DNA of 64,000 nucleotides. It comes from an uncultured Chloroflexia bacterium (lineage in GTDB: Bacteria; Chloroflexota; Limnocylindria; Limnocylindrales; CSP1-4). A program made the translations under genes and the position numbers. Under the pieces are notes generated by a model. It searched no databases and was not told the DNA's origin. It saw nothing but the letters and a program-made list of their open reading frames with translations. Below are positions 1 through 64,000 of this stretch, piece by piece. The stretch covers positions 10,199-74,198 of the forward strand of contig CAWCMN010000005.1 in assembly GCA_963796715.1 (NCBI GenBank), written 5' to 3'. How positions within the stretch are numbered: position 1 is the first letter of the stretch; the number at the start of each line of letters is the position of its first letter.

Positions 1-100
1 CTCGACGGATGCGACCAAACGATTGGCTTGCCGTGCTCAGTCGGTAGCCCGTGGCGTCATTGCCGCGCTGCAGGAGCGCATCGGTCGTCATCGCCTTCAT
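1..100 (-). CDS. Partner gene of the DUF6036-like nucleotidyltransferase, N-terminal part (runs off window)
   Basis: ATG at 100 (MKAMTTDALLQRGNDATGYRLSTASQSFGRIRR...), duplicate of the ORF starting at 714, just downstream of the stop at 116. Confidence 0.55.
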   Translation of the reverse strand, partial: MKAMTTDALLQRGNDATGYRLSTASQSFGRIRR

Positions 101-115
101 TGTGGGACGTCGTCT

Positions 116-494
116 CTATTCGAACAATGACTCGACAGTGAGTTGCGTTTGGATTCGCAAGCGGCTCTCGGGGACATAGCGTTCGACGATCTGCATCGCC
201 TCATTGACATCCTGGAGTCCGAGCTCGTCACGAAGCCTGACCAGATCCTCGTGATCCCCCGGACGTGCGGCGTCTGCCTTCATGGCAAACACGTAGTCGG
301 CGCCGGGTACATACAGCCGGAGGCCCGGGTACTCGGCCCAGAGATGTTGCGGCGGCTGGGTATAGATGAACCCCTTGGCCGCGTCGTTGAGCCAGTCGGC
401 GGGCAGCGCGTGCCGTTTCGCGACGATGACGGCCGCCTCCCGCATCGGCTTTGGATCGCTTCCCACGATCGCGTCGACATCCTTGGTGGCCGTC
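116..494 (-). pseudogene. 5'-truncated DUF6036-like nucleotidyltransferase, copy 1
   Basis: TKDVDAIV...WLNDAAKGF...YVFAMKADAARPGDHEDL resembles DUF6036/AbiEii-like NTases. The N-terminus (GG motif) is missing because of the duplication junction at ~494. Confidence 0.65.
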
Positions 495-714
495 GGCGAT
501 CTGGGTCATCCTCTGAGGTTGCGATCGGCTCCATGACGATGCGCGCACGCTGGTCTGGCTCCGCACGATGCCAGTCATCCAGGAAGTCGCCGATCGCGAT
601 CCATGGGTCTTCGCCTCGACGGATGCGACCAAACGATTGGCTTGCCGTGCTCAGTCGGTAGCCTGTGGCGTCATTGCCGCGCTGCAGGAGCGCATCGGTC
701 GTCATCGCATTCAT
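495..714 (-). pseudogene. 3'-truncated partner (putative antitoxin-like) gene
   Basis: MNAMTTDALL...EDPWIAIGDFLDDWHRAEPDQRARIVMEP...EDDPDRRR, then runs out of frame into the duplicated NTase sequence. Confidence 0.55.
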
Positions 715-729
715 TGTGGGACGTCGTCT

Positions 730-1130
730 CTATTCGAACAATGACTCGACAGTGAGTTGCGTTCGGATTCGCAAGCGGCTCTCGGGGACATAGCGTTCGA
801 CGATCTGCATCGCCTCATTGACATCCTGGAGTCCGAGCTCGTCACGAAGCCTGACCAGATCTCGTGATCCCCCGGACGTGCGGCGTCTGCCTTCATGGCA
901 AACACATAGTCGGCGCCGGGTACATACAGCCGGAGGCCCGGGTACTCGGCCCAGAGATGTTGCGGCGGCTGGGTATAGATGAACCCCTTGGCCGCGTCGT
1001 TGAGCCAGTCGGCGGGCAGCGCGTGCCGTTTCGCGACGATGACGGCCGCCTCCCGCATCGGCTTTGGATCGCTTCCCACGATCGCGTCGACATCCTTGGT
1101 GGCCGTCCTACGAGGATGGATCTCCAGGGC
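730..1130 (-). pseudogene. DUF6036-like nucleotidyltransferase, copy 2 (5'-truncated and frameshifted)
   Basis: Same sequence as copy 1 with a 1-nt deletion near 861. Its 5' end abuts or overlaps the stop of the HD-GYP gene, so there is no proper N-terminus. Confidence 0.65.
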
Positions 1131-2544
1131 GCACGGCCTCGGCGGGTGTGGGCAGCGCCTGGGGGCGAGTGGCCACCGCTTCGGCACGCGCGGCCGCGGC
1201 CTGGCCGAGCAGGGGGATCGGCCGCGGCGCCACGGGCGGGCGGCCCGGGTCGGCCACGTTGCGCACCCAGTCGGTCCGGGCGAAGGCATCAAGCACGATC
1301 GGGTCGAACTGGATCCCCGCGTATCGCCGCAGCTCCAGGAGGGCCTGTTCGCGCGTCAGCGGCTGGAGGCGGTACGGGCGAGCGGCGGTCATGGCCTCGA
1401 ACGCGTCCGCGACATGCAGGATGCGCGCCAGCTTGGGGATGGCCTCTCCGACGAGGTGGTCGGGATAGCCCGAGCCGTTGTACCACTCGTGGTGGTGGCG
1501 GATGATCGGCAGCTCGGGCTTGAGGCGTTCGACTTCCATGATGATGTCGGCACCCAGGACCGGGTGCATGTTCATCTGGATGCGCTCTTCCTTGTTGAGG
1601 CGCTCAGGCTTCAGCAGGACCGCGTCCGACACCCCGATCTTGCCGATGTCGTGCAGCAGCCCGCCCCACTCCAGGGCCTCGATCTCCGCCTCGGAACACC
1701 CCATTTGCCGACCGATGGTGACCGCGATCTCCTGCACGTTCTTGCTGTGGTTGGACGTGTAGGGGTCCTTCTTGTCCACAGCCGACGCCAGAGCCCGGAT
1801 CGTCTGCGTGAACATGCTCCGGATCTCAACAACGTTCTTGAACGCTCCACGAGTCGAGGCTAGCGGCAGAGCGAAGAGAAGCGTCGCCCACCACCCGATC
1901 GTGGCGTAGACATAGGCGACGAGCCAAGCAAGGGGGCCAAGTGCCAACATGCTGGTGGCCACGAACCGGATGTCGCCGCTAAGCACCGAGCGCACCGTCA
2001 CTCCGTCCCGAGCGACGACCGCCGCAATTGTTAGGAACGTGTTCGAGGCTGTAGTAGGCCGCTCCCGCGACAACCACGGCGAACAAAGTCAGCAACGTTG
2101 CTGCGAAGGCGTCCGCCTGCAATGAACCGGTAGAGAAGCGCTGCGGCGATTGCGGGCAGGATGACCTCGCCGTGGTTGTAGACGGTTCCGTACCACGGGA
2201 TATCCGCCGCGGAGCTCCCGGGTTTCGGTTGTACCAATCGCCGCAACCAGACCACCGACAGCTGGCCCGCCCAACATCCCAGCCGCGAGAAGCGCGCTAC
2301 CTGAGACGCTGACCTGCGTACCCGCGTGGCAATTGATTGGAGACGCAGAGGAGCAGGGTCGCCACGATCCAGAAGGAGACGCCTTCGACTCCGAAATCCA
2401 GGGGCAATCGGGAATACAACAAGAGCAGCAGCCAGCGCAAACACGCTGGCTGCTGCTACGAATGCGATAAGTGCTCTGAGCGCGGCTCTCACGGTGGCGT
2501 GACGCTCCGTAGCATCGACGCCGTAGTCGTAAGGTGCCGATCAT
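1108..2544 (-). pseudogene. Membrane-anchored HD-GYP c-di-GMP phosphodiesterase, 5' half frameshifted
   Basis: Catalytic domain intact in ORF 1108-2073 (KDPYTSNHS, LLHDIGKIG, HHHEWYNGSGYP). Hydrophobic N-terminal segments are split over ORFs 2031-2492 and 2089-2544. GGAGGA RBS before ATG 2544. Confidence 0.8.
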
Positions 2545-2574
2545 CCGTTCCTCCGTAGGCCGAAAGTACCGGTG

Positions 2575-2658
2575 CTAGAGCAGGTGCACTCCGGCTCCGC
2601 CGGCCAACAGCACAGCTATGAGCGCCGCCAGCATCAAGGAAGCCCAATCGGGCGGCAC
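2575..2658 (-). CDS. Putative small hydrophobic peptide (VPPDWASLMLAALIAVLLAGGAGVHLL; alternative start ATG 2634)
   Basis: Hand translation: TAG at 2575-2577, GTG at 2658, ATG at 2634. Signal-peptide-like hydrophobic core, between the regulator and the HD-GYP gene. Confidence 0.35.
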   Translation of the reverse strand: MPPDWASLMLAALIAVLLAGGAGVHLL

Positions 2659-2890
2659 GCATCCTCATCTGACTACCAGGGCTTGAGAGTCATGGCCCGA
2701 CTCCTACTTGGGCCGCTGCTCTGAGAGAGAGCGGACGACCTGCGCTAGCCGTCGGTCGGGTTGCACTATCCGCTCAGCATCGCCCCAAGTGCCCAATTCA
2801 GGCGATGCGTCGACGCGCCCGTACGTTGTCCCGGTCTGGTACTTGAGTACTAGACCCGAGCAGGACTTTAGGAGTGGCCACGAAACCGGG

Positions 2891-5800
2891 TCAATACGCC
2901 GATCGGCGTATGGTTCCCCCTCGAACCGGCTCGATCTGCTCTAGTCGATCAGGCTCCACGCCCAGCTCCTCGCGGCTCACGGCTGCGTACCTTACGTATT
3001 GCTCGGCGGCAGCTGACCGCGAATCCGCCCCTAGGTAAAGGGCCACTAGTGATCTGTGAAGCTCCGGATTGCGAGGCTCCAAGGCAAGAGCTCTCTGAGT
3101 AAGGGCGAGCGCGGCGCTGACGTTGCTATGCCTGAGCAGCTGGGCCCTCGCCTTGTCGACGAGGTGCAGGAACACTGTGGCTAGTTGCTGACGCCAGTCC
3201 TGAGCCCACTCCTCGTACTCGAACTCCGGCGCGAACGAGCCGGAGTAATGGTCGATCGTCGCCAACAACCGTGCTGGCTCAGGGGCCGGGTCCTTTGACA
3301 AGGCCACGGCATCGGCGTGGAAGGTGACGCTATCAGCTACGACTAGGGCTTCATCCAGAGCCAGCGTTTCGCCTTCGTAGCGTACGTACTCGACTGAGGT
3401 GCCCACCTCATACCAGGGGTCGACATCCCGCCTCAGGAAGTAAAGGGTCTGGTTCAGGCTGTTGGCGGCTGCATCTGGGCTCAGATCAGGCCACAGGTCG
3501 TCGAGAACCCGCTCGCGTGTGGCCGTCTGGCGTGGGCTCGCCACCAGATAGAGCAGAAGGGATGCGGACTTTCGCCGCATCCGTCCGATGCCCACTGTGC
3601 GATCACCAATCGAAAGGTTGCCATTGCCCAGATCGTGGACCTGCAGGACTGGGCTAGTTCGCCTGACTAGATCCCTGCCCACGCCATTCCAGCCCGTCCC
3701 TTTGAGGTATTTGCGAGCGAACGCAGTGACCAGTGGAACATCCTCGCCCGAGCCGCAGCGATCGAGTACTAAGGCCGCCTGGCGCGAATTCGGGGTAAGC
3801 CCCGCTCCCAGTTGCTTCCGGAAGACCGGAAGCCACCGCTCGGGAAGCTCAGCGACGCTGTCGAGTAGCTCTGGCGGAAGTGTCGGAAGGACTTCCAGAT
3901 GGGCAGCCACCACCTCGGCAACTTCTGGAAGGCTTAGGCGTCCGGCCTCGCGCGCATCCTTGATCGCCTGAGCCAGGGCCTGCGGCTGTCGCGTTGCGGC
4001 CGCTAGGACAACCCTCAGCCTCGACGGCCACAGGCCGTTTCCTTCTTGGTAAGCGAGCTGCAAAGCTGACTGGGCCAGGTCGGTGGCCTCAGTGACCGAA
4101 CCACTAAGTAGTGAGGCCATGGCCGCGATGCTTGTGGCAGCCACCTGTGTGCCCGGGCCTTGAAGGGTAGCGTCGCGGCAGACGGCGAGCGCGCGAGTTG
4201 GATCCTCGCCGACTGCCCGGCGTGCATCCGCCAGGATGAAGGTCGACGTTGCAAGCGAGCTGACGCGGCCGCTCGTGATGTCGGAACGGATGCTTTCAAG
4301 CAGTGTGGTGGCGGTCGCTCCAGCGCCGAGCACGGTGGAGAGGTATGCGACCTCTAGCGCGGCGTCGGGCGGAATGACCCTCGCCTTCCGGACGGCCGCG
4401 AGATGTTCATCCATTGTCGCAAAGAGCCCCAGCTCCCCGGCGCATGCCGCCAAGGTGGCATGGGTGCCGAACGCCTCGCCAACGCCGAAGCCTTCCTCGC
4501 CGTAGAGGCCCAGCGCTCGCTCGCCGGCCGCGTATGCCTCGCGAAAGCGGCCGCGCGCCCGCTCCACCTCCATCAGGTTGTGCAGTGAGACTGCCGCGAA
4601 GAAGCCCAGGCCCTGCGCCTCGGAATCACCGGCCAGTCGTTGCAATTGTTCGGCCGTCTCGGCCAGCGGTTGCGCGAACCCGGGCAGCCCTACGGCAAGC
4701 AGAGCGCTTGCCACCGATTGGATGAGGACGGGAGACTCCGGATCGACGGCGATTTCGTTGTAGGCGCGGCGTGCACGCTCCAAATCTCCTAGCTGCCAGG
4801 CCAGCTTCATTTGAGAAAGCCTTACGAGACCACGACTCGCTGATGGGGTGGCGCCAAGGTCGATGCCGTCTAGGCGTCGCGCTGCCTCGTCGGGGTCTCG
4901 AGCCCTTAGGGCCCGGAGGGCGAGGATGACCTGGACGGCTGGCGCGTCCGGTTCGGTCGGGAAGCGGTCGAGGAGGTCGGCGGCGACGCCCCAGGCGCCA
5001 GTGCCGATGGCCACGAGCAGTGAATCACTCATGACGCGGACAGCCTCGGCGGGCTGGCTCGCCTCCAGGTAGTGGTAGCAGGCGGTGAGCCAGTCGTCCG
5101 CCTCGGCGGCGGCCGCGACCCGAAGGTGACGCTGGCGGATGACCTCCGCGGGCGTGTCATCGGCGAGTTGCCGCAGCAGGAACTCGCGCAGCAGCGGGTG
5201 GAAGCGGTAGCCGCGGCCGGACTCGCCGCGTCGGCCCATGAGCCCGAGATCGTCGGCGGCTTCGATCCACCCTCGCGCCGTCTGGATCGTGGGCGGTTCC
5301 GGGTCCTCCGCGAAGATCGCGGCGACCAGCGCGGGCACGATCCGGCGGAGGATCGCGGAGCCGATGACGAACCGACGAAGGTTCGGCGTCAACTCGCGGA
5401 GGACCTCCTGGGCCAGGAAGTCGTAGATGGGGCCCTGTGTGCCGCTCATGGCGCGCGTGAAGGCGCGGATCTCCAGGGCGGAACGCCCACGGATCGACGA
5501 CCGGAAGAGCTGCAGGCTGGCCGCCCATCCTTCCGTGCGCTGCTCGACCTGATCCAGCACGTCTGGCTCGAGTGGTTGCTGGTACGTCTCGCTGAACAGC
5601 ATGTCGGTCTCAGCGCGCGAGAAGCGCAGATCGTCCGTCGTCAACTCGGCGACCTGGCCCTGGGCCATCGGGCGGGCCAGGTCCAGGTCGGGTCGGCGGC
5701 GGCTGGCGATCAGCACGGATAGGCCGGATGGCGCCTCGCGCAGGAGGCGGGCCACGATCTCGCGGGCGTCCGGACTCAGATCGACGAGGTGGTAGTCGTC

Positions 5801-6418
5801 GAGGATGAGCAGGGCGGGCTGATCGACGTGCGCGACGTCCGCCAGCAGGGCATCGATGATGCGGTCGCGCGACTGGTCGGCCGTGGCCAGCTGGTCGAGC
5901 AGCCCCAGGGTGGCCTGGCCGAAACCCGGGTCCAGCTCCCGGTAGGCGGCGATGAGGTAGTTGGTGAACGAGATCCAGTCCGCGTCAGTGTGGTCGAGCT
6001 TGAACCACAGGACCGGCACTTCCGAACGGCGGCCGTAGTCCGCCAGGAGGGTCGTCTTGCCATAGCCGGCCTCCGCGATCACCAGCGTGAGGCGTTGCCG
6101 CGTGTGATGCCGTAGCCAGTCGATGAGGCGCGCGCGGGTGAGCGTCTCCTCGCGCAGCAGCGGCGGCGTGATCTTGGTGCGCGAGATGGAGCGAAAACCC
6201 GCGGGCCGCTCGCTCGAGGGCGAAAGATCCGGCTCCGCGGGCGCTGGAGACGGCATGACCTGCACCACCGATCGGTCAGGGCTCCAGGCGGACGGCTGGG
6301 CGGCCGGTTCGAGGCGCCTGGCTGGCGGCGCCAAGGCTACCGCGGGGCGTTCGGCGGTGTCGAGGGGTGCAGTCCGGTGGGCATCGGGCATGTCGGCAGT
6401 CTGCCGAACGGCGCTCAC
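2891..6418 (-). CDS. Large MalT-like STAND ATPase/TPR transcriptional regulator with C-terminal SARP/BTAD domain
   Basis: Walker A AEAGYGKTT, Walker B LLILDDYH, GW..YRFHPLLREFL winged-helix motifs; C-terminal RERVLDDLWPD...ANSLNQTLYFLRR and YSGSFAPEFEYEEW. Exact start uncertain. Confidence 0.88.
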   Translation of the reverse strand: MSAVRQTADMPDAHRTAPLDTAERPAVALAPPARRLEPAAQPSAWSPDRSVVQVMPSPAPAEPDLSPSSERPAGFRSISRTKITPPLLREETLTRARLIDWLRHHTRQRLTLVIAEAGYGKTTLLADYGRRSEVPVLWFKLDHTDADWISFTNYLIAAYRELDPGFGQATLGLLDQLATADQSRDRIIDALLADVAHVDQPALLILDDYHLVDLSPDAREIVARLLREAPSGLSVLIASRRRPDLDLARPMAQGQVAELTTDDLRFSRAETDMLFSETYQQPLEPDVLDQVEQRTEGWAASLQLFRSSIRGRSALEIRAFTRAMSGTQGPIYDFLAQEVLRELTPNLRRFVIGSAILRRIVPALVAAIFAEDPEPPTIQTARGWIEAADDLGLMGRRGESGRGYRFHPLLREFLLRQLADDTPAEVIRQRHLRVAAAAEADDWLTACYHYLEASQPAEAVRVMSDSLLVAIGTGAWGVAADLLDRFPTEPDAPAVQVILALRALRARDPDEAARRLDGIDLGATPSASRGLVRLSQMKLAWQLGDLERARRAYNEIAVDPESPVLIQSVASALLAVGLPGFAQPLAETAEQLQRLAGDSEAQGLGFFAAVSLHNLMEVERARGRFREAYAAGERALGLYGEEGFGVGEAFGTHATLAACAGELGLFATMDEHLAAVRKARVIPPDAALEVAYLSTVLGAGATATTLLESIRSDITSGRVSSLATSTFILADARRAVGEDPTRALAVCRDATLQGPGTQVAATSIAAMASLLSGSVTEATDLAQSALQLAYQEGNGLWPSRLRVVLAAATRQPQALAQAIKDAREAGRLSLPEVAEVVAAHLEVLPTLPPELLDSVAELPERWLPVFRKQLGAGLTPNSRQAALVLDRCGSGEDVPLVTAFARKYLKGTGWNGVGRDLVRRTSPVLQVHDLGNGNLSIGDRTVGIGRMRRKSASLLLYLVASPRQTATRERVLDDLWPDLSPDAAANSLNQTLYFLRRDVDPWYEVGTSVEYVRYEGETLALDEALVVADSVTFHADAVALSKDPAPEPARLLATIDHYSGSFAPEFEYEEWAQDWRQQLATVFLHLVDKARAQLLRHSNVSAALALTQRALALEPRNPELHRSLVALYLGADSRSAAAEQYVRYAAVSREELGVEPDRLEQIEPVRGGTIRRSAY

Positions 6419-6501
6419 CAGCCGCTTAGCTGCGCCTCATGCCCTCACCGGAGAAGCGGTGCACGGGGGCACCATCACGCGCTCGCCGGCGCGCGAACGG
6501 A

Positions 6502-6807
6502 TCAGGCGGGCGCCGACGCCGAGGTCGTGGCGAGGCGCACCACGTCGAAGCAGGAGCTGCAGTACACCGGCCGATCATTGCGCGGCGCGAACGGCACCAT
6601 GGCCTGCTGCCCGCACCGGGCACAGACGGCCGCGTGGTACTCGCGGGCCGCGCCGGCCGTGCGGTTCTGCTTGGCCACGGCGCGGCAGGACGTGCAGCGC
6701 TGCGGGTCGTTCTGAAGACCTTTGCTGGCAAAGAAGGCCTGCTCACCAGCGGAGAAGAGGAACGAATCCCCGCAATCCCGGCAGGTGAGTGTCCGATCCT
6801 GGTACAC
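6502..6807 (-). CDS. Zinc-ribbon domain protein (zf-trcl + CxxC-x17-CxxC type)
   Basis: YQDRTLTCRDCG..F.FSAGEQAFFASKG...RC..CR and CARCG...VPFAPRNDRPVYCSSCF; GTG start at 6807 after a GGGAG-rich RBS. Confidence 0.88.
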   Translation of the reverse strand: MYQDRTLTCRDCGDSFLFSAGEQAFFASKGLQNDPQRCTSCRAVAKQNRTAGAAREYHAAVCARCGQQAMVPFAPRNDRPVYCSSCFDVVRLATTSASAPA

Positions 6808-6979
6808 CCTCTCCCGACCTCCCTCGGCGGCGGCACAGCCGTCGCGGTCCGTCCCGGTTCCGGGTCGGCGGGTCGGGCGCTCGCCCTCCATCGGTCGCGT
6901 CCGTGGCCACTGTCGTCCCTTGGCCGGATTGAGGCGCGACTATAGGCACGCCGCGCGAGCGTGCGCAAGATGGAAAACG

Positions 6980-8338
6980 CTAGGCGTATTCCTCGGCGAA
7001 GCGCTCCGAGTCGGCGTAGCTGGTGAACCGCGTCTGGCCCTTCTTGAACCAGAGCTTGACCTCACCCGTGGGGCCGTTGCGGTGCTTTGCCAGGCGCAGG
7101 TTCACGACCTCGCCCTCGGCGTCGTTGTCCTCCGCCCCACGCTCCTTCTCCCGCCACAGGAACATGACCAGGTCGGCGTCCTGCTCGATGCTGCCCGACT
7201 CGCGCAGGTCCGACAGGCGCGGCTCCTTGGACTCGCGCATCTCCGCCTGCCGCGAGAGCTGTGAGAGGGCCACGACCGGCACCTCCAGCTCACGCGCGAG
7301 GGCCTTCAGGCCACGCGAGATCTCCGACACCTCCTGCACCCGGTTCGCGTCACGGGAGATGAAGTTGGACTGCATCAGCTGGAGGTAGTCGACGATGAGC
7401 ATGTCCAGCCCTGACTCGGCCTGCAGGCGCCGCGCCTTGGTGCGCAGCTCCATCGTCGAGATGTTGGGCGTGTCGTCGATGAAGACGGGCGCCTCCGCCA
7501 AGGCGTTCATGGCCGGCGCCAGGCGGGTGAAGTCCATCTCTTCCAGGAACCCGGTGCGCAGGCGCTGCGAGTTGATGTGGGCGACCGACGACAGCAGGCG
7601 GAGCACGAGCTGTTCCTTGCTCATCTCCAGGCTGAAGACGCCGACCGTCTTGCCTTCAGTGACCGAGGCGTACTCGGCGAGGTTGAGCGCCAGGCTCGTC
7701 TTGCCAACGGACGGCCGCGAGGCGACGATCACGAGGTCCGACTTCTGGAGGCCGGTGGTCAGCGCATCCAGGTCGCGGAACCCGGTGCGGACGCCGCTGA
7801 TCTCGCCCTTGTGCTCGTGGAGGTAGTCGAGACGGTCGTACGCGGAATGGAGCAGCGTGCGCAGGGGACTGAAACCGGTCTCCACCCGCTTCTGGCTGAC
7901 CGCGAACAGCTCCTGCTCCGCCCGGTCGATGGCCTCCCCGACATCCGGGCCGTCCTCGTAGCCGATGCCGGCGATGCGGCCGGCGGCCCCGATCAGGTTC
8001 CGCAGGACCGCCTTCCGCTCGACGATGCGGGCGTAATAGACGGCGTTGACGGCCGTTGGCGTGAGGTTGATGAGGCTGGTCAGGTAGGCGGCCCCGCCGA
8101 CCTGCTCGAGGGCGCCCTCGCGCTCCAGGACCTCTGACACCGTGACGATGTCGATCGGCTCGCGTCGTTCGTAGAGGTCCAGGATCGCGCCGTAGATCGT
8201 GCCGTGGTGGCCGCGATAGAAGTCGGCCGGGCGGAGGAGGTCGGCGACCTCGATGACCGCGTCGCGGTCGATGAGCAGGGCGCCAAGGACCGACTGCTCG
8301 GCGTCGATGGATTGCGGTGGCAGGCGATCGATGGACAC
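6980..8338 (-). CDS. dnaB: Replicative DNA helicase
   Basis: PPQSIDAEQSVLG, Walker A ASRPSVGKT, VDYLQLM, SDLRESGSIEQDAD, KHRNGPTG. Confidence 0.98.
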   Translation of the reverse strand: MSIDRLPPQSIDAEQSVLGALLIDRDAVIEVADLLRPADFYRGHHGTIYGAILDLYERREPIDIVTVSEVLEREGALEQVGGAAYLTSLINLTPTAVNAVYYARIVERKAVLRNLIGAAGRIAGIGYEDGPDVGEAIDRAEQELFAVSQKRVETGFSPLRTLLHSAYDRLDYLHEHKGEISGVRTGFRDLDALTTGLQKSDLVIVASRPSVGKTSLALNLAEYASVTEGKTVGVFSLEMSKEQLVLRLLSSVAHINSQRLRTGFLEEMDFTRLAPAMNALAEAPVFIDDTPNISTMELRTKARRLQAESGLDMLIVDYLQLMQSNFISRDANRVQEVSEISRGLKALARELEVPVVALSQLSRQAEMRESKEPRLSDLRESGSIEQDADLVMFLWREKERGAEDNDAEGEVVNLRLAKHRNGPTGEVKLWFKKGQTRFTSYADSERFAEEYA

Positions 8339-8463
8339 GACGGCTCCATGGATGAGGCAGGCGGTGGCCCGCGATGGTGCGTCGCGGCGGGACGATGATG
8401 GGCGCCGTCAGGCACCGCCATCGGCGGTTGTCGACCGCCTGTCTCCCCAAAGATGGGTTTCGG

Positions 8464-8513
8464 CGGTGGAGGGCGGTGGACGGGTTGTGGATGACTGGGC
8501 GGTGGGCGGTGGA
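8464..8513 (-). promoter_or_regulatory. DnaA-box-like cluster upstream of dnaB
   Basis: TCATCCACA at 8486-8494 (minus; 1 mismatch to TTATCCACA) flanked by four CCACCGC repeats. Confidence 0.35.
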
Positions 8514-8521
8514 CGACGCCG

Positions 8522-9173
8522 TCAGTCGAGCCGGCGGATGACCCCGATCAGCTTGCCCTGGATGCGCACGTCGTCGTAGATCATGGGCTCGTAGCGGCTG
8601 TTGGCGGGCTGCAGGCGGACGCGGCCGCCTTCCTTGAAGAAGCGCTTGAGGGTGACCGCGTTCTCCTCCACCTGGGCGACGACGATGTCGCCGTTGCGGG
8701 CGGTGTCCTGGGGCCGGATGACGACGTAGTCGCCGTCCTCGATGTGGGCGTCGATCATGGAGTCGCCGCGCACCTTGAGCAGGTAGGCGTCGCCGCTGGG
8801 GGCGAGGAACTCGGGCACGGCGAGGGTCTCGCTGGCGTCCTGGTACGCCTCGATGGGGCCGCCGGCGGCGATCTCGCCGAGCACCACCAGCAGGTGGCTG
8901 TCCATGGCCGCGACCTGCGGCAGGAGCTCGCTCGTCAGACCGGCATGCAGGGCGGCGGTGGGGGTGAGCCGCAGCGCGCGCGAGCGCGTCGCCCCGCGTT
9001 CGAGGTAGCCGTCCCGCTCCAGCGCCTCGAGGTGATGGTGGACCGCCGACGTGGAGGCCAGCCCGACCGCCTGGGCGATCTCGCGCACGGACGGGCGGAT
9101 AGCCGCGGGTGCGCAACGTGGCCGCGATGTATTCGATGATGCGTTGCTTGCGGGCGGCGTCGTGCTTGGTCAC
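8522..9173 (-). CDS. lexA: SOS repressor LexA, with apparent 1-nt frameshift near 9093-9095
   Basis: N-terminus MTKHDAARKQRIIEYI...RGYPP continues in another frame as VREIAQAVGLASTSAVHHHL. Ala-Gly cleavage site (GEIAAG), catalytic Ser (GDSM) and Lys (VTLKRF) intact. Confidence 0.93.
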
Positions 9174-9193
9174 AGCGCCTCCTTTCGCGGCCG

Positions 9194-9222
9194 ATGCTAC
9201 CGAACGTCTGTTCGATTGTCAA
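9194..9222 (-). promoter_or_regulatory. lexA promoter TTGACA-N17-TAGCAT with SOS box GAAC-GTCT-GTTC (9202-9213) in the spacer
   Basis: -35 at 9217-9222 and -10 at 9194-9199 on the minus strand; GAAC-N4-GTTC is the Gram-positive/Chloroflexi-type LexA box. Confidence 0.88.
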
Positions 9223-9269
9223 GCCGACCGCGAAGCCCCGCGGCGCACGAGGGCAGGCCGTGAGAGTCT

Positions 9270-9442
9270 CGGACGCACACCGGTGGGACGTTGACGCGCC
9301 AGAGGCTGGGCGAGGCCGGGACGGGGCGCTCGTGAAGCGCGACAGTCGTACTCACGGCACGACGGGGGTCAGCGGCTTCGGGGCCTTGTGACCCGCCGCA
9401 CCGTAGCGAAACCCGCGCGAACGTCCCCCGGGCGTGCATCTG
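9270..9442. repeat. REP/MITE-like element A (173 bp) with 23-bp imperfect inverted termini
   Basis: Left CGGACGCACACCGGTGGGACGTT (9270-9292), right AACGTCCCCCGGGCGTGCATCTG (9420-9442); the right end overlaps the 3' end of the HTH-nuclease gene. Confidence 0.65.
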
Positions 9443-10097
9443 CGACGAAGCTCAAGGCTCTGATCACGCCGGTCGGATCCGCTAACCACGCCCGCAGTCG
9501 CGGAGCTCGGTCCGAGAGGGCTGCGCTGAAGACAGCCAGGTGCGCGCTCACCCGGCGTCGGTTCGTCGCGCCGTGGCCGATCGCCAGCCAGCACGACACG
9601 CTGAGCGGCGCCCAGCCAACGTCCCGCGCGATCACCCGGGCGAGGCGGACCTTGCGGTCAAGGGTCGCGAGGATCTCGCCGACGTCGACGATCTCCGTCT
9701 TGAGTTCGACGAGCAGCAGGGACCGGGACCCTTCGTGCCAGGCGAGCAGGTCCACCACCCCGCGCTCGCCGTAGATGGCGAATGACACCTCCGGCCGCAC
9801 GACCCAGCCGCGCAGCGATCCGAAGTCGCGCGCGACCTGCTCGGCCAGGGCGGCGTGGCGGCCGTTGGCAAGGCGATCGAGGTCCGCGCCACGCGACCGA
9901 CCGACCAGATCCATGCGCACATCCAGGGCGCGGCCGACCGACCGGATGGTCGACAGCGCCAGATGGTCCAGGTGCCCCCGTTCGACCCTTGAGATGGTCG
10001 CGCGCGAGACGCCGGCCGCCCGTGCGACGTCCACTTGTCGCATCCGACGGTGCACGCGCGACGCGCGCAGGGCGGCCCCGAGCCGCTGGTCATCCAT
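9369..10097 (-). CDS. XRE-family HTH protein fused to a PD-(D/E)xK (DUF559/Vsr-like) nuclease domain
   Basis: N-terminal HTH RRMRQVDVARAAGVSRATISRVERG; C-terminal GERGVVDLLAWH...LLLVELKT; ATG at 10097. Confidence 0.78.
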   Translation of the reverse strand: MDDQRLGAALRASRVHRRMRQVDVARAAGVSRATISRVERGHLDHLALSTIRSVGRALDVRMDLVGRSRGADLDRLANGRHAALAEQVARDFGSLRGWVVRPEVSFAIYGERGVVDLLAWHEGSRSLLLVELKTEIVDVGEILATLDRKVRLARVIARDVGWAPLSVSCWLAIGHGATNRRRVSAHLAVFSAALSDRAPRLRAWLADPTGVIRALSFVADARPGDVRAGFATVRRVTRPRSR

Positions 10098-10202
10098 CTC
10101 CGGAGGATGCAGCCCGGCGCTCACCGGACGCTTTGCTCTCGCGCGGTGTGGACGCGGTCGCTGCGCGGTGGTGACCTCCCCAGGCCTCCCGTCGCCAGGG
10201 CA

Positions 10203-10362
10203 CAGACGCACGCCCTGGGAACGTTAGCGCCCCGGTGAGCGCCTTACGGACCCTCGTAGTCGCTTCGAGGATCGATCCGTGCGAGCGGCCTGGCTGCTTG
10301 ACGGCCGCCATCGCGGGCGGCGCAGGGCCGAGGCGTTCCAACGTTCCACCGGCGCGCGTCTG
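10203..10362. repeat. REP/MITE-like element B (160 bp)
   Basis: Left CAGACGCACGCCCTGGGAACGTT (10203-10225), right AACGTTCCACCGGCGCGCGTCTG (10340-10362). Confidence 0.72.
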
Positions 10363-10451
10363 CGACAGTCGCCCGGGTCGGCCGCCGCCACGCTGACGCG
10401 ACGCCTGCTCGAGGTCGGCCGCCGAGCGCGGCCGCTATACTCCACCGTCCG

Positions 10452-10994
10452 ATGCCCTCTCGATCCCGTTCGCCGCGCCGTCGCGGCTTCATACGGGCCT
10501 TCAACTACCTGGCGTTCATGCCCCTCGCCTCGCGCGCGCCCACCTATGGACGGCTGCTCGCGGCGCTGCTCGCCGATGCCCGCGTGCCATGGACGCACAA
10601 AGCGATCCTGGGCCTGGCCGTCGGGTACGTCCTGTCGCCCGTGGATCTCGTGCCGGACTTCGTGCCCGTGCTGGGGGCCATGGACGACGTGGCGGTCACC
10701 CTGCTGGCGGTCGACCTGTTCCTGGAGCGCATCCCCGATGAGGTGCTGAACCAGAAACTGCAGGAGCTTGGCATCGAGCGCAACGCGCTGGAGCGCGACC
10801 TCGCGCAGGTCCGGCGCATGATCCCGCGGCCCGTGCGCCGCATCCTCGGCGAGCTGCCGATGGTCGTCGAGACGGGGGCCTCCATGGTCCGCGGGGCGAT
10901 GGCCGCGGCGCGCAGGACCGGCCTGGACCGGCGCCTGCGCGAGTGGCTCGAGGACACCACCCCTGACCAAGACCCGGAGGTACTGCCCGCGTGA
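10452..10994 (+). CDS. YkvA/DUF1232 family protein
   Basis: KAILGLAVGYVLSPVDLVPDFVPVLGAMDD motif. Confidence 0.88.
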   Translation: MPSRSRSPRRRGFIRAFNYLAFMPLASRAPTYGRLLAALLADARVPWTHKAILGLAVGYVLSPVDLVPDFVPVLGAMDDVAVTLLAVDLFLERIPDEVLNQKLQELGIERNALERDLAQVRRMIPRPVRRILGELPMVVETGASMVRGAMAAARRTGLDRRLREWLEDTTPDQDPEVLPA

Positions 10995-11437
10995 AGGTGA
11001 TCCTGACCAGCGATGTCGAGAAGCTCGGCAAGAGCGGGGAGCTCAAGGACGTCGCCGACGGGTACGCGCGCAACTACCTCATCCGCCAGAAGCTGGCCGT
11101 ACCCGCCGCGGGCGGTGCCTTCCGCGCCTGGCAGCACGACATCGCCAGCCGCGAGGAGAAGCGCAAGCGCGAGCGCGAAGAGGCCGAGATCGCGGCCACG
11201 CGCATCGCCAGCACGACCCTCACGATGGGCGTCAAGGTCGGTGACGGGGGCAAGCTCTACGGCTCGATCACGACCAAGGACATCGCCGACGCGCTCGGCC
11301 GGCGGGGCATCGAGGTCGACCGTCACAAGGTGGACCTGGATGAGCCCCTCAAGAGCCTCGGCACCTACAAGGTGGCCGTGAGGGTGTACGCCGGCATGTC
11401 GCCGGAAGTGACGGTGGTGGTCGAGCCCAAGGGCTGA
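10991..11437 (+). CDS. rplI: 50S ribosomal protein L9
   Basis: MKVIL..DVEKLGKSGELKDVADGYARNYL; GKLYGSIT..DIA. Confidence 0.97.
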   Translation: MKVILTSDVEKLGKSGELKDVADGYARNYLIRQKLAVPAAGGAFRAWQHDIASREEKRKREREEAEIAATRIASTTLTMGVKVGDGGKLYGSITTKDIADALGRRGIEVDRHKVDLDEPLKSLGTYKVAVRVYAGMSPEVTVVVEPKG

Positions 11438-11468
11438 CCCACGCGCCGCGGGGCGCGATGATGGCGCC

Positions 11469-12713
11469 ATGAGCGGCGCCGCCACAGCGACGATCCTGCA
11501 CGTCGATCTCGACGCGTTCTTCGCCGCGGTCGAGCAGCGCGACCGTCCCGAGCTGCGAGGCAAGCCGGTCATCGTGGGCGGCGGTGGGCCGCACGATCGC
11601 GGCGTCGTCTCGGCCGCGTCGTACGAGGCGCGTCGCTTCGGCATCCACTCGGCCATGCCCTTGCGGACGGCCGGCCGGCTGTGCCCCCGCGCCGTCTTCC
11701 TGCCCGTCGATGGCGCCAAGTACAGCGCGGTCAGCCGGCAGGTGATGGCCATCCTGCGCCGCTACACGCCGCGCGTGGAGCAGATCTCGATCGACGAGGC
11801 CTTCCTCGACGTGGCCGGTTCCGAGCCGCTCTTCGGCCCGCCGGAGGAGATCGCGCGGCGCATCCGCGCGGCCATCCGCGACGAGCTGCAGCTCACCGCC
11901 TCGGTCGGCGTGGCCACGACCAAGCTGGTGGCCAAGGTGGCCTCCGACCTGCGCAAACCGGACGCGCTGGTGGTCGTCCCACCCGGTGACGAGGCGACGT
12001 TCCTGGCGCCGCTCGGGATCGAGCGACTGTGGGGCGTCGGGCCGCGCACTCGCGACGTGCTTGCCGAATACGGCGTGCGCACGATCGGCGACCTCGCGCG
12101 CCTGCCCGCCGACACCCTGGAGCGCCGCCTTGGCCGACATGGCCCGGAGTTGCTGGCACGGGCCTGCGGCGTGGATCCATCGCCGGTGGGCGACGATCGC
12201 GAGGCGAAGTCCGTGGGCCACGAGCACACCTTCGACGTCGACACCGCCAGCACGGAGGTCATCGAGCGCACCCTACTGGCCCTCGCCGATGGGGTCGCCG
12301 GGCGCCTGCGCGCGGGCCAGCTGCGGGCACGGACGGTGGCCGTGAAGGTCCGCGCCAGCGACTTCACCACGCTCACCCGCCAGCGCACCCTCTCTCAGCC
12401 GACCGACGAGACCGACGTGATCTGGCGGACCGCCCTCGACCTGGCACGGCCGCAGGTCCGCGGGATCCGTGTCCGCCTGCTGGGCATCTCCGCCAGCCAG
12501 CTGGTGGTGGGCGAGCAGATGTCGCTCCTGGAGGGTGCGGCCACACGCCGGCAGCGGGCCATCGAGGCCGCCGATCGGATCCGCGAGCGGTTCGGGCCAC
12601 GGTCCATCACGCGCGCCCGCCTGCTCGGCTCGAACGTGGCCCATCCCTTCGAGCGCGATCCCAACACCGCGCCCGAGGCGCGTCGCATCGGCCGCCCGCC
12701 TCCGGGGTCTTGA
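11469..12713 (+). CDS. dinB: DNA polymerase IV (Y family)
   Basis: ILHVDLDAFFAAVEQRD, SAASYEAR.FG..SAMP, SIDEAFLD, KLVAKVASDLRKPD. Confidence 0.96.
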   Translation: MSGAATATILHVDLDAFFAAVEQRDRPELRGKPVIVGGGGPHDRGVVSAASYEARRFGIHSAMPLRTAGRLCPRAVFLPVDGAKYSAVSRQVMAILRRYTPRVEQISIDEAFLDVAGSEPLFGPPEEIARRIRAAIRDELQLTASVGVATTKLVAKVASDLRKPDALVVVPPGDEATFLAPLGIERLWGVGPRTRDVLAEYGVRTIGDLARLPADTLERRLGRHGPELLARACGVDPSPVGDDREAKSVGHEHTFDVDTASTEVIERTLLALADGVAGRLRAGQLRARTVAVKVRASDFTTLTRQRTLSQPTDETDVIWRTALDLARPQVRGIRVRLLGISASQLVVGEQMSLLEGAATRRQRAIEAADRIRERFGPRSITRARLLGSNVAHPFERDPNTAPEARRIGRPPPGS

Positions 12714-12763
12714 CATCGAACGCCTGTTCGATTAGGTTCGGGCTCCACAACAGAACGGATGTT
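12710..12763 (+). promoter_or_regulatory. Promoter TTGACA-N17-TAGGTT with two SOS boxes (12718-12729, 12752-12763)
   Basis: -35 at 12710-12715, -10 at 12733-12738; GAAC-GCCT-GTTC and GAAC-GGAT-GTTC. Confidence 0.88.
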
Positions 12764-12823
12764 CTCTGTCGGCCTCCCCCAGCCGGCGTGAGGTCGCACC
12801 GTTGGTGGAAAGGAGCCGGCGCC

Positions 12824-13105
12824 ATGTCCCTGGTCCAGATCACCCCGCTGGAGGTCCGCGTCCGCGCCGACTGGCTCAGCGGCCGCCCGCGCCGCCTGCG
12901 CCTCGCGGGCGAGGACGTGCCCATCGTCTCGGTCGAGCAGGTGCGCGACGAGTCATCCGCCTATCCCGCCGAGCGCGGGCCCCGCACCACGTTCAAGGTG
13001 CGGACGCCGACCAACCGCCTTGTCCTCGCCTTCGAGCATCGCCGGCGCCGCTGGCTGATCGAAGGGCTCGACCCCGAACTTCCCGCCCTCGCGCCGGCAG
13101 CCTGA
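12824..13105 (+). CDS. Small SOS-regulated protein, DUF6504/ImuB C-terminal-like
   Basis: AAGGAG RBS, ATG 12824; MSLVQITPLEVRVRADWLSGRPRRLRL...RTTFKVRT...RRRWLIEGLD. Family assignment by recalled pattern only. Confidence 0.75.
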   Translation: MSLVQITPLEVRVRADWLSGRPRRLRLAGEDVPIVSVEQVRDESSAYPAERGPRTTFKVRTPTNRLVLAFEHRRRRWLIEGLDPELPALAPAA

Positions 13106-13235
13106 TCGCCGACCCCTCTCCGGTCGATCCGGTCGCTCGCGCGAGTGGAGCGTCGATCCGCCCCGCCCGGTCCCCACCCGGGCGGGGCGGGTTCGCCGCA
13201 AGGCCTTCGACCGCCGCGCGTGCGAGAATCGCGCC

Positions 13236-13898
13236 GTGAGCGACGAGACCGCAGGCTTTGGTTCGACGACGCTGGAGGCGTTCTCCGCGCGCCTGGCTTC
13301 GGCCGAGCCGGTGCCCGGCGGCGGCAGCGCGGCAGCGATCGCAGCTAGCCTTGGCGCGGCCCTCGCCGTGATGGTCGCGCGCCTGTCTGAGGGCCGACCC
13401 CGCTACGCGGCGCATGGAGCCACCCATCAGCGGGCGATCGCAGCGGGCGAGGCGGCTCGGCGGCGGTTCATCGAGCTCGCCGACATCGACGCACGTGCCT
13501 ATGGCGGGTACGCGGCGGCCATGAAACTGCCGCGCGAGACGGACGCCGACCGTGCCGCGCGCGCTCAGGCCATCGCAGAGGCGGCGAAGGCGTCGACCCT
13601 GGCGCCGCTCGATACGGTCCGTCTGTGTGAGGCGGTCGTGCAGGTGGTGGAGTCGCTGGCCGGCCGCAGCAACGTGAACGCCGCGAGCGATCTCGACGTG
13701 GCGGCCCTCCTGCTCGAGGCGGCGGCCGAGGGGGCGGCGGCGAACGTGCGCATCAACCTGCCGTCCGTGACGGACGCCCCGTTCGTGGCCGACGTGCAGG
13801 AGCAGGTCGCGCGGGCCCTCACGACGACGCACACGGTCGCCACGCAGGTGCGGCGGATCGTGGCGGAGGGTACGGCCCGCGATCCGGAGGCCGGCTGA
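13236..13898 (+). CDS. Cyclodeaminase/cyclohydrolase family protein (FTCD C-terminal-like)
   Basis: LAS..PVPGGGSAAA, D..AYGGYAAAMKLP, NVNAASDLDVA, ANVRINL. Confidence 0.88.
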   Translation: MSDETAGFGSTTLEAFSARLASAEPVPGGGSAAAIAASLGAALAVMVARLSEGRPRYAAHGATHQRAIAAGEAARRRFIELADIDARAYGGYAAAMKLPRETDADRAARAQAIAEAAKASTLAPLDTVRLCEAVVQVVESLAGRSNVNAASDLDVAALLLEAAAEGAAANVRINLPSVTDAPFVADVQEQVARALTTTHTVATQVRRIVAEGTARDPEAG

Positions 13899-14001
13899 AG
13901 TACCGATCGGTGCTCTTGCCCGATCTGCTTGACATGCGTACTATCTCCGAGTCGCCGGTCGCGGCGACATCGATGCGTATACCGCGAGGGAGTCCCATCG
14001 G

Positions 14002-14433
14002 ATGCTCGAGACCGAGCCGCAGACCCAGCCGCAGCCGCTGATCAACATCCCGCTCGCCCCGAGCCAGCCGGATCTCGTGCACCTGACGGACGCGGCGGCC
14101 AGCAAGCTGCGTGAGTTGACGGCCCAGGAGCCGAATCCCGCGATGGGCCTGCGCGTGTACGTGTACAGCGGTGGCTGTTCGGGGTTCCGCTACGGGATGA
14201 TGCTGGAGGACCAGCCCACGGCCGACGACGTGACGGTCAGCAGCAACGGCGTCACGGTCTACGTCGACGGCCAGAGCACGCAGTACCTCACGGGCTCGGA
14301 GATCGACTACGTCGACACGCTGATGGGCGCGGGCTTCACGGTCAACAACCCCAACGCCGTCTCCGCCTGCGGCTGCGGCAGCAGCTTCCGCACGGCCGAC
14401 TCCGAGGGCGCGCCGGGGGCCTGCCACCACTGA
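14002..14433 (+). CDS. A-type Fe-S cluster assembly carrier (HesB/IscA/ErpA family)
   Basis: GGCSGFRY, IDY...LMGAGF...NPNA...CGCGSSF. Confidence 0.94.
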   Translation: MLETEPQTQPQPLINIPLAPSQPDLVHLTDAAASKLRELTAQEPNPAMGLRVYVYSGGCSGFRYGMMLEDQPTADDVTVSSNGVTVYVDGQSTQYLTGSEIDYVDTLMGAGFTVNNPNAVSACGCGSSFRTADSEGAPGACHH

Positions 14434-14481
14434 TCCGCCCGGGCCGGCGAGCCAGCGGCTCGTCGAGGCCCCGAGGACGAA

Positions 14482-16188
14482 CTAACCCGCCGGAGCCCCG
14501 CAGGCGCTGGCGGCCGCCCCTGACCGCTCGATCTTGAGCAACCAGTAGCCGGCGGCCGCGTCGGCGATCAGCGGTGTCAGCACGACGTCCCCGCCGACCG
14601 TCGTCGGCGCCGGGACCTCGAGGACCGCGTACCCATCGACGGGCGCGTCGCCGCTGCGCTCGTGCAGCACGAGGACGGCGCAACCCAGGAAGCCCGGGCC
14701 CGGCTTGACGGACGCCGGTGCGAGGCCCGCGATGGCGGACAGCGGGAGGTCCAGATCCACGGCCAGCCGCGGGCGGAGCAGGTCCGGTCCCAGCAGCACG
14801 GGCGGTCCGGCATCGCCGCCCCGCCAGTCGACGCCCTGCGGCGGAGCATCGCGGGCGTGCGGGATCTCGTCGAGGGCGGCGCGAATGGTCGGCACTGCGG
14901 CGTCGGCGTCCTGGGTGAGGGTCCGCTGCGTCTCGGCCGACGTCCTGAGGGCCGTGGAGAGCGGCGCCGGCACCGGCTGGGCCGCCAGCGCGGCCACGAC
15001 GGCCAACGCCACCGCGACCGTCGCGCGGCCGACCGGGCCGGCCCGCATGGCCGGCAGCCGCGCCACCAGCCAGGCGAGGGCCACCCCGACCCCGATCGCA
15101 GCGGCCGTCACGACCGCCACATCGACGGCCGCGAAGTAGCGGGTCGACACGTAGGTGTGGCGCGCGGCGAGCACCAGCAGGAGCGCGACGACGCCGCCCG
15201 CCAGGCCCAACAACCCGGCTCCCACGGCCGCGTAGCCCGACCGATGCACGGCGCCCCGCACCAGCACCAGGCCGCCAAGGACCGCCAGCGCGGTGAGCAC
15301 GGGCTGATGCAGGTAGCGGCTGTCCAGGACGTGACGCAGCTGGCCGGGAGTGTCCACCGATCCGGGTGCCGCGGCCGAGAAGACCTGCGAGACGTAGGTC
15401 CAGTAGAAGGCGTCGCCGGTCAGCAGCCAGTCGTGGACCAGCATCACCGGGAGGGCCAGCAGGCCCAGGCCGATGAGCCAGGCACGCCGTGGTGGGGCCG
15501 GCAGGCGGAGCCACCGCCGAGCCACGGCGCTGCCCGTGCCGTTGCGCCTGGCCACCCAGCCGGCGCTCCACCGGACGACCGCCGCCACGACGAGCATCGC
15601 AAGCAGTGCCGCCACGACGGCGAGCGTCTCCAATCGCGCGAGCGTCGCGAGCAGCAGGGCGATACCGGCCCAGCCGAACCTGGGTCGCTCGCCGGTGACG
15701 AGCAGGCCAGCGCCGAACCAGCCGAGCATCGCCCACGGCGTGGCATAGGACACGAGGAGATCCGACTGCAGGAGGGGCAGCGAGACCAGGCCGACGACCG
15801 CGAATACGGCGGCCGCGGGACCCGCCAGCCGCCCGACGAGGCGGGCCGCCAGCAGGACGCTCACCGCGAACGCGCCGATCGTCGCCCACGAGATGGCGCG
15901 CCAGTCCCCGGACACGCCGTGCAGCACGCCGTAGATCAGCGTGAGGAGCGGCTTGGGCGTGGCGCCAAGGAAGGCCTCGAGCCGCTGGCCTGAGACGATC
16001 CTCTCGAAGAACGCGACCGACGCCGCGCTGTCGAACCCGACCGGCCCGGTCGAGAACGGCTGCACGACCGCGAGGCCCACGCCGCCGACCGCCACCACGA
16101 CCGCCCCGCCGGCCAGCCACACGAGCCAGGCGGGCCACTCGCGCGCCGGGGTCCGCGCGGTCACGGGCCGCTCACCGCGTAGATCCAC
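14482..16188 (-). CDS. Polytopic membrane protein, possible GT-C-fold glycosyltransferase (paralog 1)
   Basis: Many TM helices; N-terminal loop VQPF...FDSAASV...TPKPLLT..YG; LARLET motif. Confidence 0.7.
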   Translation of the reverse strand: MDLRGERPVTARTPAREWPAWLVWLAGGAVVVAVGGVGLAVVQPFSTGPVGFDSAASVAFFERIVSGQRLEAFLGATPKPLLTLIYGVLHGVSGDWRAISWATIGAFAVSVLLAARLVGRLAGPAAAVFAVVGLVSLPLLQSDLLVSYATPWAMLGWFGAGLLVTGERPRFGWAGIALLLATLARLETLAVVAALLAMLVVAAVVRWSAGWVARRNGTGSAVARRWLRLPAPPRRAWLIGLGLLALPVMLVHDWLLTGDAFYWTYVSQVFSAAAPGSVDTPGQLRHVLDSRYLHQPVLTALAVLGGLVLVRGAVHRSGYAAVGAGLLGLAGGVVALLLVLAARHTYVSTRYFAAVDVAVVTAAAIGVGVALAWLVARLPAMRAGPVGRATVAVALAVVAALAAQPVPAPLSTALRTSAETQRTLTQDADAAVPTIRAALDEIPHARDAPPQGVDWRGGDAGPPVLLGPDLLRPRLAVDLDLPLSAIAGLAPASVKPGPGFLGCAVLVLHERSGDAPVDGYAVLEVPAPTTVGGDVVLTPLIADAAAGYWLLKIERSGAAASACGAPAG

Positions 16189-17729
16189 AGGCCGGTCTGG
16201 GGCTGGACGAGTAAGGGCGTCAGCGTCTGGCCGCCGTACGTCGTCACGGTACCGACTTCGAGGTGCTGGTAGATCGGGTCGGCCGGGTCCGCCGCTCGAT
16301 CGTGGACGACGAGAGCGGCCCGCCCAAGGACCGTGCCGGTCGGCCCCAGGCCGGCCACGGTGACGCTGCCGAGCCGCGTGAGGGGGACGCTCAGGTCGAC
16401 CGCCAGCAGTGTCCGCATGGGCACCGGCACCACCACCGTGATGGGCCGCTGCCCCGGACCGACCAACTGGTCGCGGGCGCCGGGTATACCCGCGAGCGCG
16501 ACCTCCAGGACGGTCACCGCGGTCCGCTCGTTCTGCGCCAGTCGCTGGGCGGCAGCCGCCAGCGTCTGGGTCCCCGGCGCGATCAGCGCGGGCGGCCAGC
16601 CGACGAGGACGGCCGCCATGGCGCCCGCCAGCAGGGCGCCGCCGGTGGTCAGGTCACGCCCGCCGCCGAGGCGTGTCAGGCGGGCCCACGGCGGCTGCGC
16701 TCCGCGAGCCTGCGCCCATCGGATGATCGCCTCGGCCACGCCGGCCGCGCCGATGCCCGCGGTGAACAGCACCGCCACGTCGATGGGCACGGCATACCGC
16801 GAGGCGATGAAGGTGCCCCGCACGGCCAGGAAGAACAGCAGCGCGACCACGCCCGGGCCAAGGGCGGCCAGCCCGGCCGCGATCGCCCAGTGCCGTCGTC
16901 GGAGCAGCCACACCCCGCCGCACAGCGCCAGCACGCTGAACGGGGCCATGCTGATGTAGCGGTGGGCCAGGAAGTGCGTCAGGGCGAACGGATCCAGGAG
17001 GGACGCCGCACCCGCGCCCTCCGAGTATCGCGTCGACACCGTCACCCAGAAGAAGGGGTCACCGGTCAGCAACCAGTCGTGCAGCAGCATCACCGGGAGG
17101 GCCAGGAAGCCGAGCAGGATCCACCAGGCGCCCCGTGGCACGAGCGCGGCACCGGTCCGGCGTCCGGCCACCCAGAGGCCGACGAGCAGGACCAGCGCGG
17201 CGCCGACCAGCACGAGCGTCTCGAGGCGGGCCAGCGTGGCTAGGAGCAGGGCGATCCCGGCCAGGGCATATCGCGGCCGGGGGGCGGTCACCGCCAGACC
17301 GGCCGCCGCCCATCCGACCATCGCCCAGGGCACGGCCGACGCGATGAGCAGCTCACCCGCGAGCGACGGGGAGGCGATGAGGGCGACCGCCGCGAAGGCA
17401 GCCGCGAGCGGCCCCGCGACGCGGCCGGCCAGCCAGGTGGCCAGGACGACGGCCACCGCGAACGCCCCGATCGTGGCGAACGAGATGGCTCGCCAGTCGC
17501 CGGTCAGCGCATAGAGCCCGCCGTACACGCCGGTCAGCAACGGCTTGGGCGTCGTGCTGATGAACGACTCCAGGCGCTGCCCATGGATCAGTCGCAGGAA
17601 GTGGATGACCGAGCTGCCCACGTCATAGCTCGCCGGCCCTACCGCGAAGGGCTGGACGACGGCGAGCGTGAGGGCGGCGGCGAGGAGCCCCACCACGACG
17701 AGCGACAGCGCAGCCAGGCGAGGCGACAC
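16161..17729 (-). CDS. Polytopic membrane protein, possible GT-C-fold glycosyltransferase (paralog 2)
   Basis: Collinear similarity to paralog 1 (VQPF, GQRLE, TPKPLLT, GDWRAIS, LARLET, LPVMLLHDWLLTGD); GTG start inferred at 17729. Confidence 0.7.
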   Translation of the reverse strand: MSPRLAALSLVVVGLLAAALTLAVVQPFAVGPASYDVGSSVIHFLRLIHGQRLESFISTTPKPLLTGVYGGLYALTGDWRAISFATIGAFAVAVVLATWLAGRVAGPLAAAFAAVALIASPSLAGELLIASAVPWAMVGWAAAGLAVTAPRPRYALAGIALLLATLARLETLVLVGAALVLLVGLWVAGRRTGAALVPRGAWWILLGFLALPVMLLHDWLLTGDPFFWVTVSTRYSEGAGAASLLDPFALTHFLAHRYISMAPFSVLALCGGVWLLRRRHWAIAAGLAALGPGVVALLFFLAVRGTFIASRYAVPIDVAVLFTAGIGAAGVAEAIIRWAQARGAQPPWARLTRLGGGRDLTTGGALLAGAMAAVLVGWPPALIAPGTQTLAAAAQRLAQNERTAVTVLEVALAGIPGARDQLVGPGQRPITVVVPVPMRTLLAVDLSVPLTRLGSVTVAGLGPTGTVLGRAALVVHDRAADPADPIYQHLEVGTVTTYGGQTLTPLLVQPQTGLWIYAVSGP

Positions 17730-17757
17730 GCCGGGCAACCCCCCGCCGGCGATCCCG

Positions 17758-18363
17758 TCAGCCGTCGGCGAACCGCTCCTCTCGCCAGGGGTCGGCGTCG
17801 TTGTGGTAGCCGTACCGCTCCCAGAAGCCGAGTTGATCGTGATCCAGGAACTCGAGGCCGCGGATCCACTTGGCGCTCTTCCAGAAGTACCGCTTGGGCA
17901 CGAAGAGGCGCAACGGCCCGCCATGTTCCGGCTCGAGCGGCTTGCCCCCGAAGGCGTCGGCCAGCAGCACGTCGTCGTCGTCAAGCACGGAGAGCGGCAG
18001 GTTCGCGGTGTAGCCCTGTTCGCAGTGCGCCACCACGAACCGCGCCGTGGGGCGCAGCTGGGCGAGCCCCAGGATGTGCTGGATGGCGACGCCCTCGAAG
18101 TCCGTGTCGAGCTTGGTCCAGCGCGTCACGCAGTGGATGTCGGTGTGCACGGTCTTGCGGGGGAAGCGCTGGTACTCCGCCCAGGTGAAGGTGAACGGGT
18201 TGTCGACCTCGCCATAGACCCGCAGGTCCCAGCGGGCCAGGTCGATCCGCGGCACCGAGCCGTAGTGCAGGACGGGGAACTTCTCGGTCACGTACTGGCC
18301 GGGAGGCACGCGTTTCTTCTGCTCGTCGGTGAGCGGCGCGCGTCCGATCAGTCGTCCCAGCAT
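17758..18363 (-). CDS. Sulfite oxidase-like molybdopterin oxidoreductase (YuiH-like)
   Basis: RVPPGQY.TEKFPVLH, DIHCVTRW, EHGGPLRL.VPKRYFWKSAKW, GFWERYGYH. Confidence 0.92.
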   Translation of the reverse strand: MLGRLIGRAPLTDEQKKRVPPGQYVTEKFPVLHYGSVPRIDLARWDLRVYGEVDNPFTFTWAEYQRFPRKTVHTDIHCVTRWTKLDTDFEGVAIQHILGLAQLRPTARFVVAHCEQGYTANLPLSVLDDDDVLLADAFGGKPLEPEHGGPLRLFVPKRYFWKSAKWIRGLEFLDHDQLGFWERYGYHNDADPWREERFADG

Positions 18364-18380
18364 GCGGCGGCCCTCCCAGC

Positions 18381-18659
18381 CTAGGCTTCGTCGAGGGCGC
18401 GGTCGACGGCCCGCAGGATGAAGCGGGATGCCTCGGCGCTCTTGCCGCCCAGGTTCTGGCCGTCCTCCTGGTCGAGCGCCGTCGCCAGGTCACCGAGCGC
18501 CTGGTCCAGGAAGGGTGTCCGGACCAGGTCACCCGCCGCGAAAGCGGCCTCGAGCCGCGCCATCGCCGCGCGCGCGTTATCCACCGCGTGGCCCTTCTGG
18601 GCGATCAGCTCGCGCACCGCTGCGCGCGCGGCCGCGGCGCTGGGGCCGATGCTCGGCAC
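18381..18659 (-). CDS. Hypothetical protein (92 aa)
   Basis: High-GC3 coding pattern; in operon-like spacing between GNAT and oxidoreductase genes. Confidence 0.7.
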   Translation of the reverse strand: MPSIGPSAAAARAAVRELIAQKGHAVDNARAAMARLEAAFAAGDLVRTPFLDQALGDLATALDQEDGQNLGGKSAEASRFILRAVDRALDEA

Positions 18660-18668
18660 GGCCGTCCG

Positions 18669-19316
18669 TCAGCTCGCGCTGGAGACCGTCGCCAGGTCTT
18701 CTGGCCGGTCGGCGGCGCCCGCGGAGCCGGCGGTCGCCGCCGCTAGGCGCCCGGGTTCCCACTCGGTGGACAGGATGCCCATCTGGACCTCGTCGACGTA
18801 GTGGCCGTCGCGCCAGATCGCCTCGCGCAGGCGACCCTCGACGCGGAAACCGGCCTTCTGGTACGCCCGGATGGCCCGCTCGTTGAACGCGAACACACTC
18901 AGGCCGACGCGATGGAGGCCCAGGCGCCGGAAGGCGTGGTCCAGCATCAGCTCGGTCGCCTCGGTGCCCATGCCGCGGCCCCACGCGTCGCGTTCCCCGA
19001 TCGTGATGTGGAACAGGGCCGACCCGTTGTCCGGGTCGAGTGCGCTGAAGGTGGTCAGGCCGATCAGGCGATCCCCCAGCCGCTCATGGATGGCGTAGGC
19101 CATGGCCTCGGGGGCGATGAGCCGGGAGCGGAAGAACTGGGCCACCTCGTCGGTGCTCATGGGTCGCGTCTGGTAGCGGGTCAGGCGGGCCAGCTCGGGG
19201 TCGTGGTACCACCGCACCACGGCCGGCAGGTTCTCCTGGCGATGCCGCCGCAGGGTGACCGACCGGCCCTGGATGGCCGCGGGATGCCACTGGTCGCGAT
19301 CGAACTCGGCCGACAT
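18669..19316 (-). CDS. GNAT N-acetyltransferase (RimJ/RimL family)
   Basis: WGRGMGTEA, LHRVGLSVFAFNERAIRAYQKAGFRVEGRLRE. Confidence 0.92.
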   Translation of the reverse strand: MSAEFDRDQWHPAAIQGRSVTLRRHRQENLPAVVRWYHDPELARLTRYQTRPMSTDEVAQFFRSRLIAPEAMAYAIHERLGDRLIGLTTFSALDPDNGSALFHITIGERDAWGRGMGTEATELMLDHAFRRLGLHRVGLSVFAFNERAIRAYQKAGFRVEGRLREAIWRDGHYVDEVQMGILSTEWEPGRLAAATAGSAGAADRPEDLATVSSAS

Positions 19317-19344
19317 GGGAGGGCGATGCTATACCATCGCTCGG

Positions 19345-21030
19345 ATGCGCCGTTGGAGCGAGACGGCCGAGCGCGTGGCGGCCACGAGCCGCACCTCGGA
19401 GAAGGTCCGCATCCTGGCCGAGTACCTCCGCACCCTCACTCCCGCGGAGCTGCCGACCGCCGTCACGTTCTTCACTGGTCGGCCCTTCCCCGAGCGCGAT
19501 CCGCGCGTCCTGGGCCTGGGCTGGGCGGCCATCGGTGAAGCCGTGCAGGCCGAGGCGGACGCCGAACCGGGTGCGCTCGGCCGGGCCTACGACCGCTCAT
19601 CCGACCTTGGCCAGGCGGTGTTCGACCTGTTCAGCGAGTCCAGGCGGCGCCCCTCGGGTGAGCTCCCGACCGTCACCGATGTGCGCGACGCGTTCGCCTC
19701 CATCGCCACCGCCAGCGGCCCCGCCGCCAAGTCCGTGCCGCTGCGGACGCTCCTCTGGCGCAGCGACCCGCTGGTCGCCAAGTACCTCGTCAAGGTCATG
19801 AGCGGCGACATGCGGATCGGCCTCCGTGAGGGCAACCTCGAGGCCGCCGTCGCCGCCGCGTTCGACCGGCCCCTGCCGGCCGTGCAGTGGGCGGGCATGC
19901 TGACCGGCGACCTCGGCCACACGGCCGAATTGGCGCGCGACGACCGCCTGGACGAGGCCGAGCTGACCCTCTTCCGCCCGCTCAAGTCGATGCTCGCGTC
20001 GCCGGCCGCGGACGTGGCCGAGGTGACCGCACGGCTTGGCACGCCCGTCTGGGTCGAGGACAAGTACGACGGCATCCGCGCCCAGCTGCACCGGCTGGCC
20101 GGCGAGACGCGCCTGTACAGCCGCGACCTGCACGACGTCTCGGGGCAGTTCCCGGAGGTCATCGCCGCGGCGGGTGACCTGGCCTGGTCGGGCATCCTCG
20201 ACGGCGAGCTGCTGGGCTGGCGCGACGGCACGGCCCTGCCCTTCCAGCAGCTGCAGGGGCGGCTCGGCCGCAAGGGCCCGAGCGCGGCGGTGCTGGCCGC
20301 GACGCCGGTGATCTTCGTGGCCTTCGACCTGCTGGCCAGCGGCGCAGGCGCCGCGACCCCCGAGCCGCTGCTGCGCGCGCCGCTGCGGGAGCGCCGCAAG
20401 CGGCTGGAGGGGCTCGGGCTCGGCGAGCGGCCCGGCTTCGGCCTGTCGCACCTGGAGACGGCCGCCTCGGAGGCCGAGCTCGACGAGCGCTTCACGGCGG
20501 CCCGTGCACGGGGCAACGAGGGGCTCATGGTCAAGGATCCCGCCAGCGGCTACTCGCCGGGCCGCCGCGGCTTCGGGTGGCTCAAGCTCAAGCGGCCGCT
20601 GGCGACGCTGGACTGCGTCGTGGTGGGCGTGGAGGTCGGCCACGGGAAGCGCCACGGCGTCCTCTCCGATTACACCTTCGCCGTGCGCGACGACCGGCCG
20701 GACGCGCCGCATCCCCTGGCCACGATCGGCAAGGCCTACAGCGGCCTGACGGACGCCGAGCTGGCGGACATGACGCGCTGGTTCAGCGACCACACCATCT
20801 CGATCCACGGCCGCTACCGCGTGGTGGAGCCCACCGTCGTGGTGGAGGTAGCTTTTGACGTGGTCCAGCGCTCGCGCCGCCACGCCTCCGGCTATGCGCT
20901 GCGGTTCCCCCGCATCGCCCGCCTGCGCGACGACAAGGGCCCCGACGAGATCGACCGGCTGTCCACCGTGGCGGCGCTCGAGGCCCGCCTCGCCGCCGGC
21001 GCCCACGTGGTGGTCGAGACGACCGCCTGA
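19345..21030 (+). CDS. ATP-dependent DNA ligase (DBD + adenylation + OB domains)
   Basis: Motif I VEDKYDGIR, ILDGE, FVAFDLL, EGLMVK, WLKLK, LRFPRI; start placed 7 nt after TACCAT. Confidence 0.95.
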   Translation: MRRWSETAERVAATSRTSEKVRILAEYLRTLTPAELPTAVTFFTGRPFPERDPRVLGLGWAAIGEAVQAEADAEPGALGRAYDRSSDLGQAVFDLFSESRRRPSGELPTVTDVRDAFASIATASGPAAKSVPLRTLLWRSDPLVAKYLVKVMSGDMRIGLREGNLEAAVAAAFDRPLPAVQWAGMLTGDLGHTAELARDDRLDEAELTLFRPLKSMLASPAADVAEVTARLGTPVWVEDKYDGIRAQLHRLAGETRLYSRDLHDVSGQFPEVIAAAGDLAWSGILDGELLGWRDGTALPFQQLQGRLGRKGPSAAVLAATPVIFVAFDLLASGAGAATPEPLLRAPLRERRKRLEGLGLGERPGFGLSHLETAASEAELDERFTAARARGNEGLMVKDPASGYSPGRRGFGWLKLKRPLATLDCVVVGVEVGHGKRHGVLSDYTFAVRDDRPDAPHPLATIGKAYSGLTDAELADMTRWFSDHTISIHGRYRVVEPTVVVEVAFDVVQRSRRHASGYALRFPRIARLRDDKGPDEIDRLSTVAALEARLAAGAHVVVETTA

Positions 21031-21037
21031 GGCGGCG

Positions 21038-21883
21038 TCAGCGGTCGACTGGCAGGTCCGCGCGCGCTCCCCAATCGGACCACCCGGCGTCGTACACGGC
21101 CACGTCGGGATAGCCAAGCAGCCCCAGCACGAAGGCCGCCTTGGCGGCGGCGATGCCGCTGCCGTCGTACGTCACGACGCGGCGTCCCCGCTGCACGCCG
21201 GCATCGGCGAAGAGCCGCCCGCAGGTCTCGGCATCGTGGAAGGTCTGATCGCCGGGAACCGTGAGCAGGGTGGCCGGGACATTCAGCGCGCCGGGGATGT
21301 GACCGAGGCGCACGGCGTTGCCACCCTGGCCGCGGTATTCCGCGGGCGCCCGCACATCCACGAGGTCGACGTCGCGGGAGCCCAGGAGCGCACGCACGTC
21401 GCCGGTCGAGAGCACGCGGCGGGGCTCCATGCGTGGCGTGAAGGTCGCCGGCTCTGGCGACGCGTGGGCCGCGGTGGAGATGGGGCGGCCGCTGCTGCGC
21501 CACGCCACCCACCCGCCATCGAGGACGCGGACGCTCTCGAAGCCGTAGACCTGCAGGCTCCACCACACGCGTCCGGCGTAGAGCGAGGCGGTGTCGTCAT
21601 ACAGCACGGCCGTCATCCCGTCGCCGATCCCGGCGCTGCCAACGGTCCGGGCCACAGCCTCCGGCCCGGCCAGCTGGAACGGCACGGCCTGGTCGCGGTC
21701 GACGAGCTCGTTGGCCCAGTCCAGGAAGGTGGCCCCGGGGATGTGGCCTTGCGCGTGCAGCTGGCGGGCGGAGCCATCCACGCGATAGCGGCAATCGACC
21801 ACCCGCACACCCTGGCGACCCAGGTGCTCGGCCAACCAGTCGGGGCTCGCGAGGAGCTCTGGTCGAGCGTAGGTGCCGCTCAT
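21038..21883 (-). CDS. Sulfurtransferase (double rhodanese, SseA/TST-like)
   Basis: GHIPGA in both domains, LDGGW, YDAGWSDW. The second active-site loop reads YDGSG, i.e. Asp where Cys is usual. Confidence 0.88.
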   Translation of the reverse strand: MSGTYARPELLASPDWLAEHLGRQGVRVVDCRYRVDGSARQLHAQGHIPGATFLDWANELVDRDQAVPFQLAGPEAVARTVGSAGIGDGMTAVLYDDTASLYAGRVWWSLQVYGFESVRVLDGGWVAWRSSGRPISTAAHASPEPATFTPRMEPRRVLSTGDVRALLGSRDVDLVDVRAPAEYRGQGGNAVRLGHIPGALNVPATLLTVPGDQTFHDAETCGRLFADAGVQRGRRVVTYDGSGIAAAKAAFVLGLLGYPDVAVYDAGWSDWGARADLPVDR

Positions 21884-21904
21884 CGACGGCTATGATAGCC
21901 GCCC

Positions 21905-23071
21905 ATGGTCGCGCCCTTTCAGCCCGACCCCGACAAGGTCGCGACGATCCGGGCGGCCCTCCCGGCCACGGGGGCGGGCATCTACCTGGACACCGCCACG
22001 GCCGGCCCGCTCTCCCTCGACGGCCTGCAGGCCATGCGCGAGCTCCTGTCGTACGAGGAGCGGGTCGGGCGCGCCGACGTCGACTCGCGCGAGGCCTTCG
22101 ATGAGCGGGCCGCGGAGGCCGGCGCCGTCCTGGCGACCATGATCGGGGCCGATCCGGACGCCGTCGAGCTGGTCCCCGGCACCACCGTGGGCATCGCGTG
22201 GGCGGCCGGCCTGCCCGCCTGGCGACCGGGCCAGCGGATCGTCACGACCGACGGGGAGCATCCCGCGGTGCTGGCGATGCTCGACGCCCTCGCGGCCCAC
22301 CGCGACCTCCAGCTCGTGCGGGTGCCCGTGGGCGAGGCGACAGACGACGAGCTTGTCGCCCGCTTCGGATCCGCCATCGATCGGCGGACCGGCCTGCTCG
22401 CGGTGAGCCACGTGACGTGGGACACCGGTACGGTCCTGCCGGTCGCGCGCCTGGCCGCGTTGGCCGGAGGCGTCGGGGCGTGGTCGGTGATCGATGGCGC
22501 CCAGGCGGTCGGGGCGATCCCCGTGACGGTGCCGGAGATCGGCGCCGACGTCTACGCGTTCTCCGGCTACAAGTGGCTGTTGGGGCCGCACGGCGTGGGC
22601 GGCCTGTGGCGTTCGACCCGAGCCCTGGCGGCACCGAAGCTCCCTGTCACAACGCTCCACCGGCCGTCGGTGGTGGCGCTGGGCCGCACCGTCGGCTGGC
22701 TGGAGATGCACGTGGGCCTCTCCTGGGCGCTCGAGCGTTCCACCCGTCTCGCTGCTGCCACGGCGGCGTCCCTTGCGGGCATCGAGGGCGTGGAGCTGCT
22801 GACGCCGGACCCGCCCGGGGCCACGCTCGTCACGTTCCGCATCGCCGGCTGGCCGGCGCCCGTCGCCCGCGCGGCCCTGGCCCGGCGCGTATTCGCCATC
22901 TGCGAGGCCCTCGAGACGCGTGACGCGATCCGCGCCAGCGTGGCCTGGTTCAACACCTCCGCGGAGCTCGAGCGGTTCGCCGGCGCCGTCGCCGAGCTGG
23001 CTCAGGCGACGCCGTCGACGCTGGCGGACCGGCCGCGTCTCGTGGTGCTGCCGGCGGATGGCGGCCGCTGA
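21905..23071 (+). CDS. Class V PLP aminotransferase (cysteine desulfurase-like)
   Basis: IYLDTATAG, TDGEH, SHVTWDTG, DGAQ, SGYKWLLGP (PLP lysine). Confidence 0.88.
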   Translation: MVAPFQPDPDKVATIRAALPATGAGIYLDTATAGPLSLDGLQAMRELLSYEERVGRADVDSREAFDERAAEAGAVLATMIGADPDAVELVPGTTVGIAWAAGLPAWRPGQRIVTTDGEHPAVLAMLDALAAHRDLQLVRVPVGEATDDELVARFGSAIDRRTGLLAVSHVTWDTGTVLPVARLAALAGGVGAWSVIDGAQAVGAIPVTVPEIGADVYAFSGYKWLLGPHGVGGLWRSTRALAAPKLPVTTLHRPSVVALGRTVGWLEMHVGLSWALERSTRLAAATAASLAGIEGVELLTPDPPGATLVTFRIAGWPAPVARAALARRVFAICEALETRDAIRASVAWFNTSAELERFAGAVAELAQATPSTLADRPRLVVLPADGGR

Positions 23072-23072
23072 G

Positions 23073-23465
23073 ATGAGCGAACCCCGTCCCGTCCGCCGGC
23101 GGTCCTGGCTGGAGGTCCGCTGGCGCCAGTTCCGCAACGCGCCACGGCCGGTCGTGCGGGCCGTGACGGCCGACCTGGCGGTCGCGATCGTGGGCGGCGT
23201 CCTCCTCCTGATCGACCGGCAGTCGCTGACGCACGGCGCGACCCAGGCCGGGGCGGGGGACCTCGCCCCCGCTGTGGCCCTCTTCGTGGTGGCGGTCGTC
23301 GTGGCCGGTTCGGCGCTGACGTGGCTGTGGGTGCCCCAGCCGGGCCCGGGGGGCGGCACGCGCCGGTCGGCCTGGAGCGCGATGCTGGGGCTCTTCGCGG
23401 CCCTGCCGATCGCCTACCTCGTCCTCGTCCTCGTCTTCCAGGTCATCGGGCCGCTGCTGGGGTGA
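23073..23465 (+). CDS. Hypothetical membrane protein
   Basis: ATG 2 nt after the upstream stop; three hydrophobic segments. Confidence 0.72.
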   Translation: MSEPRPVRRRSWLEVRWRQFRNAPRPVVRAVTADLAVAIVGGVLLLIDRQSLTHGATQAGAGDLAPAVALFVVAVVVAGSALTWLWVPQPGPGGGTRRSAWSAMLGLFAALPIAYLVLVLVFQVIGPLLG

Positions 23466-23490
23466 TCGGCATGCCGTTGTCAGGCGAACG

Positions 23491-24096
23491 GTGCCAGCTG
23501 GCACCGTTTCGTACAGCGTGCGAGGGTACGTTCGGGGTATACCCGGGGCCGCGACCGGCCGTATCCTGCGGTGGAGAGTCATACCAACAGGGGAGTCGAC
23601 AAGCTTGAGTCCACGCGCCACGCGGCCGCCCAAGGAGGGCCCTGCCCAGCCGTCGACCCGTCGGCGGCCGTCGCTGCCCACCACCCGGGGACGGAAGGCG
23701 GCCGCCACCGATGGCGCGTCGCCGAGCGCCGCCGTCGCCCCCGAGTCGGGCGCCGCGAGCACGGCCGACGCGGCTGCCACCGAGACGACGCGCGAGCCCA
23801 TCTCCTGGATCGAGATGTCCCAGCCCGCCGCCTCCGTGCCGCACATGGCCATGCCCAAGCTCATGGGCCAGCCCGCCTACGCGCGGCCACCGCGGCCCCT
23901 GGCGGTCGCAACGCCCCGGCCCCTGGATCCCGATGACCTGCCGATCGAGGCGTTCCGCAGCGAGGAAGACCAGGAGCTGGCGACCCGCCTGGCACACCGC
24001 GGCGCCGACCTCGACGCGGCCCAGGGCGTCACGCTCCGTCCCTCGAGCGTCGGCGGGCTGCGGGGCATCGCCGGACGGCTCCTGGGGCGCGGCTGA
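23491..24096 (+). CDS. Hypothetical low-complexity protein (start uncertain)
   Basis: Only gap-filling ORF with a plausible C-terminal half (MAMPKLMGQPAYARPP...PLDPDDLPIEA). Confidence 0.5.
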   Translation: MPAGTVSYSVRGYVRGIPGAATGRILRWRVIPTGESTSLSPRATRPPKEGPAQPSTRRRPSLPTTRGRKAAATDGASPSAAVAPESGAASTADAAATETTREPISWIEMSQPAASVPHMAMPKLMGQPAYARPPRPLAVATPRPLDPDDLPIEAFRSEEDQELATRLAHRGADLDAAQGVTLRPSSVGGLRGIAGRLLGRG

Positions 24097-24124
24097 CCCT
24101 ACAATGACCGCCGGCCTCGTCGGC

Positions 24125-24200
24125 GGGGGAGTAGCTCAGCGGTGAGAGCAGGAGGCTTATACCCTCCATGTCGGTGGTTCGAATCCATCCTCCCCTACCA
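24125..24200 (+). tRNA. tRNA-Ile, anticodon UAU (TAT)
   Basis: Complete 76-nt cloverleaf: acceptor GGGGGAG/CTCCCCT, D stem GCTC/GAGC, anticodon stem GGAGG/CCTCC with loop CTTATAC, T arm GGTGG-TTCGAAT-CCATC, discriminator A plus encoded CCA. TACAAT at 24100-24105 upstream. Confidence 0.9.
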
Positions 24201-24280
24201 ACACGCAGCGGGCCCTCAGAACCTTTTCAGGAGCGGTGACGAAACTGGGGTAACGAGCCCAGGAAAGGAACCGTTACCTC

Positions 24281-25273
24281 GTGGATCTCTATCCCGCACC
24301 CCAGGACCCCCGTCCGGAGCCCACCGAGCCGGCTGATACGCCGACCGGCTTCACCCCCGGCACCCCGCCGAACCCGCCGTCCACGCCCCTCTGGTGGTCG
24401 GCGCCGGCCCTGCCGCCGACCCAGCCGGTCCTCACGGGCCAGCCACCGCGGGCGCCCCGCAGGGGTGGCGGCTTCGTCTCCCTGTTCATGGCCGCCCTGC
24501 TCGGCGCCCTGCTGGCCTCCGGGGGCACCTTCGTGACGCTCGAGGCCGTTGGCGTCGGCGCCGCCCCAACGGCCGCCCCGGCGGCCACGACGAGCGCCAA
24601 CTCGGCCGACCAGGCGTCGTCCAAGACGGCCGCCACTGGCGACCCCGACGCGGACATCGTGGCCGCGGCCGCCAAGGTCAGCCCGGCCGTCGTGACGATC
24701 ACGACGCAGTCAACGTCCAGCAACGGCTTCGGGCGTGGCTTCCAGACGACCGGCGTCGGCTCGGGCACGATCTTCAACAGTGCGGGGTGGATCCTGACCA
24801 ACCGCCACGTCGTCGAGGGCGCCACGAGCGTGTCCGTGCAGCTCGCCGACGGACGCACGCTCACCGGCACCGTCTATGGCGAGTCGTCCACGACCGACCT
24901 GGCCATCGTCAAGATCGACGCGACCGGCCTGCCGACGGCCGCCGTCGGCGACTCCACGACGCTGGTCGTCGGCCAGCGGGTCATCGCCATCGGCGATCCG
25001 CTGGGTGACTTCCAGAGCACCGTGACGACCGGCATCGTGTCCGGCCTGAATCGCTCGATCGACGTCGAGAACGAAAGTCTGACGGGCCTCATCCAGACCG
25101 ATGCCGCGATCAACCCTGGCAACAGCGGCGGTCCGATGCTTGACACGGCCGGCGAGATCGTGGGCATCAACACCGCCACGGCCTCGACGGCGCAGGGCAT
25201 CTCCTTCGCCATCCCGGTGGCCGTCGCGAAGCCCCTGATGGCGGCCGCCCTGGCCGGTCAGCCCATCCCGTAG
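24281..25273 (+). CDS. Membrane-anchored trypsin-like (HtrA-type) serine protease without PDZ
   Basis: Triad motifs ILTNRHVV, TDLAIVK, DAAINPGNSGGP; ends shortly after the protease domain. Confidence 0.9.
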   Translation: MDLYPAPQDPRPEPTEPADTPTGFTPGTPPNPPSTPLWWSAPALPPTQPVLTGQPPRAPRRGGGFVSLFMAALLGALLASGGTFVTLEAVGVGAAPTAAPAATTSANSADQASSKTAATGDPDADIVAAAAKVSPAVVTITTQSTSSNGFGRGFQTTGVGSGTIFNSAGWILTNRHVVEGATSVSVQLADGRTLTGTVYGESSTTDLAIVKIDATGLPTAAVGDSTTLVVGQRVIAIGDPLGDFQSTVTTGIVSGLNRSIDVENESLTGLIQTDAAINPGNSGGPMLDTAGEIVGINTATASTAQGISFAIPVAVAKPLMAAALAGQPIP

Positions 25274-25395
25274 CCCCCATGGCCTGCGGGCCATGACCTC
25301 CGGGGCGGGCCGGTCCGACCCACGTACCATTGTCGGCCCGCCCAGCCACGGCGCATCCTCCGGAGGCTCCGGGCCTTTCGGCCCAGCCCCGGAGG

Positions 25396-26865
25396 ATGCC
25401 CTTGTTGGTCCGCCATATCCGTCTCCCTGGCCGGCATCGGCGAGCGCACGTCGCGGCACTCACCGGCGCCTTGCTGCTCGCTCTCGTGGTCAGCCTGCCC
25501 GCCTTCGCGGCGGATGGGGCGCCCACGCTGACGAACGGCACGATCTCCCCGGCCGGGGGCGCAGCGGGCACGAGCTTCACCGTTCGCGTCACCTACACGA
25601 GCTCGGGCCACGGCGGCCACGGCTGGCGGCCCGCCTACGTGACGCTCTGGCTCGGCTCGAAGTCGACGCCCATGGCGGCGGTCGACCCGAAGGACACCGA
25701 CTACCACGACGGCGCGGTGTTCGGCGCGACGGTCAAGCCGGCAGCCGGGACCTACGCCGTGGTCATCCGGGCAGCCGACAGTCGCCTGTTCCCCCGCACG
25801 GCGGTCCTTGACCTGCCGTCGCTCGTGGTCGGGCCGGCGCCCATGCCGACGCCCAGGCCCACCCCGAAGCCCACGCCAAGGCCGACCCCGACGCCCGCCC
25901 CACGTGCGACCCCGCGCACCACGCCGGCGCCCCCGCCCGCGACCGTGATCGCCACGCCGTCAGCGACGCCGACCGAGCCCTTCGTCCTGACGCTCCCGGT
26001 CACGCTGCCCACCCCGTCCGCCAGCGTCGTCCCGTCGCCGAGCGCCGCGCCGGTCGTCGCGGCAGCCGGGTCCACGGGTGGATCCGGAGGCTCCGGCGCG
26101 ATCCGCGCATCGCTGGCCGCCCTGACCGCCGGCCTCCCACCGGTCGGCTCGCCCGCGTGGATCGAGCTGCTGACGCGCCAGATGGCCGTCGCCGTCGGGG
26201 CCACCACGATGATGGCGATGGCGCTCTTCACCTTCGGCCGACGGCGGCGCGACGATGAGGAGGCCGGCGCGCCCCCGGCCCCCGATGCGTACGCGTCCCC
26301 GCCGCCCCTGTCGGAGCAGCTGGCGGCCGAATACGTCGCCCTCCCCGAGCTCGGCGAGCTGGCCGGCGAGGCCGGCATGCCCCGCTGGCGCCGGCCCTCG
26401 CTGCGGGCCGCCCGCGAATCCAAGGGCACCGACCTCCGGGCCCTGGAGGCCCAGCGCCTGACCTTCAGCCACACCGAGTACGCCGTCTCGCACGGGCTTG
26501 AACGCCGGCGCCTGCGCTACCGCATGGTCCGCCTGAGCGACGCCCCCGACGAGATCCGGAGCGCCGAGCTGGCCCTCCTCGATCAAGGGGACGAGGTCGA
26601 GCTGCTCCAGCAGTCGGGCCAGTACTGGCAGGTCAGCACGCCGACGGGCCTCGTCGGCTGGGTCCATCGCATGACCCTTGGCGACGTGGTGGCGGCTCCC
26701 GCGGCCCCGACGCCTCCACCGTGGCAGCAGCCGTCGCCCGCGATGGGCATCCAGGATGGTCCGGACGCAGCCGAGCCGGCGGCCGAGCAGGCCGAACCGG
26801 CCGAAGCGGATCCTTACAACGAGGGGCTGGCCCAGCGCCTGGTCCGCGAGCGGTTCACCCTCTGA
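25396..26865 (+). CDS. Exported/membrane protein with Pro/Thr linker, TM segment and C-terminal SH3-like domain
   Basis: Signal peptide (..LVVSLPAFA), PTPRPTPKPT repeats, TM then RRRR, C-terminal GDEVELLQQSGQYWQVSTPTGLVGWV. Confidence 0.72.
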   Translation: MPLLVRHIRLPGRHRRAHVAALTGALLLALVVSLPAFAADGAPTLTNGTISPAGGAAGTSFTVRVTYTSSGHGGHGWRPAYVTLWLGSKSTPMAAVDPKDTDYHDGAVFGATVKPAAGTYAVVIRAADSRLFPRTAVLDLPSLVVGPAPMPTPRPTPKPTPRPTPTPAPRATPRTTPAPPPATVIATPSATPTEPFVLTLPVTLPTPSASVVPSPSAAPVVAAAGSTGGSGGSGAIRASLAALTAGLPPVGSPAWIELLTRQMAVAVGATTMMAMALFTFGRRRRDDEEAGAPPAPDAYASPPPLSEQLAAEYVALPELGELAGEAGMPRWRRPSLRAARESKGTDLRALEAQRLTFSHTEYAVSHGLERRRLRYRMVRLSDAPDEIRSAELALLDQGDEVELLQQSGQYWQVSTPTGLVGWVHRMTLGDVVAAPAAPTPPPWQQPSPAMGIQDGPDAAEPAAEQAEPAEADPYNEGLAQRLVRERFTL

Positions 26866-26869
26866 CGGA

Positions 26870-27790
26870 TCACGCCCGCAGCACCAGCACGTGCTGGTGG
26901 ACGATGTTGGGCACGAAGCTGCGCGGATAGCCGTACGGCCGCAGGCGCGTCCCCACCTGGTACCAGATCAGGTCGCCCTTGGGCACCAGGCCGGCGGCCT
27001 CCGCACGCGCGGCGAGGTCCGAGGCGGTGAAGCGGTACCGACCATCCTGGTACGCGTCGCGCACGATGACCGTGGCGTAGCGGCCCGGCCGCAGGACGCG
27101 CCGGACCTGGGCGAGGACAGCACCCATGCGGTCCAGGTACTCCGGGTAGCCGGGGCTGTTGGCCAGGTCGGCCGGGTCGTCACTGACCATGCGGTAGTCC
27201 GTGCGCCGGTTCGCGTGGACGAGGGCGAGCGGGCCACCGGCCATCGTCATGGGCAGCTGCGGGTTGTACGGCGGATCGGTCGCCACGAAGTCGATCGACC
27301 CGTCGGCAACATCGGCGAAATGGGCCATGGCGTCACCCACCAGGAGCTGGCAGCCCGAGGGATCGAAGGCGCGCGGGCCACCGGGATCGGCGTTGCCCAG
27401 GTCCGCCAGGAGGGGGCCCAGGCCGTCCCGCTCGGCCAGGGCCGCACGCACGACCTCCTCGTAGATGGCTGCCCAGCGGGCCTCCAGTTCGAAGCCGATG
27501 GCCCGACGCGGACGGCGGCAGATGGCCGCCCCCAGGAGTGTGCCGCCCACCCCGGCGAAGGGGTCCAGGACCAGCTCATCGCCGCGGGTGAAGAACTCGA
27601 TCAGGCGGGCCATGAGGCGAGGCGGCTTGTTGGCGCCGTGCGCGCGTCGCGCGGCGTGGCCGAGCTCTGACGGATAGGCCGTGGTCCACAGCGAACGGGT
27701 GAAGTAGAGCCACGCGTCGCCGCCCAGCTCGTTCAGGGCGTTGGACCGGTGCACCGGCGCACCGTCGGGCCTGTCAGCACCACCTCGCAC
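26870..27790 (-). CDS. Orphan amino (N4-C/N6-A)-type methyltransferase
   Basis: HGANKP, VLDPFAGVGGT (motif I), DFVATDPPY (motif IV); start 27790 or 27754. Confidence 0.85.
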   Translation of the reverse strand: MRGGADRPDGAPVHRSNALNELGGDAWLYFTRSLWTTAYPSELGHAARRAHGANKPPRLMARLIEFFTRGDELVLDPFAGVGGTLLGAAICRRPRRAIGFELEARWAAIYEEVVRAALAERDGLGPLLADLGNADPGGPRAFDPSGCQLLVGDAMAHFADVADGSIDFVATDPPYNPQLPMTMAGGPLALVHANRRTDYRMVSDDPADLANSPGYPEYLDRMGAVLAQVRRVLRPGRYATVIVRDAYQDGRYRFTASDLAARAEAAGLVPKGDLIWYQVGTRLRPYGYPRSFVPNIVHQHVLVLRA

Positions 27791-27829
27791 GAGGGAAGTA
27801 TCCCGTACTGCGGCCGCTATCCTGTGGCC

Positions 27830-30800
27830 ATGGCGTTCGTCGGGCGGGAGCGTGAGTTGGCGCGCCTGGCAGCGAGCCTGGAGCGCGCGGCCCGGGGGGA
27901 GCGCGTGAGCGTGTCCCTCACGGGGACGTCGGGCGTCGGCAGCACCCGGTTGCTCGCCGAGCTCGCCAAGCGGCTGCGTGGCCTGCCGCAGGTCACCGTC
28001 GTGCGCGGCAGCGCCTACGCCCCGCTCCAGGGCACCCCGTACGCCGCCGTGCGCGAAGCCCTGACGGGCGCGCTGTGGGGGCTCGACCCGGCCCGCCTGG
28101 CAGCGGTGACCGGTCCCCATCGGCACGAGCTGCGCCGGCTGCTGCCGCTGCTGGGTGAGCGCCTTGGCGGCCCCACCGACCCCGACGACGAGCCGTTCCA
28201 GGTGTCCCCCGACCAGCGCGCCGGACGGACGGCCGAAGCGGTCCTCGGCCTGCTCGAGCGGCTGGCCGGCGAGGGCGTGGTCCTCCTCGTCCTGGAGGAT
28301 CTCCACTGGGCCGACGCGGGGACGCGGCGGCTGGTGGAGACGATGCTGCGCGTCGGCCGTCCCCTGCCGCTCTGCCTCGTCGTCTCGTACCGCCCCGACG
28401 AGCTGCACGTGCGGCACCCGATGCGCGCCCTGGCGACCATGCTGGAGACCGAGCCGGACGTCGAGCGCGTGGCGCTGCCACCGCTCGAGCGCCACCAGCT
28501 CATGGCGCTCCTGGAGCAGCTGCTTGGCGAGCGGCCCAGCGGCGGCTTCGTGGCCGCGGTGGCCAGTGCATCGGGCGGCAACCCGCTCGTGGCAGAGCAT
28601 CTGGTGGCCGCGCGGCAGGCGCGCATCCGGCTGTCCGATCCGTTCGACCAGATCGTCGGCGCGCGCGTCGCCGCCCTGCCGGTGGGCGCGATCCGCTGCC
28701 TGCGCGTGCTCGCCGCTGCCCGGCGTCCGCTGCCCGTGGCCCTCGTCCGCCAGGCCGATCTGCCCGGCGGCCGCCTGCCGGCCAGCGCCATCGCCGAGGC
28801 GATCGCCAGCGGGCTGGCCCACGAAACGGTCGACCGCGAGGGCGCCACGCTCGTGGGCATCCACCACGAACGCTACGCCGAGGCCATGGAGGCCCTGGCC
28901 CTGCCGGGCGAGCGTCAGCCGGCCCACGATGCCCTGGCGCGCGCGCTGGCCGGCGAACCGGCGGAGCAGGCCTGGCACTGGGAGGCGGCCATGCGCTTCG
29001 GGCTGGCCCGCGACGCGCACGTGCTGGCCGGTGAGGCGGCGGTCGAGGTGGAGCCTGCGGGGACCGCGTTCTTCCATGACCAGCGGGCCCTGGAGCTGCT
29101 CGACGTCCACGACGCCCACCCGGGCGCCCTGGCCCTCGCGGGCTCGGCCGAGGACGAACTGGTGCTGCGCACCGCGGACGCGGCCTTCGCCGACGACAAC
29201 CCGCGGCGTGCGGTCGACCTCGTGCAGCAGCTCATCGACCAGCGCTCCAGCGTGACGCAGCTGAGCGAGGCCGCCCGGCGGGGGGAGGCGGCCCGCCGCG
29301 ACCTGCAGCGCCAGCTGGGCATGCTCCACCTGCGCGTGGGCCAGTACCAGGCCGCCAGTGGCGACCTGGGCAGCGCGATCGCCGCGTGCGAGTCAGCCGT
29401 CCAGCTGGTGCCGCGCGAGCCCGCCAGCGCCGAGCGCGCCCGCGTCCTGGGGGCGCTGGCCCAGCAGCAGATGCTGGACGGCCGTTTCGAGCGCAGTGCC
29501 GTGCTCGCCGAGGAGGCCTGCGTCGCCGCGCGGGCGGTCGAGGACGGAGCTGCGGCCGCGGAACTCGGCCATGCGACGTGCACCCTGGCGGTCAACCGCG
29601 CCTACGCCGGCCATATCGACGACGCGCTGCGCCTGCTCGACGAAGCCACCGCGATCGCGCTCCGTGCGCGCCGCCTGGACGACCTCATGCGGGCGTGGGC
29701 CAACCGCACGCACATCCTGGAGCTTGACGCTCGGCTGGAGCCCGCCCTTGCGGCGGCCCGCGATGGTATCGCGGCCGCCGGCCGGTTCGGCGCCGAGCTG
29801 GCCTACGGCTCGTTCCTGCGGGGCAACGCCGCCGACATCATGCTCAAGCTCGGCCGCTGGGCAGACGCGGAGGCCGAGGCGCGGGCGGCGCTGGAGCTGT
29901 CGCCGAGCCGCCTGACATGGAGCCCGCTCCTGGCGCTCGGCTCGGTGCTCGTGGAGTCACGGGCCGACGAGGAGGCCAGCCGGGCCGTCGGCCAGATCCT
30001 CCTCCAGCTCGAGTCGGCGCCCGAGGGCCAGTGGACGGCCATGGTGCAGCGGATCGCGGTCAGCTTCGCGCTCTGGCGCGACGACCTGGCCGACGCCGAG
30101 CGCGTCGCTCGCAGCGGCTGGCACCGCGTCGCCGACTCGACCGACTGGCGCCAGGTGGCCCTCGCGGCATCCACGACGCTGGAGGCCTGTGCCGCGGTCG
30201 CCGATGCGGGTCGTGCCCGGCGCGACATCTCGCTGGTGGCCACCGCGGGCGAGTTCGGCACGTCCGTCCTGGCCCAGACCGAGCAACGGGTCGACGTGAT
30301 CACGATGCCGCCGACCGTCGGTGCCCGTCGTGAGGCGGACCTGCACGTGGCCACGGCCCGAGCGCACCTCGCCCGCCTGCGTGGCCGGCCGGACGGCGCG
30401 GCCTGGGACCGCATCGCCACCGGCTGGTCTGATCTCCACGTGCCCTACCTCACGGCCAAGGCCCGTTGGTGGCAGGCCGCCGCGCTGCTCCACGACGGCG
30501 GCCGGCGGGTCGCCGCGCGACAGGCCCTCACCGATGCATGGCAGATCGCCGCCGCCCTGCCGGCACGGCCCCTGCTGCGGGAGCTGGCGCGCCTCGCGCA
30601 GCGCGGTCGCCTCGCCCTGCCCGAGTTGCCGGACGGCCTGGTGCCGGTGGCGGTCGGCGACGCGCCGCGGCCGCCCGTCGCCGTCGGCCCGGGCTTCACC
30701 GTGGGAGCGCCCGTCATGACGCTCGGCGCCACCACGCCGGTGGGAGCGGACCTGGGAGATCTGGCCGCACGGGTCGTGCCCCCGTCGCCCGCCGCGGCCG

Positions 30801-31027
30801 ACCCCTTCAACCTGAGCCCGCGCGAGTACGAGGTCCTGGCCATCGTCGCCGAAGGGCGCACCAACCGCGAGATCGCCGAACGGCTCTTCATCAGCGAGCG
30901 CACCGTCGGCGTCCACGTCCGGAACATCCTGGGCAAGCTTGGCGTGGCGGGGCGGGTCGAGGCGGCGAGCGTGGCCATCCGCCTTGGCCTGGTGCCCGGC
31001 GTGGCCCGCGGCGTGCACGGCGGCTGA
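27830..31027 (+). CDS. LuxR-family STAND (AAA ATPase + TPR + LuxR HTH) transcriptional regulator
   Basis: FVGRERELARL, GTSGVGSTRL (degenerate Walker A), LVLEDLHWAD, GGNPL; C-terminal LSPREYEVL...TNREIAERLFISERTVGVHVRNILGKLGV. Confidence 0.93.
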   Translation: MAFVGRERELARLAASLERAARGERVSVSLTGTSGVGSTRLLAELAKRLRGLPQVTVVRGSAYAPLQGTPYAAVREALTGALWGLDPARLAAVTGPHRHELRRLLPLLGERLGGPTDPDDEPFQVSPDQRAGRTAEAVLGLLERLAGEGVVLLVLEDLHWADAGTRRLVETMLRVGRPLPLCLVVSYRPDELHVRHPMRALATMLETEPDVERVALPPLERHQLMALLEQLLGERPSGGFVAAVASASGGNPLVAEHLVAARQARIRLSDPFDQIVGARVAALPVGAIRCLRVLAAARRPLPVALVRQADLPGGRLPASAIAEAIASGLAHETVDREGATLVGIHHERYAEAMEALALPGERQPAHDALARALAGEPAEQAWHWEAAMRFGLARDAHVLAGEAAVEVEPAGTAFFHDQRALELLDVHDAHPGALALAGSAEDELVLRTADAAFADDNPRRAVDLVQQLIDQRSSVTQLSEAARRGEAARRDLQRQLGMLHLRVGQYQAASGDLGSAIAACESAVQLVPREPASAERARVLGALAQQQMLDGRFERSAVLAEEACVAARAVEDGAAAAELGHATCTLAVNRAYAGHIDDALRLLDEATAIALRARRLDDLMRAWANRTHILELDARLEPALAAARDGIAAAGRFGAELAYGSFLRGNAADIMLKLGRWADAEAEARAALELSPSRLTWSPLLALGSVLVESRADEEASRAVGQILLQLESAPEGQWTAMVQRIAVSFALWRDDLADAERVARSGWHRVADSTDWRQVALAASTTLEACAAVADAGRARRDISLVATAGEFGTSVLAQTEQRVDVITMPPTVGARREADLHVATARAHLARLRGRPDGAAWDRIATGWSDLHVPYLTAKARWWQAAALLHDGGRRVAARQALTDAWQIAAALPARPLLRELARLAQRGRLALPELPDGLVPVAVGDAPRPPVAVGPGFTVGAPVMTLGATTPVGADLGDLAARVVPPSPAAADPFNLSPREYEVLAIVAEGRTNREIAERLFISERTVGVHVRNILGKLGVAGRVEAASVAIRLGLVPGVARGVHGG

Positions 31028-31062
31028 GCCTCCGGATCGCCGTCTTGGGCGACAATAGGGGC

Positions 31063-31647
31063 ATGCATATGACTCACGCGCGCCTGGCGCGCCTCCTCAC
31101 CATGTCCGCCCTCGTCCTGCTCGCTGCCGCCGCCTGCACCTCCGCGTCGGGCGCGGCCGGCTGGACCTATGCCCCGCCGATCGCCACGGCCGCCCCGGGC
31201 GCGAGCGGATCGGCCGGCGCCTCCGGCTCGCCCACCAGTAGCGGGTCGCCCGCTGCGACCGCCACGGGTGGCGCGACGATGAACCCGAGCATGTCGATGG
31301 GCGTCGAGCCCTCCGCCTCCGGCGGTGGCAACGTCATCCAGCTGACCGAGACCGCCGACCTGCGGATCACCGACCCGAGCGGCAACACCGTCAGCTCGAT
31401 CACCGTCCAGAAGGGCCAGACCTACACGTTCCAGATCACCAACACGGCCGGCTTCGCGCACGACTTCTACATCGGCTCGCCCGACGACCTGAAGGCGGCC
31501 AACACGGCCAACCTCAAGGGCCTGGACCAGTTCGTGTCGGGCACCCAGTCGTTCAGCTACACGTTCGACTCGGCCGGACCGCTCGGCTTCGGTTGCACGC
31601 TGCCGGGCCACTACCAGTCGATGAACGGCCTGTTCGTCATCCAGTAG
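31063..31647 (+). CDS. Blue-copper (cupredoxin, azurin/auracyanin-like) lipoprotein
   Basis: Lipobox LAAAAC; type-1 Cu ligands H (AHDF) and C-x4-H-x3-M (CTLPGHYQSM). Confidence 0.82.
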   Translation: MHMTHARLARLLTMSALVLLAAAACTSASGAAGWTYAPPIATAAPGASGSAGASGSPTSSGSPAATATGGATMNPSMSMGVEPSASGGGNVIQLTETADLRITDPSGNTVSSITVQKGQTYTFQITNTAGFAHDFYIGSPDDLKAANTANLKGLDQFVSGTQSFSYTFDSAGPLGFGCTLPGHYQSMNGLFVIQ

Positions 31648-31659
31648 CGCCGTAGCGCC

Positions 31660-32706
31660 ATGAAGGTCGACCTCGCCCCCGGCGCCGTCGCGCCGGGGGA
31701 CGTCGCCAGTCTGGCGGCCGCCGCCGAGGCGCTCGGATTCGACGGTCTGTGGTTGCCCGAGACGCAGCACGACCCGTTCCTCGGGCTCGCCCTGGCGGCA
31801 GCCGCGACCGGCCGCCTGCACCTTGGCACGTCCGTGGCCATCGCCTTCGCCCGCAGTCCGATCGTGCTGGCCCAGACGGCGTGGGATCTGGCCGCGCTCT
31901 CGGGCGGGCGGTTCGAGCTGGGCCTGGGGACGCAGGTGCGGGCTCACGTGCAGCGCCGGTTCGGGATGGCCTGGAGCGAGCCCGCGCCACGACTGGCCGA
32001 GTGGCTTGGCGCGATCCGAGCGGCCTGGGCGACCTGGCAGGACCAGACGCCGTTCACGTGGACGTCCCAGCACCTGGAACTCTCCCTGATGACGCCCTTC
32101 TTCAGCCCGCCGCCGCTCACGTATCCGGTGCCCGACGACGGGCCGCGCATCGCCATCTCGATCGCTGGGGTCGGCGCGGGCCTGGCGCGCATGGCGGGCC
32201 GCGTTGGCGACGGCTTCCACGTCCACCCGTTCCATACCGCGCGCTACCTCGGGAGGGTGCTCGAGCCGGCCCTCGCGGCCGGCGCCGAGCAGCGCCCTGC
32301 CGAACTGCCGCGCCGCCGGGCGGAGCGCATCGTGCCGGTCTTCCTGGCCCCGACCGACGAGCCGGCCGTGCTGGAGGCGGTGCGCCGGCAGGTCGCGTTC
32401 TACGCCTCGACGCCCAGCTACCGTGCCGTGCTGGCGGCGCACGACCGGGCTCACGTCGGGGAGCAGCTTGGTCGCCTCGCCGCGACCGGCAGGTGGGCGG
32501 AGATGGCGGCCCTCGTCGACGACGAGCTCCTCGCCGAGGTCGCCGTCGTGGGGCCGTCGGACGGTCTCGCGGACGCGCTTGCGGCGCGGGTGGCCGGCCA
32601 CGCCGAGCGCGTCGCGCCGCTGCTGCCGGTGCGCGTCGAGCCCGACGGCAGCGTGGCGGACGGCCGGCGATGGGAGCGCCTGGTGGCCACGCTGCGCGAC
32701 GCCTGA
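31660..32706 (+). CDS. LLM-class flavin (probably F420)-dependent oxidoreductase
   Basis: ETQHDPFL, GTSVAIAFARSP, GRFELGLGTQVRAHVQRRFG, FYASTPSY. Confidence 0.9.
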   Translation: MKVDLAPGAVAPGDVASLAAAAEALGFDGLWLPETQHDPFLGLALAAAATGRLHLGTSVAIAFARSPIVLAQTAWDLAALSGGRFELGLGTQVRAHVQRRFGMAWSEPAPRLAEWLGAIRAAWATWQDQTPFTWTSQHLELSLMTPFFSPPPLTYPVPDDGPRIAISIAGVGAGLARMAGRVGDGFHVHPFHTARYLGRVLEPALAAGAEQRPAELPRRRAERIVPVFLAPTDEPAVLEAVRRQVAFYASTPSYRAVLAAHDRAHVGEQLGRLAATGRWAEMAALVDDELLAEVAVVGPSDGLADALAARVAGHAERVAPLLPVRVEPDGSVADGRRWERLVATLRDA

Positions 32707-32810
32707 CCATGCGCTGAGGCTCCAAAGGTCCTATCGACACCCCGTGGGGCCCGTCGGTAGGGTGCGGTTCCTGCCGGCCACAGCGGCCGGGTACGCCTCG
32801 CTCGTGAGCC

Positions 32811-34037
32811 ATGGGAGCCGATAGCACCAGCCCCCGTCACGCCCCCGCCCGCCGCGTCTCCTGCTGCTGGTCTTCGCCGCCAGCCTGGCCCTGATCGGCG
32901 CGACCGCAGTGGCGGTGGCCGGCATGCTCTATCTCATCTTCCGTGCCGCCGCGCGGCGGCCGGACCGCCAGACGGACCTGCTCATGCAGGCCTCGCAACA
33001 GGACGCCCTGACCGGCCTGCTCGACCACGGCGCGGTCGTCGAGGTGCTCGGCACGCAGATCGACCGCGCCAGGCACGCGGGCACCGGGCGGGTCGGCCTG
33101 GCCCTGGTCGACGTGGACAACTTCCGGCTGCTCAACGACACGCACGGCCACGCGGCCGGCGACACGGTCCTGCTCGAGGTCGGTCGGCTGTTGCGCGGCC
33201 AGCTGTCCCAGGCGTCGGTCATCGGCCGCTTCGGGCCGGACGAGTTCCTGGTCGTGGCTCCGCCGGAGTGCGCCCATGACCTGGAGCCGGCCCTTGGCCG
33301 GATGCGTGAGGAGTTCGAGGAAGTGGCCGTGCAGTTCGGCGGCACCGAGCGCCTGCCGATCTCGGTCAGCGCCGGCGTGGCCTACTACCCGGAGCACGGC
33401 GACGCCATCACCGAGCTGCTCTCCGAGGCGACGGTCGCCCTTCGTGGCGGCCAAGGCGTCGGGCGGCAACGCCCTGCGCCTGGCGGAGCGGACCGCCGAC
33501 GACCGCCTGGGTCTGGACCCCGACCTGCGCCGGACCCTGGAGGTGGCCGGCCTGCTCCACGACATCGGCAAGATCGGCATCTCCGACACGATCCTGCGCA
33601 AGCCCAGGCCGCTCACGGCAGAGGAGTACGACATCGTCAAGCAGCACGTCGCGCTCGGCGACATGATCGTGCGCGACCTGCCCAACCTGGACCTGGTGCG
33701 GGGCGGTGTGCGCCACCACCATGAGCGCTGGGACGGCCACGGCTACCTCGACCGCCTGATCGGGGAGGAGATCCCCCTCATCGCTCGCATCCTGGCGGTC
33801 GGCGACGCCTTCAGTGCCATGACCACCACACGCCCGTACCGCAAGGCCCTGTCCGTGGAGGAGGCGCTGCGCCGCCTGGGCGACGCCGCGGGCAGCCAGC
33901 TCGACCCGCGACTCGTGACGGCGTTCGTACAGGGCATGGAGCACGCGGCCGATCCGCCGCTGCCGGGCCAGGTCACGACCGGCGTGTCCGGCCTGGCGCT
34001 GCCGCCGATCCTGCGCCCCTCGCGCCGGGTGGCCTGA
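32811..34037 (+). pseudogene. Decayed GGDEF + HD-GYP signalling protein
   Basis: GGDEF domain with RFGPDEF; frameshifts near 32830 and ~33440. The HD-GYP part lacks its first helices (no KDxYT...HS); the two TM helices have no sensor domain between them. Confidence 0.8.
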
Positions 34038-34070
34038 GCCGGTCGGTCGGTCCTGCCGGACGGGTGCCTG

Positions 34071-34757
34071 TCAGGCGACCGCGCCGCGCCGGCGCAGGTC
34101 GGCCGTGATGGCGGTCAGGTCCGGCACCACCACGACGGCGCCCGCCGCGCGGAGCGTCCGGGCGCTGGCGGCGCCGCTCGTCACACCGACCGCCTGCATC
34201 CCCGCCGCGGCCGCGGCCAGCATGTCCCACCGCGCATCGCCCACGTACCAGCACGCGGCCGGCGCGACCCGCAGGCGCCGCGACGCCAGCACCAGCAGGT
34301 CCGGGGCCGGCTTGGCGTGGGCGACGTGGCTCCCGTCGACGATGACCGGACGACGCATGAGGTGCAGGGCATCCACCGAGGTGCGCACCTGGGCTCGGCG
34401 GCTCGAGGTGGCGATGGCCCACCGGATGGGGCTGCCGGTGAGGCCCAGCAGGAGCTCGCGCGCCCCGGGCAGGGGCCGCGGGTCCACGTTCGCGGCTTCG
34501 TGCAGCTCGCCTGCCCGATGGTCCAGGCGCTCCAGCTCGTCGTCCGAGAGGTGGCGCCCCGCCCGCGACCCGACCTCGCGCGCCAGCGCCCGTCCGTCCG
34601 AGCCGATGAGCGCCGCGACCCCTGCGCGGTCGGCAGGGATGTCCGCCTCCCGGAAGGCGCCGAGCCACGCCGCGATGCGGATCGCGACGGTGTCGACGAG
34701 GGTGCCGTCGAGGTCGAAGAGCAGGGCTCGCGGGTCGGGCAGGTCGGCGAGGGCCAT
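34071..34757 (-). CDS. HAD-superfamily hydrolase
   Basis: LFDLDGTLVDT, ATSS, KPAPD, VGDARWD. Confidence 0.93.
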   Translation of the reverse strand: MALADLPDPRALLFDLDGTLVDTVAIRIAAWLGAFREADIPADRAGVAALIGSDGRALAREVGSRAGRHLSDDELERLDHRAGELHEAANVDPRPLPGARELLLGLTGSPIRWAIATSSRRAQVRTSVDALHLMRRPVIVDGSHVAHAKPAPDLLVLASRRLRVAPAACWYVGDARWDMLAAAAAGMQAVGVTSGAASARTLRAAGAVVVVPDLTAITADLRRRGAVA

Positions 34758-34815
34758 GGGATGCAGCCTAGCGGAGGCTTTACCCCCGCGTCATGACTCG
34801 CTAGGCTTGCCGGCC

Positions 34816-35211
34816 ATGGATCGCGCCCGCGCCTACGAGGCGCTCGGTTACGTGGTCGGGACGCTCCTCGCGTTCGCCGTGGGGCTGCTTGGGCCTGCCG
34901 TCTCGGTCAACCTCTCGTCGAGCATGCCGGCCGACATCGTGACCAAGGGCATCTACGGCCTCGCCGCCATGTTCATCGTGGGCACGCTGGCCGGCATCTT
35001 CGGGCGGGGTCTGCCGGGCCTGGCCGGACTCTTCGTGGGCATCTACGTCGCCGACCAGCTCGGGGAGGCCGTGACCATCCCCCATCCGGACTGGCTTCCC
35101 GCCGTGGCCATGTCGCTCGTGGCGGCCACCATCGGCTACGTCATCGCACGGGCCATCGACCCGCTGTGGGGCAGCGGCGAGGGTCTGCGGCGGAGCGGCC
35201 GGCCGGCCTGA
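34816..35211 (+). CDS. Small membrane protein (4 TM)
   Basis: Hydrophobic ORF starting 8 nt after TAGGCT. Confidence 0.7.
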   Translation: MDRARAYEALGYVVGTLLAFAVGLLGPAVSVNLSSSMPADIVTKGIYGLAAMFIVGTLAGIFGRGLPGLAGLFVGIYVADQLGEAVTIPHPDWLPAVAMSLVAATIGYVIARAIDPLWGSGEGLRRSGRPA

Positions 35212-35241
35212 GCGCCCGCGGGCCCGTCGCGGCCCACCACA

Positions 35242-37366
<2,125 letters not shown>

Positions 37367-37402
37367 CAGCTCGATGGTACGGCGACGTGGCACGATGCCC
37401 CG

Positions 37403-37804
37403 GTGGAGCGCACGTACGACAAGCCGCGCCTGGAGAAGCTGGGCATGCGCGCCGGCGCCCGCGTCGCGCTCATCGACGTGGACGACCCGGACCTGGCCGC
37501 CGAGCTGGCCGCCTTCACCGACGACCTGACCGAGGGGACGGCGCGGCCCGGATCCGACCTGATCTTCCTTGGCGCGGACGAGCCCGCCGACCTTGGTCGA
37601 CTCGCCCAGCTCCGGGCGTGCCTCCAGCCGCGCGGCGGGATCTGGGTCGTCTTCCGCAAGGGTCGCGCCGCGACACTGCGTGACGTCGAGGTGATGGCAG
37701 CCGCGCGGGCGGCCGGCCTGATCGACAACAAGGTGGTCGGCTTCTCCGCGACCCACACCACGATCCGCCTGGTCATCCCCGTCGCTGACCGGCCTCGCCC
37801 TTAG
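37403..37804 (+). CDS. DUF3052-like protein
   Basis: KLG...GIWVVFRKG...[17 protein letters not shown]. Confidence 0.75.
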
Positions 37805-37852
37805 GTCTTCACTCTGTTGCTGCACGCGACTTCGATATAGTGAAGGTCGCAC

Positions 37853-37881
37853 TTGACAAAGTGTAGCCGCGACTCTATAAA
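37853..37881 (+). promoter_or_regulatory. Near-consensus sigma-70 promoter TTGACA-N17-TATAAA, probably leaderless
   Basis: -35 at 37853-37858, -10 at 37876-37881, ATG at 37887. Confidence 0.8.
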
Positions 37882-37886
37882 GAGCC

Positions 37887-38339
37887 ATGGCACACGACGT
37901 CATCGCGATCTGTCCGGTCTGTGAACAGGAACTCTCGGTCACCCGGCTGCATTGCCGCTCCTGCGGCACCACGCTCGACGGGGACTTCCGGGTCGGCCGT
38001 TTCGGCCGCCTGACGCGCGAGCAACTGGAGCTCCTCGAGGGGTTCCTTCGCTCGCGCGGCAACCTCCGTGAGATGGAGCGTGAGACCGGCCTCTCCTACC
38101 CCACGCTGCGGGGGCGCGTCGACGCGCTCATCCGCGCCCTGGGCCTTGGCGAGCCGCCGGTGGAAGCCGTGCCCGAGGATGTCGAGCCGACCGAGGAGCA
38201 GGCCGGGCGACCGGCTGCCCCGTCTCCTTCGACCGACGACGCGCGACGCGCCGTCCTGGAGCGACTTGCACGACATGAAGTGAGCGCAGCCGAAGCCTCG
38301 CGGCTGCTGCGTGACCTGGGACGAGGCAAGGAAGGATGA
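37887..38339 (+). CDS. DUF2089 family zinc-ribbon/HTH regulator
   Basis: [17 protein letters not shown]...[27 protein letters not shown]. Confidence 0.9.
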
Positions 38340-39283
38340 GCACCATGACCGCCCCCACCGCCGCCGGGCCGATCTCGAGCGTCGAGCACGAGATCGGACC
38401 ACACGGCACGCTGACCCTGTCGATCCCCTTCGGCACCATCGAGATCCACGCCGTCGACGGCACGATCGCGCGCGTCCGGGACGTGGCGCAGCACGAGCCG
38501 CTGCTCACGGCCGACCAGGCCACCGGCTCGCTGCGCGTCGAGATGGTCCATTGGCGCGGGATCCGCTGGGGCCGTCCCCCGGCTCCCGACATGCAGGTGG
38601 AGGTGCCCGCCGGGGCGCGCGTCGAGATCGACACGACCGCCGCGGAGATCACCGCCCACGGCCTGCTCGGCGAGCAGCGCGTCCGCACCGTCTCGGGTGG
38701 CGTCCGCCTGGAGCACGGCGGCGGGTCGATCGATGTCACCGGCGTCGCCGGCGACGTGTGGGTGGAGGCCGACGAGCAGCTCGCGGCCCACGTCCGGACC
38801 GTGTCGGGCGAGGTGCACATGCGCGCGCCTGCGTGGCGCCTCCTCGAGGTGCGCACGATGAGCGGCGCCATCCAGGTGGAAGGGCGGATCCTGCCCGGGT
38901 CCCATCGCATCGAGACCGTCAGTGGCGACGCGGCCCTCGTCGGCACGACCGACATGGCCGCCGAAGCCTCGACGCTCAGCGGCGACATCACGACCGACCT
39001 GCCCCACACGACGAGTGGCGGACTCGGCCGCCGCAGCATGCGCCTGGGATCCGGCGACGCGAAGGTGATCTTCAAGTCGATGTCCGGCGACCTGGCCATC
39101 CTGCGCGGCCCGGCCGCCTCCGGCCCGGCCGGCTCCGGCCCCGCCGAGCCCGTCGCGGCGCGCGACGCGTCAGCGGCCACGGCGGCAGAGGCGACCCGCC
39201 TCGGCATCCTCGAGGCCCTGGAGAACGGCTCCATCGACGTGGCCGAGGCGGCGCGCCGCCTCGCGGATCTCGACCATGCCTGA
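38336..39283 (+). CDS. DUF4097 beta-repeat protein (LiaG/LiaX-like)
   Basis: Repeated TVSGGV/TVSGEV/TMSGAI/TVSGDA/TLSGDI units; C-terminal SHOCT-like RLGILEALENGSIDVAEA. Confidence 0.85.
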   Translation: MSTMTAPTAAGPISSVEHEIGPHGTLTLSIPFGTIEIHAVDGTIARVRDVAQHEPLLTADQATGSLRVEMVHWRGIRWGRPPAPDMQVEVPAGARVEIDTTAAEITAHGLLGEQRVRTVSGGVRLEHGGGSIDVTGVAGDVWVEADEQLAAHVRTVSGEVHMRAPAWRLLEVRTMSGAIQVEGRILPGSHRIETVSGDAALVGTTDMAAEASTLSGDITTDLPHTTSGGLGRRSMRLGSGDAKVIFKSMSGDLAILRGPAASGPAGSGPAEPVAARDASAATAAEATRLGILEALENGSIDVAEAARRLADLDHA

Positions 39284-39653
39284 CGGACTCGACGCGATCC
39301 TGCGCCTCGTGGCCCAGGGTCACATCTCCGCGGACGAGGCGGCACCCGTGGTGGAGGCACTGCTCGCGACCGAGGACGGCCCCACGGCGACGTCCCAGGC
39401 CGGTGCTTCGTCGACCGGGTCCTCTGCGGCCGACATGCCGGCCCACGTGCGCGTCCTGGTCACGGAGCGCGGCCGACCGGTCGTCAACCTGCGCGTGCCG
39501 CTCGCCCTGGGGAAGGCGGCCGTGGCGCTCGTGCCCGGCCTCTCGCTCGGCGACGCCGCCCGACTCGACGCGGCCCTGACGGCCGGTCGGATCGGGCCGC
39601 TGCTGGACGTCACCGACGACGATGGTGACGGGGTCCGCGTGGTGCTCGAATGA
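39276..39653 (+). CDS. SHOCT-like domain protein
   Basis: ILRLVAQGHISADEA; VNLRVPL; overlaps both neighbours as in an operon. Confidence 0.78.
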   Translation: MPDGLDAILRLVAQGHISADEAAPVVEALLATEDGPTATSQAGASSTGSSAADMPAHVRVLVTERGRPVVNLRVPLALGKAAVALVPGLSLGDAARLDAALTAGRIGPLLDVTDDDGDGVRVVLE

Positions 39654-40951
39654 GCGCCGACGCGACCGCTTCCCTCGACCAGGTCCGGTCGGATCCGCCC
39701 GCGCCCCGGCCGGCGGCGGTGGTCGGCCCGCGCCTCCTCCAGCCGCTGCGTGAGCACGACTTCCGCCTGCTGTGGCTGGGCGAATCGATCTCCTCGCTCG
39801 GCGACCAGTTCCAGTTCGTGGCCATGGCCTGGCTGGTGCTGGGCCTGACTGGCTCGGGCCTGGCCCTTGGCGGCGTGCTCGCGGCCGCGTCGATCCCGCG
39901 GGCCGCGCTGATGCTGGTCGGCGGCGCCGCCAGCGATCGCATCTCGCCGCGCACGATCCTGCTGCTGTCGAACGGGTCGCGCGCGATCTTCGTCGGGCTG
40001 CTCGCGGTCCTCGTGCTGACCGGGACGATCCAGCTCGTCGAGGTCTACGTGCTGGCGATCCTCTTCGGCATCAGCGATGCCTTCTTCTTCCCGGCCGCGG
40101 GCTCCCTCCTGCCCCGGCTGGTGGAGGACCAGAGCCGGTTGCCATCGGCCAACGCCCTGTACCAGAGCACGGCGCAGTTGATGGGCCTGATCGGCCCGCC
40201 GCTCGCCGGCCTCGTCGTCGCGCTGGTCCAGACCGGCCCCGCCTTCGCCGTCAACTCGCTCTCGTTCCTCGTCGCCACGACGACCCTGCTGGTCATCCGC
40301 TGGCGGATGCCGCGCGCCGGTACGACGGTGGGGAAGGCGAAGGCCGGGGAGAGCATCATCGGCAGCATCCGGGCCGGGATCGCCTACGTCTGGCGGGACG
40401 AGGCCCTGCGCCTGCTGCTGATCATGGTGGCGGCCATCAACTTCGCCTTTGCCGGCCCGGAGGCCGTGGGTCTCGCCTGGCTCTCGGCCAACCGATGGGC
40501 TGCCGGCCCCATCGGCTACGGCGCGCTGACGGGCGGCTTCGCCCTGGGGGCGCTGGCCGGTGCCTTGCTGGCCGGCTCGATGAGCCAGCCACGCCATCGC
40601 TCGCGCATCCTCACGGGCGTGGCCATCGCCCTCGGGGTCGGCCTGGGACTGCTGGGCCTCGCGCCTGCGCTCTGGGTAGCGATGGCGGTGACGCTGCCCA
40701 TGGGGGTGTGCGTGGGACTCATCAACGTCCTCCTCATCTCGTGGCTCCAGGTCCGTGTCGAAGAGACGATGCTGGGGCGTGTCATGAGCCTGGTCATGCT
40801 GGCCGGCGTGGGGCTCGCCCCGATCTCGCTGGCCGTGGCCGGACTGCTGATCGATAGCTCTGAAGCGGCGTTGTTCCTGGGGGCCGGTGGGGTCGTGCTC
40901 GCGGCAGCTGCCTTCGGCGTGGTGTCAGGCGCTGCTCGCCACCTCGACTGA
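39650..40951 (+). CDS. MFS transporter (DHA3-like)
   Basis: [23 protein letters not shown], ~12 TM, MLGRVMS. Confidence 0.92.
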
Positions 40952-41027
40952 CCGGCCCGCTCGACGATCCAGGGGTGATCACCGGGCGTATGCTGGAGCG
41001 ACCATCTCCCGAGGAGGCTCTACTTCC

Positions 41028-41276
41028 ATGCCGTTCGGCCTGCAACCCTGGCACCTGCTGATCCTGCTGGTCGCCGTCATCGTCATCATGGGCCCGAAGC
41101 GCCTCCCCGAGATCGGGCAGGCCCTGGGCAAGACGCTGCGCGGGTTCAAGGACGAGCTCGACGCCCCTCAGCCGCCGACGTCGACGGTCGCGGCCGCGGT
41201 GGCCCCGAGCGAGCCCGTCGCACCCCCCGCCACGACCCCGCCGCCCGCTCCGGTCGCACCGCCCGACCAGCCCTAG
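41028..41276 (+). CDS. tatA: Twin-arginine translocase TatA/E subunit
   Basis: [20 protein letters not shown]; GAGGAGG RBS. Confidence 0.92.
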
Positions 41277-41286
41277 CGGGCCCGAC

Positions 41287-41679
41287 GTGGGCGACCACGC
41301 CGGCGATCACCAGCACGCCGACGAACCGGGGACGGGGACCGCCGAGTCGGAGCAAGCGCACGTCCATGGAGCCGGGACGCACGTCCACGGCCCACGCCTC
41401 GAGAACGCCATCCTCGATATCGGCGGCGACGTCGGCGCGCTGATCCTGTACACGGACGCCGGCTATGCCGAGCGGGAGATCGAGGTCAGCCTCGAAGGGG
41501 ACGACGAGCACCGTACCCACACGGCGATCCATGAGCGACGCACGAGCGTCGGAGCCGTCTACGCCGGAATCTTCCGCGAGCTCCGCGCCGGGCGCTACCG
41601 CATCCGGGCCGACCGACCGGGCCTCACGGACCACGTGACGATCGCCGGCGGCGAGGTCGCCGAGGTCGACTGGCGGTAG
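41287..41679 (+). CDS. His-rich hypothetical protein
   Basis: His-rich N-terminus, then ILDIGGDVGALILYT...THTAIHERR. Confidence 0.7.
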   Translation: MGDHAGDHQHADEPGTGTAESEQAHVHGAGTHVHGPRLENAILDIGGDVGALILYTDAGYAEREIEVSLEGDDEHRTHTAIHERRTSVGAVYAGIFRELRAGRYRIRADRPGLTDHVTIAGGEVAEVDWR

Positions 41680-42124
41680 CCGCGGCGCGGTGCCCCGGAC
41701 CGATGCCTGCTCCTCTGACCGATGCCGCCGCCCCTGGTCCGAGGCGCTGGGTTGTCGCTCATTCGCCTGGGGACTCTTATGCGCCCATTCGGGAGCTGCC
41801 GTTGTCGCTGAGTCAGGTGCGGCATACGGCCACGCTCGGCGGACAACGGTCCGTGTGGAACGGCGTCGCTTAAGAGTCTGCTGGCTGACGATCCAACGAC
41901 GTGCAGGGCCGAGCACGCGCAGGCAACGCGCAGACCGAGCACGCGCTGGGCCGAACCGCCGAGGCCGCGGCCGCGAAGGGACCTCCGGCTGACGCACGGA
42001 ACGGCCCGGTGATCGCGAGGACCACCGGGCCGTCCGGGTGAGGCGACCGGCCGGGCGAGGAGGGCGGAGCAGGCTCGACCGGTCGTGCGATATGGCGGCC
42101 GCATCGGGTGCGGCCGGGTGGGCC

Positions 42125-42856
42125 CTAGCTGGACGGGTTGTCGAACCCGTCGAGCGGCAGGCCAAGGTACGGGAACGTCGCCTGGTAGCGCGACGGGCTG
42201 GGGGTCAGGCCCTGCGTGACCAGGCCGGCCGCGCCGTCGGGCGTGAACGTCGGATCGACCAGCGGGATGGTCAGGCCGGCGACGGCCCGGATCTCGATGG
42301 TCACCACGTCGTCCTTGACGCGGCGGCCGTTGGGGAAGCCGGCAAGATCGCCGCCCAGGATGCCGAGGGGGCTCGGCGAGCTTGACGGCGGGATGGCCAT
42401 GTTGAGGCGGAGGAGGTCGGCCGCGGTGCTGCCGGTCGAGTTCTGGAAGCCCGGGACGATGCCACCGGGGATGCCGGTGAGCAGGATCGCCTCCAGGTCG
42501 ACGCGGTCCTTGGTGTAGGCCGCCAGCTTGGGGAAGACGCCCGGGTACAGGACCGGCAGGAGGCCGGCCAGCTCGGGATGGGCATAGGAGGCCAGGAACT
42601 GGCTGTCATGGTGCGGCCGCTGGCCGTTCCAGTAGTCCATGACCGAGACCTCGCCGGTGGACGCGTCGCGCAGGTGGGCGACGACGTCGGTGCCGAGGGG
42701 GGTCAGGTCGGGCGCGTCGGCGGGCGTGGCGCGGCCGACACCGGCGAGCAGTCGGGGGACAGCCGCGGCCGCACCGATGCCGCTGGCGGCGGCGGCGGCG
42801 CCTGCGACGCCGAGGGCCGTGCCGGCGATGAACCGGCGGCGAGAGAGTTCAGCCAT
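42125..42856 (-). CDS. Chimeric ORF: Tat-signal small-protein N-terminus fused to DUF4331-like C-terminal fragment
   Basis: MAELSRRRFIAG Tat motif; VVAHLRDASTGEVSVM joins DYWNGQ...LLRLN...GFPNGRRVKDDVVTIE...FPYL. Confidence 0.65.
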   Translation of the reverse strand: MAELSRRRFIAGTALGVAGAAAAASGIGAAAAVPRLLAGVGRATPADAPDLTPLGTDVVAHLRDASTGEVSVMDYWNGQRPHHDSQFLASYAHPELAGLLPVLYPGVFPKLAAYTKDRVDLEAILLTGIPGGIVPGFQNSTGSTAADLLRLNMAIPPSSSPSPLGILGGDLAGFPNGRRVKDDVVTIEIRAVAGLTIPLVDPTFTPDGAAGLVTQGLTPSPSRYQATFPYLGLPLDGFDNPSS

Positions 42857-43135
42857 GGGAGACCCTTTCTCCACACTGGGGATGGGGAGGGCGGAGACGC
42901 GGAGGAAGCTGGACTCGGGAAGGTCATCGCACCTCGTCAACGGGGACGCGGTCACGGCGCTCGCGGCGGGACGGGTCCGCCGGGTTGTACGCGGCCCGGC
43001 GCCCGGTGGATGAAAGGGCCCTGACACGGAGCACGGCCGGGGCGTCACGCGTACCGGTTGACGGTCCGCGGCATGCTCCCTACGATGCCCCGACGCCCCG
43101 GTCGCAAGGGGTGGACCTGAGGAGAGAAGAACGCG

Positions 43136-44098
43136 ATGGCTCGCTCGATGTGGCGCGGCGCGGTCCAGTTCGGGCTCGTGACCATCCCCGTCAAGCTCTA
43201 CCTGGCCACGGAGTCGAACGCCGGGCTGAGCTTCAACCTGCTCCACAAGACGTGCCTGACGCGCGTCCAGATGCGGACCTGGTGCCCGTTCCACGAGGAG
43301 TACATCAGCCGCGCCGACACCGTTCGCGGCTTCGAGTACGCCAAGGGCCAGTACGTCGTGATCGACGATGCCGACCTGGAGAACGTGCCCCTCAAGACCG
43401 TCCGCTCCATCGAGATCGAGACGTTCGTGCCGGCCCGCCGCGACGGCGAGACGGCCAAGTTCGTGAAGTCGGCCTACTACCTGGAGCCCGAGGCGGTCGG
43501 GCGCAAGGCCTTCTACCTGCTCCAGGACGTGCTCCGCGAGGATGGCCTGAGCGCCATCTGCAAGATCGTCATCAAGGATCGCGAAGCGCTGGCGGCGATC
43601 GACCCGTACCAGCGGACGATGCTGCTCTCGACGCTCTACTGGCCCGACGAGGTCCGCTCCGTGGAGGAGCTGGACCTGCCCGACGAGCAGCAGACGTTCA
43701 AGCCGGCCGAGGTCGCGATGGCCCGCAACCTCGTGGCCGCCATGACCACCGAGTTCGATCCCGCGCAGTACCACGACGAGTACCGCGCCGCGCTCCAGAA
43801 GGTGATCGAGGCCAAGGTCGCGGGCGAAGAGGTCGAGCGACCGGCCGAAGCGCCAAAGGCGGCCGGCAAGCTCGTCGACCTGATGAGCGTCCTGGAGGCC
43901 AGCGTCGCGGCGGCCCGCGCGACGCGCACCGAGGCGAAGCCCGAGCCCGAGTCGCGCGCCAGGGCGTCGGCGAAGGCCGCGGCGCCCGCCAAGGCCTCGT
44001 CCGCTAAGACGGCTGCCGCGCGGCGCAAGGCTCAGGCGGCGGCCGCGGAGGCGGAAGAGGAAGCAGCGGCTCCGGTGCGGCGGCGCAAGTCCGCCTGA
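43136..44098 (+). CDS. ku: NHEJ DNA end-binding protein Ku
   Basis: RSMWRGAVQFGLVTIPVKLY, RGFEYAKGQYV, SAYYLEP, TLYWPDEVR, DEYRAAL; basic C-terminal tail. Confidence 0.96.
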   Translation: MARSMWRGAVQFGLVTIPVKLYLATESNAGLSFNLLHKTCLTRVQMRTWCPFHEEYISRADTVRGFEYAKGQYVVIDDADLENVPLKTVRSIEIETFVPARRDGETAKFVKSAYYLEPEAVGRKAFYLLQDVLREDGLSAICKIVIKDREALAAIDPYQRTMLLSTLYWPDEVRSVEELDLPDEQQTFKPAEVAMARNLVAAMTTEFDPAQYHDEYRAALQKVIEAKVAGEEVERPAEAPKAAGKLVDLMSVLEASVAAARATRTEAKPEPESRARASAKAAAPAKASSAKTAAARRKAQAAAAEAEEEAAAPVRRRKSA

Positions 44099-44114
44099 CG
44101 CCGCGGCGCACGGG

Positions 44115-44873
44115 GTGGCCGAGCTGGACCAGCCGCCTCGGCCGTTGGCCGAAACGGATCAGCTGACCCTCAGCCTGGGGGACGGCGAGCCCGTCGTCCC
44201 GGCCGATGCCGCGGCGCAACGACCCCGCTCGACGGGCAAGCCGCGCCGGTTCCGCCCGATGGAACCGCTGATCGGCGACGGCCCCTTCGACGACCCGGCC
44301 TACAGGTTCGAGCCGTGGTGGCCGGGCACCCGCATCCTCGTCGGGGTGGCCGACGGGGTGGTGCGCCTCGACGCTCGCCACCTGGCGGATCCGCTGACCG
44401 CGTTCCCCGAGCTGCGGGACATCGCGGGGCTGCTGCCGTCGCCCGGACCGCACGTGCTGGATGGGGCGCTGCTCGTGCTCGACGGCGACGGCCGGCCCGA
44501 CAGCGATCTGCTCCGGGAGCGGCTCTCGTGGCCCGAGGTGCGGGACGGGACGCCGGCCTTCGTCGCCAGCGACCTGCTGGTGGCAGGAGGCGTGGACGTG
44601 ACCGGCCTCCCGTTCCGGGCGCGGCTGGAGCGGCTCACCGGGCTGCTGAGCGAGGCCGACTGGTGCATGGTCGCGCGCGGCTACGAGGGCGACGGGATGG
44701 CAGTCGCGGCCGCGCTCGAGTCGATGGGCCTGACGGCGATGTCGGCCAGGCACCTCGAGTCGCGCTACCACCCCGGGCCGTCGCGCGGCGCGTGGCTGCG
44801 GCTGCCGCTGCGGCCGGCTGCCCCGCCGACGCGGCCGCCGTCACTGGCGCTCATCCAGCGGCTGGGCCTGTGA
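44115..44873 (+). CDS. ATP-dependent ligase-like adenylation domain, catalytically degenerate
   Basis: RPMEP, FEPWWPG in place of ExKxDG, VLDGAL, FVASDLL, Y.PG.SR.AWLR; no OB domain. Confidence 0.7.
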   Translation: MAELDQPPRPLAETDQLTLSLGDGEPVVPADAAAQRPRSTGKPRRFRPMEPLIGDGPFDDPAYRFEPWWPGTRILVGVADGVVRLDARHLADPLTAFPELRDIAGLLPSPGPHVLDGALLVLDGDGRPDSDLLRERLSWPEVRDGTPAFVASDLLVAGGVDVTGLPFRARLERLTGLLSEADWCMVARGYEGDGMAVAAALESMGLTAMSARHLESRYHPGPSRGAWLRLPLRPAAPPTRPPSLALIQRLGL

Positions 44874-46182
44874 CCCTCCCCGGCGCGGGGACGACCCGGA
44901 GCTCGGCGTCCGCCTCGGTGACGCGGGCCAGGACGGCGTCCCGCAGGTGGTCCAGGGCGCCCTGGATCTCGCGCGTCGTCGTCGAGATCGAGGTCAGCGA
45001 TGCCTTCATGCGGCGGACCGCCTCGAGCTCCTGGCGGACACCGGTGAGTGCGACACGGATGGCCTCGGCGTCGACCTCCACTGGCCGGTCGCGCAGCGTG
45101 GCGAGCGCCAGCAAGCGGGCCAGCCGCAGGGCCGCCTCCAGCGTGGCGCGGTCGGGTGCCTCCGGATCGAGGACGCAGTAGACGTCGCCGGCGCGCACGT
45201 CGAACGGCGCGATCCCGGTCGGCGCGTGGGCCGGCGTGAACACCACGAGGGCGACCGCCGCATCACGGTTGGTCCGCGCTTCGCGCAACTCGTCGCGCAT
45301 GGCGCGGCCGGAGATGGCCCGGTCCTTGGCCTCGACGACCACGCGAATGTCGGCGCCCCCGGTCACCTCGGGATCGAGCGTGAGCACGAAGTCACCTTTC
45401 TTCGAGGCGATCGTGGCGCCGGACTCCAGGCCGGTGCGGTCGAGCAGGTCGCCGCAGCCGCGAGCGATGTCACCCAGGAAGTCGGCCACGAGCGCTTCGA
45501 AGTCGGCGCCCTTGGCGGCCGATCGAGCCCGTTCGGCACCACGGGCCGCGGCGGCCGCTTCGATGGCCGTCAGGCGGTCGTTCAGCTGCGTGAACCCTTC
45601 GCTGACCTCCTTGCGGAACTGGTGCAGCGGCGAGTTGAGGCGCGTCGGGTCGAGCAGCAGGGCGAGGCGTGACGCATCGCCGTCGAAGTACGTGCCCAGC
45701 AGCTCGCGCATGCGACCGATGGCGCTGTCGCGGCGCGTCTCATCGAAGAGGTCGTTGACGAACGTGCGGAGGGCGCCGCGATCGCCGAGGAACTTCTCCA
45801 GGGTGCGCGGCAAGCGCCCGTCGCCGTCGGCGAAGTTGAGGCGCAACGCGTCCTCCAGGGCGCGGCCGGCCTGCTCGTTGGCGACCTGGGTGCGCGCCAG
45901 CAGGGCATCGAACTCGCGACGCACGACGTCCACGTTGACCGACACGCCGGCGTCCTGGAGCGCCATCAGGCCGATGCGCACGGCGCGCTCGACGATCCCG
46001 GGGCGCTCCTCGGCCGGGCGACCGGCCAGGAACGCGGCTGCCCCGCCGTCGATCAGCAGCAGGTCGCGGATCCGGACCCGGTCCCCGTCGATCGAGATGT
46101 CGGCGGGACGATCGCCGGGCGCCGGGCGGCGGCCCGGCAGGACGGAGACGGGCGGCAGATCGAGCAGCGCGGCGGCTTCCAT
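44851..46182 (-). CDS. Coiled-coil protein with PD-(D/E)xK-like C-terminal domain (DUF2130/RmuC-like)
   Basis: KGADFE...KKGDFVL...VVVEAKD after a long helical region. Confidence 0.62.
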   Translation of the reverse strand: MEAAALLDLPPVSVLPGRRPAPGDRPADISIDGDRVRIRDLLLIDGGAAAFLAGRPAEERPGIVERAVRIGLMALQDAGVSVNVDVVRREFDALLARTQVANEQAGRALEDALRLNFADGDGRLPRTLEKFLGDRGALRTFVNDLFDETRRDSAIGRMRELLGTYFDGDASRLALLLDPTRLNSPLHQFRKEVSEGFTQLNDRLTAIEAAAAARGAERARSAAKGADFEALVADFLGDIARGCGDLLDRTGLESGATIASKKGDFVLTLDPEVTGGADIRVVVEAKDRAISGRAMRDELREARTNRDAAVALVVFTPAHAPTGIAPFDVRAGDVYCVLDPEAPDRATLEAALRLARLLALATLRDRPVEVDAEAIRVALTGVRQELEAVRRMKASLTSISTTTREIQGALDHLRDAVLARVTEADAELRVVPAPGRVTGPAAG

Positions 46183-46196
46183 GGGACGTGCCTCCG

Positions 46197-46358
46197 TCAG
46201 GAAGGGTCCAGGGATCGACGGTCGGCCAGCGAGCCGGCCACGGCGGCCGCCAGGGCGACCAGGGACGGCAGCACCAGGAGACGCAGGTCGAGCGTGACCG
46301 CGAGGAAGAGGTAGCAGGCGACGACGGCGCAGATCGCGACGTCCTTGGTCGTTTCCAT
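46197..46358 (-). CDS. Possible small membrane protein (53 aa)
   Basis: METTKDVAICAVVACYLFLAV...; two hydrophobic stretches, co-oriented with the next gene. Confidence 0.4.
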   Translation of the reverse strand: METTKDVAICAVVACYLFLAVTLDLRLLVLPSLVALAAAVAGSLADRRSLDPS

Positions 46359-46458
46359 GGGCGCATCGTCATGTGCCGCAGTGCCACCTTGGATGGCACG
46401 ATGGATGACCCGCCGGAAGTCCCGTCGACGCCGCCCTGTCAGGACGAGCGAAGGTAGG

Positions 46459-47148
46459 ATGGCGTACATGCTCCGGACTCGCGGGGGGCGCGCCGTGCCG
46501 GCGTGGCGGTCGAACATCCTCGTGCGCCTTGTCCTGGCGCTCGGGATCGTCGGCGCCTGCTCCGGCGCTCCGGACGGCACGACCGGGAGCCCGACGGGCA
46601 CCCCTGGCGCGGCATCCCCGACGGCGACGGCCCCGACGGCTTCGGGGTCGCCGGCCGCATCCGCCACCTCGACCCCGACGCCAGGCCCGACGCCCAAGCC
46701 CACCCCCATGCCGCCCCTGGCCCTCGCGTCCTCGGCGTTCTCGAATGGCGGCGCCATCCCCGCCCGCTACACCTGCGGCGGCGCGGACGTGTCGCCGCCC
46801 CTGGCCTGGAGCCACGCACCCCACGGCACGGTCGCGTTCGCCCTGGTCGTCGTGGACACCGACGCGAGCGGGTACGTGCACTGGGTCGTGTCGGACATCC
46901 CGGGCGACCTGTCAGCCCTCACCGCCGGGCAGCGGGCCGGCGTGGCCGGGCGCAACAGCAACGGCGGCGCCGGGTATTACGGGCCGTGTCCGCCGCCTGG
47001 ATCGGGCGTGCACCACTACGTGTTCACCCTGTACGCGCTGTCGCATCGCCTCGGTTTGGGCGGCGTGCCGACTGCGGCCCAGGTCCGTGCTGCCGCCGCC
47101 AAGGTGACGCTGGCGACGGCCCACACCACCGGGACCTACCGGCGGTAG
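46459..47148 (+). CDS. YbhB/YbcL (PEBP/RKIP-like) lipoprotein
   Basis: Lipobox GAC, Pro/Thr linker, SPPLAW, D.D...YVHWVV, YYGPCPPPG..HHYVFTLYAL. Confidence 0.9.
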   Translation: MAYMLRTRGGRAVPAWRSNILVRLVLALGIVGACSGAPDGTTGSPTGTPGAASPTATAPTASGSPAASATSTPTPGPTPKPTPMPPLALASSAFSNGGAIPARYTCGGADVSPPLAWSHAPHGTVAFALVVVDTDASGYVHWVVSDIPGDLSALTAGQRAGVAGRNSNGGAGYYGPCPPPGSGVHHYVFTLYALSHRLGLGGVPTAAQVRAAAAKVTLATAHTTGTYRR

Positions 47149-47387
47149 CCACGGCGCACCCGTCGCGAGGCCGCGCCCAACGGTCCCCGCGCACGGTGAA
47201 CCTGTGATGTTCGCAGCGAGGACGATGGCAAAGCTCGTTGGCCGACCTGGACACCACGGGTTCGATTGGGCGAAGGAGCGTTCGAGATCGCCCCGCTCCG
47301 CACCTCCCGGAGTGCCTCCTTCGCCGTTGCCAACACCGGAGGTTCAGGGGGGCCCTGGCTAGCGAATAGCGCCCCCCACCTGCCCCT

Positions 47388-48758
47388 TCACAGCACCTTG
47401 CCCGGGTTGAGGATGCCGAGCGGATCCAGGGCGGTCTTCAGCGCGCGCATCACACGCATCGCATCGGGGCCGGTCTGGGCCTCCAGGTAGGCTCGCTTGG
47501 CGACGCCCGTGCCGTGCTCGCCGGTGATCGTGCCCCCGAGGGCCATCGCGGCCTCGTAGATGCGGGCGCGGGCGGCGTTGATCCGCGCTTCCGCGGTCGG
47601 GTCGTCACGGTCGACCACGAACGTGGGGTGGAGGTTGCCGTCCCCGGCATGGCCGAAGACGCCCACCGGCAAGCCGGCCTCGGAGCTGATGGCCTCGATG
47701 GCATCGAGGAGCTCGGGCACGCGACTGCGCGGCACGCCGACGTCGTCCATCCGCGCCACGCCGGCCTGCTCGAGCGACCAGTGGGCCTTGCGGCGCGCCT
47801 CGCGCAGCCAGTCGGCCTCGGTCGGGTCCGCGGCGCGGGCGGTCGAGGTGGCCCCCGCCGCGAGGCAGGCCGCCTCCGCCCGGTCCAGCTCGTCGGCCGC
47901 CGCCACACCGGCGTCGGACTCGATCATGAGCATCGCGCCGGCGTCCTCGGGCAGGCCGACACGCATGGCCGCATCAACGGCGCGGATCGTGAAGCGGTCC
48001 ATCAACTCGAGCGTCACCGGCACGAGGCCGGCCGCCGTGATCCCGGCCACCGCGCGGCCCGCGTCGTGGACCGTGCCGAAGAACGCCAGCAGGGTCAGCT
48101 TGGGCGGCGGGGCCGGGTGCAGACGGAGCGTCGCCTCGGTGATAAGGCCGAGCGTCCCCTCCGAGCCGATGAAGAGCTGCGTCAGGTCGTAGCCGGCGAC
48201 GTCCTTGATCGTCTTGCCGCCGGTGCGGATGATCGTGCCGTCGGCAAGGACGACCTCCAGCCCCAGCACGGCGTCGCGCGTCACACCGTACTTGAGGCAG
48301 CGCAGGCCGCCGGAGTCCTCGGCCAGGTTGCCGCCGATCGTGCAGGTCTCGAAGCTCGCCGGGTCGGGCGCGTAGAAGAGGCCGACCGCCGCGGCCGCCC
48401 GCCCCAGGTCGGCATTGATGACCCCCGGCTGGACGACCGCCACCAGGTTGGCCTGGTCGATCTCCAGGATGGCCGCCATGCCCGTCATGACGACGGTCAG
48501 CGCGCCCTCGACCCCGGTGGCCCCGCCCGACAGGCCGGTGCCCGCCCCGCGCGGCACGAGCGCCACGCCGTGGGCCGCGGCCAACCGCACGATCGTCGCC
48601 ACCTCGGCGGTCGAACGGGGGAACGCCACACCCAGCGGCACGCCGGGGTGGAGGTACTCGGTCTCGTCGTAGCGGTACGCCTCCACCTCGGCGGCCACCG
48701 TGAGGACCCGCAACTCGGGCAGCGCCGCTCGAAGGGCCTCGAGGAAGTCGGCGCCCAT
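47388..48758 (-). CDS. FAD-linked oxidase (GlcD/D-lactate dehydrogenase family)
   Basis: PRGAGTGLSGG, PDPAS...TIGGN, GSEGTLG, GHAGDGNLHP, GEHGTG, DPLGILNPGK. Confidence 0.93.
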   Translation of the reverse strand: MGADFLEALRAALPELRVLTVAAEVEAYRYDETEYLHPGVPLGVAFPRSTAEVATIVRLAAAHGVALVPRGAGTGLSGGATGVEGALTVVMTGMAAILEIDQANLVAVVQPGVINADLGRAAAAVGLFYAPDPASFETCTIGGNLAEDSGGLRCLKYGVTRDAVLGLEVVLADGTIIRTGGKTIKDVAGYDLTQLFIGSEGTLGLITEATLRLHPAPPPKLTLLAFFGTVHDAGRAVAGITAAGLVPVTLELMDRFTIRAVDAAMRVGLPEDAGAMLMIESDAGVAAADELDRAEAACLAAGATSTARAADPTEADWLREARRKAHWSLEQAGVARMDDVGVPRSRVPELLDAIEAISSEAGLPVGVFGHAGDGNLHPTFVVDRDDPTAEARINAARARIYEAAMALGGTITGEHGTGVAKRAYLEAQTGPDAMRVMRALKTALDPLGILNPGKVL

Positions 48759-48760
48759 CG

Positions 48761-50173
48761 TCAGTCGCGCTCGCGGATCCGCCGATACGCCCGCCCGACC
48801 ACGACCACCGCCGGCAGGCGGTCGAGCAGCTCGCCCATCGCCGCGGCATCAGCGGAACCGTCGCGACGGGCGACCAGGAGGCGTCCCTCCAGCTTGCGTG
48901 CGTACTCCGGCTGGGCATCGGTCTCGGCCAGGTCGAGCCGGTCGCCGCGTCGCGCGCCCGCGGCCAGGATCGCCTCGACCTCGTCCCTGCCGCCATGGCG
49001 AGAGTCGCGACGGACCTCGTTCACAGCCCGCCAGCGCGGCTGTCGAAGCAGGATGCCGCGCCACAGCCCGCCGACCGCCGGCGTGACCCGCCCGTCGCCG
49101 GGGACGGGTCGGTCGGCGAGTTCATGGCCGTCGGCCCAGCGCGATGCCTGGTGCAGCAGGGCGTACTCGTCAAGGGCGACGTAGGCATCCAGCACGCCAA
49201 GGGGGTTGGCCCCGCCGAAGATGGCCCGGATGGCCGGCCAGAACGCTTCCGCCAGGTCCAGGTCGATGGCCCGCACGGTGCGGTGGAAGTAGACCGTCTG
49301 GTACATGAAGAGGCGGGCGGTGAGGAACATCTCCAGCGCTCCAAGGCCCGACTCGTAGAGCGCGAGGCCCCCCGGCGAGACGAACGTGTAGCGCCGCAGG
49401 CGGTCGGCGTCCACCGGGACCGTCCGCACCCCGGTCATGTACGCGTCGCGCCGCACGTAGTCCAGGTTGTCGACGGTGAACACGCCGCTGAAGAGCGGCT
49501 GCATGAGGCGCACCCAGCGCGGCATCGCCGCGTCGGTGAGGGGCGGCTTGCTGATGAGGAAGCTGACCCACGCCGGATCGATCGACTCCCCCTCGTGGAA
49601 CGCCGCTTCAGCGGCCCCATCGGCCGGGGCGCGCCGCAGAGCGCCGATGAGCGGCGCGAGCCCTCGTTCGATGATGGCCTGCCCAAGGTCCTCGTGGCTC
49701 AGGCGCTTGCCCGGGTCGCGGCTGGGGTGGCGCGGGGCGGGGAAGCGCGACAGGACGTGCTGGTCGAAGAAGTGGGCGAACGGGCCGTGGCCCACATCGT
49801 GCAGGAGGCCGGCGACACGAAGGGTCTCGACCACCAGGCCGGCGGAGGGAACGGCCTGGCCATCTGCCGCCAGGACATCCCGCAGCGACGGGTAGAGCGA
49901 GCGGCCCCACAGGCCCGCCTCGTGCATCACCCCAAGGCCGTGCGTGAAGCGGCTGTGTTCCGCGGTGGGGAAGACCCAGCGGGCGCTCTGCAACTGGCTG
50001 ATGCGGCGGAGGCGCTGCACCCACGGCGAATCGAGCAGGTCTTCCTCAGCGACCGTCTCAGGCGGCAGGCCGGCCTGCGCACTCTGAGCCGCGGTGAGCC
50101 GCTTGGTCAGCTCCAGGTAGCCATGGATCGGGTCGCTGATCAGGTTGACCGCGGCGAAGCGGGGGTGGGCCAC
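48761..50173 (-). CDS. HD-domain phosphohydrolase (SAMHD1/dNTPase-like)
   Basis: [52 protein letters not shown]. Confidence 0.9.
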
Positions 50174-50220
50174 GCCCGGAGTCTAGCGTCGGCGGGTGTG
50201 CTCGCCGGTATCCTTCGCCC

Positions 50221-50907
50221 ATGGAGCAGGACGACCTGAAGCGCCGGGCGGCGGAGCGTGCCGTCGAGCTGGTGGAGCCCGGCATGGTCGTCGGCCTGGG
50301 CGGCGGGACGACTGCGCTCCTGGCGGTGCGCCGCCTGGCGACCCTGGTCCGTGAAGGCGCCCTGCGCGACATCGTCGGCGCGCCGTGCAGCGAGCGGGTC
50401 GCGGCGGTGGCGCGAGAGCTCGGCCTGCCGCTCGTGACGCTCGAGGCACGACCGTCGATCGACCTGACCATCGACGGCGCGGACGAGGTCGACCCGCAGC
50501 TGCGCCTGATCAAGGGCGGTGGCGGGGCCCTCCTGCGCGAGAAGATCGTGGCCCAGGCCAGCACCCGCGAGGTGATCGTGGTCGACGCGTCGAAACTGTC
50601 CGACCGCCTGGGGACGCACCATCCCCTGCCGCTGGAGGTGACGCCCTTCGGGTGGCGCACGCAGGTGCCGTTCCTGGAGGCGCTCGGGCTGCGGCCCACC
50701 CTCCGTCTCGACGGCAGCGGCCAGCCGGTGAGGACCGATCAGGGCGATTTCCTGCTCGACTGCGCCACGGCGCCGCTCGACGAGCCGGAGACGCTGGCGC
50801 GGACGCTGGAGGGGCGGGCCGGGATCGTCGAGCACGGCCTGTTCATCGGCCTGGCCACCGACCTGATCGTGGCCGGCCCGTCCGGCGTCGAGCATCGCGC
50901 GGCATGA
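50221..50907 (+). CDS. rpiA: Ribose-5-phosphate isomerase A
   Basis: [32 protein letters not shown]. Confidence 0.96.
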
Positions 50908-51581
50908 TCCAGGTCGCCCCCTCGATCCTGGCGGCCGACCAGGGCCATCTGGCCGACCAGGTGGAGGCCACCTTCAAGGCCGGCGTGCGCCGCCTCCACG
51001 TCGACGTCATGGACGGCCGGTTCGTGCCCAACATCACGATCGGGCCGACGGTCGTGGCTGCCCTGCGGCCGATCGCGGACCGCTACGGCGCCGTCATCGA
51101 GACGCACCTCATGATCGTGGAGCCGGACCTGTGGCTGGAGCCGTTCCGCGAGGCCGGAGCCGATGTCCTCACGATCCACGTGGAGGCCGCGTCGCACCTG
51201 CACCGCTCCCTGCGCCGCATCCGCGAGCTTGGCGGCGGCCCCGGCGCGGCGATCAACCCGGCGACGCCGCTGACGGCTCTCGATGAGGTCCTTGACGAAC
51301 TCGACCTAGCGCTCGTCATGACGGTGGAACCCGGGTTCGGTGGCCAGGACCTGATCCCCCACACGCTCGACAAGGTGCGGCGGCTGCACGTGCTGCTGGA
51401 GGCGCGGGGCCTGGCCGAACGGGTCGCCCTGGAAGTGGACGGCGGCATCCACGCGGGCACGATCGCGCAGGCTCAGGAGGCCGGCGCCACGCTGGCCGTC
51501 GCCGGCACGGCCGTCTACAACACCGAGGGCTCGATCGAGGCCAACCTGCGGCTCCTGCACGCCGCCTGCGGCGCGCCATAG
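50904..51581 (+). CDS. rpe: Ribulose-phosphate 3-epimerase
   Basis: [36 protein letters not shown]. Confidence 0.96.
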
Positions 51582-51598
51582 GCGCGGGTTGGCCGGGA

Positions 51599-51985
51599 GT
51601 GCCGAGCCTGCTGCTGCTCCTGCCGGTCCTGGGAGCAGAGCTCCTTGGTCTGACACTGGCCTATGTCTGGCGGGTCGGCGGGATCGTTCTTGTGCGGGCG
51701 CGGGCTGGCTACATCCTGCAGCTGGCGGGGGTCGTGGCTATCGGTGGCATCATCGCGATGGCCATAGGCCAGGCGTTGGATCCGGAGGTCGCAGCGATCA
51801 GCGGAGCCATCGTCGCGGCTGTCGATCTGCCCCTCGGCCTCTGGATGCGACGTCGACGCATCGCACACGAGGCCGCGATGCCTCCGATGGACCGGCGACT
51901 CGCGGCGCGATTCCGGATGCTCGTGTTCACCACGCTATTCGGCACGACGCTGCTGTTCACGTTCCTTCCCTTTGTGCTGCGCTGA
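51599..51985 (+). CDS. Hypothetical membrane protein
   Basis: Four hydrophobic segments; codon usage somewhat less GC-biased than neighbours. Confidence 0.6.
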   Translation: MPSLLLLLPVLGAELLGLTLAYVWRVGGIVLVRARAGYILQLAGVVAIGGIIAMAIGQALDPEVAAISGAIVAAVDLPLGLWMRRRRIAHEAAMPPMDRRLAARFRMLVFTTLFGTTLLFTFLPFVLR

Positions 51986-52082
51986 GGCTCAGCCGGAGCC
52001 ACGACGGCACGCGCACGATGCCAACGTCGTCACGTCGGGGCCGGGCTGGCCGGCGCGCAAGGCCGGCCGACGGAGCCGCTTG

Positions 52083-52242
52083 CAGATGTGCATCCGGGGA
52101 ACGTACGCGCGAGGGAGAGGCTCGGGCTCGGCCAGCCTGGCCTCGCGCTCCGGGTCGCTGAGCGTGAGCGGGCGTCGTCAACCCGAGTTGCCGGCGCGAT
52201 CGCGGGACCGGCGCGAGCTAACGTTCCACGGGCGTGCGTCTG
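52083..52242. repeat. REP/MITE-like element C (160 bp)
   Basis: Left CAGATGTGCATCCGGGGAACGTA (52083-52105), right AACGTTCCACGGGCGTGCGTCTG (52220-52242); lies between convergent genes. Confidence 0.68.
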
Positions 52243-52283
52243 AGGCGGTGGTCACCGACCGGCGCCCCTTGCGGGCGGTACCG

Positions 52284-53303
<1,020 letters not shown>

Positions 53304-53423
53304 CGATCCCCTCTGCTGGCGGTCTAAAGGTTTTCCATCGCCGGCCGACCCAGCGAGTCTAGCGCTCGGCTATCCTTCGCCTACTTACACCTGCGCCCCG
53401 CTGCCCGTTGACTGGAGTCCCGC

Positions 53424-54587
53424 ATGAAGGTTGGTGTCGCCAAGGAGACCGTGCCCGGCGAACGGCGCGTGGCCCTGGTGCCTGACGCGTTCGGCAAGCT
53501 GACGGCGGCCGGCGTGGAGATCCTCGTGGAGAGCGGCGCCGGGGCGGGTGCCCAGATCCCGGACAGCTCGTTCAGCGACGTCGGCGCGCGCATCGTCCCG
53601 ACGGCCGAACTCTACGCCACGGCAGACGTCATCCTGCGGGTCCAGAAGCCCAGCGCCGATGAGGTCGCCCGGTTGCGCCAGGGCCAGACCGTCATCGGCC
53701 TCCTCCAGCCGCTCATCGACCCGGCAACGGCCAAGGCCCTGGCCGATCGTGGGGTGACCGCCATCAGCCTCGACGCCCTGCCGCGCACCCTGAGCCGTGC
53801 CCAGGGCATGGACGCACTGTCGTCCCAGGCCAACGTCGGCGGCTACAAGGCGGTCCTCATCGCCGCCAACACCTTCGGCCGGTACTTCCCGCTGCTGACC
53901 ACGGCGGCCGGCACGGCCAAGCCCGCCAATGTGCTGATCCTGGGCATCGGCGTGGCCGGCCTGCAGGCCATCGGCACGGCCAGGCGACTCGGTGCCGTCG
54001 TCAAGGCCTACGACGTCCGCGCCGAGACCAAGGAGCAGGCGGAGTCGCTTGGCGCCCAGTTCCTCGTCCTCAAGTCGCTCGCCGATGCGTCCGGCGAGGG
54101 CGGCTACGCCCGGGCCCTCACGCCCGAGGAGCAGGCCGCACAGCAGGCGGAGCTCAATGGCTTCATCGCCCAGATGGACGTGGTCATCACGACGGCCCAG
54201 GTGCCGGGACGGCGACCGCCCGTGCTCGTCACCGCCGAGGCGGTGCGCGGCATGCGACCGGGCTCGGTCATCGTGGACATGGCCGCCAGCGCCCTCGGCG
54301 GCAACGTCGAGCTGTCGAAGGTCGGCGAGACGGTGGTCACCGACAACGCGGTGACGATCGTGGCCCCGGACAACCTGCCGGCCACGATGCCGGCCGGCGC
54401 GTCCGCCTTCTACGCCCGCAACATCTCGACCCTCCTGCTGCATCTGATCAAGGACGGGGCGCTGACCCTGGATCCAGCCGACGAGATCACGGCCGCGACG
54501 GTCATCACGCAGGGCGGTCGCGTCGTCCAGGCCGCCACTGCCAAGCTGCTCGAGCCGCCCGCGGCTCCCGGAGGCGCATCCGCATGA
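53424..54587 (+). CDS. pntA: NAD(P) transhydrogenase alpha subunit, domain I
   Basis: ERRVAL, QGMDALSSQANVGGYKAV, GIGVAGLQAIG, ITTAQVPG. Confidence 0.95.
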   Translation: MKVGVAKETVPGERRVALVPDAFGKLTAAGVEILVESGAGAGAQIPDSSFSDVGARIVPTAELYATADVILRVQKPSADEVARLRQGQTVIGLLQPLIDPATAKALADRGVTAISLDALPRTLSRAQGMDALSSQANVGGYKAVLIAANTFGRYFPLLTTAAGTAKPANVLILGIGVAGLQAIGTARRLGAVVKAYDVRAETKEQAESLGAQFLVLKSLADASGEGGYARALTPEEQAAQQAELNGFIAQMDVVITTAQVPGRRPPVLVTAEAVRGMRPGSVIVDMAASALGGNVELSKVGETVVTDNAVTIVAPDNLPATMPAGASAFYARNISTLLLHLIKDGALTLDPADEITAATVITQGGRVVQAATAKLLEPPAAPGGASA

Positions 54588-54910
54588 GCCCCGAATTGCT
54601 GTCCGCGCTGACGATCTTCGTGCTGGCCATCCTGGTCGGCTTCGAGGTCATCAGCAAGGTCCCGGCGACGCTTCACACCCCGCTGATGTCGGGCGCCAAC
54701 TCGATCCACGGCATCGTGCTCGTCGGCGCCATGGTCATCGCCGTGGAGGCCACCGACCCGCTGAGCCAGCTGCTCAGCTTCGTGGCCGTGGCCTTCGCGT
54801 CCATGAACGTCGTGGGCGGCTATGTCGTCACCGACCGGATGTTGCAGATGTTCCGCAAGCGTGCCACCGCCCCCGCGCCGGAAGCCCCGGCCGACGGCGG
54901 CAAGGGCTAG
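54584..54910 (+). CDS. pntA: NAD(P) transhydrogenase alpha subunit, membrane part
   Basis: LHTPLMSGANSIHG, NVVGGY.VTDRML.MF. Confidence 0.95.
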   Translation: MSPELLSALTIFVLAILVGFEVISKVPATLHTPLMSGANSIHGIVLVGAMVIAVEATDPLSQLLSFVAVAFASMNVVGGYVVTDRMLQMFRKRATAPAPEAPADGGKG

Positions 54911-54922
54911 GCGGCCGACTCG

Positions 54923-56347
54923 ATGTCCACCCTCGATACCCTCATCCAGCTGATCTACCTCGCCGCCGCGGCCTGCTTCGTCCTGGGCCTCCACCAGATG
55001 AACTCGCCGGCCACGGCCCGCAACGGCAACCGCCTGTCGGCGGTCGGCATGGCCGCGGCCGTCGCCGGGACGGTCGTGCTCATCGCGAGCGGCTCGTACT
55101 CCGAGGTCAACGCAAGCGCGTGGATCATCATCGCCGCGGGCGTGGTCGTCGGCGGTGGCCTGGGCTTCTACACGGCGCGGACCGTCCAGATGACGGCCAT
55201 GCCGCAGCTGGTCAGCATCTTCAACGCGGTCGGCGGCGGAGCCGCAGCCCTCATCGCCATCGACGACTACATCCGGCTCTCGGGTGTGATAGGCGCCACG
55301 ATCCCCCTCGAGGTCTCCATCCCGACCGTTCTCGACGTGATCATCGGCAGCATCACCTTCACCGGGTCGGTCATCGCGGCGGGCAAGCTTCAGGGTCTCA
55401 TCGGCGGTCAGCCGATCATCCTGCCGGGCTCACGGATCCTGACTGCCGCCCTGGCCGTGGTGGCCGTCGTCGGCGCCCTGTTCCTCTTCGCCGGCAACAT
55501 CAGCCTGCCCATCTTCGGGGTGATCCTGCTGGCCGGCCTGCTCTTCGGCGTGACGATGGTGCTGCCCATCGGAGGCGCCGACATGCCGGTCGTCATCTCC
55601 CTGCTGAACTCGTTCACAGGCACGGCCGTGGCCATGGCCGGCTTCGTGCTGAGCGATCCCGTCCTGATCATCGCCGGCGCCCTGGTCGGCGCCTCGGGCG
55701 CGATCCTGACCAAGCTGATGGCTGATGCCATGAACCGGTCGGTCCTGAACATCATGGTCGGCGGGTTCGGCACCGGCGACGCTGCGGCCGGCGCATCGAC
55801 GGGCGGACCCGGCGGCGCGGTGCGGGAGATCGGCGCGGACGACGCGGCGATCCAGCTGGCCTACGCCCAGCACGTGATCATCGTGCCCGGCTACGGCCTG
55901 GCCGTGGCGCAGGCCCAGCACGGCGTGCGCGAGCTGGCCGAGCTGCTCGAGTCGCGCGGCGTCGACGTCAAGTACGCCATCCATCCGGTGGCCGGGCGCA
56001 TGCCGGGTCATATGAACGTGCTGCTCGCGGAGGCCAACGTGCCCTACCCGCAGCTCAAGGAGATGGATGAGATCAACCCTGAGTTCGAGCGGGCCGACGT
56101 GGCCCTCGTCGTCGGGGCCAACGACGTGACGAACCCCGCCGCGCGCAGCAACACCGCCTCGCCCATCTACGGCATGCCGATCCTGGACGTCGACAAGGCC
56201 CACAGCATCATCGTCATCAAGCGATCGATGCGGCCCGGCTATGCCGGCATCGACAACGAGCTCTACCTCAACCCCAAGACGGGCATGCTGTTCGCCGATG
56301 CGAAGGACGGCCTGGCCCAGCTGGTGGCGGCCGTCAAGGCGGTCTGA
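54923..56347 (+). CDS. pntB: NAD(P) transhydrogenase beta subunit
   Basis: MTAMPQLV, IGGADMPVVISLLNS, VPGYG.AVAQAQ, HPVAGRMPGHMNVLLAEA. Confidence 0.97.
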   Translation: MSTLDTLIQLIYLAAAACFVLGLHQMNSPATARNGNRLSAVGMAAAVAGTVVLIASGSYSEVNASAWIIIAAGVVVGGGLGFYTARTVQMTAMPQLVSIFNAVGGGAAALIAIDDYIRLSGVIGATIPLEVSIPTVLDVIIGSITFTGSVIAAGKLQGLIGGQPIILPGSRILTAALAVVAVVGALFLFAGNISLPIFGVILLAGLLFGVTMVLPIGGADMPVVISLLNSFTGTAVAMAGFVLSDPVLIIAGALVGASGAILTKLMADAMNRSVLNIMVGGFGTGDAAAGASTGGPGGAVREIGADDAAIQLAYAQHVIIVPGYGLAVAQAQHGVRELAELLESRGVDVKYAIHPVAGRMPGHMNVLLAEANVPYPQLKEMDEINPEFERADVALVVGANDVTNPAARSNTASPIYGMPILDVDKAHSIIVIKRSMRPGYAGIDNELYLNPKTGMLFADAKDGLAQLVAAVKAV

Positions 56348-56371
56348 CCCGGGGCGACGCGCCGCCCAGGT

Positions 56372-57514
56372 TCACGCGCGGGCGGCCTTGCCCTTGTGCA
56401 GCGCGGGCACCCGCGAGTGGCCGGGGCTCATGGCGCGCTCCATGTTCAGCGGGGCCAGCTCGCCGAGCGACTCGGCCACCACGAGGGCGTCGTCGCCGGG
56501 CTGCACCACGTAGTCGGCCGGCGGGTTGGTGATCGACGTCCGGTCGCGGCTGACCGACAGGAGCGTGGCCCGATGCTCGACGCGGAGCCGGGCGCTCAGG
56601 TCGTTGGCCGAGAGGCCCACGTAGGCTTCGGGCAGGGCCACCCGGTACAGCTCCGATCCTTCGCCGCCGGAGACGATGTCGGTGACGACCTCGGCCAGGC
56701 CGGGATAGAGCGCCGAGCGGGCCAGAAGATGCGAGGCCAGGGTGCTCGTGACCAGGATCTCGTCGGCTCGCGCACGCTGGAAGTGCTCGACGTGGCGGGC
56801 GTTGTTGACTTCGGCCACGATCCGCACGTCGGGTGCCTCGGCCTTGAGGGACATCACGGTCAGGATGTCGCGCATGTCAGCTTCATTGGAGTCGTCGGTC
56901 GGCACGACGACGATCACCGACGCCTCGGCCACGTTGGCCCGTCGCAGGTCGGCCACCTCGGTCGGGTCGCCCTTGACGTAGTAGGTGTGCTCGCCCGCCG
57001 GGTTGCGGTCGGCACTGTGGATGATGACGATGCGCTTGCGGTACTCATCGCCGCGCAACTCCAGGATCAGGTCGCGGGCGGTGGAGTTCCAGCCGCAGAC
57101 GACGATGTGGTCTCGATAGCCTGCGGCGCCCATGCCCTGGCCCTCCTTGAGCAGGAAGTCGATGACGGCGGCGACCAGGGCACCCGTGATCGTGCCGAGC
57201 ATGGCCACGCCGAAGAGGATGAGCAGCCAGCTGATGACCCAGCCGGCGGGGCTCTTGACGAATGTCGAGTCGCCCTGGCCGAAGATCGTGGTGACGCCCC
57301 AGTAGAACGACGAGCCGAACGACTCGAACGTCCAGGACTTCTCCACGAGCGTGATGAGCAGGGCGGCGAGCGCGACCAGGACGAGGATCCCGCCCGCCAG
57401 GGACAGGACGAACCTGCGGTCGAGGCCGCCCCGGATGCGCTTGGCATGCCACGCCACGCGCCGCATCAGCGGCACGTCGAGCAGCGGCGATAGCGATGCG
57501 CGGAATCGGCCCAA
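56372..57514 (-). CDS. Potassium-channel-like protein (2TM/pore + RCK/TrkA-N and -C)
   Basis: SFYWGVTTIFGQGD pore-like segment (non-canonical filter), HIVVCGWN, KGDPT; start may be slightly downstream. Confidence 0.85.
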   Translation of the reverse strand: MGRFRASLSPLLDVPLMRRVAWHAKRIRGGLDRRFVLSLAGGILVLVALAALLITLVEKSWTFESFGSSFYWGVTTIFGQGDSTFVKSPAGWVISWLLILFGVAMLGTITGALVAAVIDFLLKEGQGMGAAGYRDHIVVCGWNSTARDLILELRGDEYRKRIVIIHSADRNPAGEHTYYVKGDPTEVADLRRANVAEASVIVVVPTDDSNEADMRDILTVMSLKAEAPDVRIVAEVNNARHVEHFQRARADEILVTSTLASHLLARSALYPGLAEVVTDIVSGGEGSELYRVALPEAYVGLSANDLSARLRVEHRATLLSVSRDRTSITNPPADYVVQPGDDALVVAESLGELAPLNMERAMSPGHSRVPALHKGKAARA

Positions 57515-57563
57515 CTGGTCTCTCCCTGTCCCGGTGCAGGATACCGGGCGCTATCCTGCCGGT

Positions 57564-57971
57564 ATGTGGGCTCCGCGCGTCGAGCAGCAGGCCGAGCTGC
57601 CGATCTCCCGCGAGCGGTTCTTCGACCTCGTGTCGACGGCCGACGGCCTCGCGCGCTGGCTGGACGAGGCCGCGCTCGCCGGGGGCCGGGCCGAACCCGG
57701 CGCGGCGGTCCGCCTCCGACTGCTTGACTCGGTCGTCGAAGGCAAGGTCGTGGCGGTGGACGCGCCCCAGCACGTGAGCTTCAGCTGGGACTACCCGGAA
57801 GCGCCGCTCTCGGCGCCCACGGTGGTGGCGTTCGACGCCATCGACCACGGCGCGCGCAGCCACGTCACCATCCGCCACGTCGGCTTCCGAAGCCGCCGCC
57901 AGGTCGACCTCCACGACGCGCTCTGGCGCTACTGGTTCAGCCGCCTCCGCGAGGCCGCCCGACAGGCCTGA
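57564..57971 (+). CDS. SRPBCC/AHSA1-like domain protein
   Basis: ERFFDLVSTADGLARW, G.VVAVDAP..VSFSW. Confidence 0.8.
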   Translation: MWAPRVEQQAELPISRERFFDLVSTADGLARWLDEAALAGGRAEPGAAVRLRLLDSVVEGKVVAVDAPQHVSFSWDYPEAPLSAPTVVAFDAIDHGARSHVTIRHVGFRSRRQVDLHDALWRYWFSRLREAARQA

Positions 57972-58300
57972 CGGGCCGCGGGCGCTCGAAGGCCGGCGCC
58001 CTGGGCCGGGCGAGCGGTGAGGGACGAGCGGCGAGCGTCCCGCGGGCCTCGCCAACGGGGCCCGGGCAACGTCCTCTGGCGCGATCCCGTCCCACTGCTC
58101 ACCAGCCTGGTTGGTGCTCAGTGCCTCTGACGCCCGGCGGGGAGTTGCGGGCCGGCGTCCGCACGCTCAGCACGAGCGCTCCCGTGGCCCCACGGGCCGC
58201 CGGATGGCACGTACAACCACACCCGTTGGTGAGCGAGGGAAGCCTCGGATCCGCAGGGCGGCGAGGGAAGCCTGTCGTGAGCGACGGGAAGCCAGGCAGG

Positions 58301-59215
58301 TCAGCTGTCGAGGAGCGCCTCTGCCTCGATCTCCACCTTCCAGCGCGGGTCGAGCAGGCCGGCCACGACCACCATCGTCGCGGCGGGGCGGATGGCCCCG
58401 AAGATCTCGCCGTGCACGCGGCCGACGGCCGCCCCGTCGGTGGCGTCGACGATGAACATCCGTGTCCGCACCACGTGCCGTGGCTCACCCCCCGCCTCGG
58501 TCAGCGCCGTGAGGATGATCTCGAAGCAGCGACGCGCCTGGACGGCGACATCCGGATCGACCGATCCGTCGGGCCAGACCGGCGCCGTGCCGGAGATGAG
58601 GATCCGATCGCCCGATCGCACGGCACGGCTGAATCCGATCGTCGCCTCGAACGGCGACCCGGAACTCACGAGCGCGCGTGGCACACGTTTGATCATCACG
58701 AAGTCTGTCTGGAAGCTGTGCGTGCCGGAGCTGAGGGGCTCGTCGATCCCTGGCTCGTCCGGCCCGGTCTTGGCGAGCGTCCGGATCACCTCGTGGCGCG
58801 CCTTGTCCAGGTCCACGCCGAGCGACCCCAGGACTCCCGCCGCGATGCCGTCGCCCACGCGCACGAGGCCCAGCAGGAGGTGCTCGGTGCCGATGTAGTG
58901 GTGGCCCAGCCGACGCGCCTCGTCGATCGACTGCTCGACCACCCGCTTGGCGGCCGGCGTCAGCCCGACCTCGCCGACGACCGGCCGATCGCCGCGGCCG
59001 ATGATGAACTCGACCGCCGTGCGCACCTTGGCCAGATCGACGCCCATGCTCCGGAGGACCTGTGCGGCGACCCCGTCCGTCTCGCGGACCAGGCCAAGAA
59101 GGAGGTGCTCCGTGCCGATGTAGCTGTGGCTGAAGCGCTGCGCCTCGTCCTGGGCGAGGGTCAGGACGTGCCTGGCGCGGTCGGTGAACCTGTCGAACCG
59201 GTCGCTGGTAGGCAT
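58301..59215 (-). CDS. Clp N-terminal (Clp-R) repeat domain fused to RidA/YjgF-family domain
   Basis: RFTDRARHVLTLAQDEA...IGTEHLLLGL (twice); C-terminal SSGSPFEATIGFSRAV...ISGTAP...RPAATMV...VEIEAEA. Confidence 0.85.
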   Translation of the reverse strand: MPTSDRFDRFTDRARHVLTLAQDEAQRFSHSYIGTEHLLLGLVRETDGVAAQVLRSMGVDLAKVRTAVEFIIGRGDRPVVGEVGLTPAAKRVVEQSIDEARRLGHHYIGTEHLLLGLVRVGDGIAAGVLGSLGVDLDKARHEVIRTLAKTGPDEPGIDEPLSSGTHSFQTDFVMIKRVPRALVSSGSPFEATIGFSRAVRSGDRILISGTAPVWPDGSVDPDVAVQARRCFEIILTALTEAGGEPRHVVRTRMFIVDATDGAAVGRVHGEIFGAIRPAATMVVVAGLLDPRWKVEIEAEALLDS

Positions 59216-60228
59216 CAGGCGTCGCCCTCGTAGACATCGGCTGCCCGGCGCACCGACGCGGCGATGTCGGCGCGCAGGCTGGCCGGCTCAAGGACCTCGA
59301 CATCGGGGCCCCAACCCAGGATCCAGAGGCGGATCTCCCGCACGCCGGCCACCCGGCCGCGCCACACCAGGGACCCGTCGGGCGCGGCGTCCAGCTCCTG
59401 CGAGGGATGCCAACGCGTCTCGGCGACCCGCTTGGCGACCGACGGGGCGAAGCGCAGGACGACGGTCTCGAGCGGTTCGTCGGCCATGATGTCCCACGCC
59501 CGACGGAGCTCGGCCGACGGGTCGAAGGCGGGATCCGGGGCGAACGTGTCGGGCGTCAGCGAGGCGCTCAGGATGCGCTCCACCTTGAAGGTGCGGACCG
59601 CGCCGCGGCCCTCGTCGAAGCCGATCAGGTACAGGGCGTGGGTCAGGGCCGACGGCTCGAGCGCGTACGGGCGCACCCTGGCGCGGCGCTTGCCTCGCTC
59701 CGGATCGTAGGCCGCCGCGTCGTAGTCGATGACCACCACCCGGCGACCCGCCCAGGCCTGGGTCAGGGCCCGGAAGACGCTCGTGAACCGCTCGTTGGCG
59801 GGTGTGCTGGCGAAGGCGTCGGCGGTCGCCCGGATGTGCTGGGCCAGGACGTCGGGCAGGACGTGCGCCAGCTTGACGAAGGCGCCGATCAGCTCGGGAT
59901 CCTGCTCATCGCTGGCCTTGGCGAGGACCCGCGCCGCGAGGAACAGGGTCGTGGCCTCATCCAGGGTGAGGTTGAGCGGGGGCAGGAACGCGCCGCTCTC
60001 GAGTCCCCAGCGGCCGCCGTCCTGCCAGATGGGCAGGGCCCCGTCCAGGCTCATGGCCTCCAGATCGCGGTAGGCCGTGCGCTTGGAGATGCCGACCTGC
60101 TCGGCGATATCGGCCGCGCTGATGCCGTCGGGATGACCGTGCAGGATCATCGCCACGCGCAGGTAGCGCGCCGCGCGGTCCCACTTGCCGCCGTGTGCGT
60201 CCCAGGTCGCGCCGCGTCTGTCCACCAC
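59215..60228 (-). CDS. WYL-domain HTH transcriptional regulator (YafY/PafB-like)
   Basis: HTH SAADIAEQVGISKRTAYRDL; WYL region RRVRPYAL...YLIGFD...RTFKVERI; WCX-like WILGWGPDVEVLEP. Confidence 0.92.
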   Translation of the reverse strand: MVDRRGATWDAHGGKWDRAARYLRVAMILHGHPDGISAADIAEQVGISKRTAYRDLEAMSLDGALPIWQDGGRWGLESGAFLPPLNLTLDEATTLFLAARVLAKASDEQDPELIGAFVKLAHVLPDVLAQHIRATADAFASTPANERFTSVFRALTQAWAGRRVVVIDYDAAAYDPERGKRRARVRPYALEPSALTHALYLIGFDEGRGAVRTFKVERILSASLTPDTFAPDPAFDPSAELRRAWDIMADEPLETVVLRFAPSVAKRVAETRWHPSQELDAAPDGSLVWRGRVAGVREIRLWILGWGPDVEVLEPASLRADIAASVRRAADVYEGDA

Positions 60229-60234
60229 GAAAGC

Positions 60235-61461
60235 CTACGGCGTGACGCCGGCCGGCGGCTGGATGGCCACCGGGGTCGACCGACGGGTCGCGGTCAGCAT
60301 GGCCTGCAGGACGCCCTGCACACCCCCGCCGGGCCAGCTGTCGGGCGGGAGGCCGGAGACCTGGACGGAGGCCATGCCGAGCTCGCCGTCGGCGAAGACC
60401 CACCAGTCGATCTGGCCGCGCCAGTCGTGCAGGTCCGGCTGGCCGCCTGCCGCGGTGGTCTCGGCGAGCCACTCGAGTTCGGGAAAGCCGCTCAGGGCCA
60501 GGGTGCCGGTCGTCTGCGTCCGGCAGTGGCGTGCCGTGGCGCCGCCCACTTCCTCGAAGCCCACGTCCTCGGCCGCGACGCGCAGGGCCGGCGTCAGGGC
60601 CATCTCGACGACGGCCTCGTCGAGCGTCGGGGCGGGAGCCGTCCGGCCCACCGGCGCAGGGACTGCGCGCCAGGTGCCGGAACCGCTGGCCTCCTGCCAC
60701 GCCTCCCCGTCCACCTCGACATAGGCGCGTGACGAGGTCAGGCCGTCGCGTGTGCCGGTCGCCTGCCACTGTTCGTCGAGGCCTGCGCGCTGGCCGGTGA
60801 CCGTGCTTGTCGCGCGCTGCCGACGGTCCACGGTGGCCGTGGCCGAGATGTCGACCTCGGCGTAGGGACCGGCCGCCAGTGAGCCCTCACACAGCGGCGG
60901 TGTCGTCGCCGCCCCGACGGGCCCGTAGATCGATGACGGCGGAGCGGCAGCTTCCAGGGCCAGGCCGTTGACGAGGATCGCGCCGCCAAGGAGGCTGCCG
61001 CTGGCGAGCGTCAGGACCATCGCCAGCGTCGCGCCGACGATCAGCCGTCGCTGCCGGTCCGCCCCTTCGCCGACGAGCCGGCGGGCGACACCGAGGCCGG
61101 CGAACAGGCAGGTCAGGATGAGGGCCGCGGTGCCCGCGTACATGGCCTCTGGTGAAGGCACGACCAGCGCTGCATCGCCGGCGTCCATCGCCTCGAAGGC
61201 GCCGAACAGCACGGGGATGAGTACCAGGCAGGCCAGCACTCCGAGCCAGCCCATGACCACCGACGAACGGTCGCCGATGGCCAGTGGCGGGTAGCGGACG
61301 GCGAGGGCGGCCACCACGACGGGGCCGAGGGCGGCGATCCCCACCAGCCAGTCGACCGGGCCGCCGGGGTGATAGAAGGCGAGGATGCCGACGACCGCGC
61401 CCGCCCACAGCAGCAGCAGGAACGCCGCGATGAGGCGGAGCTGGAACAGTCGAACGCGCAT
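60235..61461 (-). CDS. Hypothetical membrane protein with extracytoplasmic C-terminal domain
   Basis: Five N-terminal TM helices followed by a soluble beta-rich domain. Confidence 0.72.
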   Translation of the reverse strand: MRVRLFQLRLIAAFLLLLWAGAVVGILAFYHPGGPVDWLVGIAALGPVVVAALAVRYPPLAIGDRSSVVMGWLGVLACLVLIPVLFGAFEAMDAGDAALVVPSPEAMYAGTAALILTCLFAGLGVARRLVGEGADRQRRLIVGATLAMVLTLASGSLLGGAILVNGLALEAAAPPSSIYGPVGAATTPPLCEGSLAAGPYAEVDISATATVDRRQRATSTVTGQRAGLDEQWQATGTRDGLTSSRAYVEVDGEAWQEASGSGTWRAVPAPVGRTAPAPTLDEAVVEMALTPALRVAAEDVGFEEVGGATARHCRTQTTGTLALSGFPELEWLAETTAAGGQPDLHDWRGQIDWWVFADGELGMASVQVSGLPPDSWPGGGVQGVLQAMLTATRRSTPVAIQPPAGVTP

Positions 61462-61503
61462 CGGCGCCGCAGCTTACGCCGTCGCGCCGCCTACCATGCC
61501 CCC

Positions 61504-62355
61504 ATGGCGGACCGACCCTTCGTCAGCCTCCTCAGCGACTTCGGCTCCCGCGACCCGTCGGCGGGCATCATGCGGGCGGTGGTCCTGGGTATCGCGCCGG
61601 AGGCGAACGTGGTCGACCTCTCGCACGACGTGGCGAAATACCAGGTCCGGGACGGCGCGCTCCTCCTCTGGTGCGCGGCGCCATACCTGCCGGTCGGGTC
61701 CCATGTCGCGGTGGTGGACCCCGGTGTCGGCACGGAGCGACGTCCGATCGCCGTGCGGGTGCACCGCGGCGACGTCCTGCTCGGGCCGGACAACGGCCTG
61801 CTGCTGCCAGCCGCCGAGCGGCTCGGCGGGGTCGTCGACGCGCGGCTCCTGGCATCGACCGCCCACCGCCTGCCGGTGGTCTCGAGCTCATTCCACGGAC
61901 GCGACATCTTCGCGCCCGCCGCGGCTCACCTGGCGACCGGCGTCCCGTTCGGGGCGCTGGGCCCGGAGCTCGCGATCGACGGCCTGGTGCGCCTGCCGTG
62001 GCCCGCACCTGAGGTCGGCGCGGGGACGCTCGGGGCCACGATCCTGTACGTGGATACGTTCGGCAACCTGAAGCTGGGCGCCGAGCCGAGCCACCTTCAC
62101 GCGGCCCTCGGAGAGCTGCCATGGGGCACGTCCCTGCGTCTCCGCTCGACCGGCGACCCGACCGGGTTCGTCGTGCCATGGTGCGAGACCTTCGGACGCG
62201 TGGCGCCAGGTCAGCCACTGCTCTACGAGGACTCGTACGGGCGTCTCTGCGTGGCGGTCAACCAGGGCGAAGCTGCCCGCTTGCTCCACCTTCACCAGGA
62301 CGACCGGGTCACCATCGGGGTCGAGGCCGCCAGCACGCAACCCGCCGCGTCGTAG
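61504..62355 (+). CDS. SAM hydroxide adenosyltransferase / SAM-dependent halogenase family (DUF62)
   Basis: SLLSDFG, VAVVDPGVGTERR, GPDNGLL, SSFHGRDIFAPAAA, VDTFGNL. Confidence 0.92.
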   Translation: MADRPFVSLLSDFGSRDPSAGIMRAVVLGIAPEANVVDLSHDVAKYQVRDGALLLWCAAPYLPVGSHVAVVDPGVGTERRPIAVRVHRGDVLLGPDNGLLLPAAERLGGVVDARLLASTAHRLPVVSSSFHGRDIFAPAAAHLATGVPFGALGPELAIDGLVRLPWPAPEVGAGTLGATILYVDTFGNLKLGAEPSHLHAALGELPWGTSLRLRSTGDPTGFVVPWCETFGRVAPGQPLLYEDSYGRLCVAVNQGEAARLLHLHQDDRVTIGVEAASTQPAAS

Positions 62356-62399
62356 CACGGGGTTTGGGTCGGGCCGCCCCGAAGGTCTCGCCCCCCGGC

Positions 62400-62540
62400 T
62401 TTGCACGCAGCGGCGACAGCGACGGAGCAAGGGTCGCGGATCCTGCCTGGAGGCCCCGTTCCTCCGTCGTTCGTTGCGCCCGGCGACAGGAACGGCGGGC
62501 GGAGCGGCGCTCCTCCGTCGCTGTGACCGCTGGATGCAAA
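62400..62540. repeat. 141-bp intergenic inverted-repeat element
   Basis: Arms 62400-62427 and 62513-62540 pair at 24 of 28 positions; inner stem 62456-62463/62488-62495. Confidence 0.75.
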
Positions 62541-62630
62541 ACGCGCCGCCAGCCGCCCCGGCACGTAGCGGCGGGCGCTGGCGCTCGTGTAGACTCGCGG
62601 CTCGGTCGGGGGCACGAGGAGGAGGACGTC

Positions 62631-63584
62631 ATGCGCGCGTCGCTGCTGCGGCTGGGAGCCCTGTCGAGCATCGGGGTCCTGCTCGCGGCGTGTTCCGCCG
62701 GCGCGACCGCCACGCCCACGCCGGCGCCAACGGCGACGCCCGCGTCCAGCGGGACGCCCGCCGCGACGGTAGCGGCCAGTCCGTCGCCGACCGCCGATGC
62801 CTGCGCTCCGAGCAACCTCCAGACGCTCACCCAGGGCAAGCTGACGATCGGCACGGACAACCCGGCGTATCCGCCGTGGTTCGGCGGCGACCCGCCCGCC
62901 GGCTCCACGTGGCAGGTCAGCGATCCGCTCAGCGGGCAGGGCTACGAGAGCGCCACGGCGTACGCCATCGCTTCCAAGATGGGCTTCTCGGGCAGCCAGG
63001 TGGTGTGGGTCGTCGCGTCGTTCGACACCGTCATCCAGCCCGGGCCGAAGGCCTTCGACTTCGACATCAACGAGATCTCCTATAGCGCTGATCGGGCCCA
63101 GGCGGTCGACCTCAGCGATGGTTACTTCGACAACAGCCAGGCCGTCGTGGCCGTGAAGGGCGCGCCGATCACGAGCGCCAAGTCCGTGGGCGACCTCAAG
63201 GCCTACCGGCTGGGCGCGCAGGTGGGCACGACCAGCTACTCCTACATCACCGACACCATCCAGCCGACCACTGCGGCCAAGGTCTACAACGACAGCAACG
63301 GCCCGATCGCGGCCCTCAAGGCCAAGCAGATCGACGGCATCGTCGTCGACCTGGGCACCGCCTTCGAGATCACCGGTGATGGCGAAGTGCCCAACGGCGT
63401 GATCGTGGGTTCGCTGCCGACGGTGGGCACGCCCGAGCACTTCTCGGTCCTGCTCAACAAGGGCAGCGCGCTGACCACCTGTGTCAACCGGGCCATCGAC
63501 GCCCTGCAGGCGGATGGCACGCTCGCCTCGCTGCGCCAGGAGTGGATCGCGAGCCAGGGAGACGCGCCGGCCCTGACGCCCTAG
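62631..63584 (+). CDS. Amino-acid ABC transporter substrate-binding lipoprotein
   Basis: GAGGAGGAGG RBS, lipobox LAAC, LTIGTD.PAYPPW, FDINEIS, LGAQVGTT. Confidence 0.92.
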   Translation: MRASLLRLGALSSIGVLLAACSAGATATPTPAPTATPASSGTPAATVAASPSPTADACAPSNLQTLTQGKLTIGTDNPAYPPWFGGDPPAGSTWQVSDPLSGQGYESATAYAIASKMGFSGSQVVWVVASFDTVIQPGPKAFDFDINEISYSADRAQAVDLSDGYFDNSQAVVAVKGAPITSAKSVGDLKAYRLGAQVGTTSYSYITDTIQPTTAAKVYNDSNGPIAALKAKQIDGIVVDLGTAFEITGDGEVPNGVIVGSLPTVGTPEHFSVLLNKGSALTTCVNRAIDALQADGTLASLRQEWIASQGDAPALTP

Positions 63585-63599
63585 TCCGGCCGGCCCGCC

Positions 63600-64000
63600 A
63601 TGAGCGAGAGCGGGCCGTCGGGGCCTCTCGACATCGGCCTCGGGGTCGAGCCGTCCTTCCAGCTCGGGTCGCCGCTGGCGCCCTCGAACCGTCCGTCGGG
63701 GCGGCGCGGCGTGCTCGTGGGCATCGGCAGCGTCATCGTCGTCTTCGGCCTGCTCGGCTGGATCGTCGTCAACTCGCCCAACTGGCCGCTGGTCCAGGAC
63801 GCGTTCTTCAACGCCAAGTACTTCTGGCGCGCCCTGCCCTACGTGGCCCAGGGCTTCGTGGTGAACATCCAGCTCTGCCTGATATCCGAGGTGCTGGTGC
63901 TGATCTGCGGCCTGGGCATCGCCCTCATGCGGACCGCACCGGGGGCGGTCTTCCTGCCGCTGCGGCTCCTGGCCGTGATCTACTCGGACTTCTTCCGGGG
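63600..64000 (+). CDS. Amino-acid ABC transporter permease (partial, runs off window)
   Basis: Follows the SBP gene; TM segments and Y.DFFRG motif at the window end. Confidence 0.85.
   Translation, partial: MSESGPSGPLDIGLGVEPSFQLGSPLAPSNRPSGRRGVLVGIGSVIVVFGLLGWIVVNSPNWPLVQDAFFNAKYFWRALPYVAQGFVVNIQLCLISEVLVLICGLGIALMRTAPGAVFLPLRLLAVIYSDFFR

Follow-up and report, generated by a model that had tools for sequence, protein, structure and literature searches.

The window analysed in this study is a 64,000-nt stretch of DNA from an uncultured Chloroflexia bacterium (GCA_963796715.1 CAWCMN010000005.1:10199-74198). Near its start lie a regulator gene and an HD-GYP gene, with a promoter, a riboswitch and two tiny ORFs between them. 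All parts lie on the minus strand, which agrees with the co-orientation given in a preliminary description of this DNA. The features are as follows, with positions counted in the window.

2891..6418, minus strand: regulator CDS, 1175 aa from GTG 6418
4979..6178, minus strand: NOD (aa 81-480), the conserved high-GC3 left flank (GC3 ~0.90)
4912..4925: left block boundary in the regulator, ...PAVQVI/LALRAL, ~aa 498, where DNA similarity between alleles A and B ends
3599..4936, minus strand: TPR-like sensor arm (aa ~495-940)
3416..3577, minus strand: winged-helix DNA-binding domain, Trans_reg_C (aa 948-1001)
2948..3298, minus strand: BTAD (aa 1041-1157), 40.5 bits against a cut-off of 22.1
2895..2910: 16-bp palindrome TACGCCGATCGGCGTA abutting the -35 element, candidate operator/activator site
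2865..2894, minus strand: predicted sigma-70-type promoter TTGACC-N18-TAAAGT, overlapping the regulator stop codon
2833..2856, minus strand: conserved 5' hairpin GGTCTAGTAC-TCAA-GTACCAGACC
2745..2829, minus strand: c-di-GMP-II riboswitch aptamer (Rfam RF01786), with a private 1-nt insertion at ~2757 in the window copy
2673..2693, minus strand: mini-uORF MTLKPW-stop, with the SD AGGAG at 2701-2705
2575..2668, minus strand: hydrophobic smORF of 29 codons from ATG 2668, C-terminus AGGA(G/S)xxxx
1108..2492, minus strand: MASE9-HD-GYP gene from GTG 2492
1840..2492, minus strand: MASE9 membrane sensor domain, low in GC3 and allelic
1835..1975: right boundary zone at the last MASE9 helices, ...DIRFVA/ASMLALAPLAW, where similarity and GC3 recover
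1300..1791, minus strand: HD-GYP catalytic domain (HD_5) with HDIGK and HHEWYNGSGYP, the conserved high-GC3 right flank

The regulator consists of a MalT-type STAND NOD, a TPR-like arm, a C-terminal wHTH and a BTAD of the SARP type, in this order. Its true start is likely ATG 6391, which gives 1166 aa and matches the calls in relatives. The preliminary description had read an ATPase N-terminus and a TPR/BTAD C-terminus correctly: AAA_16/AAA_22 and a MalT-type NOD were found at aa 81-457, the same span to which the NCBIfam MalT model aligns. The NOD matched MalT (PDB 8BOB) with an E-value of 2.5e-34, its Walker A motif AEAGYGKTT is invariant across homologues, and WHD_MalT is annotated in homologues. 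However, the regulator is not MalT proper, because it scored 190.8 bits against an NCBIfam equivalog cut-off of 537 and ends in Trans_reg_C and BTAD instead of the LuxR-type HTH. It thus shares the NOD and the TPR-like arm with MalT, and a SARP module stands in place of the HTH. This module, an OmpR-type winged helix followed by a BTAD, is the pair found in AfsR and the SARPs; its C-terminal placement is atypical, since the pair is N-terminal in AfsR. Trans_reg_C scored 22.2 bits in the window, below the Pfam cut-off of 26.2, and Pfam annotates the domain in many homologues. The sensor arm is the most divergent part, with 31-33% aa identity between alleles.

In the second gene, the HD-GYP membrane domain reported earlier is present at 2492..~1840, and approximately eight private indels break it in the window, leaving an intact ORF at 1108-2073. 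The MASE9 model (PF20972, cut-off 24.3 bits) gave 30.1 bits for the L003 orthologue and 23.8 for that of L004, and many homologues are annotated with it. HD_5 scored 127 bits, both the HD and the HHExxxGxGYP motif are in place, and structural relatives of the domain are 5Z7C, 4MCW and 4R8Z. We therefore predict a phosphodiesterase, with c-di-GMP or cGAMP as the candidate substrate. To our knowledge, no signal for MASE9 is known to date. The same fusion, with MASE9 N-terminal to HD-GYP, occurs in MASE9-HD-GYP proteins of the Thermotoga maritima TM1467 type (Galperin and Chou, bioRxiv 10.1101/2021.11.05.467447); unlike in those proteins, MASE9 here comes in several alleles, and a conserved 29-aa ORF stands ahead of it. 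Assembly errors are the probable cause of the frameshifts that the window shows in aptamer, smORF and MASE9.

The sigma-70-type promoter is kept in nearly all loci. The palindrome has the family consensus ATACGC-N6-GCGTAT, and the 5' hairpin has the family form (C)TAGTAC-N4-GTACTA(G). The regulator would probably act at this conserved palindrome adjoining the -35 element; the half-sites of the palindrome are the same across alleles and do not co-vary with them.

The c-di-GMP-II riboswitch was absent from the preliminary description. The window aptamer scored 51.4 bits (E 2.3e-9) against the RF01786 gathering threshold of 53.5; the score was lowered by the private insertion, which near-identical short-read contigs do not have. 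Orthologous aptamers exceeded the threshold (L001 55.4, L002 57.9 and L003 55.9 bits). The aptamer was found in 52 loci, each time between the regulator and HD-GYP genes, and one sister sub-clade has lost it. In an alignment of 55 distinct sequences, 90.4% of the cells in P1-P3 were paired, and double changes occurred at 14 of the 17 pairs, including all eight of P3; none of 500 shuffles was as good. The outer P1 was weak (61.6% paired), and the pseudoknot segments (P3 loop GGGCAC; 3' strand GUGC..CC) are present and nearly invariant, thus giving no covariation signal. Like other RF01786 members, which it matches in sequence and, with covariation, in helices, the aptamer lies upstream of a c-di-GMP turnover gene; the differences are the host, a high-GC Chloroflexota, and the uORF and smORF that intervene before the enzyme gene. 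In most loci a terminator shares a strand with the 3' side of the aptamer. The window clade has no such terminator, and there CCGAC is predicted to pair with GUCGG adjoining the SD. Both the terminator pairings and the helix next to the SD are invariant, so covariation cannot support either. P1 would compete with the terminator in most loci and, in the window clade, with the helix adjoining the SD of the uORF. The riboswitch would switch the smORF/HD-GYP operon on at high c-di-GMP, giving negative feedback on the hydrolase.

Two tiny ORFs follow the aptamer. The SD-led uORF, also new relative to the earlier account, is present in 45 of 48 loci with the form M-x-P-E-S/T-x-K-G/P-W-stop (6-10 codons, K-x-W end). 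The smORF reads MRMRAARL(G/S)FLGAAL(I/M)AVLLAGGAGVH(L/P)L in relatives and is exactly 29 codons long in most loci. The window copy has a private 4-nt insertion near 2631-2634, which shifts its frame. A hydrophobic micro-ORF had been proposed here (2575..2658, GTG, 27 aa); it does exist, not as a whole ORF but as the 3' part of the 29-codon ORF. The check that had been suggested, a search of homologous loci for a small ORF with an AGGAG/AGGAS-type C-terminus, recovered the smORF here in 48 of 50. Entropy summed for each of the three codon positions was 32.8, 23.9 and 47.1, and this maximum at position 3 is a coding signature. The smORF product begins with a charged N-terminus, followed by a hydrophobic core and, ahead of the final five residues, a small-residue A-G-G-A motif. 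Residues 3-16 differ among alleles A, B and C, and the final 13 are identical in A and B. The smORF usually has no good SD and starts 2-33 nt past the stop of the uORF, whose own SD is strong; the uORF would feed ribosomes to it. We believe that the 29-aa product most likely spans the membrane once and acts as a partner of MASE9. KdpF, a small membrane subunit, is a single-pass peptide of ~29 aa encoded ahead of its membrane partner. The likeness would lie in a short single-pass peptide gene preceding the gene of a membrane partner.

Sliding GC and in-frame GC3 showed that the lower-GC block of the preliminary description is real. Sliding GC was 0.61-0.65 at ~1500-3900 and 0.65-0.68 at 3900-5000, compared with a window mean of 0.719. 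Every other kilobase beyond 5 kb has a GC of at least 0.676, and the block is the GC minimum of the window. GC3 falls from ~0.90 to ~0.68 at ~4950 and rises again at ~1830, so that the limits first drawn by eye, 1780 and 5050, are accurate to ~100 nt. Within the regulator, GC3 is 0.85-0.93 at aa 100-480 and 0.62-0.75 from aa ~490 (window ~4950) through the stop at 2891, with a brief and partial rebound to 0.80-0.85 at aa ~580-680. Within the HD-GYP ORF it is 0.75-0.77 until ~1830 and 0.88-0.93 thereafter. A trough with the same boundaries recurs in ~50 distant loci whose regulators are 32-59% identical. By region, GC3 was 0.83-0.86 in the NOD and 0.87-0.89 in the HD-GYP catalytic part (HDC), compared with 0.67-0.73 in the arm (ARM), DNA-binding (DBD) and MASE9 parts, and within each region conserved and variable columns had the same GC3. 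The recurrence and the independence of amino-acid conservation indicate a regional effect. The segment was depressed in every lineage examined, and dS in the block was 2-2.5 times that of the flanks, with dN/dS ~0.1 in both. By these comparisons the trough is ancient and class-wide and does not reflect a recent swap.

The module is conserved across Ca. Limnocylindria (Chloroflexota) in the order STAND/SARP regulator, promoter, c-di-GMP-II riboswitch, uORF, smORF and MASE9-HD-GYP; in ~65 of 80 loci the HD-GYP gene shares the strand of the regulator and follows ~1 kb downstream of it. Within it, a block that varies between close relatives extends from the NOD/arm junction (~4925) to the last MASE9 helices (~1965), with sharp boundaries at domain junctions. 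L002 and L004 align without a gap for 4990 nt at 99.68% identity, and the similarity then breaks off abruptly at regulator residue ~498; beyond it protein identity is 32-49%, and similarity is back only at ~1965. The window and L084 are 96% identical down to 4912, share no similarity at 4912-2918 and are 83% identical further on. L004 and L001 have flanks of 83-94%, then 52-68% over ~3 kb, then 82-90%. L084 is colinear with L004 across the block and shares one assembly with L001. Between alleles, the regulator part is 31-49% identical and the membrane-sensor part 58-70%. MASE9 falls into at least three groups, A, B and C, with 58-70% mutual identity and catalytic parts 90-100% identical. Alleles A and B were each found in two lineages, and one sample contained both; B is also found in a third lineage (L085) and, on 25 nt, probably in L086. 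A and B are defined by few close relatives (~8 and ~5, respectively), and C comes from a more distant lineage whose NOD differs as well (72% nt). Sequence comparison thus places deeply diverged alleles, two or more of the whole block and three or more of MASE9, in near-identical or syntenic backgrounds, among them soil strains of Chloroflexota that otherwise hardly differ.

In this study, we favour, with a probability of roughly 0.6, the reading that a conserved two-gene c-di-GMP module of Ca. Limnocylindria has this low-GC stretch as its variable core. The ATPase-coding and HD-GYP-coding flanks would serve as homology anchors, and with such anchors the sensor and specificity parts of both proteins would be inherited and exchanged together with the leader between them, as a single unit. 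Heteroduplex would not form between diverged alleles within the block, which would then escape the recombination-linked (or other regional) GC-favouring force that holds GC3 near 0.9 elsewhere. It would drift to a GC3 of ~0.7, with synonymous sites evolving about twice as fast. The trough may instead have a regional mutational or selective cause, such as low GC being favoured around a structured leader.

It is possible, though not probable, that linkage alone explains the block: two independently fast-evolving sensor domains flank a short leader, with neither co-adaptation nor balancing selection. With recombination able to begin in the conserved flanks alone, introgression from diverged relatives would replace the entire stretch in one step. 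Consistent with this, the arm has the lowest conservation across the family (mean identity 27%), the boundaries are the points where homology stops, and neither the operator half-sites nor the smORF C-terminus tracks the allele. The HD-GYP catalytic DNA also shows 88-94% identity between lineages in which the genes next to it share 75-80%, and this indicates that DNA moves across lineages at this locus. However, both lineages hold both alleles, and within-allele divergence is larger in the block (69-77% identity) than in the flanks (86-88%), which argues for old alleles rather than recent imports; the leader and the moderately conserved DBD also lie inside the block. A recent foreign island, or weaker codon selection at poorly conserved residues, is highly improbable. 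The block is indeed the lowest-GC region of the window and less conserved in protein, but the recurrence of the trough with its boundaries across ~50 loci with such divergent regulators, and the shared GC3 of conserved and variable columns within each region, contradict this explanation.

The preliminary description had proposed that a peptide signal links the regulator to c-di-GMP hydrolysis, with specificity determinants exchanged as a unit, on the model of the agr hypervariable region of Staphylococcus (3' agrB, agrD, 5' agrC); comQXP of Bacillus subtilis shows pherotype polymorphism as well. Its geometry held, since a deeply diverged, discrete block lies between conserved flanks in close strains (99.7% over 5 kb; 96% in one sample) and includes a small ORF together with the membrane-sensor half of the enzyme, with the catalytic half outside; overall, the GC shift, the conserved smORF and the agr-like behaviour of the block stood, so that the interpretation is partly supported. 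The full model, in which the smORF is a precursor with a signal-peptide-like N-terminus and a short C-terminal peptide (e.g., SLRGF or GVHLL), the exported product is read by MASE9 outside, by the TPR-like arm inside or by both, and alleles are specificity groups under frequency-dependent selection, seems unlikely to us. The position of the small ORF between sensor membrane domain and regulator arm, its charged N-terminus, hydrophobic core and A-G-G-A before the last five residues, the persistence of alleles in two lineages and one sample, and the retention of the smORF even where the riboswitch is lost all suit it. In contrast, the last 13 residues are the same in A and B, so a C-terminal mature pheromone could not carry allele specificity, and conservation of the motif extends across the class. 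Genes for processing, modification or export were not found in the block, whose only genes are those of the regulator, both small ORFs and HD-GYP. Within allele A, dN/dS is ~0.1 and positive selection was not detected, and the 29-aa product suits a small membrane protein equally. Unlike agr and comQXP, this locus pairs a STAND/SARP regulator with an HD-GYP phosphodiesterase instead of using a histidine kinase, and a riboswitch and a uORF lie within the block. RRNPP systems (Rap/Phr, PlcR/PapR, Rgg/SHP) likewise set a small hydrophobic ORF beside a TPR-containing regulator; here that regulator is an ATPase of another family. Decidedly doubtful is the further reading that a peptide or fragment read by MASE9 and the arm forms an unrecognised social or self-recognition system wired to c-di-GMP turnover with riboswitch feedback, in which balancing selection acting across species boundaries would maintain discrete allele groups, and these would decide which cells respond to which. 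We also consider it rather improbable that uORF and smORF are purely regulatory leader peptides whose products have no function of their own, acting through attenuation coupled to translation or through stalling of the nascent chain at K-x-W-stop and R/K-G/P-F/L-stop. Conserved C-terminal residues adjoin the stop codon in both ORFs, the spacing and SD pattern described above fits, a terminator-like hairpin separates smORF from HD-GYP in L007, and the KGW unit of the uORF is tandemly repeated in L048 and L078. There is also precedent in the B12 riboswitches of M. tuberculosis, where a translated uORF after the riboswitch relays control to the downstream gene (PMC11260477); the present case differs in ligand class, in its two successive small ORFs and in their conserved peptide sequences. 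The constant 29 codons and the charged N-terminus and hydrophobic core kept throughout, needless for a stalling peptide, speak against this explanation.

If the variable-core reading is true, Ca. Limnocylindria, an uncultured yet abundant class of soil and freshwater, would have a conserved circuit by which c-di-GMP regulates the enzyme that hydrolyses it, through a class-II riboswitch with two tiny translated ORFs as relay, and the 29-aa peptide would be a candidate ligand or partner of MASE9. It would also be a natural multi-allelic sensor cassette exchanged between catalytic flanks, outside the quorum-sensing loci of Firmicutes. Its signature, a regional GC3 dip with a doubled synonymous rate, could be used to find similar cassettes by composition alone and would offer a handle on how recombination and GC-biased forces shape high-GC genomes.

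The locus combines elements of known kinds, namely a c-di-GMP-II riboswitch, a MalT-type STAND protein, a SARP module, a MASE9-HD-GYP protein and riboswitch-uORF coupling. Our literature searches turned up no account of the module or its 29-aa ORF, nor of a c-di-GMP locus with an allelic cassette. The features of the module in the window are as follows.

2891..6418, minus strand: regulator ORF, 1175 aa
Regulator aa 81-457: MalT-type STAND NOD (NCBIfam MalT partial match; PDB 8BOB, E 2.5e-34)
Regulator aa 948-1001: Trans_reg_C
Regulator aa 1041-1157: BTAD, at the C-terminal end
2910-2895, minus strand: palindrome TACGCCGATCGGCGTA, upstream of the promoter
2894-2865, minus strand: promoter TTGACC-N18-TAAAGT, overlapping the regulator stop codon
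2856-2833, minus strand: 5' hairpin
2829-2745, minus strand: c-di-GMP-II riboswitch aptamer
2693-2673, minus strand: uORF MTLKPW-stop, with the SD AGGAG at 2705-2701
2668 (start ATG), minus strand: smORF, four bases past the uORF stop
2492 (start GTG), minus strand: HD-GYP gene

The promoter is the only sigma-70-like site within window positions 1000-7000. The reading of the AGTAC-N4-GTACT hairpin as a LexA box was dropped, as the motif occurs once in the window and is absent at the lexA promoter. The regulator arm that follows the NOD is poorly conserved and, according to Pfam, TPR-like in homologues. The N-terminal 230 residues of the HD-GYP protein are the MASE9 membrane domain, for which the orthologue of locus L003 scores 30.1 bits against PF20972, and the HD and HHExxxGxGYP motifs of the C-terminal domain are intact. 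Two neighbouring features were also observed. Window 1-1107 holds a tandem direct duplication with a unit of 613-614 nt (1-494 aligns with 615-1107 at 99-100% identity), whose end coincides with the HD-GYP stop codon and which either an insertion or faulty assembly at the window edge could explain; its unit encodes an ORF of about 116 aa with no match in Pfam, and similarity to relatives, which carry a DUF5317-MFS gene there, ends at 1134. At 9245-10419, DUF1232 and lexA are separated by a segment of about 1.2 kb that carries an XRE/HTH_31-type gene (minus-strand ORF 9369-10211); this segment is present in the window and in L001 and absent from L084, L004, L002 and L101, all homologous loci.

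Full-length relatives of the regulator number in the thousands. The scan of species-representative genomes gave 80 loci, every one in Chloroflexota and most of them in Ca. Limnocylindria, and about 65 of the 80 have a same-strand HD-GYP gene about 1 kb downstream of the regulator. A covariance model trained on four aptamers located the riboswitch in 52 loci, always 100-150 nt past the regulator stop, and three orthologous copies exceeded the Rfam gathering score. Compensatory changes support the helices of the aptamer, with 90.4% of cells paired and double changes at 14 of 17 pairs; none of 500 shuffles equalled this. The promoter, the 5' hairpin and an inverted repeat, ATACGC-N6-GCGTAT, abutting the -35 are conserved nearly everywhere. 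In the sub-clade L007-L033, no aptamer was found with the Rfam gathering threshold, with our own model with filters off or in Rfam E-value mode, and only a TGGGCACT remnant is retained (L007, L015 and others). Among the aptamer-less loci inspected, L007 and L015 retain the uORF and the smORF, and L007 also the promoter and the 5' hairpin. Because the smORF is retained where the aptamer is lost, it is the most constant element of the leader. The leader of L007 (8280-8625) also has a strong terminator-like hairpin, GGAGGCAC..GTGCCTCC, with a U-run at 8589-8625, between the smORF and the HD-GYP gene.

For the 3' side of the aptamer (CCGACCGAC), most loci offer an alternative partner, GUC(A)GGUCGG, followed by a U-run, so that P1 stabilised by the ligand would block termination and the element would act as an ON switch. 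The window clade is without the U-run, and the same CCGAC strand can pair there with GUCGG directly after the uORF SD, which suggests translational ON control. High c-di-GMP would thus induce its own hydrolase. These alternative pairings are invariant, so covariation can lend them no support.

The preliminary description had suggested looking for a conserved small ORF in homologous loci, and one is present: an ORF of 29 codons lies between the aptamer and the HD-GYP gene in 48 of the 50 loci with enough sequence, and most loci keep this length exactly. Its consensus is MKARLMRIALTLSSVAMIALAGGASLRGF, and the version of the window clade is MRMRAARL(G/S)FLGAAL(I/M)AVLLAGGAGVH(L/P)L. The summed entropy by codon position is 32.8 / 23.9 / 47.1; since third positions vary most, the smORF is coding. 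The family has no match in Pfam or NCBIfam. In 45 of 48 loci it is preceded by a uORF of 6-10 codons, which has a start codon behind a strong SD and closes with K-x-W/F-stop. The uORF stop lies 2-33 nt upstream of the smORF start, and the smORF itself is mostly without its own SD. After the aptamer of L048 (about 8540-8790) and L078 (about 8530-8740), the mini-uORF is expanded by three to four in-frame tandem repeats, each ending in TKGW, e.g., MESTSVTKGWTVLAVTKGWTVLAVTKGWTVLAVTKGW and a stop, which suggests a function for the K-G-W end of the uORF itself or for its RNA sequence AAGGGCUGG. Past the smORF stop (window 2577-2500), GTACTT(T/C)CGGCCTA is conserved in the block versions A, B and C and may form a further hairpin before the HD-GYP start.

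The mean GC of the window is 71.9%, and the stretch at about 1500-5000 (0.61-0.68) is the lowest past the first kilobase. In-frame GC3 of the regulator is 0.85-0.93 at residues 100-480. Over some 40 codons it falls to 0.62-0.75, the level from residue ~490 (window ~4950) up to the stop apart from a short partial rise to 0.80-0.85 at residues ~580-680. In the HD-GYP ORF, GC3 is 0.75-0.77 down to ~1830 and 0.88-0.93 thereafter. The lower-GC block that had been described by eye was therefore correct in coordinates and description, with the drop at ~4950 and the recovery at ~1830. The same trough was repeated in about 50 loci, whose regulators are merely 32-59% identical, and within each region the conserved, intermediate and variable alignment columns have equal GC3.

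Mean GC3 by region in about 50 loci, with GC3 of conserved / intermediate / variable columns where given
NOD: 0.85; 0.86 / 0.85 / 0.83
Arm: 0.70; 0.67 / 0.70 / 0.70
wHTH/BTAD: 0.70
Leader: 0.60 (GC, not GC3)
MASE9: 0.72
HD-GYP catalytic part: 0.88; 0.89 / 0.87 / 0.87

A recent foreign island as the source of the trough is ruled out by its presence in about 50 distant loci, and codon selection linked to residue conservation is ruled out by the equal GC3 of conserved and variable columns. Because GC3 is independent of column conservation and the pattern is common to these distant loci, the cause is regional, and the trough is ancient. In four allele-A loci, dS was higher in the block than in the NOD by a factor of 2-2.5, but dN/dS was about 0.1 in block and flank alike, and thus no positive selection was seen within allele A. 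By a simple mutation-bias balance calculation, GC3 of 0.69 versus 0.90 would predict roughly the observed dS ratio.

From these four loci, we had at first concluded that the block differed in rate alone, without swapping, but this was overturned by the domain-wise identities of L004 and P0005 (the same locus as L084), which revealed pairs of loci with near-identical flanks and very different cores. L002 and L004 align over 4990 nt at 99.68% identity and with no gap, and the similarity then disappears in the space of a few bases at ...PAVQVI|LALRAL (window ~4925), past which the arm is 32% and the DNA-binding end 49% identical. L004 is 83-94% identical to L001 upstream and 52-68% over about 3 kb; at ...DIRFVA|ASMLALAPLAW (window ~1965) the identity returns to 82-90%, and it stays at this level across the catalytic domain and into the genes that follow. 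L084, whose assembly is also that of L001, matches the window at 96% identity as far as 4912, cannot be aligned with it from there to 2918, and matches at 83% past that point. Allele A is carried by the window, L001, L002, L003 and L102, and allele B by L084 and L004, which are colinear (flanks ~88%, block 69-77%), by L085 in a third lineage and probably by L086, whose contig ends 25 nt past the breakpoint; L085, L086 and L088 were the only three new close relatives from the NOD scan of metagenomes. Each allele is thus present in at least two lineages, and because block divergence exceeds flank divergence within each allele, the alleles are old rather than recent imports. Viewed from the right flank, catalytic parts are 90-100% identical, yet at least three MASE9 groups exist that are mutually 58-70% identical. 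Group C (L101) comes from a more distant syntenic genome, with neighbouring genes 75-80% identical to the window, whereas its HD-GYP catalytic DNA (~10600-11300 versus window 1835-1235) is 88-94% identical, with the jump at ~1835. This difference indicates that DNA crosses lineages at the MASE9/HD-GYP junction too, and this island of unusually high similarity would fit a catalytic half that had recently undergone gene conversion or been transferred. Chimeras or paralogues are unlikely, because the alleles were seen by several projects, in assemblies of short reads as well as of long reads, and the loci include the single-copy genes dnaB, rplI and lexA.

Compared with L001, 11 of the 17 indel events over 13.3 kb are clustered in window 2735-1844, and indels break the aptamer (+1 at ~2757), the smORF (+4 near 2631-2634) and MASE9 (about 8 events). 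True pseudogenisation of MASE9 and the smORF was judged unlikely, because short-read soil-metagenome contigs 99% identical to the window lack each indel and sister long-read assemblies in ENA fragment essential genes: dnaB is split in L084 (8309-9276) and the regulator in L102 (6471-9458), by indel errors of the kind suspected in the window. Errors in the consensus are the most probable source of the window frameshifts, and mixed strains in the variable block may have made them worse.

The block of low GC3 coincides with the allelic block, and their edges are the NOD/arm and MASE9/HD-GYP junctions. Between these edges are the sensor arm and DNA-binding end of the regulator, the leader with its promoter and riboswitch, the two small ORFs and the greater part of MASE9. 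A serious null model for this arrangement is that two sensor domains, both evolving fast, are simply linked. Alleles A and B have the same operator half-sites and share the last 13 smORF residues; they differ in the arm, in smORF residues 3-16 and in MASE9. Of three readings of the 29-aa product, we rank a membrane partner of MASE9 with a single pass first, the exported signal of the preliminary description's peptide-signalling model second and a purely regulatory leader peptide third. The population pattern is similar to that of agr and comQXP. We infer that the conserved DNA of the catalytic domains would supply the homology for exchange, and that the interior of the block, being too diverged for heteroduplex, would escape a GC-favouring force linked to recombination.

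Follow-up and report, generated by a model that had tools for sequence, protein, structure and literature searches.

A predicted HTH–nuclease gene and its lineage-specific inverted-repeat elements form a cassette in Chloroflexota that may be selfish

REPIN–RAYT systems combine hairpin-forming REP doublets with a single-copy REP-associated tyrosine transposase (PMC3116915). Here we describe a locus of an uncultured Chloroflexia bacterium at which inverted-repeat doublets accompany a gene for an XRE-type helix-turn-helix (HTH) protein with a predicted PD-(D/E)xK nuclease domain, and which the original prediction for this DNA had proposed to be a selfish system analogous to REPIN–RAYT. Our best reading is that the cassette resembles both REPIN–RAYT and IS/MITE systems and is a member of neither. 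We know of no selfish repeat-plus-enzyme system built on such an enzyme class, and strand transfer is not a known activity of PD-(D/E)xK nucleases by themselves.

The window, by which we mean the whole stretch of DNA that was analyzed, comprises 64,000 nt (CSP1-4; assembly GCA_963796715.1, contig CAWCMN010000005.1, positions 10,199–74,198 of the forward strand). It contains six copies of a 23-nt motif arranged as three outward-facing inverted pairs, which define elements A (173 bp), B (160 bp), and C (160 bp). Scanning with a degenerate 23-mer at no more than three mismatches returned five of the copies, at 9270–9292 (−), 9420–9442 (+), 10203–10225 (−), 10340–10362 (+), and 52220–52242 (+), while shuffled windows gave a mean of 0.02 matches and five or more matches in 0 of 100 shuffles. 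The sixth copy (52083–52105) is diverged, with 6 of its 20 specified positions changed, mostly by transitions; it nonetheless pairs with 52220–52242 in the fold of element C. Elements A and B bracket the HTH–nuclease gene, which lies at 9369–10097 on the reverse strand and encodes 242 aa. Element A (9270–9442, −), the downstream or D element, contains the final 24 codons and the stop codon of the gene: its arm at 9420–9442 lies within the coding sequence and encodes residues 219–226 (ADARPGDV), and the partner arm at 9270–9292 lies 77 nt beyond the stop codon and 47 nt ahead of the lexA −35 box. Element B (10203–10362, −), the upstream or U element, has its arms at 10340–10362 and 10203–10225 and ends 105 bp before the ATG at 10097. 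Element C (52083–52242) is a solo doublet between the convergent genes rpe and gnd, with no nuclease gene nearby. The interiors of A, B, and C gave no significant alignment in either orientation (z < 2). The window motif scan thus confirmed the motif pairs, the element sizes, the bracketing of the gene, and the overlap with its last codons as originally described; the description of the element as fixed in length is right within this genome and does not extend to the family, in which spans range from 125 to 192 bp. The window also encodes Ku and ATP-dependent ligases.

The encoded protein consists of an XRE-type HTH (residues 1–60), a linker, a PD-(D/E)xK-fold domain (residues 73–218), and a disordered tail (residues 221–242) that is encoded inside element A. 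Pfam families HTH_3 and HTH_31 match the N terminus above their cut-offs. Only HTH families were found with Pfam and NCBIfam, the PD-(D/E)xK domain being without any Pfam model, and the match to the YhcG PDDEXK family is weak (E 0.3). The AF2 model of the 242-aa protein has a pLDDT of 88.7 (∼55 in the tail), and residues 98–174 form three strands, then a helix, then a further strand. Foldseek matched the C-terminal domain to R2 restriction-like endonuclease domains, AF1548, and Can2; the best matches, R2 domains and archaeal PD-(D/E)xK proteins such as AF1548, had E values of 3e-4 to 3e-3 at low TM-scores (0.27–0.36 over the whole query). D116, E131, and K133, which form a D...ExK motif, are invariant across 76 family sequences. 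We conclude from the model that the C-terminal domain has a PD-(D/E)xK fold, as originally proposed, and predict that it is a nuclease. A suggested link to DUF559-type genes of mycobacteria found no support: there was no DUF559 Pfam match and no mycobacterial genome among the 17 genomic motif matches described below. Among HTHs of solved structure, the closest are those of restriction–modification (R-M) controller proteins (C.BclI, C.AhdI) and of HipB, SinR, and ClgR type repressors. The family comprises ∼900 full-length homologues (∼1,450 clusters at 50% identity for the C-terminal domain), ranges over Limnocylindria/Chloroflexota, and has so far been annotated only as "helix-turn-helix transcriptional regulator." We found no homologues in viral contigs, plasmids, or phages, PADLOC defence models matched the HTH part alone, and no methyltransferase or partner gene was found alongside the cassette. 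The gene is single-copy in the window, no near-identical pairs of gene copies were found, and one protein that occurs on nine contigs (P0023) represents the same locus in nine samples.

The gene-plus-repeat layout recurs across the family. A segment at codons ∼214–233 has a reverse-complement partner 30–300 nt downstream in 38 of 73 loci (z ≥ 3), compared to 1 of 73 for a control segment. The D arm begins at codons ∼219–222, where the folded protein ends; of the 29 loci that score at least 17/22, 27 have the left arm beginning 652–676 nt from the start codon, a position that coincides with the end of the confident fold in the AF2 model. Because the element begins exactly at the end of the folded protein, the disordered tail is element-encoded. 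In 80 metagenome loci, 18 inverted pairs of at least 18/22 lie in the 13.5 kb surrounding the stop codon, and the 25.7 kb upstream contain 12; gene bodies (50 kb) contain 1, and the other 198 kb ∼10. Relative to the rest of the loci, the density of such pairs is 24-fold at the 3′ end of the gene and 8-fold upstream; the predicted enrichment of the motif beside the nuclease family is therefore borne out. In position-restricted windows (at least 17/22), D was detected in 29 of 80 loci and U in 19 of 62 (controls, 0/210 plus 3/40). Overall, the downstream doublet is present in 36 to 52% of family loci or more. A second copy, in direct orientation, lies 40–155 bp (median ∼78) upstream of the start codon in ∼30% of loci, with the pairs equivalent to B starting at −213 to −269 (19/62 loci); the P0023 lineage has no upstream pair of at least 16/22. 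Since the upstream copy is missing in most lineages, P0023 among them, a two-ended transposon model cannot hold family-wide. Whether contig ends cluster near the elements, as they would at repeats, was considered and dropped, since the P0023 lineage has no upstream pair at which to place them. Inverted doublets flank the gene in the window, L023, L006, and L024, and homologues in unrelated genomic contexts share the layout: the L006 homologue (51% identity) has the same motif type as the window, and the L024 homologue (56% identity) has a quite different motif at the same positions. We regard the architecture and its conservation across the family as established.

Alignments of ∼45 elements showed the arms to be bipartite in most lineages inspected, with a block of ∼12 nt, an unpaired spacer of 3–4 nt, and a block of ∼8 nt. 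Arm sequence varies between lineages, and all arms within one locus match. Wherever U and D can both be recognized, their arms carry one motif, oriented the same way in both elements; in L035 and L074 the two elements are direct repeats along their entire length. All arms of the window and of L023, a related species, fit CAGAYGCRCGCC-N3-GGRAYGTT with 0–3 mismatches, while the L023 elements are 140 and 139 bp long and their interiors could not be aligned with those of the window either way round, with no sign of inversion. On this comparison of sequences, we conclude that the arms are under selection, since they have been kept alike despite unalignable interiors, and we count this too as established. 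The outer arm ends read CAGAYGC...GCRTCTG in the window and differ between lineages, and by eye the individual arms lack the short palindrome of REP sequences. Motif type tracks the two variable residues with which the HTH recognition helix begins, R-x occurring with GGAACGTT and Q-x with GGGACTnnTAGGCC, although shared ancestry alone may explain this link. Because mismatches between arms show no sense-strand bias (37 G:T, equivalent to G:U, versus 40 A:C), the arms appear to act as DNA and not as RNA.

We identified the boundaries of the unit by comparison with relatives. Against L023, which carries the nuclease gene at the same locus, the flanks are 84 to 86% identical at the nucleotide level up to position 9229 and from 10433; the gene is 72.7% identical, and the element regions gave no blastn alignment. 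The whole cassette (U, gene, and D; 9230–10432, ∼1.2 kb) has thus been inserted in the gap that separates the promoter region of DUF1232 from the lexA −35 box. We considered whether the L023 cassette is a replacement and rejected this: by eye, the right flanks share the short words ACTCTC and ACGGCC, and a gene identity of 72% is what relaxed constraint would give at the neutral divergence seen in the flanks. Six relatives (L109–L114) at three levels of divergence (LexA 91, 87, and 82% identical) keep the L9–DUF1232/lexA–dnaB synteny and lack the whole cassette; their DUF1232–lexA gap of 114–136 bp holds no gene and no elements. The empty-site comparison that the original prediction had called for therefore showed the absence of the entire cassette, not just of the repeats, and the patterns it had named as counting against it (single motifs at random, no enrichment, a syntenic gene free of repeats) were not seen. 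The insertion polymorphism is established, and the best explanation of the locus is that gene and repeats were inserted between the DUF1232 and lexA promoters as a single unit. Five strains are collinear through A and B in the same orientation.

Solo doublets away from the gene were found as element C and in L019, L020, and L074. Solo C and the L074 solo (281–446, with a probable further arm in L097) carry the motif of their own lineage. We found no gene remnant beside C, L019, or L020, including within 450 bp of C with the family profile, and in the window the flanks of C and U show no homology with the 3′ end of the nuclease gene. The L074 solo retains ∼65 nt of the 3′ coding sequence of the gene, which may mark it as what is left of a second cassette, as opposed to a copy mobilized in trans; the three L074 copies have their arms in common and also much of the interior (mean column identity 80%, flanks included). 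Element C lies within a strain-variable insert of 707 bp (51576–52282) that also contains a doubtful 128-codon ORF, which has no Pfam family, fails the GC3 filter, and shows indel differences in L105. The insert is present in L105 (same species) and absent from L106 (flanks 91–92% identical at the nucleotide level) and L107, in which the rpe and gnd stops lie ∼8 bp apart, and L108 has a DUF1810 gene in its place; the presence or absence of C is thus part of a 707-bp indel and not a clean element-sized insertion. Copy number looks low: the 64-kb window has a single solo doublet, and 97 kb of flanking sequence from other lineages has one more, together with an extra arm that lacks a partner. A scan for the exact motif across 185,579 species genomes gave 17 matches, of which only 3, each the single exact match in a Chloroflexi genome in GTDB, had an inverted partner; the other 14, including a fourth Chloroflexi match (L005), had none, consistent with chance.

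How might these features work together? We propose that the locus is a selfish cassette, now mostly vertically inherited, whose nuclease recognizes its own arms, a proposal on which our judgment is evenly divided. From the sequence and structural comparisons we infer binding, cutting, and mobilization in the following manner. The core unit would be the HTH + PD-(D/E)xK gene plus a 3′-terminal element of 125–190 bp bounded by inverted arms, and the arms would be bipartite double-stranded DNA sites recognized by the encoded protein, the HTH reading one arm block and the nuclease domain or a second subunit reading the other. The protein would hold both arms of an element together and cut at the arms or nearby; copying or movement of the element or cassette would then fall to host repair, for which the window-encoded Ku and ATP-dependent ligases are candidates. 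Binding at the flanks of the gene would also limit expression of the nuclease. Functionally, this would amount to a partnership of nuclease and cognate repeat of the REPIN–RAYT or IS/MITE type that is vertical and single-copy. A broader claim, about which we are more doubtful than confident, is that the family represents an unrecognized, long-lived class of selfish DNA in Chloroflexota, in which a single-copy nuclease uses bipartite arms in the 3′ end of its own ORF to copy or move a ∼160-bp foldback element and occasionally the whole cassette; this would be a second, mechanistically independent partnership like REPIN–RAYT in which host repair and a restriction-like nuclease take the place of the HUH enzyme. 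Arms that stay constant at one vertical locus are at least as suggestive of a cis role, for instance in regulation, as they are of mobility.

A purely regulatory, non-mobile cassette is a rather unlikely alternative. The arms would then be operators for a repressor of XRE type that controls its own gene and is fused to a nuclease, potentially a toxic one, with a possible role in defence or DNA damage; binding at the flanks, possibly looped, would keep expression low, ordinary horizontal transfer and recombination would account for spread, and the solos would be decayed relics of lost cassettes, as the piece of 3′ coding sequence kept by the L074 solo would suggest. The nearest solved HTHs fit such a role, as do a single-copy gene, arms conserved at a single vertically inherited locus, and the lack of a target-site duplication (for 19 U elements and 8 whole cassettes, the longest word shared by the flanks equaled the null). 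However, the best-conserved pair lies at the 3′ end, inside the ORF and not at a promoter, the upstream pair is absent in ∼70% of lineages, and arm spacing varies between 125 and 192 bp without phasing. Nor do the solos C, L019, and L020, which are without gene remnants, the placement of C between convergent 3′ ends, or the lack of a methyltransferase or partner gene agree well with operators.

Two further accounts start from the foldback structure of the elements. No transposase, integrase, invertase, or reverse transcriptase was found among the ∼45 annotated genes of the window region (eleven scanned window ORFs matched no family), which is one reason why we consider it very improbable that the elements are attC-like folded recombination sites, with the gene and its 3′ site moving as a circle or the segment between arms inverting under the encoded protein or an unlinked recombinase. 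Such sites would account for the two paired boxes, the unpaired spacer of 3–4 nt, the variable center, the universal unit of gene plus 3′ site with an optional upstream copy, the direct repetition of U and D (full length in L035 and L074), and the presence/absence polymorphism, but the outer ends of the elements lack an RYYYAAC/GTTRRRY box, the cargo is always the same gene family, and the empty lexA site holds no element although the cassette there has both copies; the shared orientation of all five strains likewise speaks against an invertible switch. A DGR (template/variable repeats) was rejected in view of the missing reverse transcriptase and because the L074 copies, compared by eye, do not differ at adenines specifically. 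Least probable of all is a feature of the RNA, in which paired arms would form the base of long hairpins, one in the 5′ leader and one at the mRNA 3′ end (for stability, processing, or termination), or the elements would be small RNA genes. Element ends pair in the folds of A, B, and C alike; the fold of B is much better than those of its shuffles (z = −4.7), and those of A and C are not (z = −1.4 and −1.8). The two arms of an element co-vary across lineages and the diverged C arm keeps its pairing through four G:U pairs on the + strand, but arm mismatches overall are unbiased, as described above, the central 3–4 nt of each arm are consistently unpaired, and local pairing alone gives no apparent reason for U, D, and the solos to share sequence. 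Moreover, Rfam gave no match over the whole window at gathering thresholds and none at E ≤ 1 over 9200–10450, and there is no T-run terminator.

If the nuclease does act on its own arms, restriction-like nucleases would join HUH and DDE transposases as enzymes that form partnerships with repeats. This would offer a second independent case of how single-copy "domesticated" enzymes and repeats persist together and would assign a function to a domain family of ∼1,450 clusters that lacks a Pfam model. The host lineage, Limnocylindria, is abundant in soil and is known here solely from metagenome-assembled genomes. With arms at a fixed codon that co-vary with the protein lineage, the family is a natural series of protein–site pairs for deriving a recognition code, perhaps a route to programmable DNA-binding nucleases. 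Even if the arms are regulatory, an operator pair spanning the end of its own ORF would be unusual.

Of the analogy to REPIN–RAYT that was originally drawn, the family-wide link between repeat and gene, the lineage-tracking motif, and the solo doublets stand; it is weakened by an upstream copy in only ∼30% of loci, by arms that do not look like REP-type palindromes, by the folding of one element in three above shuffles, and by the absence of target duplications and of any sign of transposition. As in REPIN–RAYT, a single-copy, largely vertical enzyme gene is flanked by inverted-motif doublets that also occur away from it, the arms are highly conserved and the spacer poorly so, and the motif is specific to the enzyme lineage. 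The enzyme here is XRE-HTH + PD-(D/E)xK, however, whereas theirs is an IS200-like HUH/Y1 transposase; the arms are bipartite and 23–30 nt long, whereas a REP is a short palindrome headed by GTAG or CGTC; between the arms lie 90–140 nt that are mostly nonpalindromic; and the downstream doublet reaches into the ORF to a fixed codon, the upstream one is often missing, and abundance seems low. IS and their derived MITEs offer small TIR-bounded elements that share ends with a coding unit whose ORF enters the terminal repeat, and presence or absence at a conserved locus; they differ from the cassette in that it has no target-site duplications, no DDE, HUH, or serine/tyrosine transposase, and no multiple gene copies, in that each end of the unit is itself a doublet, and in that the unrelated element interiors within one genome imply no recent burst. 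With R2 retrotransposon RLE domains and archaeal AF1548, the best structural matches, the nuclease domain has the D...ExK in common, although TM-scores are low, there is no reverse transcriptase, and the partner domain is an XRE HTH. R-M controller (C) proteins and XRE autorepressors have related HTHs (C.BclI, C.AhdI, HipB, SinR) and inverted sites upstream of their own genes, but the arms here are 100–150 bp apart instead of adjacent, the best pair is at the 3′ end, and there is no methyltransferase or toxin partner. Finally, like integron attC sites, the D element is an imperfect inverted-repeat site following a gene, with paired boxes, an unpaired spacer, a variable center, and a structure more conserved across the family than its sequence; unlike them, it has no R-box consensus, IntI, or array, its cargo is constant, and it begins within the ORF.

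A degenerate 23-mer with at most three mismatches matches the window five times, compared to a mean of 0.02 in shuffles, and a sixth at 52083-52105 has diverged further and pairs with the copy at 52220-52242. The copies form three outward-facing pairs that delimit elements A (9270-9442, 173 bp), B (10203-10362, 160 bp) and C (52083-52242, 160 bp). On the minus strand, the nuclease ORF (9369-10097) has A on one side and B on the other; its stop codon falls inside A, and its residues 219-226 (ADARPGDV) are encoded by the A arm at 9420-9442. The three interiors have no significant similarity in either orientation. The original prediction had claimed the pairing and sizes, the flanking of the gene with one arm in its last codons, and the unalignable interiors, all of which are borne out; its description of the elements as fixed in length holds within the window genome and fails beyond it, where spans across the family are 125-192 bp. 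Other repeats in the window include a ~613-bp unit in tandem at 1-1107 (99-100% identity; 247-nt blocks at 1/615 and 248/861), directly before the HD_5 gene at 1108-2073; the duplication may be genuine or, at the edge of the window, an artefact of assembly. The stretch at 1369-1676 recurs inverted at 33535-33842 (73-78% similarity), probably because the two belong to paralogous genes, and the adjacent ORFs at 14482-16188 and 16161-17984 are paralogues of no Pfam family (similar stretches 15400-15990 and 17046-17582).

The host is a Limnocylindria-type Chloroflexota with near-identical contigs in ENA soil assemblies. Homologues of the nuclease carry the names Candidatus Limnocylindrales or Chloroflexota; all related sequences are metagenomic, and their taxonomy is that given by the sources. 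Searches of viral contigs, plasmids and phages returned no relatives. The XRE HTH scores above the Pfam cut-off, and the C-terminal domain has no model in Pfam, NCBIfam or PADLOC. An AlphaFold model from 76 homologues (pLDDT 88.7) comprises the HTH (residues 1-60), an alpha/beta domain (73-218) and a low-confidence tail (221-242). The structures nearest to the C-terminal domain by Foldseek are the restriction-like endonuclease domain of R2 retrotransposon proteins, AF1548 and Can2. Because D116, E131 and K133 are invariant among aligned homologues, a PD-(D/E)xK active site is retained. The C-domain family has ~1,450 clusters at 50% identity; nearly all members are listed at ~170-350 aa, and the domain starts near residue 70 in most.

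The repeats are a property of the gene family, not of the window locus alone. In a GTDB Chloroflexia MAG (L006), a 51% identical homologue adjoins an S8 peptidase and is bracketed by two elements (151 and 160 bp) with the window's motif type. At locus L024, a 56% identical homologue in a different genomic context has the same layout, including one arm within the gene's last codons, with a quite different motif, gCCATnCAGTCGCCGGGTGACT. We surveyed 80 metagenome loci of homologues for inverted pairs (22-nt arms, at least 18 matches, span 120-200 bp) and found 18 in 13.5 kb around stop codons, 12 in 25.7 kb upstream, 1 in 50 kb of gene body and ~10 in 198 kb elsewhere in the loci; inspection suggests that these last are GC-rich noise. 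With at least 17 of 22 matches in equal-sized windows, a downstream pair occurs in 29/80 loci and an upstream pair in 19/62, compared to 0/210 and 3/40 in controls; these positional windows were picked after the pair distribution was known, and the controls used equal windows. In a test anchored only on a window-derived coordinate set in advance, codons 214-233 have a reverse-complement partner 30-300 nt downstream in 38/73 loci (z at least 3); for a mid-gene control segment the count is 1/73. Because arm detection was ungapped and stringent, element frequencies are lower bounds. The left arm of strong downstream pairs begins 652-676 nt past the start codon in 27 of 29. The upstream pair begins at -213 to -269, leaving 40-155 bp (median ~78) between its end and the start codon. 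The conserved cassette is the nuclease gene with an inverted-repeat element overlapping its 3' end; this downstream element is the more general feature, and the upstream element is an optional direct copy, with some lineages (e.g. that of homologue P0023) having the downstream element alone. GC-rich 17-30-nt tandem repeats lie between upstream element and gene at L024 (5724-5850), and 34/86-nt tandem repeats occupy the expected downstream-element place for homologue P0064 (L022 6834-7188).

The cassette is an insertion polymorphism. Empty sites, which the original prediction had proposed seeking in the lexA interval of relatives, were found at six loci of L9-DUF1232/lexA-dnaB order at three divergence levels: L109 and L110 (LexA 91% identical), L111-L113 (87%) and L114 (82%, on a 2.95-Mb contig). 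There, just 114-136 bp separate DUF1232 from lexA, with no gene and no elements; in the window, the DUF1232 promoter region and the lexA -35 box are ~1.2 kb apart (9230-10432). Thus, the gene and repeats were gained, or are lost, as one. Neither upstream elements nor whole cassettes have a detectable target-site duplication. The window lexA, on the minus strand, has a 1-nt insertion at 9085-9100 (TATCCGCCCG versus TATCC-CCCG in L003 and L023), and the resulting frameshift after about codon 27 leaves two ORFs in place of one gene; LexA is intact (216 aa) in relatives, and the window copy could be a pseudogene or reflect misassembly. The LexA box GAACAGACGTTC (9200-9213) in the lexA promoter, which is 47 bp from the cassette, includes CAGACG and ACGTTC, the outer and inner words of the arm motif CAGACGCACGCC-N3-GGAACGTT; this overlap is probably coincidence.

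A related species (L023; LexA 99.5% and DnaB 97% identical in protein, flanking DNA 84-86%) carries the cassette at this location too. Its cassette gene (L023 6001-6750) is 72% identical to the window's in both protein and DNA, compared to 95-99.5% protein identity for flanking genes (DUF1232 88%), so the nuclease gene is under much weaker constraint, or under diversifying selection. The element interiors are not alignable and the lengths differ (140 and 139 bp versus 160 and 173 bp in the window), and all arms in both carry CAGAYGCRCGCC-N3-GGRAYGTT with 0-3 mismatches to consensus. Since neutral sequence is scrambled at this distance while the arms are kept, the arms are under purifying selection or constantly homogenised. 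The coding arm copy in L023 has lost 6 nt and a complete element follows the stop codon, so the ORF overlap can be resolved without loss of the element.

The arms are bipartite, under selection and specific to each lineage. In ~45 elements with the two arms aligned, the design is constant, with a ~12-nt block, 3-4 non-complementary nt and a ~8-nt block, often followed by ACGTTAG or ACGTAAG; block sequences vary widely from lineage to lineage. Recognisable upstream and downstream elements of one locus have a common motif in direct orientation, and at L035 and L074 they are direct repeats over the whole element. Motif type tracks the pair of variable residues that opens the HTH recognition helix (R-x with GGAACGTT, Q-x with GGGACTnnTAGGCC), as co-evolution predicts; shared ancestry could yield the same pattern.

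Solo elements, doublets away from the gene, are rare. Two loci of GTDB Chloroflexi genomes (L019 and L020) have solo doublets with no homologue in the 8 kb covered per locus, and 97 kb of other-lineage flanks contain one with its lineage's own motif (L074 281-446); L097 adds a single arm match (~4011, close to the end of its contig), for which no partner was confirmed. The L074 solo has arms and much interior in common with the upstream and downstream elements of its locus (80% mean column identity, flanks included). Upstream of its arm it retains ~65 nt of 3' coding sequence from the gene, so at least some solos stem from a gene copy's 3' end. No gene remnant was found near C, which lies within a 707-bp segment between convergent rpe and gnd. 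L106 (flanks 91-92% identical) and L107 lack this segment, and L108 has a DUF1810 gene in its place, so C is in variable DNA, yet is not a clean element-sized insertion. A 128-codon ORF beside C in this insert (51599-51985; predicted membrane protein) has no Pfam family, failed a GC3 coding filter, differs by indels in same-species L105, and is probably not a gene.

We give even odds to the reading, originally proposed, of a selfish nuclease-repeat partnership, in which the protein would bind its own arms and cut there, propagating the element and regulating the gene. The window encodes Ku (43136-44098) adjoining a ligase-like ORF (44115-44873), and a full ATP-dependent DNA ligase (19255-21030); the host thus has an end-joining kit with which it could repair cuts of such a nuclease. 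Among the window's annotated genes there is no transposase, integrase or reverse transcriptase; 11 ORFs in the Pfam scan have no family match. Pure autoregulation, with no mobility, is somewhat unlikely: the single gene copy, the arms conserved in cis and the relic-like L074 solo speak for it, and the dispensability of the promoter-proximal pair speaks against it. Arm mismatches have no strand bias (37 G:T versus 40 A:C in gene orientation), B alone among A, B and C folds better than shuffles, and an Rfam search gave no match; on these grounds we take the arms to be sites in double-stranded DNA for a protein and not RNA helices. Recombination or inversion at folded sites is improbable, and action at the RNA level quite improbable.

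In layout the cassette functions like REPIN-RAYT, where inverted doublets, conserved in their arms and loose in their spacer, lie on either side of a single-copy enzyme gene (PMC3116915). Unlike REPIN-RAYT, its enzyme is of another class, its arms do not read as REP-type palindromes and high repeat abundance is unproven for its elements; for these reasons we place it outside that family. The target duplication and transposase of IS elements and MITEs were not found for it, nor were the R-box and integrase of integrons. A full-text literature search returned no description of an HTH plus PD-(D/E)xK gene with such repeats, and there is a real chance that the cassette is a new class.

Follow-up and report, generated by a model that had tools for sequence, protein, structure and literature searches.

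The window, by which we mean the whole 64-kb stretch of DNA analysed here, contains a single tRNA gene, on the forward strand, which ARAGORN identifies as tRNA-Ile with anticodon tat. On one flank of this gene are an ATP-dependent DNA ligase, a two-domain rhodanese, a cysteine-desulfurase-family protein and two small hypothetical genes, and on the other an HtrA-like S1C protease, an SH3-like protein, a large AAA-TPR-LuxR regulator and a luciferase-like oxidoreductase (Table 1). Elsewhere the window encodes DnaB, LexA, ribosomal protein L9, DinB, Ku, RpiA and PntAB. Its GC content is ~73%, with GC3 around 0.9 and even GC around the tRNA, and the window holds no integrase, no phage gene and no break in composition at the tRNA. 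With core neighbours, conserved synteny and even GC, the tRNA does not have the character of a mobile element, and its locus is core chromosome.

Table 1. Features at and around the tRNA gene, in coordinates of the window.
Feature	Coordinates	Strand	Remarks
ATP-dependent ligase gene	19255-21030		Intact in the window
TACAAT, candidate -10 element	24100-24105	+	19 nt before G1; TGA stop of the preceding ORF 4 nt 5'
tRNA-Ile(UAU) gene	24125-24200	+	76 nt including encoded 3' CCA; from ARAGORN, Rfam RF00005, identity in relatives and covariation
G1·U72 wobble pair	24125 with 24196	+	Acceptor stem GGGGGAG/CTCCCCT
Anticodon loop C32-U33-U34-A35-U36-A37-C38 (CTTATAC)	24156-24162	+	Direct sequence reading; family invariance
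Anticodon TAT	24158-24160	+	Direct sequence reading
Discriminator A73	24197	+	Direct sequence reading
Encoded CCA	24198-24200	+	Direct sequence reading
Conserved 80-nt spacer, tRNA to protease GTG start	24201-24280	+	Alignment of relatives; in the same RNA contigs as the tRNA
S1C (HtrA-like) protease gene	24281-25273	+	GTG start; 3' of the tRNA

The Rfam model RF00005 matches the gene over its full length (1-71/71) with a score of 69.1 bits (gathering score 29; E 5e-13). ARAGORN and Rfam thus agree with the first-pass annotation, which had described an intact tRNA with a UAU anticodon (Ile), and the details that it gave (loop CTTATAC, G1:U72, A73 and an encoded CCA) all read in the sequence as claimed. 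Membership of RF00005 is backed both by a score above the cloverleaf threshold and by compensatory substitutions in the helices. The gene itself encodes T34-A35-T36, constant across relatives and reads, which places it with the encoded-UAU isoleucine tRNAs ('tRNA-Ile3'); the C34 of a TilS substrate, as found in tRNA-Ile2(CAU), is absent, and T34 stands in every copy and every read. In addition, A73, A35, U36 and A37 (the t6A site) are compatible with isoleucine identity, these positions being known from work in E. coli as determinants for IleRS or for t6A.

Some features of the surrounding DNA deserve mention in their own right. Positions 1-6900 of the window are 63-68% GC, against 70-76% elsewhere, and encode an HD-domain protein and an 1175-aa AAA/BTAD regulator; this segment may be more recently acquired DNA. 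The ligase gene, intact in the window and in one relative (L003), is split into 2-3 fragments in two others (L001:6009-6749 and L002:5420-6772), both long ENA contigs, and these splits are probably long-read frameshift errors and not real pseudogenes. Upstream of the tRNA lies a set of sulfur-transfer genes, for a HesB/IscA-like Fe-S assembly protein, a mercaptopyruvate-sulfurtransferase-like rhodanese and a cysteine-desulfurase-family protein (14002-14433, 21038-21883 and 21905-23071), syntenic in L019; the last of these proteins matches only the N-terminal two-thirds of its family models. We considered thiolation of U34 by the adjacent cysteine desulfurase-like and rhodanese genes and set the idea aside as pure speculation, adjacency being all that speaks for it and both proteins falling below the curated family cut-offs.

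As to the host, the protease has its homologues in uncultured bacteria from soil, and most of those with a label are assigned to Chloroflexota or to Candidatus Limnocylindrales, Limnocylindrales being an order of the class Limnocylindria in the phylum Chloroflexota. DNA nearly identical to the window was found only in soil, peat and rhizosphere metagenomes. The host clade is thus probably one of uncultured, high-GC soil Chloroflexota of the class Limnocylindria. One relative (L004 / P0006, GCA_035622975.1) carries, in one source, the label 'Candidatus Sulfotelmatobacter sp.' (Acidobacteriota), the other labelled relatives being Chloroflexota/Limnocylindrales, and that label is likely a taxonomic misnaming or the product of a mixed bin.

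The tRNA is conserved in sequence, in position and in anticodon. Six relatives (L001-L004, L170 and L171) were picked by way of the neighbouring protease gene, and the choice was therefore blind to the tRNA. In L001-L004, whose proteases are 97%, 88% and, in two assemblies, 86% identical to that of the window, gene order is shared, the tRNA-Ile(tat) is 100% identical, and in these close relatives, as in the window, it sits 80 nt 5' of the protease. In L170 and L171, where protease identity has fallen to 72% and 73%, the tRNA-Ile(tat) is still kept 5' of the protease with few substitutions. More distant protease homologues (L005 and L172-L175, 54-58%) are paralogues beside a two-component system and not the syntenic locus; they were set aside as uninformative on retention of the tRNA. 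A further set came from a search for the TAT anticodon itself, a choice that is blind to any loss of the tRNA: among at least 120 tRNAs listed, the four closest to that of the window (L006, L019, L111 and L096, Candidatus Limnocylindrus) are all from Chloroflexota, and in L019 and L111 the ligase, rhodanese, aminotransferase and hypothetical genes precede a TAT tRNA in the same order as in the window, with proteins that are 43-64% identical.

In an alignment of seven distinct sequences of this family, all 147 stem cells are paired (147/147) and 9 of the 21 stem pairs show compensatory changes, values that none of 500 shuffles reaches; when the pairing partners are slid, the paired share drops to 44-61%. 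Loop CTTATA, G1·U72, A73 and CCA are invariant in all seven members, and position 38 is C or T. Carriers of the family include GCA_035622975.1, the assemblies with JALYGJ010000146, CAWGTR010000006, CAWKHN010000011 and JBIIGQ010000006, and the ENA contigs ERZ25039458:contig_10816 and ERZ25039489:contig_92583. The same TAT gene is present in independent ENA, NCBI, JGI and Logan assemblies, and in four soil and peat DNA metagenomes the contigs vary at stem positions and never at 24158-24160; one such variant, G>T at 24155, is the state found in L019. Neither CAT nor TGT, either of which would have told against the first reading, occurs at the anticodon in the DNA and RNA contigs checked, and the orthologous, syntenic tRNAs of the relatives all read TAT. 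Taken together, conservation and covariation rule out a pseudogene, a recent point mutation or an assembly error as the explanation of the window tRNA: it is intact and under purifying selection, with its position and anticodon kept over deep divergence.

For transcription of the gene, the evidence is more mixed. The TACAAT hexamer had been called the tRNA's own -10 box. The hexamer is indeed present and is conserved in the close relatives and in one metatranscriptome variant (at a loose end of contig X27), but its role as a promoter does not follow as readily: a scan with the sigma-70 consensus finds no two-hexamer promoter ahead of the tRNA, and of the four metatranscriptome contigs two start 5' of TACAAT. 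In L006, L019 and soil variants, TAGGAT or TAGCAT boxes stand 6-9 nt 5' of the tRNA and fit the TANNNT form of a -10 element. On these sequence comparisons, it is plausible that TACAAT is a promoter element of the tRNA, and we retain it as a candidate. RNA contigs from four metatranscriptomes cover the tRNA and the spacer up to the protease start (about 24090-24310), with the anticodon unchanged and nothing from the flanking coding regions. These are Logan contigs of depth 3-5, from runs chosen for holding words from this stretch of the window, with DNA carry-over possible, and they speak to presence and not to quantity. One of them, X23, is a complete library insert, consisting of 24090-24212 and 13 unmatched nt bounded by Illumina adapters. 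That the contigs join the tRNA, the spacer and the first protease codons suggests a tRNA-mRNA co-transcript, and the spacer, across which RNA contigs reach from 24108 to 24310, is probably the leader of the protease, with a ribosome-binding site (GGAAAGGAA). The spacer was also considered as a structured RNA and rejected, with a fold z of 0.05 against shuffles and no Rfam family.

The codon that such a tRNA would read is very rare in this genome, but it is used. In 51 window genes called by GC3, ATA occurs 7 times, ATT 5, ATC 590 and ATG 284 times per 17,022 codons, so that AUA stands at 0.41 per thousand and AUG is ~40x commoner; by extrapolation to a few megabases, the genome would contain hundreds of AUA codons. 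At the very few ATA sites that could be aligned, the residues of homologues are L, L and I at one site and I, I and V at a second, while E. coli PntB has M; these are consistent with isoleucine and not decisive. U34 would pair with the A of AUA by ordinary pairing, and no conversion of cytidine to lysidine would be needed. IleRS would charge the tRNA by way of A35, U36, A37/t6A and A73; we infer isoleucine charging from these four positions and from the lack of any other plausible identity.

How such a tRNA might avoid AUG is a separate matter. Competition from tRNA-Met probably holds down misreading of AUG, a codon ~40x as frequent as AUA, and the loop context of C32 with a pyrimidine at 38, or a modification of U34, may also limit such misreading. 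A pyrimidine at 38 is present in 63/119 distinct TAT tRNAs versus 62/256 other tRNAs of the same loci, and in only 2/37 CAT and 2/14 GAT tRNAs of those loci. The p-value of 8e-8 is overstated, the counts being phylogenetically non-independent, but the difference inside the AUN box gives a concrete lead. In a metagenome scan, A38 was found in 40/40 CAT and GAT tRNAs. Pyrimidine 38 may, on this sequence pattern, tune codon binding together with C32, and the C32/Y38 and G1·U72 context offers a testable idea of what might keep a U34 with little or no modification from reading AUG.

Overall, we hold with good confidence, from the sequence and its conservation, that the product is a functional minor tRNA-Ile which decodes AUA through a UAU anticodon present in the gene itself, and that this gene is chromosomal and vertically inherited. 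At the same time, the role of this tRNA within the cell admits of two readings, which differ over TilS. In the first, which we favour with modest confidence, it is the principal or only reader of AUA, tilS and tRNA-Ile2(CAU) having disappeared, as happened in Bifidobacterium and M. mobile. We lean this way because one would not expect a redundant tRNA, serving so rare a codon, to have kept its place and an unchanged anticodon over such divergence. By tblastn, nothing in the 64-kb window or in 125 fetched loci (~1 Mb, where the genome is several megabases) matches E. coli TilS; Pfam and NCBIfam searches detect no TilS, IleRS or MnmE/G domain among 50 window ORFs, and ileS and a CAT tRNA are likewise absent from the window and the ~1 Mb of fetched loci, again against a genome of several megabases. 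The TilS entries in the PDB are from E. coli, Geobacillus and Aquifex only.

In the second reading, tilS and a lysidine-converted tRNA-Ile2(CAU) are kept and the UAU tRNA is an auxiliary reader of AUA. This redundant arrangement, which rivals only the claim that the tRNA is the sole decoder, is a serious contender, though we put it somewhat short of an even chance. TilS is described as conserved in nearly all bacteria (PMC8007984, PMC12514573) and is kept in a 67% GC bacterium in which AUA stands at 0.6 per thousand (PMC12514573), co-occurrence of tilS with a TAT tRNA gene is documented (PMC3575796), and the host genome here is large, free-living and not reduced. Set against this are the synteny, the invariant anticodon and the compensatory stem changes over deep divergence, which exceed what would be expected of a dispensable duplicate serving 0.4 codons per thousand, and the metagenome scan, in which no CAT tRNA with the acceptor signature of the family was found in contigs >67% GC, an argument of little weight because Ile2 need not share that signature. 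Both outcomes, tilS lost and tilS kept, were allowed for by the first-pass annotation and are documented in other bacteria, and neither would therefore be a new kind of system.

Two further explanations fare much worse. The tRNA could carry an amino acid other than isoleucine (Met, for instance, or that of a donor tRNA with a mutated anticodon), so that AUA would not be read as isoleucine. AUA means methionine in many mitochondria, one ATA site aligns with a Met of E. coli PntB, and comparison over the full sequence does not discriminate among E. coli Ile2, Ile1, Met, Ala and other tRNAs (50-55/76 identical). Nonetheless, A73, A35, U36 and A37 fit isoleucine identity, close homologues have I, L or V at other ATA sites, the same anticodon together with A73 recurs in 117/124 of the TAT tRNAs surveyed, from many phyla, and we know of no AUA reassignment in free-living bacteria; recoding is accordingly very improbable. 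Least credible of all is that the gene is no stable feature of the lineage, being mobile or phage cargo, or the result of a recent C34-to-T mutation or an assembly error in a tRNA-Ile2/Met(CAT) gene: TAT tRNAs do ride on mobile DNA elsewhere, as on a Streptomyces plasmid beside tRNA-Leu(taa) (L025), and two family-like TAT tRNAs lie on viral-classed contigs of 53-54% GC (L178, L179), but TAT recurs in the independent assemblies, synteny with housekeeping genes persists down to 43-64% protein identity with no integrase or composition break, and a search of 2.9 million viral contigs with the 5' half of the family and TAT returned 4 matches, none high-GC.

Having set these alternatives aside in favour of a vertically inherited tRNA-Ile(UAU), we can ask where it came from. 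A metagenome scan with the 5' half of the family and a non-T at position 34 recovered 40 tRNAs, 27 CAT and 13 GAT and none in contigs >67% GC; much of their similarity to the family was forced by the scan pattern itself. Some of the CAT matches resemble E. coli tRNA-Ile2, one of them, L162, differs little from L006 up to position 33, and several have G1·U72. On this sequence resemblance, the TAT family may plausibly descend from tRNA-Ile2(CAU) through a change of C34 to T; a firm claim of such descent was rejected, with identity of the TAT family to E. coli Ile2, Met, Ile1, Ala and others flat at 50-55/76. As a separate observation, CAT tRNAs with the acceptor of the family (GGGGGAG...CTCCCCT, with G1·U72 and A73) are found in L149, L161, L164 and L165, which share an identical tRNA on contigs of 57-66% GC, and also in L151 and L159, on contigs of 34-37% GC. 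Sister lineages could have their Ile2(CAU) equivalents in these genes, which might otherwise be elongator Met tRNAs.

The first-pass annotation held that UAU anticodons are rare. Published counts are indeed low, at 19 bacterial species with TAT tRNA genes (PMC4013482, 2014) and 17 bacterial genomes in which tRNA-Ile3(UAU) takes the place of Ile2(CAU) (PMC8450103, 2021), but the statement does not hold up in our scan of 185,579 species genomes, one genome per species: a narrow pattern (TAT anticodon, GAGC D-stem half and GGTTCRANTCC T-loop) matches at least 120 of them (L006-L125), and ARAGORN calls every one listed tRNA-Ile(tat). By record titles counted by hand, the 120 matches listed comprise 63 from the candidate phyla radiation/Patescibacteria (25 of them Saccharibacteria), 9 Planctomycetota, 8 Gammaproteobacteria (MAGs), 7 Archaea (MAGs), 5 Chloroflexota, 4 Actinomycetota, 12 of other labelled taxa (including Dormibacterota) and 12 unlabelled; the order of the scan being unspecified, these counts are not frequencies. 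The window tRNA is thus less exceptional than had been supposed. In the literature searched, we found no work linking lysidine or tilS to Chloroflexota, Patescibacteria or Saccharibacteria, and the terms Ile3 and TAT led only to eukaryotic work.

Individual matches add observations of their own. In a Chloroflexi MAG (JACQUR010000158; L046:4587-4656), a perfect 70-nt palindrome (35 + 35) lies directly 5' of the TAT tRNA and ~36 nt from the contig end, and is probably a fold-back assembly artefact. The two tRNAs on IMG/VR contigs (L178:5073-5148 and L179:7653-7728) are of the Limnocylindrus type, with G1·U72 and T38, and the contigs may be prophages beside a tRNA or misclassified host fragments. 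In Streptomyces (plasmid NZ_CP108729 of Streptomyces sp. NBC_00989, L025:3053-3572; also L011 and L050), tRNA-Ile(tat) adjoins tRNA-Leu(taa) on a plasmid and a Lys(ctt)-like tRNA on another contig. The A-ending codons that are rarest in high-GC genomes, AUA and UUA, have their tRNAs side by side here on mobile DNA; UUA is the developmentally regulated bldA codon of Streptomyces.

Regardless of which reading of the TilS question is correct, what is new here is a lineage-level tRNA-Ile(UAU) in soil Chloroflexota; bacterial UAU tRNAs as a kind were already known. We can go further only tentatively. It is possible, though we would not yet give it even odds, that a whole clade of abundant, free-living, large-genome soil Chloroflexota of 70-75% GC (Limnocylindria and their relatives) has dropped TilS and reads AUA only by way of tRNA-Ile(UAU), with a fidelity signature of its own (an invariant G1·U72, and Y38 replacing the A38 that nearly all CAT and GAT tRNAs of this codon box have). 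The trait would then possibly be an old one in this region of the bacterial tree, as UAU apparently dominates in the CPR and occurs in Dormibacterota. Telling AUA from AUG is a long-standing question in the study of the genetic code, and bacteria are generally taken to need TilS and to have it almost universally; a stable UAU tRNA-Ile in an abundant soil phylum, which is apparently also very common in the CPR, would make the direct route a mainstream alternative, where it has passed for a peculiarity of some reduced genomes. If this is true, annotation and completeness checks that expect tRNA-Ile2(CAU) and tilS would mis-score these lineages, and as an antibacterial target TilS would lack universality. 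If tilS is present, the finding reduces to another example of a documented redundancy.

Comparison with known systems places the tRNA more precisely. In eukaryotes, cytosolic tRNA-Ile(UAU) has pseudouridine as the modification of its anticodon uridines. A Bacillus subtilis suppressor of a tilS deletion has reportedly mutated its tRNA-Ile1 gene from G34 to U, with weak reading of AUG. With this suppressor, survival of a bacterium in the absence of TilS is demonstrated (PMC3919564); the strain is laboratory-made, whereas the window tRNA is a natural, conserved gene. The eukaryotic tRNA likewise encodes its UAU, but with modified anticodon uridines (PMC8007984) and an intron. In Archaea, another domain again, an encoded UAU replaces the reader with a modified cytidine in the tRNA-Ile3(UAU) of Nanoarchaeum equitans and Korarchaeum cryptofilum (PMC8450103).

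Among bacteria, one close counterpart is M. mobile, and the first-pass background on lysidine, TilS and this organism agrees with the published account (PMC3575796). Its tRNA-Ile(UAU) is unmodified, is charged by its own IleRS and reads AUA; the organism is without tilS, an Arg in IleRS (R865, at the site of E. coli W905) accepts UAU, and the ribosome limits misreading of AUG (PMC3575796). Like the window tRNA, M. mobile tRNA-Ile2(UAU) has a TAT gene and A73 and is a single minor isoacceptor, and it reads AUA without lysidine. The M. mobile genome, however, is reduced and AT-rich, whereas the host here is a large-genome, 73% GC, free-living soil organism with AUA at ~0.4 per thousand. If tilS is kept here, the arrangement would be that of Cyanothece PCC 7424, Ferrimonas balearica and Lactobacillus casei, which have both tilS and tRNA-Ile(TAT) (PMC3575796); those cases, however, are single named species or strains, whereas the tRNA described here is syntenic across deep divergence. 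If tilS is absent, Bifidobacterium is the closest analogue. There, as in Neorickettsia, a eukaryote-type IleRS accompanies the loss of tilS (PMC3575796), and the replacement of the CAU/lysidine route is lineage-wide and vertical, in non-reduced, high-GC Terrabacteria like the host here. Bifidobacterium belongs to another phylum, and its absence of tilS and its IleRS2 type are documented; the signature of G1·U72 with pyrimidine 38, by contrast, is described here only for the Chloroflexota family.
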